This document shows positions 1 to 64,000 of a stretch of 64,000 nucleotides of DNA, one piece after another. The position numbers and the translations under genes were made by a program. The notes beneath the pieces are model-generated. The model did not search any database, was not told the DNA's origin, and was given only the letters and a program-made list of their open reading frames with translations. Every line of letters starts with the position of its first letter. The stretch's first letter is position 1. Source of the DNA: Heteronotia binoei (lineage: Eukaryota); the NCBI RefSeq assembly GCF_032191835.1, contig NC_083234.1, positions 29,016,001 to 29,080,000 of the forward strand. Reading direction: 5' to 3'.

Positions 1-164
1 TTGTGAGCAAATATTCCTACTTTGTGAGCTACCGGCATTAAAGTTGTGAGCTACTGCATAAATTAGTTCGCTTTGGGGCCATTTTTATTGAGCTAAGACA
101 AAGTGTGAGCCAGAGGCTAAAAAACTGAGCTAGCTCACACTAACTCTGCTTAGAGGGAACACTG
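1..164 (-). mobile_element. Non-autonomous hAT-like MITE (family A), truncated by the window start
   Basis: Ends in CTTAGAGGGAACACTG, the reverse complement of the TIR CAGTGTTCCCTCTAAG. Body matches copies at 36578, 45861 and 63195. Confidence 0.8.
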
Positions 165-1663
165 CTCCAGGCCGCCAGTAGGGATCAGTCACCAGAGGTT
201 GACATGTCTCCAAGGTGTACACACACACTAAAATATACAAAAATACCCCCAAAAAGTCTTTAGAAAGTGGGTGGGACCAGGTAGGCCTTTTGTCCAGCAG
301 GGCTTCTGATTGGCTGTGCAGCTTTTAAAAAACTATTTTAGCAGCAGCTGCCATCACAGCACAAGGATCTTCACTGTGTCTGAAGGTGTGCTGTGCATAT
401 GCACAAAAATATTTTAAAAACATCTTTACATTTCAAAGGCATCCGGTTAAATGGAGCTTCTGCCTGAGAAGACTTACCATTGGAATTATGCATAATCTCC
501 CTGACATTTTGTGGTTGGCTCCATCACCTGTGGCAGCCATTTTGTGGTTGTGCCTATCACCCTGTGTCAGAAAATTGGGGACCCCAGCCTTAAGGTCTCA
601 GCTTGTCCTGAAAGTGAGAGGGTTCAAAGGGGAAGCTGGATTTTCAGGAGATCCAACAGCCTCACAAACAGGAAATTCCCAGTACCTCTACCCTGGAAAC
701 TAGTTTACCATGATATTGCAGACTTTCCTAAAGATCTGGGGGAAGCTTCAGATTATAGTGATTCAGGCCCGATCCAAATTCGGTTATTTCAGGAGAGCTC
801 CTTCCAAACAGACAGGTGAATGCTTCCCATCACAAATATTTTTCAGAGACATTTTTTTGTACAGTTTGATTAATCCTAAATTGAGGGGGGCGGGGTTGTG
901 CTTGATCATTGTCCAGGAAAAAACAAACACAGAGATGATTTACCTAGTTTTAAGAGTTCAGTTCTAAGAGATCCTCTTTAAATGGACAGATTGATGATGA
1001 AAAGTTGCTAAACAGCATTTCGGAGGGAGTGCATCCCCAAAAGGAGGTGTCTGATATGTATTAGTCTTGCATGCTTCTGTGTCCAGTATGTTTTTTGAAA
1101 CCTCTCCCACTGGAAGGTGTGTGTGCGCGTTCTGGAGAAGCAGAGCCCACTGTGAGGCCAACTATTATTTCCTTCGGGTGAAGAGCCTAGGAGGCTAATG
1201 AAAAAGGCACATGAAAGGGCCAGTCTCACCTGTTTGCAATTATTGCTCTAGTAAAGCATTTTTTGTCCATTAGGGCCTAATTCAGGCAGCGTAAGAGTGA
1301 AAGCCACCCACCTTCAAAGCACCAGGCCCAGCCTGTGCATTTATTCTGTTTTCTTCACAGCTCACAAAAATGAAGAACAGAACAGAGCTGCTTCTCAGTA
1401 CATATAAGCAGTGGAGCCCAACTAATATTTCTCTTCACCTCCTGTTCTCTAGCAACCTCCATATGAACAATGTTTTCACGGTGGGGTGGAGGAGGGGGTA
1501 TTGTCAAATAAGCCACGCCCTGTAATAACTTTTCAGAAAAATATTCAATGCTGCTTTTTCATAGAATTATGCTCAAGGTCTCACAGCACAAGCACAACCC
1601 CACTTCCCCAAATAAAGCCATAGAGACAATACTAAATATTAATGTAAAAAAAATATTAAGTCG

Positions 1664-2006
1664 AAAAGAGCAGGAGTCCAGTAGCACCTTAAAGACTAGC
1701 AGCATTTTGGGCAGGGGATGACCTAGCAAGCAACATGAGCCTGCTTCGGCGGGGAAGATATAAATCCAATAAACATAAACTTTTGTGAGTCACTGCTCAC
1801 TTCTTCAGATACAGCTAGAACGTAAGTCCATTAGTCCTATCTATTGGAAAGTGGAGTGATTTCAGATGCCAAATGGCATGAGCAGGCAAATGACAAAAAA
1901 AAAAAAATTAAGGGCAGGGATAAATATGATAGTTCAAAGCCCTTATGAAATACAAAAGTCTTTAATTGGTGTCTAGAGGCCCACAGTAAAGGGTCAAAGT
2001 TTATGG
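1664..2006. mobile_element. Probable Penelope-like element remnant directly upstream of the DIRS element
   Basis: GAGCAGGAGTCCAGTAGCACCTTAAAGACTA and TTGTGAGTCACTGCTCACTTCTTCAGATAC resemble reptile Penelope terminal motifs recalled from memory. A short L2-type tail is embedded near 1735-1780. Confidence 0.45.
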
Positions 2007-2188
2007 ATCTTCTTCGTGGTCTCTGTGCATTCACACATATGGGTATTCCTCCAGAATGGCCCTGACCTCGGAGAGTTCAAAGCAATCTTGATCGTAGATC
2101 TGGCGCGCCTCCCCCTCGTCCTGGGGCGGAGCCACCGTTTGCGCATGCGCGGACGAGGGGGGAGGCGTCTAGCCACTCAGTTTCTTCC
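2007..2188. repeat. DIRS left inverted terminal repeat
   Basis: 2031-2188 is the reverse complement of 7885-8042 with no mismatch seen by eye. 2007-2044 is complementary to ICR 7725-7762. Confidence 0.95.
2106..2167. promoter_or_regulatory. Candidate ITR promoter: hairpin enclosing a GC box and an NRF1-type palindrome
   Basis: CGCCTCCCCCTCGTCC (2106-2121) pairs with GGACGAGGGGGGAGGCG (2151-2167). The loop holds GGGGCGGAG (2123-2131) and TGCGCATGCGCG (2140-2151). Function is inferred. Confidence 0.5.
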
Positions 2189-2378
2189 TTACCGCTGACC
2201 CGATCGCACCTACCTCGTTGATCTCCAACTTCCTCATTGCAATCTTCAGCAAACTACCTCTTTCTTCAAACCTACTTCAGTCTTTCATCTTCACCGGGTA
2301 TCGTATAAAAAAAAAAAAAAAAACCCTTCCTCACTATCTTTCGGACTTTCTCCCTCACCCCCCCCCCCCCGGGAGCGG

Positions 2379-4712
2379 ATGGAAGGAAGGGACAAGGTCA
2401 CTTTCAAACGCTGCACGCGCTGCTCTGCCAAGATCCCATCGTCTGACGGGCACTCCCTCTGCCTTTTCTGCCTCGGGGAGACCCACCGCACGGATTCCTG
2501 CGTCCACTGTAGCCAGTTCGGCAAACAGGCCCGCAAGAATCGCGCCGCGAGACTCCGGAGCCATCTAATGGAAGCCTCCCTCCGACCGCATGGCGCGCAA
2601 CACCAGCCTCCGCCATCTTCCCCACTCCACGTGGGAACGGCGCAGCCGGCAGCTTCCGTGGCTCAAGGTCCCTGCAAGCCTAAGTCCGGCAAACATACCA
2701 CAAAGTCGGACGGCACCAAGAAGCGTCACCGCTCCGAGTCCGCCCACGTGGATCCGACGAGCACCGCCAGCATAAAGAAAACCAAGTCTGCGCATCGACC
2801 CTCCGACCAATCTGGGCAACCCACGAGCTCGAACCCGGCCACGAGCTCGACCGCAGTAAGATCGACATCGAACCCGACCACGAGTTCCGCCTCGGCTCCA
2901 AAGACACCAACAGTGAAATCGACGCCGACGCCGAACATCACACCATTGGAGATTGTGCGCATCTCCTCCAAGTCGCCGTCAATCACGACCTCTCCACCCG
3001 ACCAAATACTCGAGGTCCACTCCCCTGCAAAGAGCCACCAACCACTCGACCCCCGCGCCTTCATAGATCTCTCTAAGCCGCTGGAAGCCCAATCCCTGAC
3101 CAGGGAACCTTCAACTCCGAGAGTCCTTTTACCACGGCAACCCACACCAAGAGCTCACAGCCGCCAACGCTCACGCAGTCGCCGACGCTCCCGCAGCCAC
3201 CGTAGGCAACGTTCCCGTAGCCGCCGTAGGGACAGCCGCCAACGTTCCCGCAGCCGCCGCAGTCACCGTTCCCACAGCCGCCGTAGAGAGAGATACTCCT
3301 ACTACTCCCCGTCGAGATCTAGATCTCGCTCTCCCCGGACCCGACGAGGGCACCGACGATCCCCCTCTCACGACCGCTACCGCTCGGATTCGAGAGGGCG
3401 CCACTACCACAGCTACCATGACTCCCCTCGGTACCGAGACCGCGCGGACAGACACGATCGAACCCGACACTACGAAGCGTCCCCGCGCACACACCACCTC
3501 GACTACGACACACTCGCTCAGCTCCATGACGAACGCAGTCGCCTCGACCTCGAGCCGAAACTGCCCTCACCACCGGGCTCCATACACACTGCGACAAACA
3601 AACAGCTGCCACCTGTAGAAACCCAACCAGACCTACAGCACGGATCCGACGACGACTCCGAAGCCGAACTCTCCGAATCTGACCGCTCCTCGGGGTCGGA
3701 CCTACAATCCCCGGCTTCCGACATAGCTAAACCGGCGGACCTGTCTCCATCAGAGGGTCCGAAATCCTACCTTGACTTAGTCTCCAATATGGCGAACTCG
3801 CTGAATCTGAAGCTTAACACAGACGCACCCAGGGTCTCGGACGTCGTCTTTGACCTCGTACATTCAGACCTCCCAGCAAGCTCCTCTCTCCCTATGCTTC
3901 CCGTCCTCCTCGAGACACTCAAGGAAGCCTGGGACAAGCCGGCATCGGTACCTCCAACCTCCAAAAGAGTCGAAGCCCTTTACAAGATCCACGCACCCGA
4001 TGCAAAGTTCTTGTTCACCCACCCGGCTCCCAACTCCATAATAGTTCACTCCTCCTCGAAATCGAAACAGACGAGACACCCGGTACCCCCGGAAAGAGAG
4101 GGCAAGAAGCTCGATACTATAGGGCGAAAGATATACTCGCTCACTACAGCTGCAACAAAGATACAAAACTACACGGCATGCTTCTCAGCATATGCATACA
4201 ACCTAACCACCTATCTCAACACCCTGATACCCTCCTTACCCGAGGAATCACAAAAACCAGCCTCTAACGCCCTACAGGAATTAGCAAGACTGAGCAAGCA
4301 GCAGATTAACACAGCTCGCCATGCTGCACAGTGCTCCTCCAAAGCCTTGGCCTCAGCGATAGCCTTACGCAGACATGCGTGGCTTAGGTCCTCGTCACTC
4401 CAACCGGACATTAAATATAAGATTGAGGACTTACCCTTCGACGGCCTTGGACTGTTTAACGCAGCCACAGACGACATCCTCACATCAGTCGATGACGGCA
4501 GGAAACGGGCGAAACGCTTGGGGGTCTCCCAACACCAACCCCAGTTCAACAGGCAGAGGAACTGGAAGTCCACCTACCATAAGGGTACCAAGTCCCCCAG
4601 ACAGCAAACCTCATGGAGACGGAAAACCCCCCAGTCCAAGCTGTCATCCCAATACAGACCACGCACGCAAACTTCCAAAAAGACCGCAGCTACCTCAAAA
4701 CCGTCTCTTTGA
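2379..4712 (+). CDS. DIRS ORF1, Gag-like protein (777 aa)
   Basis: N-terminal C-x2-C-x9-H-x2-C-x2-C-x4-H-x4-C-x2-C cluster, an S/T/P-rich linker, an RS-rich block, and a C-terminal helical region (KKLDTIGRKIY...LRRHAWLRSS...IEDLPFDGLGLF) typical of DIRS Gag / LAP2alpha-like domains. Confidence 0.9.
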   Translation: MEGRDKVTFKRCTRCSAKIPSSDGHSLCLFCLGETHRTDSCVHCSQFGKQARKNRAARLRSHLMEASLRPHGAQHQPPPSSPLHVGTAQPAASVAQGPCKPKSGKHTTKSDGTKKRHRSESAHVDPTSTASIKKTKSAHRPSDQSGQPTSSNPATSSTAVRSTSNPTTSSASAPKTPTVKSTPTPNITPLEIVRISSKSPSITTSPPDQILEVHSPAKSHQPLDPRAFIDLSKPLEAQSLTREPSTPRVLLPRQPTPRAHSRQRSRSRRRSRSHRRQRSRSRRRDSRQRSRSRRSHRSHSRRRERYSYYSPSRSRSRSPRTRRGHRRSPSHDRYRSDSRGRHYHSYHDSPRYRDRADRHDRTRHYEASPRTHHLDYDTLAQLHDERSRLDLEPKLPSPPGSIHTATNKQLPPVETQPDLQHGSDDDSEAELSESDRSSGSDLQSPASDIAKPADLSPSEGPKSYLDLVSNMANSLNLKLNTDAPRVSDVVFDLVHSDLPASSSLPMLPVLLETLKEAWDKPASVPPTSKRVEALYKIHAPDAKFLFTHPAPNSIIVHSSSKSKQTRHPVPPEREGKKLDTIGRKIYSLTTAATKIQNYTACFSAYAYNLTTYLNTLIPSLPEESQKPASNALQELARLSKQQINTARHAAQCSSKALASAIALRRHAWLRSSSLQPDIKYKIEDLPFDGLGLFNAATDDILTSVDDGRKRAKRLGVSQHQPQFNRQRNWKSTYHKGTKSPRQQTSWRRKTPQSKLSSQYRPRTQTSKKTAATSKPSL

Positions 4713-6615
4713 CCACCCTGCCACGAGACGTCCAGTTTCCCTCCTTCAGCCAAACCCCCACACCCGTCTACAACAGTTTTACTCCGCCTGGAGAGACATA
4801 ACATCGGACGCTTGGGTCCTCACCATCATACAGAGAGGATACCTAATAGAATTCACATCCACCCCGAAACATCACAGATTTCTTACCACCCCATCGTCCG
4901 CACCGCTACAGACAGAAATCGCGTCCCTGCTAGACAAGAACGCGATAGAACCAGTCCCACCCCAATACCATCGCACCGGGTTCTATTCCCGCTACTTCCT
5001 GGTGCCGAAAAGGGACGGAGGTCTCCGCCCGATCCTCGACCTTCGCAAACTAAACCTCCACATCACCTACAAGAAATTCCGTATGATCACACTCCAGGCA
5101 ATCCTTCCGCTTATCCCAGAACGCTCCTGGATGGCATCCATAGATCTACAGGACGCCTACTTCCACATCACAATCAACCACCATCACAGAAGATTTCTCA
5201 GATTCGCCGTCGGGGAGCAACACTTCCAGTTCCGCTCTCTCCCATTCGGCCTATCGACGGCCCCGAGAGTCTTCACCAAATGCATGGCAGTGGTTGCCGC
5301 ATCATTACGACAACGGAGCATATCAATATACCCATATATAGACGACTGGCTGATCGTCGCCCATTCAAGGGAACAACTCCAACTGGACGTCTCCACTACC
5401 CTCTCCCTCTTGGCCACTCTCGGCCTCCAGGTCAACTTATCAAAATCCAAACTAACCCCCACTCAGAGAATTCAGTTCATAGGAGCAGACATCTCCACAA
5501 TCTCCCAAACAGCCTCTCTACCGCACGACAGAGTACTCAGCATACAATCTCTGGCCAACACCATCATTGCCCGGCGCTCCCAGACAGCCCTAACGTTTCA
5601 AAGGATGCTAGGCCTAATGGCAGCAACCACCGCAGTCCTATGCTTCGCAAAACTTCACATACGACCCCTGCAGATGTGGTTCGTCAGGACCTTTCATCCT
5701 CACACACAGCACCAATCCACACTCCTGACCCTCCCATCGCACATCGTAACATCCCTCAAATGGTGGACGATGGAACATCACCTCCGCACGGGCATGCCCT
5801 TCAAACAAGCCCCTCCCTCAGTGATCGTCACCACGGACGCCTCCAGGTGGGGATGGGGAGCCCACTTAGGAACCCTCACAGTCCAAGGCCAATGGTCGGA
5901 CTACGAGCGGTCCCTCCACATCAACTGCCTAGAGCTCCTTGCAGTACACAAAGCGCTGAGATCCTTTCTCCCATCGCTACGGAATCAGCACGTCCAGGTC
6001 ACTTCCGACAACATCGCCACGGTCTTCTACATCAACAGACAGGGAGGCACCGCCTCCATCAGACTCTGCAAGAGGGCCCTGGCATTGTGGCATTGGAGCA
6101 TCACCCAGGGCATCTTCCTCACGGCCGTTCACCTACCAGGGACCGAGAATACCCAGGCGGATGCCCTGAGCCGCCACTCGACCAACAACCACGAGTGGTC
6201 TATCAGCACTCAATACATCCAACAAATCTTCAAAACCTTCGGAACCCCGAGCATAGATGTATTTGCCTCACCATCAAATGCCCAGTGCACCCACTTCTAC
6301 ATGAGAGGTCCACCATCCCAGCTCTCCAGAGGGGATGCATTCCTCCAAACCTGGAAGGGAAAACTACACTACCTGTTTCCCCCCATCCCACTCATCACAA
6401 GGGTCCTGCAGAAAATCCAAACAGACCGCACGAACTGCATCCTCATAACCCCATGGTGGCCACGCCAACCCTGGTTCACCACCCTCCTGTCTCTGTCCAA
6501 CGGGACATTCCTAATCCTCCCACAAGCACAGGACCTCCTCTCCCAACAAGACGGGAAGGTCCTACACCACAACCCGGCATCCCTCAAATTGACGGCCTGG
6601 AGAATCAGTTTTTAG
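4375..6615 (+). CDS. DIRS ORF2: reverse transcriptase, RNase H and DNA adenine methyltransferase-like domain (746 aa from first ATG)
   Basis: RT motifs RPILDLRKLN, IDLQDAYFHI, LPFGLSTAPRVFTK and YIDD (5335-5346). RNase H motifs TTDASRWGWG, INCLELLAV, SDN and NTQADALSR. MT motifs IDVFAS and YLFPP. The true translation start is uncertain. Confidence 0.96.
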   Translation: MRGLGPRHSNRTLNIRLRTYPSTALDCLTQPQTTSSHQSMTAGNGRNAWGSPNTNPSSTGRGTGSPPTIRVPSPPDSKPHGDGKPPSPSCHPNTDHARKLPKRPQLPQNRLFDHPATRRPVSLLQPNPHTRLQQFYSAWRDITSDAWVLTIIQRGYLIEFTSTPKHHRFLTTPSSAPLQTEIASLLDKNAIEPVPPQYHRTGFYSRYFLVPKRDGGLRPILDLRKLNLHITYKKFRMITLQAILPLIPERSWMASIDLQDAYFHITINHHHRRFLRFAVGEQHFQFRSLPFGLSTAPRVFTKCMAVVAASLRQRSISIYPYIDDWLIVAHSREQLQLDVSTTLSLLATLGLQVNLSKSKLTPTQRIQFIGADISTISQTASLPHDRVLSIQSLANTIIARRSQTALTFQRMLGLMAATTAVLCFAKLHIRPLQMWFVRTFHPHTQHQSTLLTLPSHIVTSLKWWTMEHHLRTGMPFKQAPPSVIVTTDASRWGWGAHLGTLTVQGQWSDYERSLHINCLELLAVHKALRSFLPSLRNQHVQVTSDNIATVFYINRQGGTASIRLCKRALALWHWSITQGIFLTAVHLPGTENTQADALSRHSTNNHEWSISTQYIQQIFKTFGTPSIDVFASPSNAQCTHFYMRGPPSQLSRGDAFLQTWKGKLHYLFPPIPLITRVLQKIQTDRTNCILITPWWPRQPWFTTLLSLSNGTFLILPQAQDLLSQQDGKVLHHNPASLKLTAWRISF

Positions 6616-7631
6616 ACTTTCCCCCGGACGTTCGCCAAGTCCTAGTGAACTCTAGAAAACCATCCACTAGGAAAGCCTATCTACTAAAATGGAAGCGCTT
6701 CACCCACTACGCCTCTCAACACAACTTTGACCCTAACTGCGCTACCATCTCTCAGGTATTAACTTATACCTTAGCACTCTCAAGAACAGGCCTCTCATAC
6801 TCCTCCCTGAAGGTACACCTCGCAGCTATCTCTGCCTTCCACCCCCACATCGGGGGAACAACAGTCTTCTCTCATCATGCCACGAAGGCCTTCCTCAAGG
6901 GCATCATTCGCCTACACCCTCCTGTCAGACAAATCCTTCCAACCTGGAGCCTCTCTCTAGTGCTCAGCCAGCTCATGAAACCACCCTTTGAGCCCATGGC
7001 ATCTATTCCACTGCACCTGCTATCGTGGAAAACAGCACTACTCACGGCTCTCACCACAGGCAAGAGGGCTAGCGACATCTGTGCCCTGAGGGCGGACCCA
7101 CCCTACACAATCTTTCACAGTAACAGGGTGGTCCTTCGCCCCGACCCGACCTTCCTACCAAAGGTCGTCTCTCCATTCCACCTAGGGAAACAGTCAACCA
7201 TACCAGCCTTTTTCCAGCACCCCTCGGACGCAGGCCAGAGGGCTCTCCACAACTTGGACGCGCGCAGAGCGCTAGCTTTCTACATAGACAGAACTCGAGA
7301 ATTCCGTAAGGATCCGAGACTCTTTGTCACCTACGCCACCCATAATAAGGGCAGCAAAATATCTACTCAGAGGCTCTCTAAGTGGCTCGTTGCCACCATA
7401 GAACTCTGCTACCAACTGGCGAAACAACCAGTCCCGCAACACATACGAGCTCATTCTACTAGAGCCGTCGCCACCTCGTCAGCTTTCACGAAGGGCATCC
7501 CTATTGAGGACATCTGCGATGCAGCGGTCTGGTCCTCCACGTCTACCTTCGCCTCGCACTACGCTCTTGACGTTCGTGCCCGGCGTGATGCCTCCTTCGG
7601 ACAGGCTGTACTTCGCTCCATCTTCGACTGA
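4812..7631 (+). CDS. DIRS ORF3, tyrosine recombinase (recognisable domain from about 6616; frame open from 4713)
   Basis: Catalytic residues R (TGKRASD, 7065), HxxR (HSTR, 7452-7463), W (AAVWS) and Y (ASHY, 7560). Core-binding region STRKAYLLKWKRF. The N-terminal two thirds overlap ORF2. Confidence 0.94.
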   Translation: MGPHHHTERIPNRIHIHPETSQISYHPIVRTATDRNRVPARQERDRTSPTPIPSHRVLFPLLPGAEKGRRSPPDPRPSQTKPPHHLQEIPYDHTPGNPSAYPRTLLDGIHRSTGRLLPHHNQPPSQKISQIRRRGATLPVPLSPIRPIDGPESLHQMHGSGCRIITTTEHINIPIYRRLADRRPFKGTTPTGRLHYPLPLGHSRPPGQLIKIQTNPHSENSVHRSRHLHNLPNSLSTARQSTQHTISGQHHHCPALPDSPNVSKDARPNGSNHRSPMLRKTSHTTPADVVRQDLSSSHTAPIHTPDPPIAHRNIPQMVDDGTSPPHGHALQTSPSLSDRHHGRLQVGMGSPLRNPHSPRPMVGLRAVPPHQLPRAPCSTQSAEILSPIATESARPGHFRQHRHGLLHQQTGRHRLHQTLQEGPGIVALEHHPGHLPHGRSPTRDREYPGGCPEPPLDQQPRVVYQHSIHPTNLQNLRNPEHRCICLTIKCPVHPLLHERSTIPALQRGCIPPNLEGKTTLPVSPHPTHHKGPAENPNRPHELHPHNPMVATPTLVHHPPVSVQRDIPNPPTSTGPPLPTRREGPTPQPGIPQIDGLENQFLDFPPDVRQVLVNSRKPSTRKAYLLKWKRFTHYASQHNFDPNCATISQVLTYTLALSRTGLSYSSLKVHLAAISAFHPHIGGTTVFSHHATKAFLKGIIRLHPPVRQILPTWSLSLVLSQLMKPPFEPMASIPLHLLSWKTALLTALTTGKRASDICALRADPPYTIFHSNRVVLRPDPTFLPKVVSPFHLGKQSTIPAFFQHPSDAGQRALHNLDARRALAFYIDRTREFRKDPRLFVTYATHNKGSKISTQRLSKWLVATIELCYQLAKQPVPQHIRAHSTRAVATSSAFTKGIPIEDICDAAVWSSTSTFASHYALDVRARRDASFGQAVLRSIFD

Positions 7632-7724
7632 CCACCGTAAGTACCACTCTCATTACATTCTGGTCTAACCTTGCATACTTTTTACAGATCCAGCACCCGC
7701 CTCCGAAGGGATAGCTCGCTAATC

Positions 7725-7820
7725 ACCCATATGTGTGAATGCACAGAGACCACGAAGAAGATGGACAGGTTTCTTACCTGTAACTGGTGATCTTCGAGTG
7801 GTCATCTGTGCAATCACACA
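7725..7820. repeat. DIRS internal complementary region (ICR)
   Basis: 7725-7762 is the reverse complement of 2007-2044 (left end). 7763-7820 is the reverse complement of 8036-8093 (right end). Confidence 0.95.
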
Positions 7821-7884
7821 GACCCACCCAGCCTTCCCCGCTGCTGGACACTCACCTAGCACGTCTTCCACCTGTCCGGTGGCG

Positions 7885-8093
7885 GGAAGAAACTGAGTGG
7901 CTAGACGCCTCCCCCCTCGTCCGCGCATGCGCAAACGGTGGCTCCGCCCCAGGACGAGGGGGAGGCGCGCCAGATCTACGATCAAGATTGCTTTGAACTC
8001 TCCGAGGTCAGGGCCATTCTGGAGGAATACCCATATGTGTGATTGCACAGATGACCACTCGAAGATCACCAGTTACAGGTAAGAAACCTGTCC
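7885..8093. repeat. DIRS right inverted terminal repeat plus right extension
   Basis: Matches the left ITR to 8042, then a slightly diverged segment, then the extension TCACCAGTTACAGGTAAGAAACCTGTCC that is matched only by the ICR. Confidence 0.95.
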
Positions 8094-8215
8094 TTCTTTG
8101 TATGGGTTGAGTTCCATCAATATAGTACCACAGAATGTGTGCTCTTACAGCAGTACTTCTTCAGATACCAAAATACTAGCAGATATATGGACTTTCGTGC
8201 ACTTAGGGCCCAAAC

Positions 8216-8702
8216 TAGGGCTGCCAATCCCCAGTTGGGGGCAGTGGAACCCTTAGTTTGGAGGCCTTTCCCCAGCTTCAGGGTTATCAGAAAGGGGGGG
8301 GGGGATGTCTGCTGGGCACTTCATTATACCCTATGGAACCAGTCCCCATAGGATATAATGGAGAATCAATCTGTGACTATCTGGGGCTCTCAAGGGGGGC
8401 TGTTTTTTTTTGTTTTTTTAGCTAGAGGCACCAAATTTTCAGCATGGTATTCAGTGCCTCTCCTCAAAACTCCCCTCAAGTTTCGAAAAGATTGGACCAG
8501 GGGGTCTAATTCTATGAGTCCCAAAAGGTGCCCCTATTCTTCATTATTTCCAAATGGAGGGAAGGCATTTAAAAGGTGTGCAGTCCCTTTAAATGTGATG
8601 GCCAGAACCCCCTTTGGAGTTCAATCATGCTTGTCACACCTTAGCTCCTGGCTCCAGCCCCAAAGTCCCCAGATATTTCCTGAGTTGGACCTGGCAACCC
8701 TA
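8216..8702. mobile_element. Non-autonomous hAT-like DNA transposon
   Basis: TIRs TAGGGCTGCCA and TGGCAACCCTA. 8-bp TSD GCCCAAAC / GCCAAAAC (7 of 8 match). Confidence 0.8.
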
Positions 8703-9659
8703 GCCAAAACCATATAGGGCAATAAGAAATGGAAGCAGCTATTTGCATTAGGCCTGGAAATATACTGGGAGGCAGTCACTGGTTAGGGTGAACTCAGCCA
8801 ATGGCCAACAGAAGCTGCTGCCCTGGCCTCCATGCTTGTGGAGCCATAAGTTCTCACAGTGTAGTGTTACCAGACTTGGCCTGGCAAGCAACAGGAGCCC
8901 AGATGAGGCAGGGACATGGAGGAGGGTCAACAATGATATGAATTATATAAGCCTTCCAGCAAATTCTCTAGAGTTTCTGGTGATCCCTAGAGAGGAGTGA
9001 CATAACTTCTGAGTTTTCCTGGAAGTGATGTCACTCTATCACCAAAAGCAAGTTTAAAAAAATCTCCCCACCACTACCAGCTACTGGAATGCTGAAGCAA
9101 GGCCTGCTGGGTGTGGGCTATCTCTTGACCCTAGTGGGCATATGAAAAACCTTACTGCAGCCTGACCCCCACCCGTGGAAGCAGGAAAATAAAAGAACAG
9201 GTTCATCCCTCAGCAGCTGCACTCCTATCAAGCGAAAGTGAACACACACAAACACAAAGCAGCCAAAATAAAAAGCCCACACTTTTGTGATTTCATTGGG
9301 GTTTTACTCAAAGGAACTGCTGAATGTAACAATCTGCTGTATTTGCACCAACTTCTTCAGACTAGCAAGAAAACAAAAGTATATATGAGAGAGGTCTACT
9401 CTAGGGGGTGGAGTTTTCTTCCATCCCATAATCAGATTTCAGTTAACATCGCATAATCAGATTCCATGCGACTTCTGAAACAAATGCAGGGAGTATGCTG
9501 TCTTCCTCTCTCACACATTCATTGGGAAGAGCCATGTGGCTCTGCTGCTAGCCCCTCCTGATGCAGCTTTCACGTCCTAATGAGATTTAAAGGCACACAG
9601 ACATTCCAAAACACTATTAATCCTGATCATAAGGACTAGGAGTGTTGGCTGTCCCCTCA

Positions 9660-9825
9660 GCAGCCCCGCCACTAAGCAAAATAGGCAGTTACCTAGGGCA
9701 CCAGCCCTTTGGAGGCACCAAATCGGGCACCCGCATGTGCCTTGGTGACATTATCAGTGAAGGGGTGTGACAGAAGTTAACCTTGCCTAGGGTAAGGCTG
9801 GACCTGTGCTCTGGGCGTTCTTCCT
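9660..9825. mobile_element. Degenerate hAT-like MITE (family B)
   Basis: Similar to the copies at 18673 and 47434 (GCCACTAAGCAAAATAGGCAGTTACCTAGGGC). Confidence 0.55.
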
Positions 9826-11017
9826 TCTCAGGTCCTGGAATCTGAGCCCCTTTATACACCTACCTGGAAAACACCCTCAAGGAGTGCTGAAGAGTTTCCT
9901 CAAAACATTATATACATTTTATACCAGCTAGTTTGTACACAAAGAGTGCAATCTTGCTGATAGTTAGAGGCCTTCCCATTTCCAGTACTGCAAATGTAAA
10001 TGCGACCTCTAAGCAAAGGTTATGGATGTAATGCAGGAATCCAGCTGCCCAGCCACCTAGCCACACAGCTAGCTTCCTGTCCCACTAAACCTGAAGCCCA
10101 AGTAAGCTCAGCCTCCCAATAGGCTACAACAGAGCAGCATTACATATCTGGGTATCCGCAAGTCCAGAGCCACGGCTCTTTAATTAGAAGGTACATTGTA
10201 ACCAGATGTGCAATAACCAGCCTGGTCTCCAGATGTGAGCTGCAGCTTTTTATGCAAAAAGTGTAAAGGCCGGGAATAAATTAATCTTTTTTAAAGGGGT
10301 TCTGGTGCTGAAGACAGCCCAATCTTTTCTCCATGAAGGGAAAAATATATATGCCAAGGTAGCAGTTGGACTAATTATCCAACCGATCGTTCCATAGGTA
10401 TTATTAAGCACGTCAGTGCCAAGTGCCGTGTTTATGTACAGTATAAACTTGAAGTCTAATTGACTTCATCTCCTTGGAACTTCGCACACTGAGTAACATC
10501 TGTGCCTGATGTTGTTTTATGAAGTGCTGACTCCATCAGGAAAGATGGGGGAAAGGAAAGGCAGGCTCAACGCAATCTGCGCAGCTTGGTTCTGGGAGCT
10601 GCCTCAGGCTGCTGGCAAGAACTGACTCTAGGCCAAATTAAACTGGGAGACGCAGGGATGGATTTCCCGTTTTTATTATTATATTATTATCTGCAAATAG
10701 TAGCTTGGGGAGGGAGGGGATTGAGATTGGAGGAGCCAACCTGGAGAAGTGGAGATTAACTCTTTCTGTCCATACCATTTTTCTCAACCTCAAATTCCCT
10801 CCCCTCCCTCCCCCCAAGCTATCATTTGTCCCACTAAGGAAAACATATGGCTAATATACAGAAGCATGTGTGCTTTCACAAATGAGACAAATAGCAGCTC
10901 CAAGAGGGCAGTCTGAGATTAGGCAAACGGGATGGTGGGAGGATTAATCCCTCTTCCTCTTACCTGAGGATTGGGGAACCTTCCCAGTGTTTAAAGCTAC
11001 TTGACTGATAAGGTTTG

Positions 11018-11225
11018 GGGAGGGACGGTGGCTCAGTGGTAGAGCATCTGCTTGGGAAGCATAAGGTCCCAGGTTCAATCCCTGGCATCTCCAAAAAAGG
11101 GTCCAGGCAAATAGGTGTGAAAAACCTCAGCTTGAGACCCTGGAGAGCCGCTGCCAGTCTGAGAAGACAATACTGACTTTGATGGACCAAGGATCTGATT
11201 CAGTATAAGGCAGCTTCATATATTT
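11018..11225 (+). mobile_element. tRNA-derived SINE, Squam3-like
   Basis: Pol III box A TGGCTCAGTGG and box B GGTTCAATCC, ending in AAGGCAGCTTCATAT. Near-identical copy at 50579. Confidence 0.85.
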
Positions 11226-11425
11226 GTGACTCTTGGTGGACTTCAGGGCTCACCTGAAAGGTAGACCCATTGTAATTAAGAGGTAATGAAGAGAGGGCGG
11301 AACTGCTCCATTCCTACTTTTCCTCAGTCTTCTCTTTTGAGGGAAACGGCGCTCAACATAGCATAAACAGAACATATAAGGAGGGTATAAAGTTCCAACC
11401 TAGGATCAGCATAGGGGTAGTACAT

Positions 11426-12973
11426 AAACACCTAGTTTCTTTAAATGAAACTAAGTCCTCAGGGCCAGATGACTTGCATCCAAGGGTTCTAAAAGAGCTT
11501 GCGGATGTAATTTCTGAGCCTCTGGCTATTATTTTTGAGAATTCTTGGAGAGGTGCCGGAAGATTGGAGGCGGGCGAATGTTGTCCCCATCTTCAAGAAG
11601 GGGAAAAAAGATGATTCGGATAACTACTGACCCATCAGCTTGATGTCTATACCTGGAAAAGTTTTAAAACAAAACACCAGTCGGTTCTGGAACATTTAGA
11701 AAGAATGCATGTACTAAGAGCCAGCATGGTTTTCTCAAGAACAAGTCAAGTCAGACTAACCTGATCTCTTTTTTTGAGAAAGTGACTACCTTGCTGGATC
11801 GAGGGAACGCTGTAGACATCATTTATCTTGATTTCAGTAAGGCTTTTGATAAAGTTCCACAAACTATCCTTGTTGACAAGTTGGTAAAATGTGGTTTGGA
11901 TTCTGTTACCATTAGGTGAATCTGTAACTGGTTGACAGATCGCATCCAAAGAGTGCATGTGAATGGTTCCTCATCCTCTTGGAGAGGAGTGACAAGTGGA
12001 GTGCCTCAAGGATCTGTCCTGGGACCTGTTTTGTTCAACATCTTTATCAATTATTTGGATGAAGGAATAGAGGGAATGCTTATTAAATTTGCAGATGATA
12101 CTAAATTGGGAGGGGTTGCAAACACAGAAGAAAACAGAAACAGGATGACTTTGACAGGCTGGAAAACTGGGCTAAAATTAATAAAATGAATTTTAACAGG
12201 GATAAATGTAAAGTTCTGCATTTAGGTAGGAAAAATCCAATGCATGGTAATAGGATGGGGGAGACTTGTCTTAGCAGTAGTATGTGTGAAAAGGATCTAG
12301 GGGTCTTAGTGGATCATACGCTGAACATGAGTCAACAGTGTGATGCGGTGGCTAAAAAGGCAAATGCAATTTTGGGCTGTATCAACAGAAGTATAGTGTC
12401 CAGATCACGTGATGTGATGGTATTGCTTTACTCCGCTCCGGTAAGACCTCACCTGGAGTATTGTGTTCAATTTTGGGCACCACATTTTAAGAAGGATATA
12501 AACAAGCTGGAACGAGGAGGGCAACAAAGATGGCGAGTGGTCTGGAGACCAAGTCCTATGAGGAAAGGTTGAAGGAGCTGGGGATGTTCAGCCTGGAGAG
12601 GAGACAGCTGAGAGGTGATACGATCACCATCTTCAAGTACTTGAAGGGCTGTCATATAGAGGATGGTGTGGAATTATTTTCTGTGGCCCCGGAAGGTAGG
12701 ACCAGAACCAATAGGTTGAAATTAAATTAAAAGAATTTCAGGTTCAACATTAGGAAGAACTTCCTGACCATTAGAGCGATTCCTCAGTGGAACAGGCTTC
12801 CTCAGGAGGTGGTGGGTTCTCCTTCCTTGGAGGTTTTTAAACAGAGGCTAGATGGCCATCTGACAGCAATGAAGATCCTGTGAATTTAGGGGGAGGTGTT
12901 TGTGAATTCCCTGCATTGTGCAGGGGGCTGGACTAGATGACCCTAGAGGTCCCTTCCAACTCTATGATTCTAT
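11426..12973 (+). mobile_element. 5'-truncated, degenerate CR1 LINE
   Basis: RT fragments [26 protein letters not shown] and RPHLEYCVQFW. Ends in the CR1-type tail CTATGATTCTAT. Confidence 0.92.
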
Positions 12974-13234
12974 AATTGTCTTCAACAGGATACCTTTGGA
13001 AGAACCACCTGCAAGCTTGCTTTATTTTAAATAAAAAAGACATGACGAGGAGTCCTGATGTTTTTTTTTCTTCTGAGCATGCTGCTATCGCTGGCACAAA
13101 ATCTCCTTTGCATTTCCTTGTTTGTTTGGATATTTGTGTGTGCGTGTGCACATGTGCCTGTAAGTAATGGTGACCTCTAGCAACTCCTGCTGGGACATGC
13201 AAGACATTAGGAGAAGTTGATTGATAGCCTACCT

Positions 13235-13350
13235 CTGTCTTCCAACCCTGGTATTCTGTGGAGGTCTCCCATCCAAGTCCTTGGCAGAGTTGATCCTGCT
13301 TAGCTTCTGAGATCTGACAAGATCGGGCTTGCCAGGGTGATCCAGGTCTG
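13235..13350 (-). mobile_element. 5S rRNA-derived SINE fragment
   Basis: Reverse complement contains GATCTTGTCAGATCTCAGAAGCTAAGCAGG...CTTGGATGGGAGACC, which is 5S rRNA-like. Confidence 0.75.
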
Positions 13351-13940
13351 CATTTGTTAATCCAACCATACATAATGCAAGTATGCTGTAAAAAGGAGGT
13401 GTCCTATTTTGGCAACAGAGAACCTTTCCGGTCATGAAAATAAGCCATCTGACCCCTCCCCACAAGTATAAGAGAGAGGGTAGAATGCACTAAACTTTGG
13501 GAAATGAATAGTCCTTTCCAGGGCAGTTTTAATGATTCCAGAAACAGATCACAGTTTCCCACCACTCCCAAGTGAGGGATGGTAAGTTGTAAGGTGTGTG
13601 GGAGCTGGGATAGGAGGAAGTGGCAGCAGGATGCTGTTCTTCTTTTCCCTCTTCTTTAGGGGGGAATGGGGCTGTGGGCAGTTCCCCTCTCCAAGTGCAG
13701 TCTCAAGGCAGCTGCCCCTGTTCCCTGTAGCTAAGACTGCCCCTGGAGCTTCCCCTTTCCTCAAGGCCTGTATTCTACTGCTCTCAGCTCTGCAAAGAGT
13801 GAAGCTGTCCCCAAGCCTAAGGAGTGTTCCTTTGATGGAAGAGGCCACACATTGGAGGAAGGTTCCTTAGGCTGGAGAAAGGCTTCATTGAGTAGAGCTG
13901 TCCAATGCAGATCAGTGGTTGGTATGAGGAGCAGCAGGAG

Positions 13941-14166
13941 GAGAAGAGATTGGATTTATCCCCTGCCTCTCACTCAGAGTCTCAGAGTCTTCCTCTCCCC
14001 ACAACAGACACCCTGTGAGGCAGGTGGGGCTGAGAGAGCTCTTTTGAGAACTGCTCTTGAGAGAGAAGCTCTTTCAAGAACTGTGACTGATCCAAGGTCA
14101 CCCAGCTGGCTGCATGCGAAAGAGAGGGGAATCAGAGTGTCTTAACCACTACACCAAACTGGCTCT
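13941..14166 (-). mobile_element. tRNA/CORE-like SINE (Squam2/MIR-like)
   Basis: Head AGCCAGTTTGGTGTAGTGGTTAAG, CORE-like GTGACCTTGG segment and L2-like tail. Same family as 15095, 25453 and 35554. Confidence 0.75.
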
Positions 14167-14311
14167 GGAGCTGGTTCACATATTAATTTGTCGATATTTG
14201 ATGGTTCTCATTTTGAATATGTGAATGGCCAACATCAAACGGCATTATATTTAATGAAATAAGAAGAGGTTATAAGAAGAAATTACTTATATCCCATTTA
14301 TACAGATACAG

Positions 14312-14320
<9 letters not shown>

Positions 14321-14364
<44 letters not shown>
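14321..14364. repeat. (AG)n microsatellite
   Basis: 22 perfect AG units after an A run. Confidence 0.97.
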
Positions 14365-14365
<1 letters not shown>

Positions 14366-15094
14366 AAGGAAGGACAAACTGTATCTACAAACAGGAATAG
14401 ATTTTTTAAAAACCCTTTTGTTACTAAAATGGCACTAGGTGGCACTGTTGCTATAGTAAACATCCTTTTTGTAATTTTTTGTGCTGCCTCCAGCATCAAA
14501 GGAGAAATACTTTCCAAATTATTGACATTAATAAAAGACTGAACTTTGCAAGTTTTAAACCAGGATGTTGCAATCAAACAATTTGGCATTCATCTAGCTG
14601 CATCTCCACTAGGAGAGCGAAGCAAATCAGAAGGGCACCGTAAATTGGATCAGTGTCCGCTAGAGACAAGCACACCAAGTTTCAAATTCAGGAAATATTC
14701 CCACTTTCTCCAGATTGATTTCATTCTTTTCTAAAAGAATCCATCTTCTCCCAAAAACTCATCTTTTCAAATACAGTTGAAATTCCACAGCACACTCTCA
14801 ACCACTTTAAATTACAGCCTGTATGGCTGCATTCTGTTTTCTTTGAACACACAAAAAATTACTACCCCCCTCTAAAAAGCTTGAAGAAATTATGTTCTCT
14901 ATGGGGGGGGGGGGGGGAGTCTGAACCTGGGTAGTACCACTTCAGTATGTGGGGGACTACTAACACTATTGAATGCTCTTCCATACCAAAAAGATTCCTT
15001 TACAGAGAATACTGGCACATCAGAGAGAAGAGAAGCAGCTAAATCTTGTCCCTTGTATGATAGTTTTCTGGGTGAGAATAATTTCTTTGTACAT

Positions 15095-15364
15095 GAAGAA
15101 GAAGATATTGGATTTATATCCCGCCATCCACTCCGAAGAGTCTCAGAATGGCTCACAATCTCCTTTACCTTCCTCCCCCACAATAGACACCCTGTGAGGT
15201 GGGTGGGGCTGGAGAGGGCTCTCACAGCAGCTGCCCTTTCAAGGACAACCTCTGCCAGAGCTATGGCTGACCCAAGGCCATGCTAGCAGGTACAAGTGGA
15301 GGAGTGGGGAATCAAACCCGGTTCTCCCAGATAAAGAGTCCGCACACTTAACCACTACACTAAA
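15095..15364 (-). mobile_element. tRNA/CORE-like SINE (Squam2/MIR-like)
   Basis: Full-length copy with a (CTT)n tail on the element strand. Box B GGTTTGATTCC is present on the minus strand. Confidence 0.8.
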
Positions 15365-17793
15365 GTGTAGTGTAAAGCATTCTTTATCTGAAGTGGTACA
15401 CTCCAATGCTTTAAAACATTGCAACGTTTCCTTTGCCTGGCTCTTCTGGAAGCTCATTAGCCTGTGCACCTTCGTTTCTGTCTTCTTCATACTCTAAAGT
15501 AGTTATTTAGGGCAGCTCTCGGTTCATTTCTACCCACAGACCCTTACATTAAAATAATAACAACAACAATCATTTGCTCTGTGGAAGCTGTTTATTCTCA
15601 GAGTATAAATGTAGAGAGATAAGTGGTTTCCAAGATCTGATTTGGTTATACTCCCTAAATATTGCAGGCAATGCTTAAAATAACCATTTGTACTTTTGTA
15701 TGTTTATCTTCAGCTAATGCAAATGTGTGTTCATGGGGGAAGGCTTGTAACAGGCTTGTTCTAACATTTTAACAGCAGGATGGGGAAAGACTGGCTGGAA
15801 GAAAGCACTGGCGTTCCTTCTGGTTTCTCACGTAGAACCAGGGCTGTGAAAGCACCAATGCCTGCTGCTTTGTTGGGCTAGGTAGCAATAATCAGCGCTG
15901 CAAAAAACCAGCCTTCGTCACCACTGATTGCTTTAATGTGATGGAGGCCTTCTAAAAGCCAAGTATTACATTCAGCATATGAAAAATACTAACGTCTCCA
16001 TTTTCAAAGTGTCATTCATAGTTAAAAGGCTAGCCATTAAGGAGATACCAGGATCCAGAAATCAGACTCCTGCAAGTTAGGAGTCAAAGAAAGAAGTTAA
16101 AAGCCAGAGATGTAGCTAGAGATTTAGCCAAGGGCCACACCAAAACAAGAGGCAAGAGGGCCAGTACCAGGAAGGCTGCCAAAGGAAATCTAAGCCTGAA
16201 TGAGAAGCCTTTATAGACCTTCCTTGTGAGGGCTGGGACTGGGAGGCCCAGTGCCCCCCCCCCCCCCCCCACCTAGTGGCTGCTGCTGTCACATAGGGCA
16301 ACATCACAAAGATTTGTGAGTGCAATCATGATTTTAATCCAGGCAGGTCCCGACAAAAGGCACTAGTGTGGCAGAAATTAATCTTAATTCTGAACAAGCA
16401 CAAGTGAATGCCAGCAATCAGCTTTACTTCAGTACAATGTGATTTTTTGATAAGCTAGTTTTCTGCATGGCCATGTCAAGTTGTAAAGGAATCTCACAAT
16501 CTCCTGACTGCCCTGCTGGATTTGTGGTTTATGATTAGGGTCCCTCCCGGGCAGCAAAGATAACCAGTTTGCATGTGATAAAGAAATCCATCCTCTGCTT
16601 CTAAAAGGAGTTGGAGTAGTCCCAGCAAGAATTTGCTGATGGAGGCCTTTGTATTTTATGTTCTTCATTTGCAAAATGAAACTTTACCTTGTTCATGCAA
16701 CTGTAACTGAAGGATCCTGTATAACACCAAAAGTCCAGGAAGGCATTTTGTCACAATGCTATAGCAAAGAATGCCCAAATGCCAAAGCAACATGAAGAAG
16801 AAAAAATGACTTTTAAACTATGGATAGTGGGCATTTGTTTATGAAATCATACATCATCTTACAATGTCCTCCCATGCAAAGAGGTCTCCCACCATGGGCA
16901 AATTTGTTTAAATTGCATGGATTAAGAAATTTTAGTTAAAAACCAGATGGTTAACAAACACAAAATAATGAATCAGTCAACAGCCTAACATCAATGAATA
17001 TATCAGGGTCTCTGTCTTCAAGAGGGGCTCTAGCATCTGATTGAAATGTCTGGAGATGTTGATAAATTTCATCTGGCGACTAATCTTAAAAGTAACACCA
17101 GTCAGAGGAGCTGGCTGAGGTTTAGATTACCCACATGGCTCTGGGGAAAAAACCTTTTAATTTAGTTGAGTAACCTCTATGGTCCTGAAAACAGCATGGA
17201 GTCAACTTCACCTTCTACTTTCTTTCCTCAGTTTCTAACAGATGTTGCAATATGCCTACAAACCCCTGGAATTGCTTTGAATTCAGTTGTTCCAGTATTG
17301 AAGCATGAATTTTTAGCTCTCAGCCAGTTATTTATTCTTTGGACAGAATCCCCGCTAGCTTTTGCATTGCTTCCCCCTTGATGAGAAATATCACCATTCT
17401 CATCCATTTTAGTGAAATAAATCACAGGCAAGTCTTAAGGTTTCATTTGTTTGTTTACTTTGGATATTTATACTCTGCTTTTCTCCCCCTTGGGGACCCA
17501 GAGTGTCTTACAACATCCTTTTTGCATCCTTTATGTATCCTCACAACAAAAACTTGTGAAGGTTTCATTTGGTCAGAAAAGGACTATTGTGCTTTTAAAC
17601 AGTAGCCAGGTGTGCAGAAATACAAGGATGTTTAAAATAGCCCTGGAACAAACTGAGCTCAGTGGTCTCTCCTTGGAAGGTCACAGTGCTGTAGATTTTG
17701 CTCATCTGAGACACAGGCTGGGACAACAATGACAATGGATGGCAAAAAAGTCTGCTAGGTTCTATCCCCAGGACAGAAAGACATACCTGTGTT

Positions 17794-17965
17794 CAGGGCT
17801 TTTTTTGTTGCAGGAACTCCTTTGCATATTAGGACACACACCCCAATGTAGCCAATCCTCCAAGAGCTGACAGGGCTCTTAGTACTTGTAAGCTCCAGGA
17901 GGATTGGCTACATCAGGGTGAGTGGCCTAATATGCAAAGTGGTTCCTGCTACAAAAAAAGCCCTA
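17794..17965. mobile_element. Palindromic MITE (CAGGGCTTTTTTTG termini)
   Basis: Arms CAGGGCTTTTTTTGTTGCAGGAAC...TGCATATTAGG and CCTAATATGCA...GTTCCTGCTACAAAAAAAGCCCT. A partial duplicate of its interior lies at about 17985-18020. Confidence 0.75.
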
Positions 17966-18672
17966 CCTGCATCTGAGGAACTCTTAGTACTGTAAGCTCC
18001 AGGAGGATTGGCTACATCAAGGAAGCAGACTTGCTCGCAGGCCTGATAAAGCCCTCTGGGGGCTTGATTTATCCCCCAGGCTGAATGTTTGACACCTCTG
18101 ATCTAGAGATACCAGAGATTGAACCTGAGTCTTCCTGCATGCCAAGTAAATATTCTACCACTGAGCCACAATTATAAAGTGTCTTTACAGTCCTTATTTC
18201 CTTCCGGAAACTGATTGGCTTCTGTGCAGTCTAAGCAGAAAGGATTAAGCATGGATGCACAACAGACACAGAATAAAAGTGTTCCTGTTTGAGTTGAGCT
18301 TTTAAAGCTGTTCTCTTATGGCTAGAGTCACCTGTAAAATAGGATTGGCTCTACTTATTGGTGTGAGAATTACTAAGATCAAGGATAGAAAAAAAAATCC
18401 TTTTGCCCCCAAAATACTAAATGCTATTAAAGTAGATTAAGCTCTCCTCTCGATAGTCATTCCGATTATTCACAGAGCAATGCGGCATCCCCCAAAGTCC
18501 AGGCATGATGATTCCAACAGGAATGTGATGCTTTGAGAACACAGGGTGGCTTTTCTTGGTCTCACGAAGATGCTTTCTGGTTCTAAGATTGATGTTTTTA
18601 TTCTTTATCTTTTAATTTTCATTATTTATGTTTTAAAACCATCAAATAGGACGTGGTAAAACGCCTCAGAAG

Positions 18673-18805
18673 CCGGGCTGGCTCTGCCACTAGGCAATTG
18701 CCTAGGGTGCCGGCCTTCTGGGGGCATCAAATTGGGCCCCCCCCCATGTGACTCTGTGACATTATCATGTGGGGAGGGGCGCCAGACAGTCTAGGGCCAG
18801 CCCTG
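18673..18805. mobile_element. hAT-like MITE (family B)
   Basis: Termini CCGGGCTGG and CCAGCCCTG. TSD CTCAGAAG / CTCAGAAA (7 of 8 match). Confidence 0.75.
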
Positions 18806-19211
18806 CTCAGAAACCTTTGACTGTGACAAGGTACATTTTTTAAAAAAAGATAATAAATTTACAAAATGAGATTATTTGATCCTCTGAAGATTCATTACAT
18901 GAAATATCATAGGCAAGAATAAATTCAGGGAAAACAAACTTCCATGTTGAAAGGCAGTGTATGCCTCTAAATGCCAATTGCAGGGGAGTGAGCAACATCG
19001 GAGGAAAGACTTTGTTGCCTCTGCTTTTGGCCCTTTGAGGGAATCAGTTGCCCACTGTGAGAAGTAGCAGACCTGATTCAGCAGGGTGGTTGTGTTCTTA
19101 TAAGATATCCCCTTCACCACCACCACCCACACACCCCAGAATGAATAATCCAAGCATGCTTTAAAAAGCAGCAGGTAGATTTATGTTCGCTTGTAGTAAT
19201 GATGTGCCTTG

Positions 19212-32947: not shown

Positions 32948-35078
32948 GAATAGAGAAAATTAGAATCATCTTATTGATATAGTTCAGGGAATTAATTCAT
33001 GAGGAATTATTACAACCCCAGCCACGAATGCGGAAAGTGGATACCTGGAAATTGGTAATATATTGATCTTATCCATTAAGTGAGCTGTGAAATCCAGAGC
33101 TGAACTTGGAACTACAGATATACAAAAAAAAAAGAGGCAGAGGGCACATTGAGATGGTGTCTCTGTGCATGCACAGATGCAATCTGTGCCTTACCCATTC
33201 AGACATTACATCTTTCCTGTGTGTACTGACATGCATGTGACTCCCTGATCTGAGCAAACCCAATGTGAGATTCAGCCCCGAGAGAAAAATCAAATCAGAT
33301 GTGGGCTGCTGTATAGTGGGCAAAGCACCTGCTGACTAAGAAAAATGATCTCTGGTTCTATTTTGTCCTCCTGGAAAAATTCAACCCAGTGACTACTCAG
33401 AGGGACTCATTAGCATCTCTCACCTGTGTCAGGAAGGAGAGGGAGACTATAAATAAGCCCTTGGGGATCCATTAAATTAAATCCACTAAATACAGGAGGT
33501 GCTACAAAGAAATATACAGAATGAATTTCTGTTTTGAGTGCCAAAGAAAAGAGAAACTGGTTTGAAATGTATTATTGCTTATTGTTATTTACAGAGTGGA
33601 GCACTGACAATGTGTATGGTGCTTCATATGGTAGAAGAAAGTAGGTCCCTGCCTCCAAGGAGCTTACAATATAAATTTTACCATAAGGGAGACAACAAGG
33701 GGAAGATGAAAGAAGGAATGACCGAAAAAAGGGTGTGTAGTCAGTTCAGTTGAAGGTGCTTAGTTTCAGTAGGAAACAGGCACTTAGGAGGTCTGTACCT
33801 AGGGCTTTGCAGAATAGGTGCGTTGGAGGTGTTCTGGGAGGTGTTTCTGGGCATAAGGAGCATCAAGGGGCAAAGTCCTTTTGGGGTGCAGTAGCCCTTC
33901 AGACAGTTGGGAACGGCAATGCTGGGGGACTGAAGGTAATGGACATGGGTATCTCAAGATCTGATTTTAGAGAGAGAGGCGGCAAAGCAATGGAAGACTT
34001 TTCAGGCAGGAAAGAGGCACTTGTGTTGGACCTGGGAACAGTCACATTCTCAAGGCCAACAGTGGTCCACCTCTGCTCTTACTGCTGCAGCCCAGGAAGA
34101 AATCAGAGGGGTTCAGAGCGGCACCTTTAAAGAGCTACGCCTAAAATCTGCACTACCTACTATCCGGGCAGCAGACCTGGAAGATGGCCAGGGGTGTCCT
34201 GGCTGGGGAATTGACCACATTTCTGTCTGGACTCTCATGAGGCTCACTAGAATCCCCTACACACACCTGGGTCGTTCTAGCAGAGTCATTAGGGAGGATG
34301 GGCTCAGGCTGTCTAGTGTGCAGTGAAGAAGCCTGAGGAGGATTCAAGGTGAAGCTTAACCCTTCCTCTCTGGCCCAGAAACCTGACCCAGTACACCCAG
34401 ATGCTTACAATGTGGTAATAATAATAATATGTAACACCTGCACAGTACAGTCAAGTATTCAACATGCGTGACATAACTTACCTTGTTGATACTGTTACAG
34501 CAGCCCCACACAGAGGTCCAGTGTTGTTATCCTCCCAATGTAGACAGGAGGCTAAGGAGAAGACAGAGGGTAGTTTGCCCACAATCCCACCCTCCTTTAA
34601 GTTGGGGGCAGAAGTGAGATCTGAACCAAGGGTTTCCTGATTGATGGCTCAGGTGCTTAGGGGCTTTGCCATATCAGCTTTCAACACTGTAGATCACCAG
34701 AATCACTACTCTTTACCAATATTGTTCTGCAAACACACCTTCCCATAAATGTATTTTTAGAGATGAAGGGAAAATCCCAGTATGAAAAAGCAACCTTGAA
34801 GCTCACTCATAGAATGTTTAATTGTATATATTAAGTTGAATGCGCAACTCACCCTTCCTTTCTTGAAAACGCAGGGAAGATAACAGTGTAATACACAAAG
34901 TGAAGTTAAATTAAAAAATATATATTTATAAAACCAACCGTATTGACAATATTTAATTTAATTTACAATGCAGTGTTACCCTTTTCATAAGTCCATTTGA
35001 CTTCAATAGGCTCTTGCTTAGGGCTTTTATGTTCCATTTTCCTCTGGGCCAGAGCAGTATTGCTGAATGGCTGTCCTC

Positions 35079-35234
<156 letters not shown>

Positions 35235-35553
35235 TCATGTTATTGTGGGGCAGAAATCTCTGGAGTGTCCAAGTAGCTGCAGAGTGACTTGACCTAGTGA
35301 CCACAGATGCTGCCCACTGGGGCAGGTCTATCTTTATGGGTTGCCAGTTCCTTTTCAGGCCCAATTCGAAGTGTTGGTTTTCAGTTTAAAGCTCTCAGTC
35401 CATCTGGGATCTGTATACCTTAAGGGTCTCCTTCTCCAATACAAATGTACCACTCTTGAACACGTATGAAGCCACCTTATACTGTCCCAGAGAACCAGTC
35501 TATCAAAGTCAGTACTGCCTACTTTGACAGGAAGTACTCCAGGCTCTCAGACT

Positions 35554-35833
35554 GAGAGCCAGTTTGGTGCAGTGGTTAAGTGTGCAGACTCTTATCTTTG
35601 AGAAATGGGTTTGATTCCCCACTTCTCCACTTACAGCTGCTGGAATGGCCTTGGGTTAGTCATAGCTCTGGCAGAGGTTGTCCTTGAAAGGGCAGCTGCT
35701 GTGAGAGCCCTCTCAGCCCCACCTACGTCACAGGGTGCCTGTTGTGGGGGGAGAAGATATAGGAAGTAAGCCACTCTGAGTCTCTGATTCAGAGAGAAAG
35801 GCGGTGTATAAATCTGCAGTCTTCTCCTTCTTC
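35554..35833 (+). mobile_element. tRNA/CORE-like SINE (Squam2/MIR-like)
   Basis: Head GAGAGCCAGTTTGGTGCAGTGGTTAAG, box B GGTTTGATTCC and tail GGCGGTGTATAAAT...CTTCTTC. Confidence 0.8.
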
Positions 35834-36577
35834 ATTACCTGCTATCAGATGCTTTTAACTGGAGAAGCTACAGATTGGACCGAGGGCCTCCTGCAGGCAA
35901 AGCACATGCTGTAGTATTGAGCCACAGCTCCACTCAGATCTACATCAGCAGCTGTGCTCGAGTGAACAGAATGCTGGACTACGGGGGCCCTTGGTCTTCT
36001 CATTTTATTTTTCTGTGTTTCCCACCCTCTGGTGTGCAACAATGTCTTGAATAGCTTTCAGTCTGCCCCAGTCAGCCACATCTCCCCAGATGTTCCTCCC
36101 TCTCAGCTAAGGTTCTGAGTGACCTGCTTAACTAACCAGTCTATTAAATCTGCATAAACTTTCACAGGAGAAAATCATTCTAAGGGGAAAAACTAATTCA
36201 GATGATGATATGACGTGTGTTGCAGCAGGCTTCATCTTGGAAGAGGGATTCCCAGCTCTCACACGCAAGAGGGAATGCTTCTTTCTAAGATATTCATTTT
36301 GTTTCTATTCCACCTGTCTCGCACAGACTTAAGGCGAACAGTGCTGGCCACCTGCAGTTTTTGTAAGTCTTAACATTGAAAAGCACCTTTTTAGTCAGTC
36401 CATTCAAAATCAATTAACCGTTAGAATTTGCACATGCTACCTTGGAAGGAACCAGCATTCTTTCTTGGCTTTTAGATGACATATGGACATTCCATAGAAG
36501 ATACCTCCTCAGAAGAGGTATCTTTCTGTCCTATGTGACAAAAGAAGAGGAATGCCTCTTTTAAGATAGATTCTATC

Positions 36578-36783
36578 CAATGCTCCCTCTAAGCTGTGGA
36601 GTCTTATGAACAAAAATTCTACTTTGTGAACTACTGGCATTAAAATTGTGAGTGAGCGATTTGGCTACTGCATAAATTAGTTTGCTCAGGGGCCATCCTT
36701 CCTGAGCTAAGACAAAAATGTATGAGCCGGAGTCTGCAAAACTGTGAGCTAGCTCACACTAACTCAGCTTAGAGGGAAAACTG
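36578..36783 (-). mobile_element. hAT-like MITE (family A)
   Basis: TIRs CAATGCTCCCTCTAAGCTG and CAGCTTAGAGGGAAAACTG. Degenerate 8-bp TSD ATTCTATC / CTTCCATC. Confidence 0.8.
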
Positions 36784-38339
36784 CTTCCATCATAGTTTTT
36801 GTAAGATCTTTGTATTAAAAATGATTAGATTTTTAAGAATTGCTTCCTGATAAAAGTAGGGCACCATCCAAAATGGTTTGAGATTAATTTTACCTATTAA
36901 TCAACTATACTTTGCCATTCTGATTCTGAAGGAACCTCTTGGTAACCATACAATTTTAGATTCCAAAGGGGAAGCCACATTAAGAGGTTGAAACAAAAAC
37001 CACGAGAGTCCTATGGCATCTTAAAAGACCATCAGTTTATTGTGGCAGAAGGTCCCCTGAACCACAGCCCACTTCAGGAGGCCTGTAAAGTTACTTTCCA
37101 TTAGCAGTTCTAGTACGATCATTAGTCTCCACTTGAAGCTAGTCAGTAGTAGGATCTACAGAGCTAGGGCTTCCAGTTCTTGTTTATAGTGGAGACTTCT
37201 GTAATTAATAAATGTACAATTAACTTTTAAAGTTTCCATCCATGCTCATTAGCGCAAGAATTATTTGCAAAAAACTGCAAGCTTAGTTTGCATTCTAGAT
37301 GCTTTGCATGCCAATTGCCCTCTAGTGACCCCCCTGCCCTTAGAATTAAACTGCTGTTGTGGTCATAAGAAGAACCCCACTGGATCAGACCAACATAGCC
37401 CAGCATCCTGCCTCACACTGTAGCCAACAAGTTCCATTGGATGGCCATCAGTCTGTCCTGCAGATATAAAGAGGGATGCATGCTGGGACAGTGGAGAGGA
37501 ATGGGCTTAAAACTGCCATACAATTACAGGAAAAGAAGTTCTGAATAACTAGTTTTTTTAAAAAAAGAGTCTGATAGCATGAGACACCCATCTTTTCCCT
37601 CCCCCCCACCGTCCCCAAAAAGACATGGATTCCAAAACCATCTTCCCAGCTCCCAGGACTGCTCGACACTCAGCTTACAGCAAAGGTGAGTTTCATGAAA
37701 CAGCCTTAACATAAGCTTGACCTCAGCTCTGCTACGGAACAAGTCTCCCGAGGGCGACATGTTTGCTCGTTCAACACGCTTCACTTTTTAATTAGCCAAT
37801 TAGCAGACTTTGGGTGCTGAAAGCTCAGAGCATGTATTATTGATACGGATGATGCTGGGCGGCAGGTGCAGTTGGGGCTAGAGATCCTTGGAAAGGAACT
37901 TTTTTTGTTGTTGCACAGCGCCTCTGCCTTGTGTCCCCCTGCTTTGATTTTGCGATACAGAGCAAAACAAAAAGGTAGACATAAAGAGAGAGCTGAAGAA
38001 AGAGGAGGGGTGGGGAATCTGAATTGCAGGAATGAGGACATGAAACCTGGCATGTTGGCTAGTTGGTGTTAATTTCCACTGCAGCAGAACTACTTGGGTT
38101 GACTCTACCCTGAAGCAAGACGTTTGGCTCCTGCTGACCCCTGCTGAGTCAGCGATGCTTCTCTGACAGCTTGCAGTCCATTGCCTGATCCTCTAGTCCT
38201 CTACCTTCATTCCCCTTGACCTCCTACTTTACTGCTGCACTCTGAAGCAGCCTAGATCATTAACATGTGTCTGCATTCTGCGGTTTACAAGTCTGATGTC
38301 CTCAGCTCGGATCCAGACCAAGTCCCTCGTGGGTAACAC

Positions 38340-38520
38340 AAGGCAACCAAGATGACCAAGGGGCTGGACAATCTTTCATCCAAAGAAAGGCTAAGGAACC
38401 TAGGACTTTTTAGTTTATAATAAAAGATGAAGAGAGAGGGACATGATACAGGTGTATAAAATTATTCATGGAATGGAGAGAGCTTTTTCTCCCTTTCCCA
38501 CAGTACTTGAATTGAAGATA
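38340..38520 (+). mobile_element. Old CR1 fragment
   Basis: GCAACCAAGATGACCAAGGGGCTGG...AAGGCTAAGG...GGGACATGATA resembles the CR1 ORF2 3' region at about 12530-12660. Confidence 0.6.
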
Positions 38521-39473
38521 GTTCCCTTGTCATTTCTTGCTGGAGTTTAGGCTTACAGGAATACTAAGGCAGGGGTGGGGGATGGGGTTTGAGTAAGATG
38601 ATCCACAGCCAGAACCAGATGGATCCAAACAGGTCTGACAGTTTTAGGTGATCTTCCTGTTGATATAGTTGGTGCTCCTGTTGATGCCCTGATTGATCTC
38701 TGGTTTGAAAAAATGACCTGAGCTGTTGGTAACAATTGCTCCTAGATGCACTCTCTCAGGTCTTAAGAGCTCTGGTAGCCCCTATGCTTACAGAGAGGCT
38801 GTGGGCTATGAAAAGATAAGGAAAACTGCTATAGAGTGACAGTGGAGAATGACTTGTGATGAATCCAACAAGACACAGGCTGGAGCACATTTTAAAGCCT
38901 CTTCTGTAGTGGTGATGATAGTAAAAGAATCAATACTTCGCCACTCATGTTTTGCACACTGTAGGCCTGTGGAACTTTTCCAGGTGGTCAGAGGCCCATT
39001 GGAATCCAGCCTGTGGGAGGAAGTGGGTTGCTTGGGCCCACTGTGACCAGTTTAACTAACACTTTGCAGATAAAATCTCTCACATTTTGGACTACACTAC
39101 CAGTGATAAGGTCAGATGGTGCCCAATTATCCACCTTTTTCTTCAGTCTGAGGATATGGGTAGGGTTCTTAGAGCTTTAAGACCTACCATCTGCTTGTAT
39201 AACTACTTGTCCCTCTTGGTTCCTCAGTTTTGTTTTGTTTTTTTTTCATTTTACATAATTTTATTGACACAAACATCGTCCTTTTACAAAATACTATGTC
39301 ATTCTATCAAACCAATCTTAATACATAAACAAAATTCTTCTTATTACTTTCATCCTATTTATATACCACAATCTTTAAACTAAACTGTCTTATCCATAGA
39401 ACATAAAACAGAGAGTGGAAATGGATTTCAACATCAAAAATTAACCACCTAATTTTATAAACTAAACTTAATA

Positions 39474-42400
39474 TTATACCATTGTTTCATCTCCACCAGA
39501 TCCTTTATTATCATTTTCTTTTGTCTTTCTATCAAGCCACATATACAATTTCTTCCATTTATTGCTTGCTACTGGTTTGGCCTCCCCTTTCAGGAGAGCT
39601 GAAAGTATGTCCGCTTTAGCAACATGAAGTACTTTTTCAACCAATTCATCTAAATTTGGGCATCTCCCTTTCCTCCAATATTTAGCTAATAAGATTCTAG
39701 CAGCTGTAAGGATATAAATCACCAAATACTCATCTTCTTTTAATAGCTCCTTTCTTACCATAGATAATAACATAACCTCTGGTTTAAATTGGAAATCCAT
39801 ACATAGTACCTCCTTTAAAAATACAAAGACTTTCACCCAAAACTTTTTCACAATGAAGCAAGTCCACCATAAATGGTAAAATGTACCTGTTTTAGTTCCA
39901 CATTTCCAACATTTAGGTGACAAACTAGTGTTCATCTTTGATAACTGGACTGGAGTAATATACCACCTATGGAACATTTTGAAAAAAAATTTCCCTATAA
40001 CTTACTGGCTTGATGATTGTATAGTTATTTTTACACAATTGTAACCATTGTTCTAAGTCAATGGTCTTTCCCAAATTTTGTGACCATTTGATCATCGATT
40101 CTTTCACCAATTCATCTTCTAAATTTAGTTGCATCATATAGTTATACACTTTTTAAATTGATTTGTCCTCCTTTGCCGATAATATTTTGTCAAAATCAAA
40201 ATTCCCTTTGGTGAAGCCAATTAATTTATCTTTATTAAATTTAGCCATAATCTGCAAATTTAACCACCAGTCTATTTTTATTTCTCTCTGTTCTAGGTCA
40301 TCCATCTTTCTTAACTTGTCATCATCATCCAACAACTCCTGATATGTCACAATATTCGAAGAGTCCCATAGTTGTGGTTTTATAGATGCTTCTACTGGGG
40401 AAATCCACCTGGGCGTCTTACTATATATCTTTCTTTTTATTTTTATCCAAACACTGAAAATGGTTTTCCAAATTAAATGATTAGTAAAATATTTATGACC
40501 TTTATCTATATACCACAGATTTGCATGCCAACCAGTCGAAAGATCATATCTTTCTAAAGCAAGAATTCTCTTATTCTCCAAATTTATCCAATCTTTCAGC
40601 CAGACCGTCACATTAGCAATATAATACGATTCCCAATCTGGTAAACTTAATCCACCATTTTCTTTTTTATCACTAAGTATTTTCCATTTAACCCTTGGCT
40701 TTTTCCCTTGCCAAATAAATGTCCTGACAGCTTTATTCAATTTATTTTTAAAATCCTTCTTAATTGAAAAAATGATTGTTTGAAGTAAAAACATCACTTT
40801 CGGGACAATAGTAATCTTGATAAGAGCAATTCTGCCCATAAAAGACAGTTGCATACCTTCCCATTTTTTCAATAAGTTTCCAACTTCTTTGAGCAGAATC
40901 ACAAAGTTGTTATCATATACACTACTACACTTACTTGTCAAATTTATTCCCAAATATTTCACTTTCTTTTCACTTTTAAAACCAGCTCTTATTTCCAGGT
41001 TATTAATCTCCTGTGTTGTCATGTTCTTTGTTAGTATTTTAGATTTCTGTTTATTTATTTTCAAACCTGTGGCTTGCCCATAATCATCTATTTCTTTCAA
41101 AACCTCATCTATTGATTCCAATGGGTTTTGCAAAATTAAAACAATATCATCAGCATATGTCAGTAACTTATATGTCTCACCCTTTACCTTCAAGCCTCTA
41201 ATACTACCATTACTTCTAATAGATTCATTAAAAACCTCCAATGATAAAATAAAAAGTAATGGGGAGAGTGGGCAGCCTTGTCTAGTACCCTTACAAACCT
41301 TTATTTCTTCAGTAGCTTCACCATTTACAATTATTTTAACTTTCTGTTCACTATAAATTGCTTGAACATTTCTTATAAAATCCTCTCCAAACTCCATAGT
41401 CTTAAGCTGTTGCAACAGAAAATTCCAGTCTAAATTATCAAAGGCTTTTTCCGCGTCAAGTAAAATTAATGCCAATTGTTTATCTCTATTCGATTCATAA
41501 TACTCCAGAATATCTAAAATAATTCTAATATTTGTTCTCAAATGCCTTTTTGGAAGGAAACCTGTTTGGTCCGGGTGGATCTATACAATCAAAAAAATTT
41601 TCAATCTATTTGCGAGTATAGAAGCGTAAATCTTATAATCAACATTAAGTAACACAATCGGTCTAAAGTTCTTAATTTCATCATAATCACAATCCATTTT
41701 TGGTATAAGGGCTATATTCGCATATCTCCAAGAGCTTGGTATTTCTGCAGTTAACCACACTTCCTCTATCATTTTTTTAAATTGGTAAATTAAACTTTCC
41801 CTAAACACGATGTAATACTTGGCGGGGAGGCCGTCCGGACCTGCCGCCTTATTCTTCTTTTGTTTGCTCCAAGCCTCTTCAACCTCAAACATCGTAACCG
41901 GACTATTCATTATTCTCTTCTGTTCATCCATTAATTTAAGAAAAGATCTACTCAAAAGGTAGTCTTTCTGCTTTTTCTGATCTATTTCCACTGAATCATA
42001 TAACTGTGCATAAAATTCCTTAGTTATCTTTTTCAGGTCTTCTGAAAGATATTTAGGATTCCCTTCTTTGTCCTTCAGTACCTTTATTGTTCTTTTCTCC
42101 TGTTCTTTCTTAATTTTATACGCAAGCCATCTTCCTGATTTGATAGCATTCTCAAAAAACTGCTGTTTGGCAAAAAGAACTTTCCTCTCCATTTCCTCCA
42201 AAAACATCACATGAATCTTATGTTGCAACAGTTTTATCTTATTCTTAATCTCCTGAATATTTGGTGTCTTTTTAAATTGTTTTTCCTGTTGTTTTAAGTG
42301 TTCAGTTATTTCTTCTAATTTTTTATTTTCTTCCTGTCTCTTATGTACACTAAAATTCTTAATCAAGCCTCTAACATAAGCTTTACTCGTTTCCCACACA

Positions 42401-43261
42401 ATTTTTGATGAGACCTCCTTCTGATCATTTAGCTTAAAAAAACCATCTCATCTCTTCTTTTATGTATTCAATAAATTTCTTATCTTTAACTAATCCTGGA
42501 TTCATCCTCCATCCTCCTATTCTTCTTGCACTTTTCATAGACAATAAAATAGGATTATGATCTGCCAGTGTACTTGGGAGGATTTCAATATCATCAACTG
42601 ATTTCACTAAGCTCACTGAGAGCCAACACATGTCAATGCGAGACCACGAACTGTGTCTGTGGGGAAAAAAACGTATAGTCTTTCCTTCCCGGATTTAATG
42701 AATGCCACAAATCAATCAGTACGATTCCTCAGCCATTTAAAAAAAATTTCCAGTAAAACATTACTATTACATTTTTTTCATTTATTATTCCCCCCCCTCC
42801 AGATTTCTATCGATATCTGGACAATTTACCGCATTAAAGTCTCCGATCATACATATATTTTCATAATCGTAATTACCCACAGTCGAATAGATGTTTTTAT
42901 AAAAAGCTCCCAGTTTCTCATTTGGTGCATAGATATTTACCAACAGAAATTTCTGCTGGTCCCTAATTATCTCAATTCCTTGAAATCTTGCATCTTGTGA
43001 GGAAAAAATCAATTTGGTTTGTATATCTCCTTTAATATAAGTAACCAACCCTCTCTAATTTTTCTCCTTTTCTGATGTTATTATCGCTTTACCTAGTCTC
43101 TTGCCCTCTAACAAGGTTTCATCTTTTTGTTTTATATGCGTCTCCTGAAGACAAACGATATCTGCATTCAACTTCCTTAGTTGCATTAACACCCTTCTCC
43201 TTTTACTAGGAGAATTTAGACCATTGGGATTTAATGATAAAATCTTCAGTTGCCTTGCCAT
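39474..43261 (-). pseudogene. L1 ORF2 (APE endonuclease, RT, Cys-rich C-terminus), fragmented
   Basis: ILSLNPNGLN, CLQETH, IGDFN, LADHNP, GTRQGCPLSPLLF, YADD and CWKC...HLWWTC. Split into seven ORF-track pieces. Confidence 0.93.
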
Positions 43262-43269
43262 AACTAATT

Positions 43270-44267
43270 TTACGACCCTCTATACTCTGATTGTAGATTT
43301 TTCTTTTTTTCCTGAAGTCTTGTTTCTATCTGATTTGATTCTTCACCAAGAATAACCTCTCCCTCCTCTTGCTCATATATTTGCAAAGGGTCTACCAACT
43401 CTTGTGACTCACCCGAGCCCTGCCTTATCTCAAATTCTTTTGAATTCCCTTTGCTTATTCTTTTCGACCAATTCTTAGCCTGATTATTTAAAAAATCTTC
43501 TAATTTAAACCTAGAGTCGATTTTATATCTGGTGTTCAAAAATGTAAACAATAGACCTTCTGGAATAAGCCATTTGTACATTATCTCATTATCCTGTAAC
43601 ATCATCGCCAATTTCATATATTCTTTTCTTTTCTGCCTTATTGACCATTGAATTTCTCTCATTATTTTAATTCTTACTCCTTTAATTACAAGTGGTTGCT
43701 CTCTTGTTACACTCTCTCCTTTATTCCTTTCCGAACAAATTTGAGATGTATTTCTCTAGGTAACTCATTCTTTTTTGCATATAAAGAGTTTACTCTCTCT
43801 ATATAATCAAATTCCTTTTCTACCACTGACTTTTCCATTTCCAAAATTGACATCAATGCATCCCCAAATAAATTTGTCAAATCTTCATTTTTCTCCTCCG
43901 GGATGTTCAAAAATCTTAAAATATAATCTGCATTCCCCATTTCTATCTTAGCCACTTTCTCAGTTAACTCTAGCTGTTTAGATTCTATTGTATTCACACG
44001 ATGATCAGTTATCATTAATTTATCCTCTATTGATTTTGTTATCTTAACCAACTTCATTATATCTTTTTTCGTATCCATTGAACAGCAATCTAAACTCTCT
44101 AGTTTATCTGCCAGCCCGTTCATCTGTCCACTCAATGAATTCTGCATTTGATTTAAAGCATCCATAAATGTCGACTGCAATTCTTTATACGTCTCCAGGG
44201 TTATTGTAGCCCCGACCGACTTAGGTTGTCCTGGAGAAAACTTCGTTTTTGGTTGGTGAGACATCAT
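43270..44267 (-). pseudogene. L1 ORF1 (coiled coil plus RRM-like), disrupted
   Basis: Heptad-rich N-terminus followed by LRFLNIPEE. Two ORF-track pieces (43707-44267 and 43270-43662). Confidence 0.8.
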
Positions 44268-45819
44268 TAATTTACAAAATTAGAATTAAATTAAACAACA
44301 ACCTTAAGAGAAGCCTAAATATGCGTTTGGATTATAACAACAAAATTATTTTCTGAAAACACTTCTTATATTGTCATAACTTCTGCTGCCTATTTAATCT
44401 TTCCGACTACCACCCCCTCAAATACTCAACAAATCAAATGCAACTAATTAAATACAATCGTCAAATATAATCATCTTACAGATCCACCAGTCCAAGAAGA
44501 AAAAGCTCCTTATCTCTCAGCTCTCCTACCACTCTTCAACTCTTCTTCACGTCGCGTCTCCTCCTTCAACAAATCTCCTTCCACGTGTCTCCCACACTTA
44601 TCAACCGTCGTCTCCGTCTCCGCACACTCAATTTTCAGCTCAACCAATTATCAGTCTTGGCAGTCTCCTCAGCTCTCACACCTTTCTTTACAGCCAGCTC
44701 AAAGTAATTACTCCAAGTTTTAGTTTATCCCACTCAAGGCAAGGCAACAAAACCAAACCAAACAAACAAACAAACAGGAGGGCACCCCTGCAAAACACCT
44801 TGTAGACCAGTTCTTCACCAACCAGTTCAGTCTCGCCCATTCACCGCTCAAGCGCCTCACGATGGAGCAAATCCGGAATAGCTGAAAAAACAGCAAGGCA
44901 GCGTGAAAAATGAAAAAAAAAACTAAATCAAAGTGAAGAAGGCATGTCCACTCGAGCCTAGCTGAAACCGCTGTGGCCGATGTCGTGTCTCTTCAATTCC
45001 GCCCATTCGCCAGTTGCCTCCTTTGTTATATCCCCGACTGGGAGTTGTACATCACCAAAAATAAAGAAAAGATTCCAAACAATTTTGTCCCACAGCACCT
45101 ACCGTCTCCCACCTCTGTGTTCCGGAGGCCGGGCTGTTTCGTCCGAAGATGCCGAAAGGCTTCGGGACAAGGTAAAAGGGGGGGGGGAAACCAGGCGCTG
45201 AAACCCCCAGCTGATTCCCCCTAGCTCCTTCAGTGCACTTGCTCCACAACTGGAGTCTTGTGAGGACCACAGGGTCCCCCGAAAGCCTTCGTTCAACTCG
45301 TCTCAGGAGAGAGTTCTCTGAGACCCAGCTGCTCCGCCGCAAACCGGAAGTCCAGGTCCTCAGTTTTTTAAGGCAGGAGTTGGTAGCCTTGGTTCAGTAG
45401 GCAATAAAAGCCACCTTGAGAGACAGGTAGGTCACAAGCCTTGAAACATATAGGTGGAGGAAAGGCAACCCTGTTGATTCTTCTGGACCTTTCAGTGGCT
45501 TTTGGTACCATCAGCCATGGTCTCCTTCCGGACCTCATTTCAGGTTTGGGACTGGATGGCACAATTTTGCAGTAATCTCAGTCCTCTCTGGAAACAGAAA
45601 CTGGGTTTTAGAAGCTGGTGCTGGGAGCAGGCTGTTGCTTGTAGGGCCAGTGCCAGGCTTTCTGGTGTCCTAGGCTGGGAGGGTGGGGGCCACCCCTTCC
45701 TTCCCAGAGGGCACCCAGTTCAGTGCCCCCCTTGGTCGCACCGACCACCTAAGGTTGCCTAATGGGCACGCCGGTCCTGGTTGCTTGACCTCTTTCTGTC
45801 CATGCTTTTTAATATCTCT

Positions 45820-46400
45820 ATGAAACCGCTGGGTGAAGTTATCTGCAGCTGGGTCATCTCCAATGTTCCCTCTAAGCTGAGTTAGTGTGAGCTACTCACA
45901 GTTTTTTAGCCTCTGTCTTTGCTCAGGAAAAATAGTCCCAGAGCAAACTAATTTATTCAGTAGCTCACAACTTTAATGCCAGTAGCTCTCAAAGTAGAAT
46001 TTTTGTCCACAAGACCCCACATCTTAGAAGGGAGTATTGGTCATCACCAATGTGTTGATGATACTGCACTCTATCTTGCACTTCCAGCAGATCCCAAGAA
46101 GGCTATGGAAACCTTGACAAAAGTGTCTGGAGGCAGTTTTGGGATGGAGAACAGCTAATGAATTGCAGGTGGATTCTCTGGTAACATTTAGATGAATTAC
46201 TGCAATGTAGTTTATGTGCTCTCTGCAGCAAGAATGATGACTGGCATGTGTTGTAGAGTCCATATCACTCCAACTTACGCCAGCTCCAGTTTGTTTCTGG
46301 GTCCAATTCAAGATGTTGACATTGACCTTTAAAGCTCTATGTGGCTTGGAACAAGAATACCTTAAGGACCATCTACTCCCATATAAACTTACTCTAGTCT
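45820..46400 (+). mobile_element. Highly decayed L2-type LINE remnant interrupted by a MITE
   Basis: CATCACCAATGTGTTGATGATACTGCACTCTAT resembles HQYADDTQLY. The downstream LTFKAL...YLKDHL matches the L2 C-terminus. Confidence 0.55.
45861..46039 (+). mobile_element. hAT-like MITE (family A)
   Basis: TIR CAATGTTCCCTCTAAG and CTTAGAAGGGAGTATTG. TSD GTCATCTC / GTCATCAC (7 of 8 match). Confidence 0.85.
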
Positions 46401-47433
46401 ACATTTGCAACATCAATGAATACACAGTGGAGAATTGCCTCCCTTTGGAAGCAGTCCACACCGTCCTAAGAAAGCCTAAGGCCACTATTTTTACAGCTGG
46501 AGCTGTAACATTTGGGCTGTGTGGAAGAAGGCAGGCAGGCAGGAGCCTCAAGCTGGGACGGGAGGGGGGAGGTGCTTGAAACATTTGCAGTCTCAGAGGT
46601 GAGGACAGCAAAACCTGGGGGGAAGGGGACAGATTTTGGAAGGAATGCCAAGTTTAAATAATTACAATTGGGGAAACCTTTGGGATGAAACAGATTTTCC
46701 TCTGAACCTGACTTACAAGGGAGCCAAACTACTGGTAATGGAAATTTAGAAAGTTTTGGAGGGTTAATCTAGCAGCAGGGGGAAGCCTTGAGGGGAAACT
46801 TTTCATTATCAGTGAAATCTGCTGGCAGCAGCAGCTGTGCTAGTGGAACTATGCTTTTTGGACGAGAGGAGTACCCTTGCCCCTGGAGAAAGGGCATGGG
46901 GGCGGGAGGGAGCATTCTAACAGGGTAACAGCAGCCAAATGTCAGCACCAAGAGAAATAAAAATAAGTTCTCCGGATCAAAGAAGATGTGGCAATTGCAA
47001 TTAAAATTTATCTCTTTATTACCAGCCATTTAATGACACTCTTAACAGACTGATGTGTTACTACCTCAAAAATGATTTCAATCTGAGGCAATGAAAGCCT
47101 AAACAGCATGGAAGGTTGAGTTTTTTAAAAGAAATAATGAAGAGGCTGATGTAGAAAAAGGAGACTGCTGGTTTAAGGTGGCTTTCTAAACAGGAAAAGT
47201 AGAGAAGGACCCAGGAAGCGCTGTCATCAAAGAGGTGGGCTTTCTGCACGTGGCATGGGAGAAGACACACTCAGACACTGCAGCATTGCATGGCTGTTGG
47301 AGGGGGGGGGATGAGGGCAGGGAAGTGGGATGCAAAAAGATCATGGCAAAATCCAGCTAACTGGCAGGCAGGAGAGAGGAACAAAAGGGAAATACTGGGG
47401 AATGTGGCAAGAGACACTGACTATGACCACTCA

Positions 47434-48467
47434 CAGGGCCAGCCCTGCCACTAGGCAAACTAATAATAATAAACTTTTATTTATATCCCGCCCTTCCCGC
47501 CGGAGCAGGCTCAGGGCGGCTAACATGACATGGTATACCATGATTTATAAAACAATTTTAAAATACAATTAATACATACAGTTAAAACAGTTACATTAAA
47601 TTACAGCTAAAATTAAGTTAAGGTGCTATATTCAGTTGACGTATTTCGATGGCGAGATATCGCTTTCAGGGTTCCTCATATGCTTGCAGAAAGAGAGTGG
47701 TTTTGCAAGCCCTGCGGAATTGATTAAAGTCCCGCAGGGCTCGCACTTCCTCTGGCAATTGGTTCCACCAGTGGGGGGCCATTACAGAAAAGGCCTGCTC
47801 TCTTGTTACTCTTAGTTTGGCCTCTTTTGGTCCAGGGATCCTTAGAAGGCTTTGAGAACTAGATCTTAGTGCTCTCTGGGGAACATGTGGGGAGAGGCGG
47901 TCCCTAAGGTAGGCAGGGCCTCGGACATATAGGGCTTTAAAGGTGATAACCAGCACCTTATAGCGAACTCGGAATATAATTGGAAGCCAGTGCAGTTCCT
48001 TCAGCCCAGGCCGCACATGTTCCCACCGAGGTAGTCCCAGTAGCAGCCTGGCCGCAGCATTCTGCACTAGCTGCAACTTCCGAGTTCGGCACAAGGGCAG
48101 CCCCATGTAGAGGGCATTACAGTAGTCTAGTCTCGAGGTGACCGTTGCATGGATCACTGTTGCTAGGTCGCTACGTTCCAGGAAGGGGGCCAACTGTCTC
48201 GCCCTTCTAAGATGGAAGAAGGCGGATTTCGCAGTGGCAGCTATCTGTGCCTCCATTGTCAGGGAGGGCTCCAGTAGCACTCCCAGGCTTTTGACCTTGT
48301 GCACTGGTATTAGTGAGACACCGTCAAAAGTCGGTAGGGAGATCTCCCCTCCCAGGTGATTGCCTAAGGTGCCGAGCTTCTGGAGGAGTCAAATTGGGTG
48401 CTCCCCATGTGACTTGGTGACGTTATCAGTGTGTGGGGGTGTGTGTGCCTTGCCTAGGCTGGCCCTG
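47434..48467. mobile_element. hAT-like MITE (family B) split by an L2 insertion
   Basis: Termini CAGGGCCAGCC and GGCTGGCCCTG. TSD ACCACTCA / ACCATTCA. The halves GGCAAACTA and GGTGATTGCC rejoin cleanly. Confidence 0.8.
47463..48354 (-). mobile_element. 5'-truncated L2-clade LINE, ORF2 C-terminus still open (47666-48304)
   Basis: SLGVLLEPSL, SRLDYCNALY, LQLVQNAAARLL, LHWLP and FRRACKTTLF. (TTA)n-like tail on the element strand. Confidence 0.9.
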
Positions 48468-50350
48468 ACCATTCAACGAATGCACTGTTGTTAATTATCC
48501 ATCATGAAACACAGCAACATGCATAAGAATTCCAGGTCTCCCTCTGGATCCTGAAAAGACCCAGACTTGCTTAGCTTTGGCAAGAAGGCTGGTTGTGTGC
48601 TCACCACCACCCTTCAGGACTGGATCTAGGAGATGCAATAAAATGCCTGCTGAATATATACCAATTTTCAATGGACACGTGTCTTTGGCCAGATAGAGCT
48701 AAATTACACGGTATGGTTTTAAAGAATCACTTCCCGCATAGCTAAATGGTAGTTGTGGGAATCTTTCTTCCCCAAGCACTACAGAACCTGCATTCCATCG
48801 GGTCTGTGGTGCTGGGAGAGGTAGTCCTATGACTTCATATCCACACCATTTTCTCCAGCCAAAATGGCCCCGGGAAAGTGAACTGAGTCAAGGGAACCAC
48901 AACTTGACTTGTTTTAAAATTATTTGGCCCCTTAATACATATAAGAAATGGACTGCTAGCAATGAGTAATGTTTCTCACAACCAACAACTTTTTAAACTT
49001 TGGGGAGGCAGGGAAGAAGCAGTGCTAATTGACACAGATTTTCCCTGTTAGGAGCATCAGAGGAAAGAGGGTTTTTAAAAAAAACAGCTGGAGGAAAAGC
49101 TGAAACAAAACCAAGTCTAACATGGAGAGAGAAATGTGGAAAAACATGGAGAGATCCTCTGGACTAGAAGGCTATCAAGAGTCCCAGTTACATTCCCCTA
49201 GAATAGGTTGGCTTTGCTTTAGAAGCATATGAGACAAGGAGGTAAACATTTTTATGCCATTAAAGGTTTCTGAATTTGAATTTGGAGGTAAACATTTTAA
49301 AGTGCCACATGACTTCAAAGTTAAATGATCTCTCCAGTAAATGTCTACCCTATCCTCTCTTCAAAGTATTTAGGGCAGCATACACTATTCTCCCTTTGAG
49401 GTAGGCTGGGCCTAGTGTGTGTGACTGGCCCAAAGTCATGCTGAAAGCTTCATAAGAGAGCAGGAATTTGAACCCGGGTCTCCCAGAACCCAGTCCAATG
49501 CAAACCACACTGGCTGTTTATTCAAACTTGTACATGGCTAACTCTTCAGCTATAAACACAGAGGACTCCAACTTGACATGGAATGTATAGAAAAAGGAAT
49601 GAGGAAACAATGTGAATTCAAATCTAAGCTTGCGGAGGCTACAGCTGGATCTGGAGTTCACAAATGTGAGAGTGCTAAAAGAGGAATGAGTTGCATATAT
49701 AGTCTGGCAGATATTTAACAAGTGGTTTCTCAACTCAAGTTTCTCTATAAAATGTGATAAACTTCCAAATCCCCGGCTGGATTGCACATACACGAGTGAA
49801 CGCGAGGCCAGGCGCCTCCTGTTTGTCTTTCAAAAGACCAAAATATTTCCCTTATGAACAATCCAACATGGAAGGAGAATCACATTTCAAACAAACCTCA
49901 GTGTAAAAGCATTTCCCCTCAAAGACTCTTACAAGGCGCCTTAATGCAGTGACTTTAGTGAGTAGCTTAAAAATTCCTTTCAATGCTCTTCTTTTCAGCT
50001 CAAACGCTTATTTTTTAACATCTTTTTTGCTCCCTTGCCTCTCTGGAGAGGCAAATAACTTTCACTCAGCCTTTTAAAAATACTTCGAAATTGGCCTATC
50101 CGTGCCTTTCTCCATCCCCCCGCCCCAACACAAGGCAACTTGTTTGGAATTAGCTGCAAATGTTGTTTTTTTCCAGTACTGAAGAGGTTATAATTTAAGT
50201 CCCAAATGCTACCTGAAGATTTCACTGCAGGGAAAAGAAATCCAACAGGATGAAAAGGAAGCAAAGTATAGACCAGAATGAGAAGGGGGGGGGGGATAGA
50301 ATGAACATTAGGGCATCAGGAAGGTGACTAGTTTGAATGTGCCTGGAGTT

Positions 50351-51037
50351 GTTTTCTGTTGCTCCAGATCCGACCAGAACCAATGGGTTGAAAGATTTTT
50401 CAGTTAAACATTTGAAAGAATATCCTGACAGAGCAGTTCCTCAATGAAACAGGCTTCCTCAGGAGGTTGTGGGCTTTGCTTTGGAGGTTTTTAAACAGAG
50501 GCTAAAGGGCCATCTGACAGCAATACTGATTCTGTGAACTTAAGTCATGGGACAGAGGGCAGGAAGGGTTGCATTTGCGGAGGGACCGTGGCTCAGTGGT
50601 AGAGCATCTGCTTGGAAAGCAGGTCCCAGGTTCAATCCCCAGCATCTCCAACTAAAAAGGGTCCAGGCAAATAGGCATGAAAAACCTCAGCTTGAGACCC
50701 TGGAGATCCGCTGCCAGTCTGAGTAGACAATACTGACTTTAATGGACCATGGGTCTGATTCAGTAGAAGGCAGCTTCATATGTTGTGCATGAGTGCTTAG
50801 TTCTCATGGCCCTTTCTTACATACCCAGGGAAATGTTAATGGCTACTTTGGGGTCAGTCAGCAATTCTTCTCCAGGCCAGTTTGGCTAGGGATCCTGGAG
50901 GTTTTTTGCCATCTTCTGGGCATGGAGCAGGAGTCACTGGAGGTGGGGGGGGGGATTTGTGAATTTCCTGCACTGTGCAGGCGGTTGGACTAGATGACCC
51001 TGGAAGTCCCTTCCAACTCGATGATTCTATGATTCTA
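50351..51037 (+). mobile_element. CR1 3' end containing a nested SINE
   Basis: Matches the 3' part of the 11426-12973 CR1. Tail GATGATTCTATGATTCTA. An inverted CR1 tail also lies at about 51655-51755. Confidence 0.8.
50579..50784 (+). mobile_element. tRNA-derived SINE, Squam3-like
   Basis: Box A and box B present. Near-identical to 11018-11225. Confidence 0.85.
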
Positions 51038-52269
51038 AACTTACCAAACCAACCACACTGCACTTTGTACAGAATTACTTTCCCTGCTGTGTATCATTAT
51101 GTCACACATTATACTGCTGCATCATGAGAAGCATCTACACTCTGGCCCTACTTTCTACAAAATATTACTGGAATGTATTATATGATCTTTAATTTATCTC
51201 CATTAAACATAATGGTACTTATAACTCTTAAAAGGTTACTGTAATATTAATCAATCCTCAGCTGTTTCCTTGCATAAGTAAAGTTATGTTCTTGCTAGGG
51301 AGATGCAAATCTTGACAAGGGCCGATTCATGCAATTCTTGGGGTTACAGAGTCTATACAAGATGCAGGGCCGGATCTACATATTTTTGAGGGGGGGGGAC
51401 AAAACCAAAAAATAGAACCCCCCACTCAAAAAATGAAGGGACCCATGGGCAATCTGACACACACATTCCATTTAAACACCCATCGGGTGTTTGTATGGGG
51501 AGGAGAAGCCTCAGCAGGGCTGGCCCTAGAGCATTTTGAGCCCTAGCCAAAACTAACTTTGTGCACCCCTCTGCAGTGCCACACCAGAGAAGGGGTTTAA
51601 AGTTTAAATTCCCTTCTCTAGAGCTGTGCAGCAGTGGCGAAAGGATAGGAACCTAGAATCATAGAATTGGAAGGGACCTCCAGGGTCATCTAGTCCAACT
51701 CCCTGCACAATGCAGGAAACCCACAAATATCTCCTCCTAAATTCACAGGATCTTTACCTGAACAGTAAGAGAAAAACCCAGGTTGGTTTTCCCTTCTCAA
51801 TATGGCATGCATTTCTTTCCAGGGATCTGATGGCTGTTTGCATTTCTTTAAGTGCATAAACTGTTTGGGATCTGCACCAAAGAAGGTCACAGTCCAAAGC
51901 ATACAGACTTGATACTAAATGCTGAGCTATGTGGAACTTACTTCTGAGTAAAGGTTCAGGACTCTCAGCTGCAATTTTAGGTCCCCTCTCCTCTAGTCTC
52001 ATTAAATTCAATGGGACTTTCTTACAAGCCAGTATAAAATTTAGAGAGCTTCTCACCTTCAAAAAGGAGAACTGGTAATAATATTCATAGTTTTGTTCCT
52101 GTATAGGGTGCTGTACAGACTAACATAAGGCAAGTCTCTGCCCCAACCGAGGAAGTTACAGCTTGCATTTTGGCAAAGAGGGAGAAAGGAGAAAGAGCTA
52201 AGGATTGCAAGGGACAAGTAAGCAAAAATGCAAAGTGTTTGCAACTGGATACTCTAAAAACTGTGTCTG

Positions 52270-54190
52270 GGTAAAAGTCGGATCTACACGGATCTTCATG
52301 AATTCATATGATTTTTACATTGACATGAAATCAAACCACTATTATTCTGTAGATCCTGTCTTAGACACAAAAATCATGTTTCCATGGATTTGTGGTGCCT
52401 CGCCAGTGCAAAAACAGGGTTCCAAAGCACGGATCCTCATGAATTCATATGATTTTTATGGTGAAATGAAATGAAACCACCATCATGCTGTAGATCCTGT
52501 CTTAGACCATAGGCAGCACCAGAAAAATCATGCCTCCACGAATCTGTGGTGCCACAACAGTGGAAAAACATGTTTCCAAACCACGGATCCTCATGGATCC
52601 TCATAATTTTTGCTCTGGATTCTCCCAAGCTCACCATCAGTTCTTATGTCCATGGGCAGAGTTTGCACCACAGAAATCATGGTGAGCACCCTAGAGCAAA
52701 AACCTGGTTTTGAACACAGATCCTCATGGATCCCCATGCTTTTTGCTTTGGATCCCCCGAAGCTCACCATCAATTCTTATATAATAAAATAATAATAATA
52801 AAATTTTATTTATATCCTGCCCTCCCCGCCGGAGCAGGCTCAGGGCAGCTAACAACATATATAGGCATACAATACAGTACAATAGGTATACAGACATTAA
52901 AATTAACATTATTTAAAAACAATTCAGTTCGGTTCATATAAAAACAATTCAATAAACAAATCATGTTGGCGGGTCCCGTTATTTAACCATCATAAGTCAG
53001 CAGTCCTTAAAAGCCAGCTTGAAAAGGGTGGTCTTGCAGGCCCTGCGGAACTGGTCAAGGTTCCGCAGGGCCCGCACCTCCTCTGGGAGTTGATTCCGTA
53101 AGTATGGGGCCGCGATGGAAAAGGCCCGTGCACAAGTGTTCTGAAGTTTAGCCTCTTTTGGCCCTGGGATGGTCAGCTTGTTTTTCCCTGCTGACCTCAG
53201 TGCTCTCTGGGGCTCATATGGGGAAAGACGGTCCCTCAGGTAGGCCGGTCCTCGGCCATATAGGGCTTTAAAGGTAATGACCAGCACGTCCACGGGCACT
53301 GTTTGCACCACAGAAATCGTGGATCCACGGTTTCTGGGGTGCAAACTCTGCCCATGGACATGATATGTGATTGAATAGTGAGCTTGGGGGGATCCAAAAC
53401 AAAAATCATAAGGATCCATGGTTCAAAACCAAGTTTTTGGTACATGGTGCTGCCACAAAGCCATGGATGTATCATTTCTGTGGTGCAACCTCTGCTCATG
53501 GACACGGTATGTGATTGGATGGTTAACGTAGGGTGGGCCAAAGCAAGAATCATGAGGATCCTTGAGGATTCGTGGCTCAAAACCAAGTTTTTGGTCCATG
53601 GTGCTGCCAAGAAGCCGTGGATTCTTGGTTTCTGTGGTGCAAACTCTGCCCATGGAGATATGTGATTGAATAGTGAGCTTGAGGGGATCCAAAGCAAAGA
53701 TCATGAGGATCCATGAGGATTCGTGGTTCAAAACCAAGTTTTTGGTCCATGGTGCTGCCACGAAGCCATGGATCTACAATTTCTGGGGTGCGAACTCTGA
53801 TATAAGAATTGATGCTGAGCTTGGGGGGATCCAAAGCAAAAATTATGAGGATCCATGATGATCCATGCTTTGGAAACATGTTTTTCCACTGTTGTGGTGC
53901 CACAGATTCATGGTGGCATGATTTTTCTGGTGCTGCCTATAGTCTAAGACAGGATCTACAGCATGATGGTTGTTTGATTTCATCTCACCATAAAAATCAT
54001 ATGAATTCATGAGGATCCATGTGTTGGAACCCTGTTTTTGCACTGGTGAGGCACCATGAATCCATGGAAGCATGATTTTTGTGGTCCTGCCTATAGTCTA
54101 AGACAGGAACTACAAAATAATAGTGGTTTGATTTCATTTCAATGTAAAAATCATGAATTCATGAAGATCCATGTAGATCCAACTTTTACC
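52270..54190. mobile_element. Foldback-like palindromic element built from tandem subunits of about 130-160 bp
   Basis: Termini GGTAAAAGTCGGATCTACA and TGTAGATCCAACTTTTACC. Axis of symmetry at GGATCC (53321-53326). The arms are reverse complements with unequal subunit number. Confidence 0.85.
52781..53287 (-). mobile_element. 5'-truncated L2 inserted in the left arm of the foldback element
   Basis: VLVITFKALYGRGPAYLRDRL...FRRACKTTLF. The host subunit TTCTTAT|GTCCA rejoins when it is removed. Confidence 0.88.
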
Positions 54191-55574
54191 TTTCCCCCTA
54201 AAAACGTACTCCAAAGCAAGTCAATCATTGACTTCTTTGAGACTCTCCTACCAGCAGGTCCATGATCTTCCCTTTGGGCTTGTTCGCTCTAAGTCTGGAA
54301 AGGGTGGAGGGACAGGGGCTGGGGTCTCGGAGAGAGCGAGTGGGTCTTGTTTACGGAAGAGTCCCAGAGGTGGAACAGAGAAAGTGACTCTTCTTTTTAT
54401 TCTCTGTTTCGGTAGCAGCAAATGGTCAGCCTGGATTTTTTTTCACCTGCTTTACTTTGACGAGCTACAGGAATAAACTGCAATTGTCAAATTGTTTGCA
54501 AAGGGCTTTTTCACGCAGAGCAGTGGCTGGGTTTTTATTTGGGGGGGGAGATGAAATAACTTCTGAAGAGAGGGAGGAGATAGCCCACGAGATTCTTCCC
54601 TCCGTCCCTACCACCCCAACACACACAATCGCTGTTGGGGAGGTGTGTACGACCAGGCGCCAATGGTAAGGGCCTGGGGTGGCAAGGAGGGGGGAGAGAA
54701 GAAAAGCAGCCGGGAGGGAGCGATTATTGCATTCCTGTATCGCTGCAGGTGAGGCAAGGGAAGGGATTCCTGCAGGCCGGGTGGCGGTGCAAAAAACCCA
54801 GATCTTTCTCCCCCCTTCCTGGGGGGGGAGGCATCCAATTTGGTGCCCCCCTGACAGTGCCAGGGGCAAAATACCCCCTCTGCCCCCCCCGCCAAGATCC
54901 AGCCCTGACAAGATGACGAACTGGGGCAAATCTTGAACACACACATGTTGGCCCTCTCTGCATGATCCACCCATATCATTCTTGTGCCAGACAGACTGCA
55001 TGTTCTACATGTATGAACCCACTGCAAACTTTCCTGTCCAGATGCCATGCTAACTTGATTTTATTGTGTTCTTTCCAGAAAGATAACAGTAAAGCTACAG
55101 CCTATCACTTTGTTCTGTGGTATCACAAAACACAGGTGAAACACAGTGACAAAGATGAAAGGGAACATACTTACTACAATATTTCCCACTAATTTTCACC
55201 AAAAATGTTCAGGGGTAATATAAGCAAGGTTCCCTGCAATCTGCTAGTTCCATCTCACTCTTGGGATTTCCCCCCTCTCCCAAAAGCTGTGATCAGTTCA
55301 CATCTAGGCTCTCTGAAGAAGCTCTTGTGACCTATTAAAATGCTTTATGATTTTCTTGTTTTAAAAATGCTGTAGGTAAAGGTGTACTTTGTTTATTTTT
55401 ATTTTTGTGGGCTTCTGGGAGCCCTCCTTTTCTGGGAGGAATGCAGAATATACATGTTTTAGGTAAAATAAACAGAACTGCATTATCTGTTTGTATAAAA
55501 TCTACAGGAGAAAGGGGGAGTCCTTCCCCAGTTTACCCCAGAAACAAAAACAGGAAACAGTTGCCCAACAGAAA

Positions 55575-56240
55575 AATTCAATCAATCAATAATTTATTAC
55601 AATCATGGACCAGCTGAATAAAAGATAAGCATGGGATATAAGAATAATATATACAATCTTCTATTAAGAGATATAAAAGAAACAAATACGTGTCACTAAA
55701 TCAACACTAAGCCCCGAAGGAGACGCTGACAGATGCAGAGAATCTGGCAACTCTGGCATTTTATATTCAAGGAAGGCAAGAAGAAAGGAGGTATACCATT
55801 TCTCCAATCTTCCTGGGATTTTTCGGAGAATGGGTGTGATGAGTACATATCTAAGATCATTATACTAGGGCAATGCAGCAACGTATGGCCAGACATTTCA
55901 GTTTCCCCAGAACTGCAAGAGCATGAATGTTCATGAAGAGACACACTGCAGAATCTCCCTTCTAATAAAGCAGATGGAATAATATTGAGACAAGCCAGAG
56001 TAAAGGCTATCCTGTGTTTGGGAATTAATAAATTAGCTAAATAGTTAGTCAACGCCAATTTCTCGTCCCCAAAGTTATTGCGTTTTGCAACAGAACTTAA
56101 ATGGTGTTGAAGTTCAGTGTCCCAAATCTTTTGATTGATTTCAGATTTAGCTTTGGAATAACCCAAGGCTATTAAACTGCTAGGAGAATATCCAATAGAC
56201 TGTAATTTCTCTAAAAGGGACTTCTTGCATTATGACTGAA
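55575..56240 (-). mobile_element. Decayed non-LTR retrotransposon 3' fragment (clade uncertain)
   Basis: Peptide YLANLLIPKHRIAFTLA...CSCSSGETEMSGHTLLHCP resembles a LINE C-terminal zinc knuckle. Tail GTAATAAA followed by (TTGA)n on the minus strand. Confidence 0.55.
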
Positions 56241-56731
56241 AAGTGTCCAAAAGACAGATGTTGGCTCTCTTCTCCCTGAGCCATCAGGGAGGGGCTAGTC
56301 ATTCCAATTAAGAATCTGCCCATGGGCCTCTTGGCCTGGGAAATGTAATACTGAGGGCCAATCTCATGCTACTAATGAATATAAAGACACACACACCTGT
56401 ACATTTCACACACTCTGGGCAACTCACTGCTGGGGAGGCCACTTGATTCTCCCTCTGCACTGCTACATTTCTGGCTTCCTGCTTGCTTTGCAACCCACTG
56501 CCTTACAGACAGACAGCTAAACAGACAGCCTGCCTTCAGCCCACCTGTCTCCAAAGTACAGGTGAGTTACCTTGGCATCACTGGCAAATGATTCTCAACC
56601 TCTAGTAGCCTTTGGTGGCAACCTCCAACTCCTTTCCTTTTAACTATAACTTTATTGCTGCAGCACACACTTGCTTTCTCTTGAGAACTGACTTCCAATT
56701 ATGTATTTCACAGGGAGTATATCAGTACCTA

Positions 56732-57061
<330 letters not shown>

Positions 57062-59324
57062 TTAAGTAAATAAAGAGAGGAGATTTCCTTGGTTCTATTT
57101 CACTGTTTTGCTCATGAATAATCCAGACTTTACCTTCCTTCCAATTTAACATTGAGAATTTCTAATAACGCTGGAACTAGCAGAGTTTTCATTTCCTTCC
57201 ATATATTCTTTTTTCTGTTCTACTTTGCTGATGTATATGCCCATCATTGAGGAAGCACAGTACATGTGATCACATGCACAACTAACAGCTAAGCTCACAG
57301 ACATATCCAGATTCCCTTTTTTGAGTTGTGCTTTATCGACAAGCACAAGAGCTTGCAAAAGAAGGTAAGAACTAACAGAAGGACGTTTTAAGCTGCGGCA
57401 AACTGCACATGTGCAGCAGACTGTCTCAAGTACAGAAATCAAAGCAGAAGTATCATTGATTCTCAGGGCACTGGTTTTGCTCTGCAAACCAAGACCAAAC
57501 AATTTGGAAATCCTAAATCCTTGGAGATCCTCATTGACTTCAAAGAGATGGTTCTGTAAGGAAGGCAGTGTTTCAGGGCTGCAACTTTAGGATACGATTT
57601 ACAGAAGTTAATGCAATTCCACCAGTGAAAAATCATGTATCCTTGCAGTGATGTTCTAATTGCTATGGCAGGAAGGGGGCTTCAAGGGAAGTGGCAATTT
57701 TTTAAAATACTACATTCTGCAATCTGCACTCCTTGGATGCCAGTTCCCCCCCCCCAAAAAAAATATTGCTTAATAATGGCAAAAATATGCACTGTACTGA
57801 GAAGGCACTTAAACGTTCTTCTCAGATTAAATGTAAGATATCCAACTGCCAATTTTCATTTGATAGAGTTTATAATTCAGTCTTCACCAAACAGAAAAAT
57901 ACATTAAATAAAGGGGGGGGGGGGCTTCTGACTATATTATCTATTGCAAAAATAAAACCATAAAGACAATTTGACTTTTTAAAAAACTTCAGAAAAAATG
58001 TCCACATCTTTGTGGGACTGGATCAATAGCTCATGGAAGGCCACTTTTGGGTCCAACTTGGATTACTAAAATGGGCTGTACAGAGAGTTGCCTTTGAAGT
58101 GTTCTGCAACTGCAGCGGGACCACTGTGTGAATGCCAAGATGCCAGTGGAGACTGACTGCCTGGAGTGTATTTTACATCAATTACATTAACTTCAGGTTA
58201 ATTTAAGGGCCTATTCAAAGCAGTTTTTTTATATTTAAAGCTCTCAGCAAATTGGGACCAGCAATATGCCAGTAGACTTAGTGATGGTCACAAGCACAGC
58301 AAGTTTTAAAAGGGAGTTTGATTCATGGGGTAGAGGCCCATCAAGGGCAACTAGCGACAGTGACTAAAGAAAACCTCCACTTACAGAAGCAGCAAAAGCC
58401 TCTGAAACCCGATGCTACCAGCAGCATCTGGTAAAGACCTTGGTCTTTGTCCTGTTTGTTGTCTCTTCAGAGACACTGGTTGGCTGCTATGTGAAACAGG
58501 AGGCAGCACTAGATGGACCACAGGTCTGATCCAGCAAACTCTACTTCTACTCTTCAGTTCTTATATCTTCTTTATGAATGTCCCCTGGCACTTGCATCAT
58601 CATTGAAAGCTCCTGGCAGTCCAAAATGCTCTAGACAAAAAAGGGCATTTTCTGTTGCAGTGTTTCTGTTTATAGAATGCTGCACTAAGGGATGTTTGTG
58701 CTGATCCCCCACCATCATAATTCCTTTGCAAAGTTTAAATAGTGCTTTTGGGGAAGGTACTCAGGGCTTGAACATCCTGCTGTTGTAAAATATCATATTT
58801 GTTGTGGTTTGTTCCTTTACGATTCATGCTTGTTTATGGAAGCAAGTAGGTGCTTGCTGCCTCTTGCTTTTATGTTTGTTTATTGTACTGGCTTTCTTTT
58901 TAAGTTTGAAATTATTATCTGTGTAAGTTCACATTCCATATTTTTCACTGCTAGATTTAAAAAAAAAACATCCTTATTCCGTGTTCCCCAGCCTTTCGGT
59001 GTAACTGCCCTACAACAAAGTATGCAATACCCAGAACACACTGGAAGTATGCCAGAGCCTCTGCGCTCTTTTGAATATCCAACCAGAATAAAACATGGGA
59101 GTCTCCTGTGACAAGGCATTAAAAACTGCCACTGAGCTCCTTGGAAGAAAGGGTGGGCAGAAATGACACAAACAAATATACAGTAATAAATTAACTTCAA
59201 AATGCAGTCTGCCTGCCTGCCTTGTGAGGCAGAATTACTGAAATTATCTGCCAGAGATGCCCATGATTTAGGCAGCTTTGCAGCTTCTCCTCCAATTAGT
59301 TTCCCAACAGGAGAGCTCACTTTA

Positions 59325-59456
<132 letters not shown>

Positions 59457-60213
59457 TCAATAAACTTGAGAACAGGATCACTTCACTCATCTGTATGTGG
59501 CACTTTGGTGTCTGTAGAGCTAAGGCCCATGCCACACTAAGTGAATCTTTGTGATAAGAGGGTTGGAACATCTCATTCAACGTGCTATTCTGAGGCTTTT
59601 ATTTATTTCAAACACTTTTTAGCCACCATTCTACCTTACAGGAACTCGAGGTGGCTTATGTAAATGATAATAGAATACAAAAAACACACACAACCACTAG
59701 TTAAAACCAACAATTTAAAACTGCCAGTAGGCAATGAACTAATCAAATGCCACTGAAAAGGCCCTCTCTTATATAGGTTCTTTCAGTGACAGGACAGTCA
59801 AGAGGACCTCTTTCTGTGATCTTAATTCTCAGGAAGGAATGTATGGGATGCTCTAGGGAGGCCCACAGGGAGAGCACTATGCCAGCACCCTTTCCCTGGT
59901 CTTGCCCCTCCCCCACTGGGATTCAATGGTAGTGAATACAGCGGTTCCATTTAACCATCATGGATAACAGCTGTTCATACACTGGTGCTCCATAAATTTG
60001 TCCAGTCCTCTTTTAAAGCTGTGTGAGCCACTGGTGATTGCCCTGACTGTGATAATCAATTCATTATGCATTGAGTGAAAGCATGCTTTCTTTTGTCAGT
60101 CTTTTTTCTTTCTGTCTTGGGGAAAAAAGAACCCTAGATATGGATAAGAAACAGATGATGGTTGAGAATCTACTGGCTTGTGCAGGTTGCCCATAGATCA
60201 AATTGCACCCCTC

Positions 60214-60237
60214 CACACACACACACACACACACACA
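60214..60237. repeat. (CA)n microsatellite
   Basis: 12 CA units. Confidence 0.9.
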
Positions 60238-60267
60238 ACTCTTTGTATCTTGGTTTCTAATCAGCCC

Positions 60268-60480
60268 TGACCTGGATGGCCCAGACTAGCTCCACCTTGT
60301 CAAATGTCCAAAGTTCAACAAGATCAGCCCTGGTTAGTACTTGGATGGGAAACCTCCAAGGAAGTCCAGGGTTGCTATGCAAAAGAAAGTAATGGGAAAC
60401 CACCCCTGTTCATCTCTTGCCCTGAAAACCCTACAAGGTCGCCATAAGCAGGCTGTGACAACAGCACTTTTCACCACCAA
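60268..60480 (+). mobile_element. 5S rRNA-derived SINE (5S-Sauria-like)
   Basis: CCCTGGTTAGTACTTGGATGGGA (5S internal promoter region) followed by the tail GAAAACCCTACAAGGTCGCCATAAG. Confidence 0.78.
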
Positions 60481-60774
60481 TCAGATATCAAAACCACACA
60501 GACTATGCGTGAAAAATTTGGAATTTTCTGAAATAATCAAATTCCAGTGCAGAATTTTATGGGGAGGAGGGAGACTGAGCAGATTGCAATTTCATATTCA
60601 AGTGCCTTTACTGTTACTAATGTTTAGCTTTGAACATAATTTATCTCATTGTTTTTCTTAACAACCCGTGTGAAGTACATCATTAATACTCCTGTTTTGC
60701 AGAAGCTCAGAAATAGCAATTTTACCCCCTAGTGCCTCTTAGCATACAAGGAGATGTTTTAAAGCTACAGCAAA

Positions 60775-61172
60775 AAAAACCCAATGGTGGAATCAACTAC
60801 CAGAGGAGGTGCGAGCCCTGCGAGACCTAAATCAGTTTCGCAGGGCTTGCAAAACCACCCTCTGTCAACTCGCGTTTAAGATGGAACCTGGAAATAACAC
60901 CTAGCCATCCTATACATATATTGAACTGTGGCACTTTAATTTGTAGCTGTTAATAATCTTGTTTATTTAATTGAATTGAATGTATTTAACTATTTTAATT
61001 GTTTTTTATTGTAATGATTGGATTTTAGTGTAATCATGGTTTTAACTGTTTTAAGGTTTTAACTGTTTTAAATGTTTAACTGTCTATATATTTAAATATT
61101 GTTTAATTTTATGTTTTATTAATTGTTGGGAGCCGCCCTGAGCCATTTGTGGGAAGGGCGGGATACAAATAA

Positions 61173-61211
<39 letters not shown>

Positions 61212-61300
61212 ATCGGTGTAAACCATGTCATGTGAGCCGCCCTGAGCCCGCTTTGGCGGGGGAGGGCGGGATATAAGAATAAATTTATTATTATTATTAA
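60775..61300 (+). mobile_element. L2 3' end with duplicated terminal segment and (AAAT)n tail
   Basis: WWNQLPEEVRALRDLNQFRRACKTT-coding DNA, an AT-rich UTR, and two GAGCCGCCCTGAGCC...GGGCGGGATA tails. (AAAT)n at 61167-61213. Confidence 0.82.
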
Positions 61301-61679
61301 AAAAAGAGTCCACGATCCAATACAGAGTTAAAACACTACACTGTTTTGCATCATGACCAATCTAGACTCCCCCATTTAACTATAAATAGACGCCACAACC
61401 AACCCCATGGGTAATCTGCAATTAAAAGGTTAGTGTCACCCTTGAGAATTCATAGTACAGTAGTCAATAGCATTCAATCAGGAAGATGTGGATTCCAGTC
61501 CCAAAGCTGCCATCAGTTCACTTTCTGACAAACATCTACCTCAAAACTGTAAACATGGTAGAAAAAGGCAGCCAAAATGACCTCAAATAGTTGGAATATC
61601 TTCCCTCTGAGGAAAGAATTTGGGGCCTTAAGATGTGTGGGAAAGGGGATGAACGCATGAAACTGCCAACTCAGTATTG

Positions 61680-61828
61680 TCTACTCAGACTGGCAGTGGC
61701 TCCCTAAGGTCTCAAGCAGAGATCTTTCACAACACTGTCAGACCATTTAACTAGACACACTGGGGATTAAACCTGGGATCTTCTGCATGCCAAGCAGATG
61801 TTCTTCCACTGAGCCACATCCCCTCCCT
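61680..61828 (-). mobile_element. Squam3-like SINE, 5' part
   Basis: Reverse complement GTGGCTCAGTGG...CTTGGCATGCAGAAGATCCCAGGTTTAATCCCC. Shorter relics lie at about 18095-18170 and 35845-35930. Confidence 0.7.
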
Positions 61829-61989
61829 AACAGGGGTGAGTCTGTGTGTGTGTGACAGATATACATAAAATTATCAGGAGCTAAAGTATAAACTGTGTTG
61901 AGCAGCAGAGGTAGCATAGAAATCACCTAAATAAATGAATCAGAGTGAACATATTTTTGCTTCCCCTATAAAATACCAAAGATCAAACA

Positions 61990-62280
61990 ACCAAACAGCA
62001 GCATATTCAGGGCAGACTAAAGGCGTCTTCCTAGAATGAAAAACATTAATAACTTATGGAATTTGCCACCACCAGATAAGCCACTGGTTTATATATTCTT
62101 AAAAGGAGCATTAGACAAATTCATGGAGAAGGTCTTGGATAACAGTGGCTATGATCACGAATGGAACCTCCATGATTAGAGACCATATACTAATCAAGGG
62201 AGAAGTAAACAGCAGGGGAAGGATGTTGCCGTCATAACCTGCTTCTGCATTTCTCAAAGCATTTTGCTCATCACAGAGGG
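61990..62280 (+). mobile_element. Old CR1-type 3' fragment
   Basis: TTATGGAATTTGCCACC...TTAGACAAATTCATGGAG...GGAACCTCCATG. Related relics lie at about 24205-24270, 37365-37440 and 58400-58560. Confidence 0.5.
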
Positions 62281-63194
62281 AAAAGGGTACTGAGTATGTG
62301 GAACTTTGGTTTGATTGTCAAAATGTATTTACTTCAGTTATACCCCACATTTCTCCCTAGTGACCAAAAGCAGTTTACATTGTTCTCTTCTTCTCCATTT
62401 TACAACAAGGCTGGGAGAAAAGTTAGGCAGAGAGTGTGTGACTTGCCCAAAGTCACCCAGCAAGCATTCAAGGCTGAGGATTTGAACCTGGATCTCCCAG
62501 ATCTTAGTTTATGCTCTACCGCTGTACCGACACTGGTTCTAACTAGAAACCACTGTGACTTGCTTCTCAGCAGTTTTCTGGCAGGGCCCCTATAGTTTCA
62601 AAAGCAGTATGGCAGGCAGAAATTCAGCACATTTGCATTTTTACAAAAGGATTTGATTAGTTAATCAAATTTATTTATTATTTTGGATTTCTATCCTGTC
62701 CCCCCTGCAAGCAGGCTCAGAGCCGGTAACAACAAAGTTAAAACATTAAAAAAGATAAACATCTTAAAACAGCTATACAATGTTATTGCTCAATTTGTGT
62801 ATTGGCTTGTATGCTATTTCACTGTGTGCACTGGTTCTTGAACAGAAAAACACGGAGGAGCTAAACATAAACAGGAGAAGTTTCCCTTGCCTGCCTCTGC
62901 ATTGCGTATTTGCTCTAGCCAGGCCTCATTTTGGGCAGGAGCTCGCAGGACCGGCACTGTGGAGCCTATCAATTTTATTGTGTTCTTTCTTTCTTTCTTT
63001 ACCCCCTCCCCATTACTTGCTTCTAGACTGCATTGTTCAAATCACCTGTGAGAATTTTGTTGAACTCTAAGACTGACAAACTTTCTAATATTTTCCCCCA
63101 CCAAAAAATGGGAAAATAACCAAAACATATAAAGCAGACAGATGGAAATCTTCATCATGCCACTGTGAAAGTGATTTAAAAAGTATGATGGGAG

Positions 63195-63390
63195 CAGTGT
63201 TCCCTCTAAGCTGAGTTTGTGTGAGCTAGCTCAGTTTTTTTAGCTGCCACCTCATACATTTTTGTCTTTGCTCAGGAAAAATGGCCCCAGAGCAAACTAA
63301 TTTATGCAGTAGCTCAAAACTTTAATGCCAGTAGTTCACAAAGTAGAATTTTTGCTCACATAACCCCACAGCTTAGAGATGGGAGTAATG
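63195..63390 (+). mobile_element. hAT-like MITE (family A)
   Basis: Left TIR CAGTGTTCCCTCTAAGCTG. The right end is ambiguous because GATGGGAG occurs at both 63187-63194 and 63378-63385. Confidence 0.8.
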
Positions 63391-63569
63391 TTTTATTATG
63401 ACAATTATAATTCAAGAAGCATTTTAGGGTAGATGCTGGGCTGATATAATTTACTACACCTTCCAGTGATGTCAGGGGTGTGTGGCATATGCAAATAAAT
63501 TATGCTAATGAGCTCCAGCACCTCTTTTTCTATTAAATGACCCCTGGTTCTAGCAGGGGAAACAACTCC

Positions 63570-64000
63570 CCATAGGGTTTCCAGCTCTGGGTTAAGAAAT
63601 GCCTGGAGATTTGGAGGGGTGGAGCCTGAAGAGGGTGGGGTTTGGGGAGAGAAGGGATTCCAGCGGGGGTATAAAGTCACAGAATCCATCCTCCAAAGCA
63701 GCCATTTTCTCCAGGTAAACTGATCTCTATTGCCTGAAGATCAGTTGTAATGCCAGCAGATCACTTGACCCCTCTTGGAGGCTGGCAGCCTCACAATATT
63801 CTGTTCCTATTGAACAGCAGCATATGAAGGAGACAAGTTAGGGATGCCAGCCTCCAGGTGAGACCTGGAGATCCCCCGGAATTACAGCTTATCTCCAGAC
63901 TCCAGAGATCAGTTCCCCAGGAGAAAATGGATGTTTTGGAGAGCGGACTCTATGGCGTTCTATCCCACTGAGGTCCTGCCCCCCCCCCCCTAGGTTCCAC
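63570..64000. mobile_element. Two TAGGGTTGCCA-family MITE copies in opposite orientation (second cut by the window end)
   Basis: 63572 TAGGGTTTCCAGC to about 63790 GGCTGGCAGCCT, and 63838 TAGGGATGCCAGCCTCCAGG onward. Confidence 0.6.

What the first reader, a model, noticed from the sequence alone, without database searches (positions are those of the whole stretch)
2007..8093. Intact, potentially mobile DIRS1-like tyrosine-recombinase retrotransposon in a reptile genome
Seen: all three ORFs are free of stops and frameshifts, all RT, RNase H and YR catalytic motifs are present, the 158-bp ITR cores look identical, the ICR matches both ends exactly, and CpGs are not eroded. Every other TE in the window is decayed. 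Known: DIRS1-like elements replicate through a circular DNA and integrate with a tyrosine recombinase instead of a DDE integrase, and mammals keep only domesticated relics. Inference: this is a very recent insertion from an active family, giving a complete amniote RT plus recombinase plus methyltransferase system. The class is known, but this family may be uncharacterised.
Basis: partly seen in the sequence, partly recalled or inferred. Interest (0 to 1): 0.78.

Follow-up and report, generated by a model that had tools for sequence, protein, structure and literature searches.

The report
Intact young DIRS retrotransposon in gecko
This is a complete, very recently inserted copy of a DIRS1-type "jumping gene" that integrates with a tyrosine recombinase; it looks able to move, but intact DIRS elements are already known in lizards, so it is a clean new example and not a new kind of element.

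Summary
Window 2007-8093 is a 6,087-bp DIRS1-like retrotransposon.

- **Repeats:** the inverted terminal repeats share a 158-bp identical core. The internal complementary region matches the left end 38/38 and the right end 58/58.
- **Coding:** three reading frames are open, for a gag-like protein, RT-RNase H-methyltransferase-like, and a tyrosine recombinase. All catalytic residues sit in family-invariant alignment columns. The recombinase model folds like Cre.
- **Youth:** CpG observed/expected is 0.85 in the element against about 0.2 in the flanks.

The architecture nearly matches the published Anolis elements AcDIRS1 and AcDIRS2. The proteins are at most 54% identical to anything in a 5.8-billion-protein set. 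The recombinase branches near the base of a squamate clade, so this is a distinct lineage of a known kind.

RNA libraries of the source species hold the family, mostly at 95-99% identity. Reads run past the right end into several different flanks, so there are several loci. Differences between copies are 32/39 synonymous in the working frames, so the lineage evolved under selection for function.

Present-day mobility is not shown. I have no DNA copy count, no empty site, and no element-terminated transcript.

Earlier notes of this scan report other intact young DIRS copies on other DNA of this genome.

The parts
2007..8093 (+). Whole DIRS1-like element, 6,087 bp
   Evidence: Ends are fixed by where complementarity to the ICR stops. 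GC is 0.555 and CpG o/e 0.85, against 0.43-0.46 and about 0.2 in the flanks.
2007..2188 (+). Left terminus. Divergent ITR part 2007-2030; conserved ITR core 2031-2188. The core carries a GC box (2123-2132) and the palindrome TGCGCATGCGCG (2140-2151), framed by the inverted repeat 2106-2121 / 2151-2167.
   Evidence: A promoter role is inferred from the DIRS-1 literature, not tested.
2189..2378 (+). 5' untranslated leader with an A17 run (2307-2323) and a C13 run (2358-2370)
   Evidence: The C-run length varies among reads (table 4).
2379..4712 (+). ORF1, gag-like, 777 aa. N-terminal Cys/His motif 2403-2582; Arg/Ser-rich middle 3087-3446; LAP2alpha-like C-terminal domain 3762-4526.
   Evidence: LAP2alpha chain 2V0X, E = 1.4e-3 over aa 497-699. 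Pfam PF11560, E = 0.015. 34% identity to a Sceloporus protein that carries PF11560. 31% (C-terminal part) and 48% (N-terminal motif) identity to a Gopherus protein.
4707..4713 (+). gag stop in the context CTT-TGA-C, where the conserved pol frame (+1) and the recombinase frame (in frame with gag) both take over
   Evidence: Conservation of pol starts only at about 4762.
4375..6615 (+). ORF2, pol, 746 aa. RT 5002-5487; RNase H 5821-6174; Dam-like methyltransferase-like domain 6187-6612.
   Evidence: Pfam RVT_1 2e-23, RT_RNaseH 1.9e-5, Dam 3.7e-4 (the Dam hit is below the curated cut-off). Alignment A2 with 21 relatives.
4713..6578 (+). Stop-free spacer in the gag frame, overlapping pol and leading into the recombinase
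   Evidence: 0 stops observed against 8-12 expected in 2,000 synonymous shuffles of pol (fraction with zero stops <= 0.0005). The third frame has 26 stops against 25.7 expected. Only 3/17 variants are synonymous in this frame.
6579..7631 (+). Tyrosine recombinase domain (350 aa) and its TGA stop
   Evidence: Pfam Phage_int_SAM_1 1.6e-4 and Phage_integrase 7.9e-4. 154 homologues. AF2 model pLDDT 88. Best fold matches are Cre recombinase, E = 1e-10, TM 0.66-0.70.
7637..7687 (+). Intron-like 51-nt stretch with a GTAAGT donor, a CTAAC branch site at 7665-7669 and a TTTTTACAG acceptor
   Evidence: No spliced read was seen, and a 200-nt RNA-run contig at 7544-7743 is identical to the window and unspliced.
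7725..7820 (+). Internal complementary region: left ICR 7725-7762, right ICR 7763-7820
   Evidence: 38/38 and 58/58 complementary to the two termini. The right ICR forms a 58-bp stem with the right end when folded as single-stranded DNA, z = -15.
7885..8093 (+). Right terminus. Conserved ITR core 7885-8042; divergent part about 8043-8067; right extension of about 26 nt up to 8093.
   Evidence: Reads from other copies leave the sequence at 8091 and 8095 into different flanks (table 7).

Best explanation
Window 2007-8093 is a structurally complete, coding-competent and very young copy of a DIRS1-like tyrosine-recombinase retrotransposon. It belongs to a multi-copy squamate (apparently gecko) lineage that was transposing until very recently and may still be.

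Inferred mechanism, from the DIRS model and the anatomy seen here:
1. Transcription starts inside the left ITR and ends inside the right ITR, so the RNA lacks both outer tips.
2. Gag-like ORF1 is translated to its TGA stop. Pol (RT-RNase H-MT-like) is probably reached by a +1 shift at CTT-TGA-C. The recombinase is probably reached by read-through along the stop-free spacer.
3. RT copies the RNA. The ICR, complementary to both tips, serves as the template or splint that restores the missing ends and brings them together.
4. The Cre-like recombinase inserts the product at a short target that resembles the element's first bases (CTT or TCTT), without a target-site duplication.

Shown here: the anatomy, the intact motifs, the youth, several loci, the RNA-library signal, and purifying selection between copies. 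Inferred: every step of expression and replication, and present-day mobility.
For: - Structure: ITR, ICR and ORFs.
- Domains and catalytic residues.
- Cre-like fold.
- Gag with both conserved modules.
- Youth: 240 paired ITR/ICR positions with no unexplained mismatch, and CpG o/e 0.85 against about 0.2.
- Family: RNA runs of the same species label hold it. 8-28% of laid reads or contigs are >= 99% alike and the rest 95-99%. Loose ends at 8091 and 8095 run into several different flanks.
- Selection: variants between copies are synonymous 14/16 in gag, 12/17 in pol and 6/6 in the recombinase, against 3/16, 3/17 and 1/6 in the wrong frames.
- Recoding layout: CTT-TGA-C and a spacer frame with 0 stops against 8-12 expected.
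- Architecture almost identical to AcDIRS1/2 in Table 3 of PMC3266345.
- The ICR is experimentally essential in DIRS-1 (PMC7192593).
Against: - No genomic copy count and no empty or polymorphic site. No DNA reads were available.
- The RNA libraries look unstranded. Depth is low: about 7 and 2 reads per kb per million reads, summed over all copies >= 95% alike.
- About a fifth of laid reads run on into unlike sequence, including across the right end. Part of the signal is therefore read-through, intronic RNA or contaminating DNA rather than element-terminated transcripts.
- Most reads differ from this copy by 1-5%, so this locus itself may be silent.
- There is no poly(A) signal in the 3' part.
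- The base after the right end (T at 8094) does not match the ICR-predicted junction (A).
- The methyltransferase-like domain scores below Pfam's cut-off. Like all its relatives it has F-P-P where canonical N6-adenine methyltransferases, from memory, have (D/N)-P-P.
Confidence: 0.72

Rival explanations
1. The copy is intact only because it is young. The family has just gone extinct or is fully silenced (DNA methylation, piRNAs), so nothing moves today.
For: No evidence of polymorphism or of element-terminated transcripts. RNA depth is low and some reads cross into flanks. In Dictyostelium, DIRS-1 moves only when RNA interference is disabled (PMC7192593).
Against: CpG o/e of 0.85 in a genome whose background is about 0.2 leaves little time for methylation-driven decay. 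Several other intact young copies are noted in about 48 Mb scanned (unchecked). The metatranscriptome contigs cover 26 of 30 bins.
Confidence: 0.2
2. A recent arrival by horizontal transfer, which would explain the high GC and CpG content and the lack of close relatives in protein databases.
For: Element GC is 0.555 against 0.43-0.46 in the host. The best protein identity anywhere is 54%.
Against: The recombinase sits inside a well-supported squamate clade (96/91). It branches just after the leopard gecko sequence and before the iguanian and Varanus sequences, which mirrors host phylogeny. Family copies already differ by 1-5% and show purifying selection, so the lineage has resided here for some time. 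TE proteins are usually masked out of annotations, which explains the missing close hits.
Confidence: 0.05
3. Not a transposition product: a segmental duplication, an assembly collapse, or host-domesticated genes.
For: Homopolymer runs (A17, C13) in the leader are error-prone in assemblies.
Against: The ends coincide to the base with the ICR-defined termini. Composition switches sharply at both ends. Reads show the same right end joined to other flanks. The full ITR-ICR apparatus is kept, which a domesticated gene would not need.
Confidence: 0.02

Closest known systems
AcDIRS1 / AcDIRS2 of Anolis carolinensis (Piednoel et al. 2011, PMC3266345; Repbase DIRS-1_Acar)
   Same: Same plan and nearly the same dimensions.
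- Size: 6,087 bp here against 5,938 / 5,997 bp.
- Divergent ITR: 24 nt against 26.
- Conserved ITR: 158 nt against 140 / 136.
- Right extension: about 26 nt against 26 / 28.
- ICR halves: 38 and 58 nt against 40-58 / 39-60.
- There is no left extension in either.
- The CTT at the element start pairs with AAG in the ICR, as in AcDIRS1.
- There is a long ORF overlap, as in AcDIRS2.
   Different: The proteins are far apart. The best Anolis recombinase hits are 47-52% identical, and no Anolis protein is among the top RT hits. The element branches outside the iguanian/Varanus group in the recombinase tree. The nucleotide sequences of AcDIRS1/2 were not available for comparison.
DIRS-1 of Dictyostelium discoideum (founding member; Malicki et al. 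2020, PMC7192593)
   Same: ITRs plus an ICR complementary to both tips. Gag-like ORF, RT-RNase H-MT-like pol, and a tyrosine recombinase with overlapping frames. The ICR was shown to be essential for retrotransposition, and the proteins act in trans.
   Different: ORF order and overlaps differ: in DIRS-1 the recombinase ORF is second. This element has a LAP2alpha-like gag with an Arg/Ser-rich region. No experiment exists for any vertebrate DIRS.
Turtle DIRS1-like elements and the mammalian LAP2alpha domain of TMPO / ZNF451 (Abascal et al. 2015, PMC4495291)
   Same: The C-terminal domain of ORF1 matches the LAP2alpha domain. That paper traces the domain to DIRS1-like ORF1. A Gopherus protein shares both the N-terminal Cys/His motif and the C-terminal domain.
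   Different: The mammalian genes are single domesticated exons without RT, recombinase or repeats. The turtle proteins are only 31-54% identical.
Xenopus DIRS-like families with potentially active copies (PMC9210276)
   Same: Same criteria for 'potentially active' (all ORFs, conserved ITRs and ICR). Recent amplification waves and transcript evidence are reported there.
   Different: Amphibian host. The frog recombinases are 34-38% identical and fall outside the amniote/coelacanth group.

Membership tests
DIRS1-like superfamily (order DIRS) | Inverted terminal repeats instead of LTRs | tested here: met
   167-nt arms with a 158-bp identical core
DIRS1-like superfamily (order DIRS) | Internal complementary region made of two adjoining halves, complementary to the left tip and to the right tip | tested here: met
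   7725-7762 pairs with 2007-2044 (38/38). 7763-7820 pairs with 8036-8093 (58/58).
DIRS1-like superfamily (order DIRS) | Tyrosine recombinase with R-K-H-x-x-R-(H/W)-Y, and no DDE integrase or aspartic protease | tested here: met
   R163, K195, H292, R295, W318 and Y328 lie in invariant or nearly invariant columns. Cre-like fold. No integrase or protease family in the Pfam scans.
DIRS1-like superfamily (order DIRS) | RT-RNase H pol followed by a methyltransferase-like domain | tested here: met
   RVT_1 2e-23, RT_RNaseH 1.9e-5. Dam-like 3.7e-4, below Pfam's cut-off, but the domain aligns along its whole length with 21 relatives. Catalytic activity was not assessed.
DIRS1-like superfamily (order DIRS) | Gag-like first ORF | tested here: met
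   LAP2alpha-like domain. Homology to ORF1-type proteins of Sceloporus and Gopherus.
DIRS1-like superfamily (order DIRS) | No target-site duplication; a 3-bp junction motif shared with the target | tested here: inconclusive
   The flanks show no duplication. TTCTT after the right end matches the element's start ATCTT at 4 of 5 positions, including CTT. This rests on a single insertion.
Ngaro / PAT / VIPER superfamilies | Split direct repeats instead of ITR plus ICR | tested here: not met
   The only direct repeat is the short Arg/Ser-coding repeat inside ORF1.
Published Anolis families AcDIRS1 / AcDIRS2 | High nucleotide identity to the family reference (conventional 80% rule) | not testable with these tools
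   No Repbase or Dfam access. Protein identity to the best Anolis hits is 47-52%, which makes membership of the same family very unlikely.
Currently active (autonomous) element | Insertion polymorphism, new insertions, or replication intermediates | not testable with these tools

The most novel reading that the evidence does not exclude
This gecko DIRS lineage is transposing today. It would have polymorphic insertions and abundant miniature ITR-ICR-ITR derivatives mobilised in trans by copies like this one. It would express its three proteins from one RNA through a single stop codon (termination, +1 shift, read-through). That would make it the first tractable amniote system for tyrosine-recombinase retrotransposition.
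Probability: 0.35. Interest if true: 0.55.

Novelty: new member of a known kind. Interest (0 to 1): 0.3.

Why it matters
DIRS elements are the least understood order of retrotransposons. Only Dictyostelium DIRS-1 has been tested experimentally. The role of the methyltransferase-like domain is unknown, and so is the way pol and the recombinase get translated.

A clean, undecayed amniote copy with exact ends gives unambiguous coordinates for every part: the termini, both ICR halves, the recoding site and the intron-like stretch. It also gives a predicted empty site. Population and expression tests of activity become straightforward.

It is also a living relative of the element whose gag became the mammalian LAP2alpha domain.

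It does not change what is known about the class. Young, complete DIRS copies were described in Anolis in 2011 and in frogs and fish.

Tried and rejected
I could not fetch the contigs of the closest relatives (P0001/P0122 on one 5.6-kb ENA contig, P0003/P0126 on a 4.8-kb one) to compare their repeats.
- **The search of earlier findings by sequence** returned nothing.
- **PDB sequence search** with the recombinase found nothing. The fold search was needed.
- **First coordinates for the recombinase piece** were out of frame and were corrected.
- **Gag protein search** gave only two hits, because the Arg/Ser-rich region swamped the word index.
- **Flank as a silent control** failed. The right flank 8150-8349 is itself a repeat with high depth.
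- **Splicing of 7637-7687:** no joint was seen.
- **CpG decay in other copies:** I tested whether other copies differ from this one mainly by CpG decay. Only 3 of 17 C>T/G>A differences lie at CpGs of this copy, so that argument for youth was dropped.
- **ORF2 start at the ATG at 4375:** rejected. Variants in 4375-4709 are 3/16 synonymous in the pol frame against 14/16 in the gag frame, and relatives are conserved only from about 4762.
- **Spacer as conserved protein sequence:** rejected. Only 3/17 variants are synonymous there, although the frame is kept free of stops.
Full report
**Observation**

The stretch 2007-8093 differs sharply from its surroundings.
- GC is 0.52-0.63 with a strong C-over-G skew, against 0.38-0.47 outside.
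- CpG observed/expected is 0.85 (368 CpGs), against 0.20 (left flank), 0.18 (right flank) and 0.21 (rest of the window).

It holds three long open frames:
- 2379-4712, 777 aa.
- 4375-6615, 746 aa.
- A frame open up to 7631.

- The arms 2022-2188 and 7885-8051 are complementary over 167 nt with one mismatch, at 2030. That leaves a 158-bp identical core, 2031-2188 against 7885-8042.
- 7725-7762 is the perfect reverse complement of the left tip 2007-2044 (38/38).
- The adjoining 7763-7820 is the perfect reverse complement of the right tip 8036-8093 (58/58).
- Complementarity stops at these coordinates on both sides, so the element ends are 2007 and 8093.
- The single ITR mismatch is reproduced in the matching ICR half. 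It is a templated difference of the 'divergent ITR' part, not decay.
- Counting the 144 inner ITR positions plus the two ICR halves, 240 paired positions carry no unexplained difference.

**Proteins**

*ORF2 (pol).* It scores RVT_1 at 2e-23 and RT_RNaseH at 1.9e-5. Its C-terminus scores Dam-like at 3.7e-4, below Pfam's cut-off. In an alignment with 21 relatives the window protein carries every invariant residue (positions checked):
- RT: D257 and Y321-I-D323-D324.
- RNase H: D488, E520, D545 and D596.
- MT-like domain: the family-wide motifs D628-x-F-A and Y666-x-F-P-P, and the P-x-W-P-R-Q-P-W block.

From memory, canonical N6-adenine methyltransferases have (D/N)-P-P-(Y/F) at that spot. All DIRS relatives in the alignment have F-P-P. 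So 'methyltransferase' describes ancestry, not a shown activity.

*Recombinase (6579-7631).* It hits the two phage-integrase Pfam domains weakly and has 154 homologues at E <= 1e-5. R163, K195, H292-S-T-R295, W318 and Y328 fall in invariant or nearly invariant columns. The AlphaFold model from that alignment has mean pLDDT 88. Its best solved-structure matches are Cre recombinase complexes (E = 1e-10, TM 0.66-0.70), followed by XerH, the Tn1549 integrase and lambda integrase.

*ORF1 (gag-like).* It has no Pfam hit at the usual threshold.
- Residues 497-699 match the LAP2alpha C-terminal domain (2V0X, E = 1.4e-3; PF11560, E = 0.015). Abascal et al. traced that domain to ORF1 of DIRS1-like elements (PMC4495291).
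- A Sceloporus protein carrying PF11560 aligns at 34% identity over 360 residues.
- A Gopherus protein shares the C-terminal domain (31%) and the N-terminal Cys/His motif at residues 9-68 (48%).
- ORF1 is therefore full length, with both conserved modules around a lineage-variable Arg/Ser-rich middle.

No integrase, protease or envelope family was found.

**How the frames connect**

- The gag stop sits in the context CTT-TGA-C at 4707-4713.
- ORF2 formally starts at an ATG at 4375 inside gag, but relatives are conserved only from about 4762.
- Variants between family copies in 4375-4709 are synonymous 14/16 in the gag frame and only 3/16 in the pol frame. The upstream part of ORF2 is not coding. 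Pol is most likely entered at or just after the gag stop by a +1 shift.
- The recombinase frame is the gag frame itself. It has no stop from 4713 to 7631.
- Over the 622 codons that overlap pol, synonymous reshuffling of pol gives 8-12 stops on average and a stop-free frame in at most 0.05% of 2,000 trials. The third frame has 26 stops against 25.7 expected.
- Only 3 of 17 variants in the spacer are synonymous in that frame. The frame is kept open, but its amino-acid sequence is not conserved.
- This fits read-through translation into the recombinase. The nearest in-frame ATG, at 6453, is an alternative start.
- Earlier agents of this scan proposed the same layout on other copies. Here I confirmed it for this copy and added the variant test. 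No experiment supports it yet.

**Family and age**

RNA libraries carrying the same species label hold the element. Laid on 2350-8349:
- Two metatranscriptome assemblies cover 26 of 30 bins.
- Two 2026 raw-read RNA runs give 130 and 416 reads from about 10 million reads each. That is roughly 2 and 7 reads per kb per million, summed over all copies at least 95% alike.
- Only 8-28% of reads or contigs are >= 99% identical to this copy. The rest are 95-99%.
- So this copy belongs to a family with a few per cent of internal divergence.
- Reads that match up to 8091 or 8095 then continue into several different sequences (table 7). The same right end therefore exists at several loci, which also confirms the boundary.

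Of the 39 best-supported differences lying in coding regions, 32 are synonymous in the working frame: gag 14/16, pol 12/17, recombinase 6/6. In the wrong frames the counts are 3/16, 3/17 and 1/6. Divergence within the family therefore built up along lineages that had to stay functional. That is the signature of continued transposition rather than of dead copies drifting apart.

For this copy I estimated age under an assumed neutral rate of 1-2e-9 per site per year (my assumption, not measured).
- Zero differences in 240 paired positions puts the insertion under about 3-6 million years at 95%.
- The absence of any disabling change in about 5.25 kb of coding sequence gives a similar bound.
- The near-undepleted CpG content, in a genome whose background is five-fold depleted, argues for much less.

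**Limits of the activity claim**

- The RNA libraries look unstranded.
- About a fifth of laid reads run on into unlike sequence, some across the element's end into flanks. Part of the signal is therefore read-through, intronic RNA or DNA carry-over.
- The right flank, which I had hoped to use as a silent control, is itself a repeat.
- No read shows splicing of the intron-like 7637-7687.
- No start or end pile-up was found.
- There is no AATAAA or ATTAAA in the last 3.6 kb.
- No DNA reads were available, so copy number and presence/absence polymorphism are untested.

**Placement**

- The best protein identity in the 5.8-billion-protein set is 50-52% for pol (metagenome contigs; Pelodiscus 47%, Pogona 45%).
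- For the recombinase it is 53-54% (Varanus, Gopherus, one ENA contig; Anolis 47-52%, Eublepharis 50%).
- In a maximum-likelihood tree of 31 recombinases the window sequence lies inside a supported squamate clade (96/91). It branches after the leopard gecko sequence and before the iguanian/Varanus group, on a long branch of 0.59.
- That mirrors host phylogeny and fits the gecko origin that other agents inferred from host genes (I did not test this directly). It argues against recent horizontal arrival.

**Comparison with the known**

The element meets every structural criterion of the DIRS1-like superfamily and none of the Ngaro/PAT type, since it has no split direct repeats. Its repeat dimensions are almost those of AcDIRS1 and AcDIRS2 in Table 3 of Piednoel et al. 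2011 (PMC3266345).

| Feature | This element | AcDIRS1 / AcDIRS2 |
|---|---|---|
| Size (bp) | 6,087 | 5,938 / 5,997 |
| Divergent ITR (nt) | 24 | 26 / 26 |
| Conserved ITR (nt) | 158 | 140 / 136 |
| Right extension (nt) | about 26 | 26 / 28 |
| ICR halves (nt) | 38 and 58 | 40-58 / 39-60 |
| Left extension | none | none |

- The five bases after the right end (TTCTT) match the element's first five (ATCTT) at four positions, including CTT.
- That corresponds to the start/junction triplet of AcDIRS1 (CTT/AAG) and to the NTT rule in that paper.
- It fits recombination between the junction of the joined ends and a look-alike target. One insertion cannot prove it.
- Piednoel et al. counted 775 DIRS1-like sequences in 42 families in Anolis. 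Potentially active copies with transcripts are reported in Xenopus (PMC9210276).
- The one experimental study found that the ICR is essential, that the proteins act in trans, and that the cDNA intermediates are mostly linear and single-stranded (PMC7192593).

**Verdict**

- The reading as an intact, very young, potentially autonomous DIRS1-like element is supported.
- 'Active family' is likely but unproven.
- It is a new member of a known kind: a distinct, apparently gekkotan lineage with the standard lizard DIRS architecture.
- First-reader notes of this scan list 68 DIRS-related notes in 756 windows of this genome, including other 'intact, very young' copies on other DNA (unchecked). This locus is therefore not unique even within the scan.

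Noticed in passing
window 7750-8149: In the two metatranscriptome assemblies the summed contig depth over the right ICR half and right ITR is about 500-1,100, against about 2-100 over the coding body. This could reflect many ITR/ICR-only miniature DIRS derivatives, which first readers noted elsewhere in this genome, or ITR-derived RNAs.
   Followed up: no
window 2106-2167 (mirrored in 7906-7967): The ITR core carries a GC box (GGGGCGGAGC, 2123-2132) and the palindrome TGCGCATGCGCG (2140-2151). From memory, the palindrome matches the NRF1-type consensus. Both are framed by an 11-16-nt inverted repeat. This could be a CpG-island-type promoter, present in inward orientation at both ends.
   Followed up: partly
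window 7637-7687: A 51-nt stretch right after the recombinase stop has a GTAAGT donor, a CTAAC branch site and a TTTTTACAG acceptor. Reads from other copies keep the CTAAC while the interior differs. No spliced read was seen, and one identical RNA-run contig is unspliced.
   Followed up: partly
window 4707-4713 and 4713-6578: The gag stop lies in CTT-TGA-C. The gag frame stays free of stops for 622 codons across pol (0 against 8-12 expected), although variants there are mostly non-synonymous.
   Followed up: yes
window 3087-3446: ORF1 has an Arg/Ser-rich region resembling splicing-factor RS domains, partly built from a short direct repeat at 3157-3259. A tortoise relative is even annotated as 'serine/arginine repetitive matrix protein 2-like'.
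   Followed up: no
window 2307-2323 and 2358-2370: A17 and C13 homopolymer runs lie in the 5' leader. Reads show an extra C at 2357 (table 4). This may be length variation between copies or sequencing slippage.
   Followed up: no
window 8150-8349: The immediate right flank is another repeat. It shows high RNA-run depth and many loose ends at 8305, 8335 and 8337. It was not identified.
   Followed up: no
window 19376-20399 and 39477-42399 (minus strand): Broken non-LTR reverse-transcriptase ORFs of 159-462 aa, in pieces.
   Followed up: partly
run X3 (organism B): A run labelled as a different organism, from the same study, holds family contigs that are 95-99% alike. Either a related species shares the family, or material crossed between libraries of that study.
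   Followed up: no
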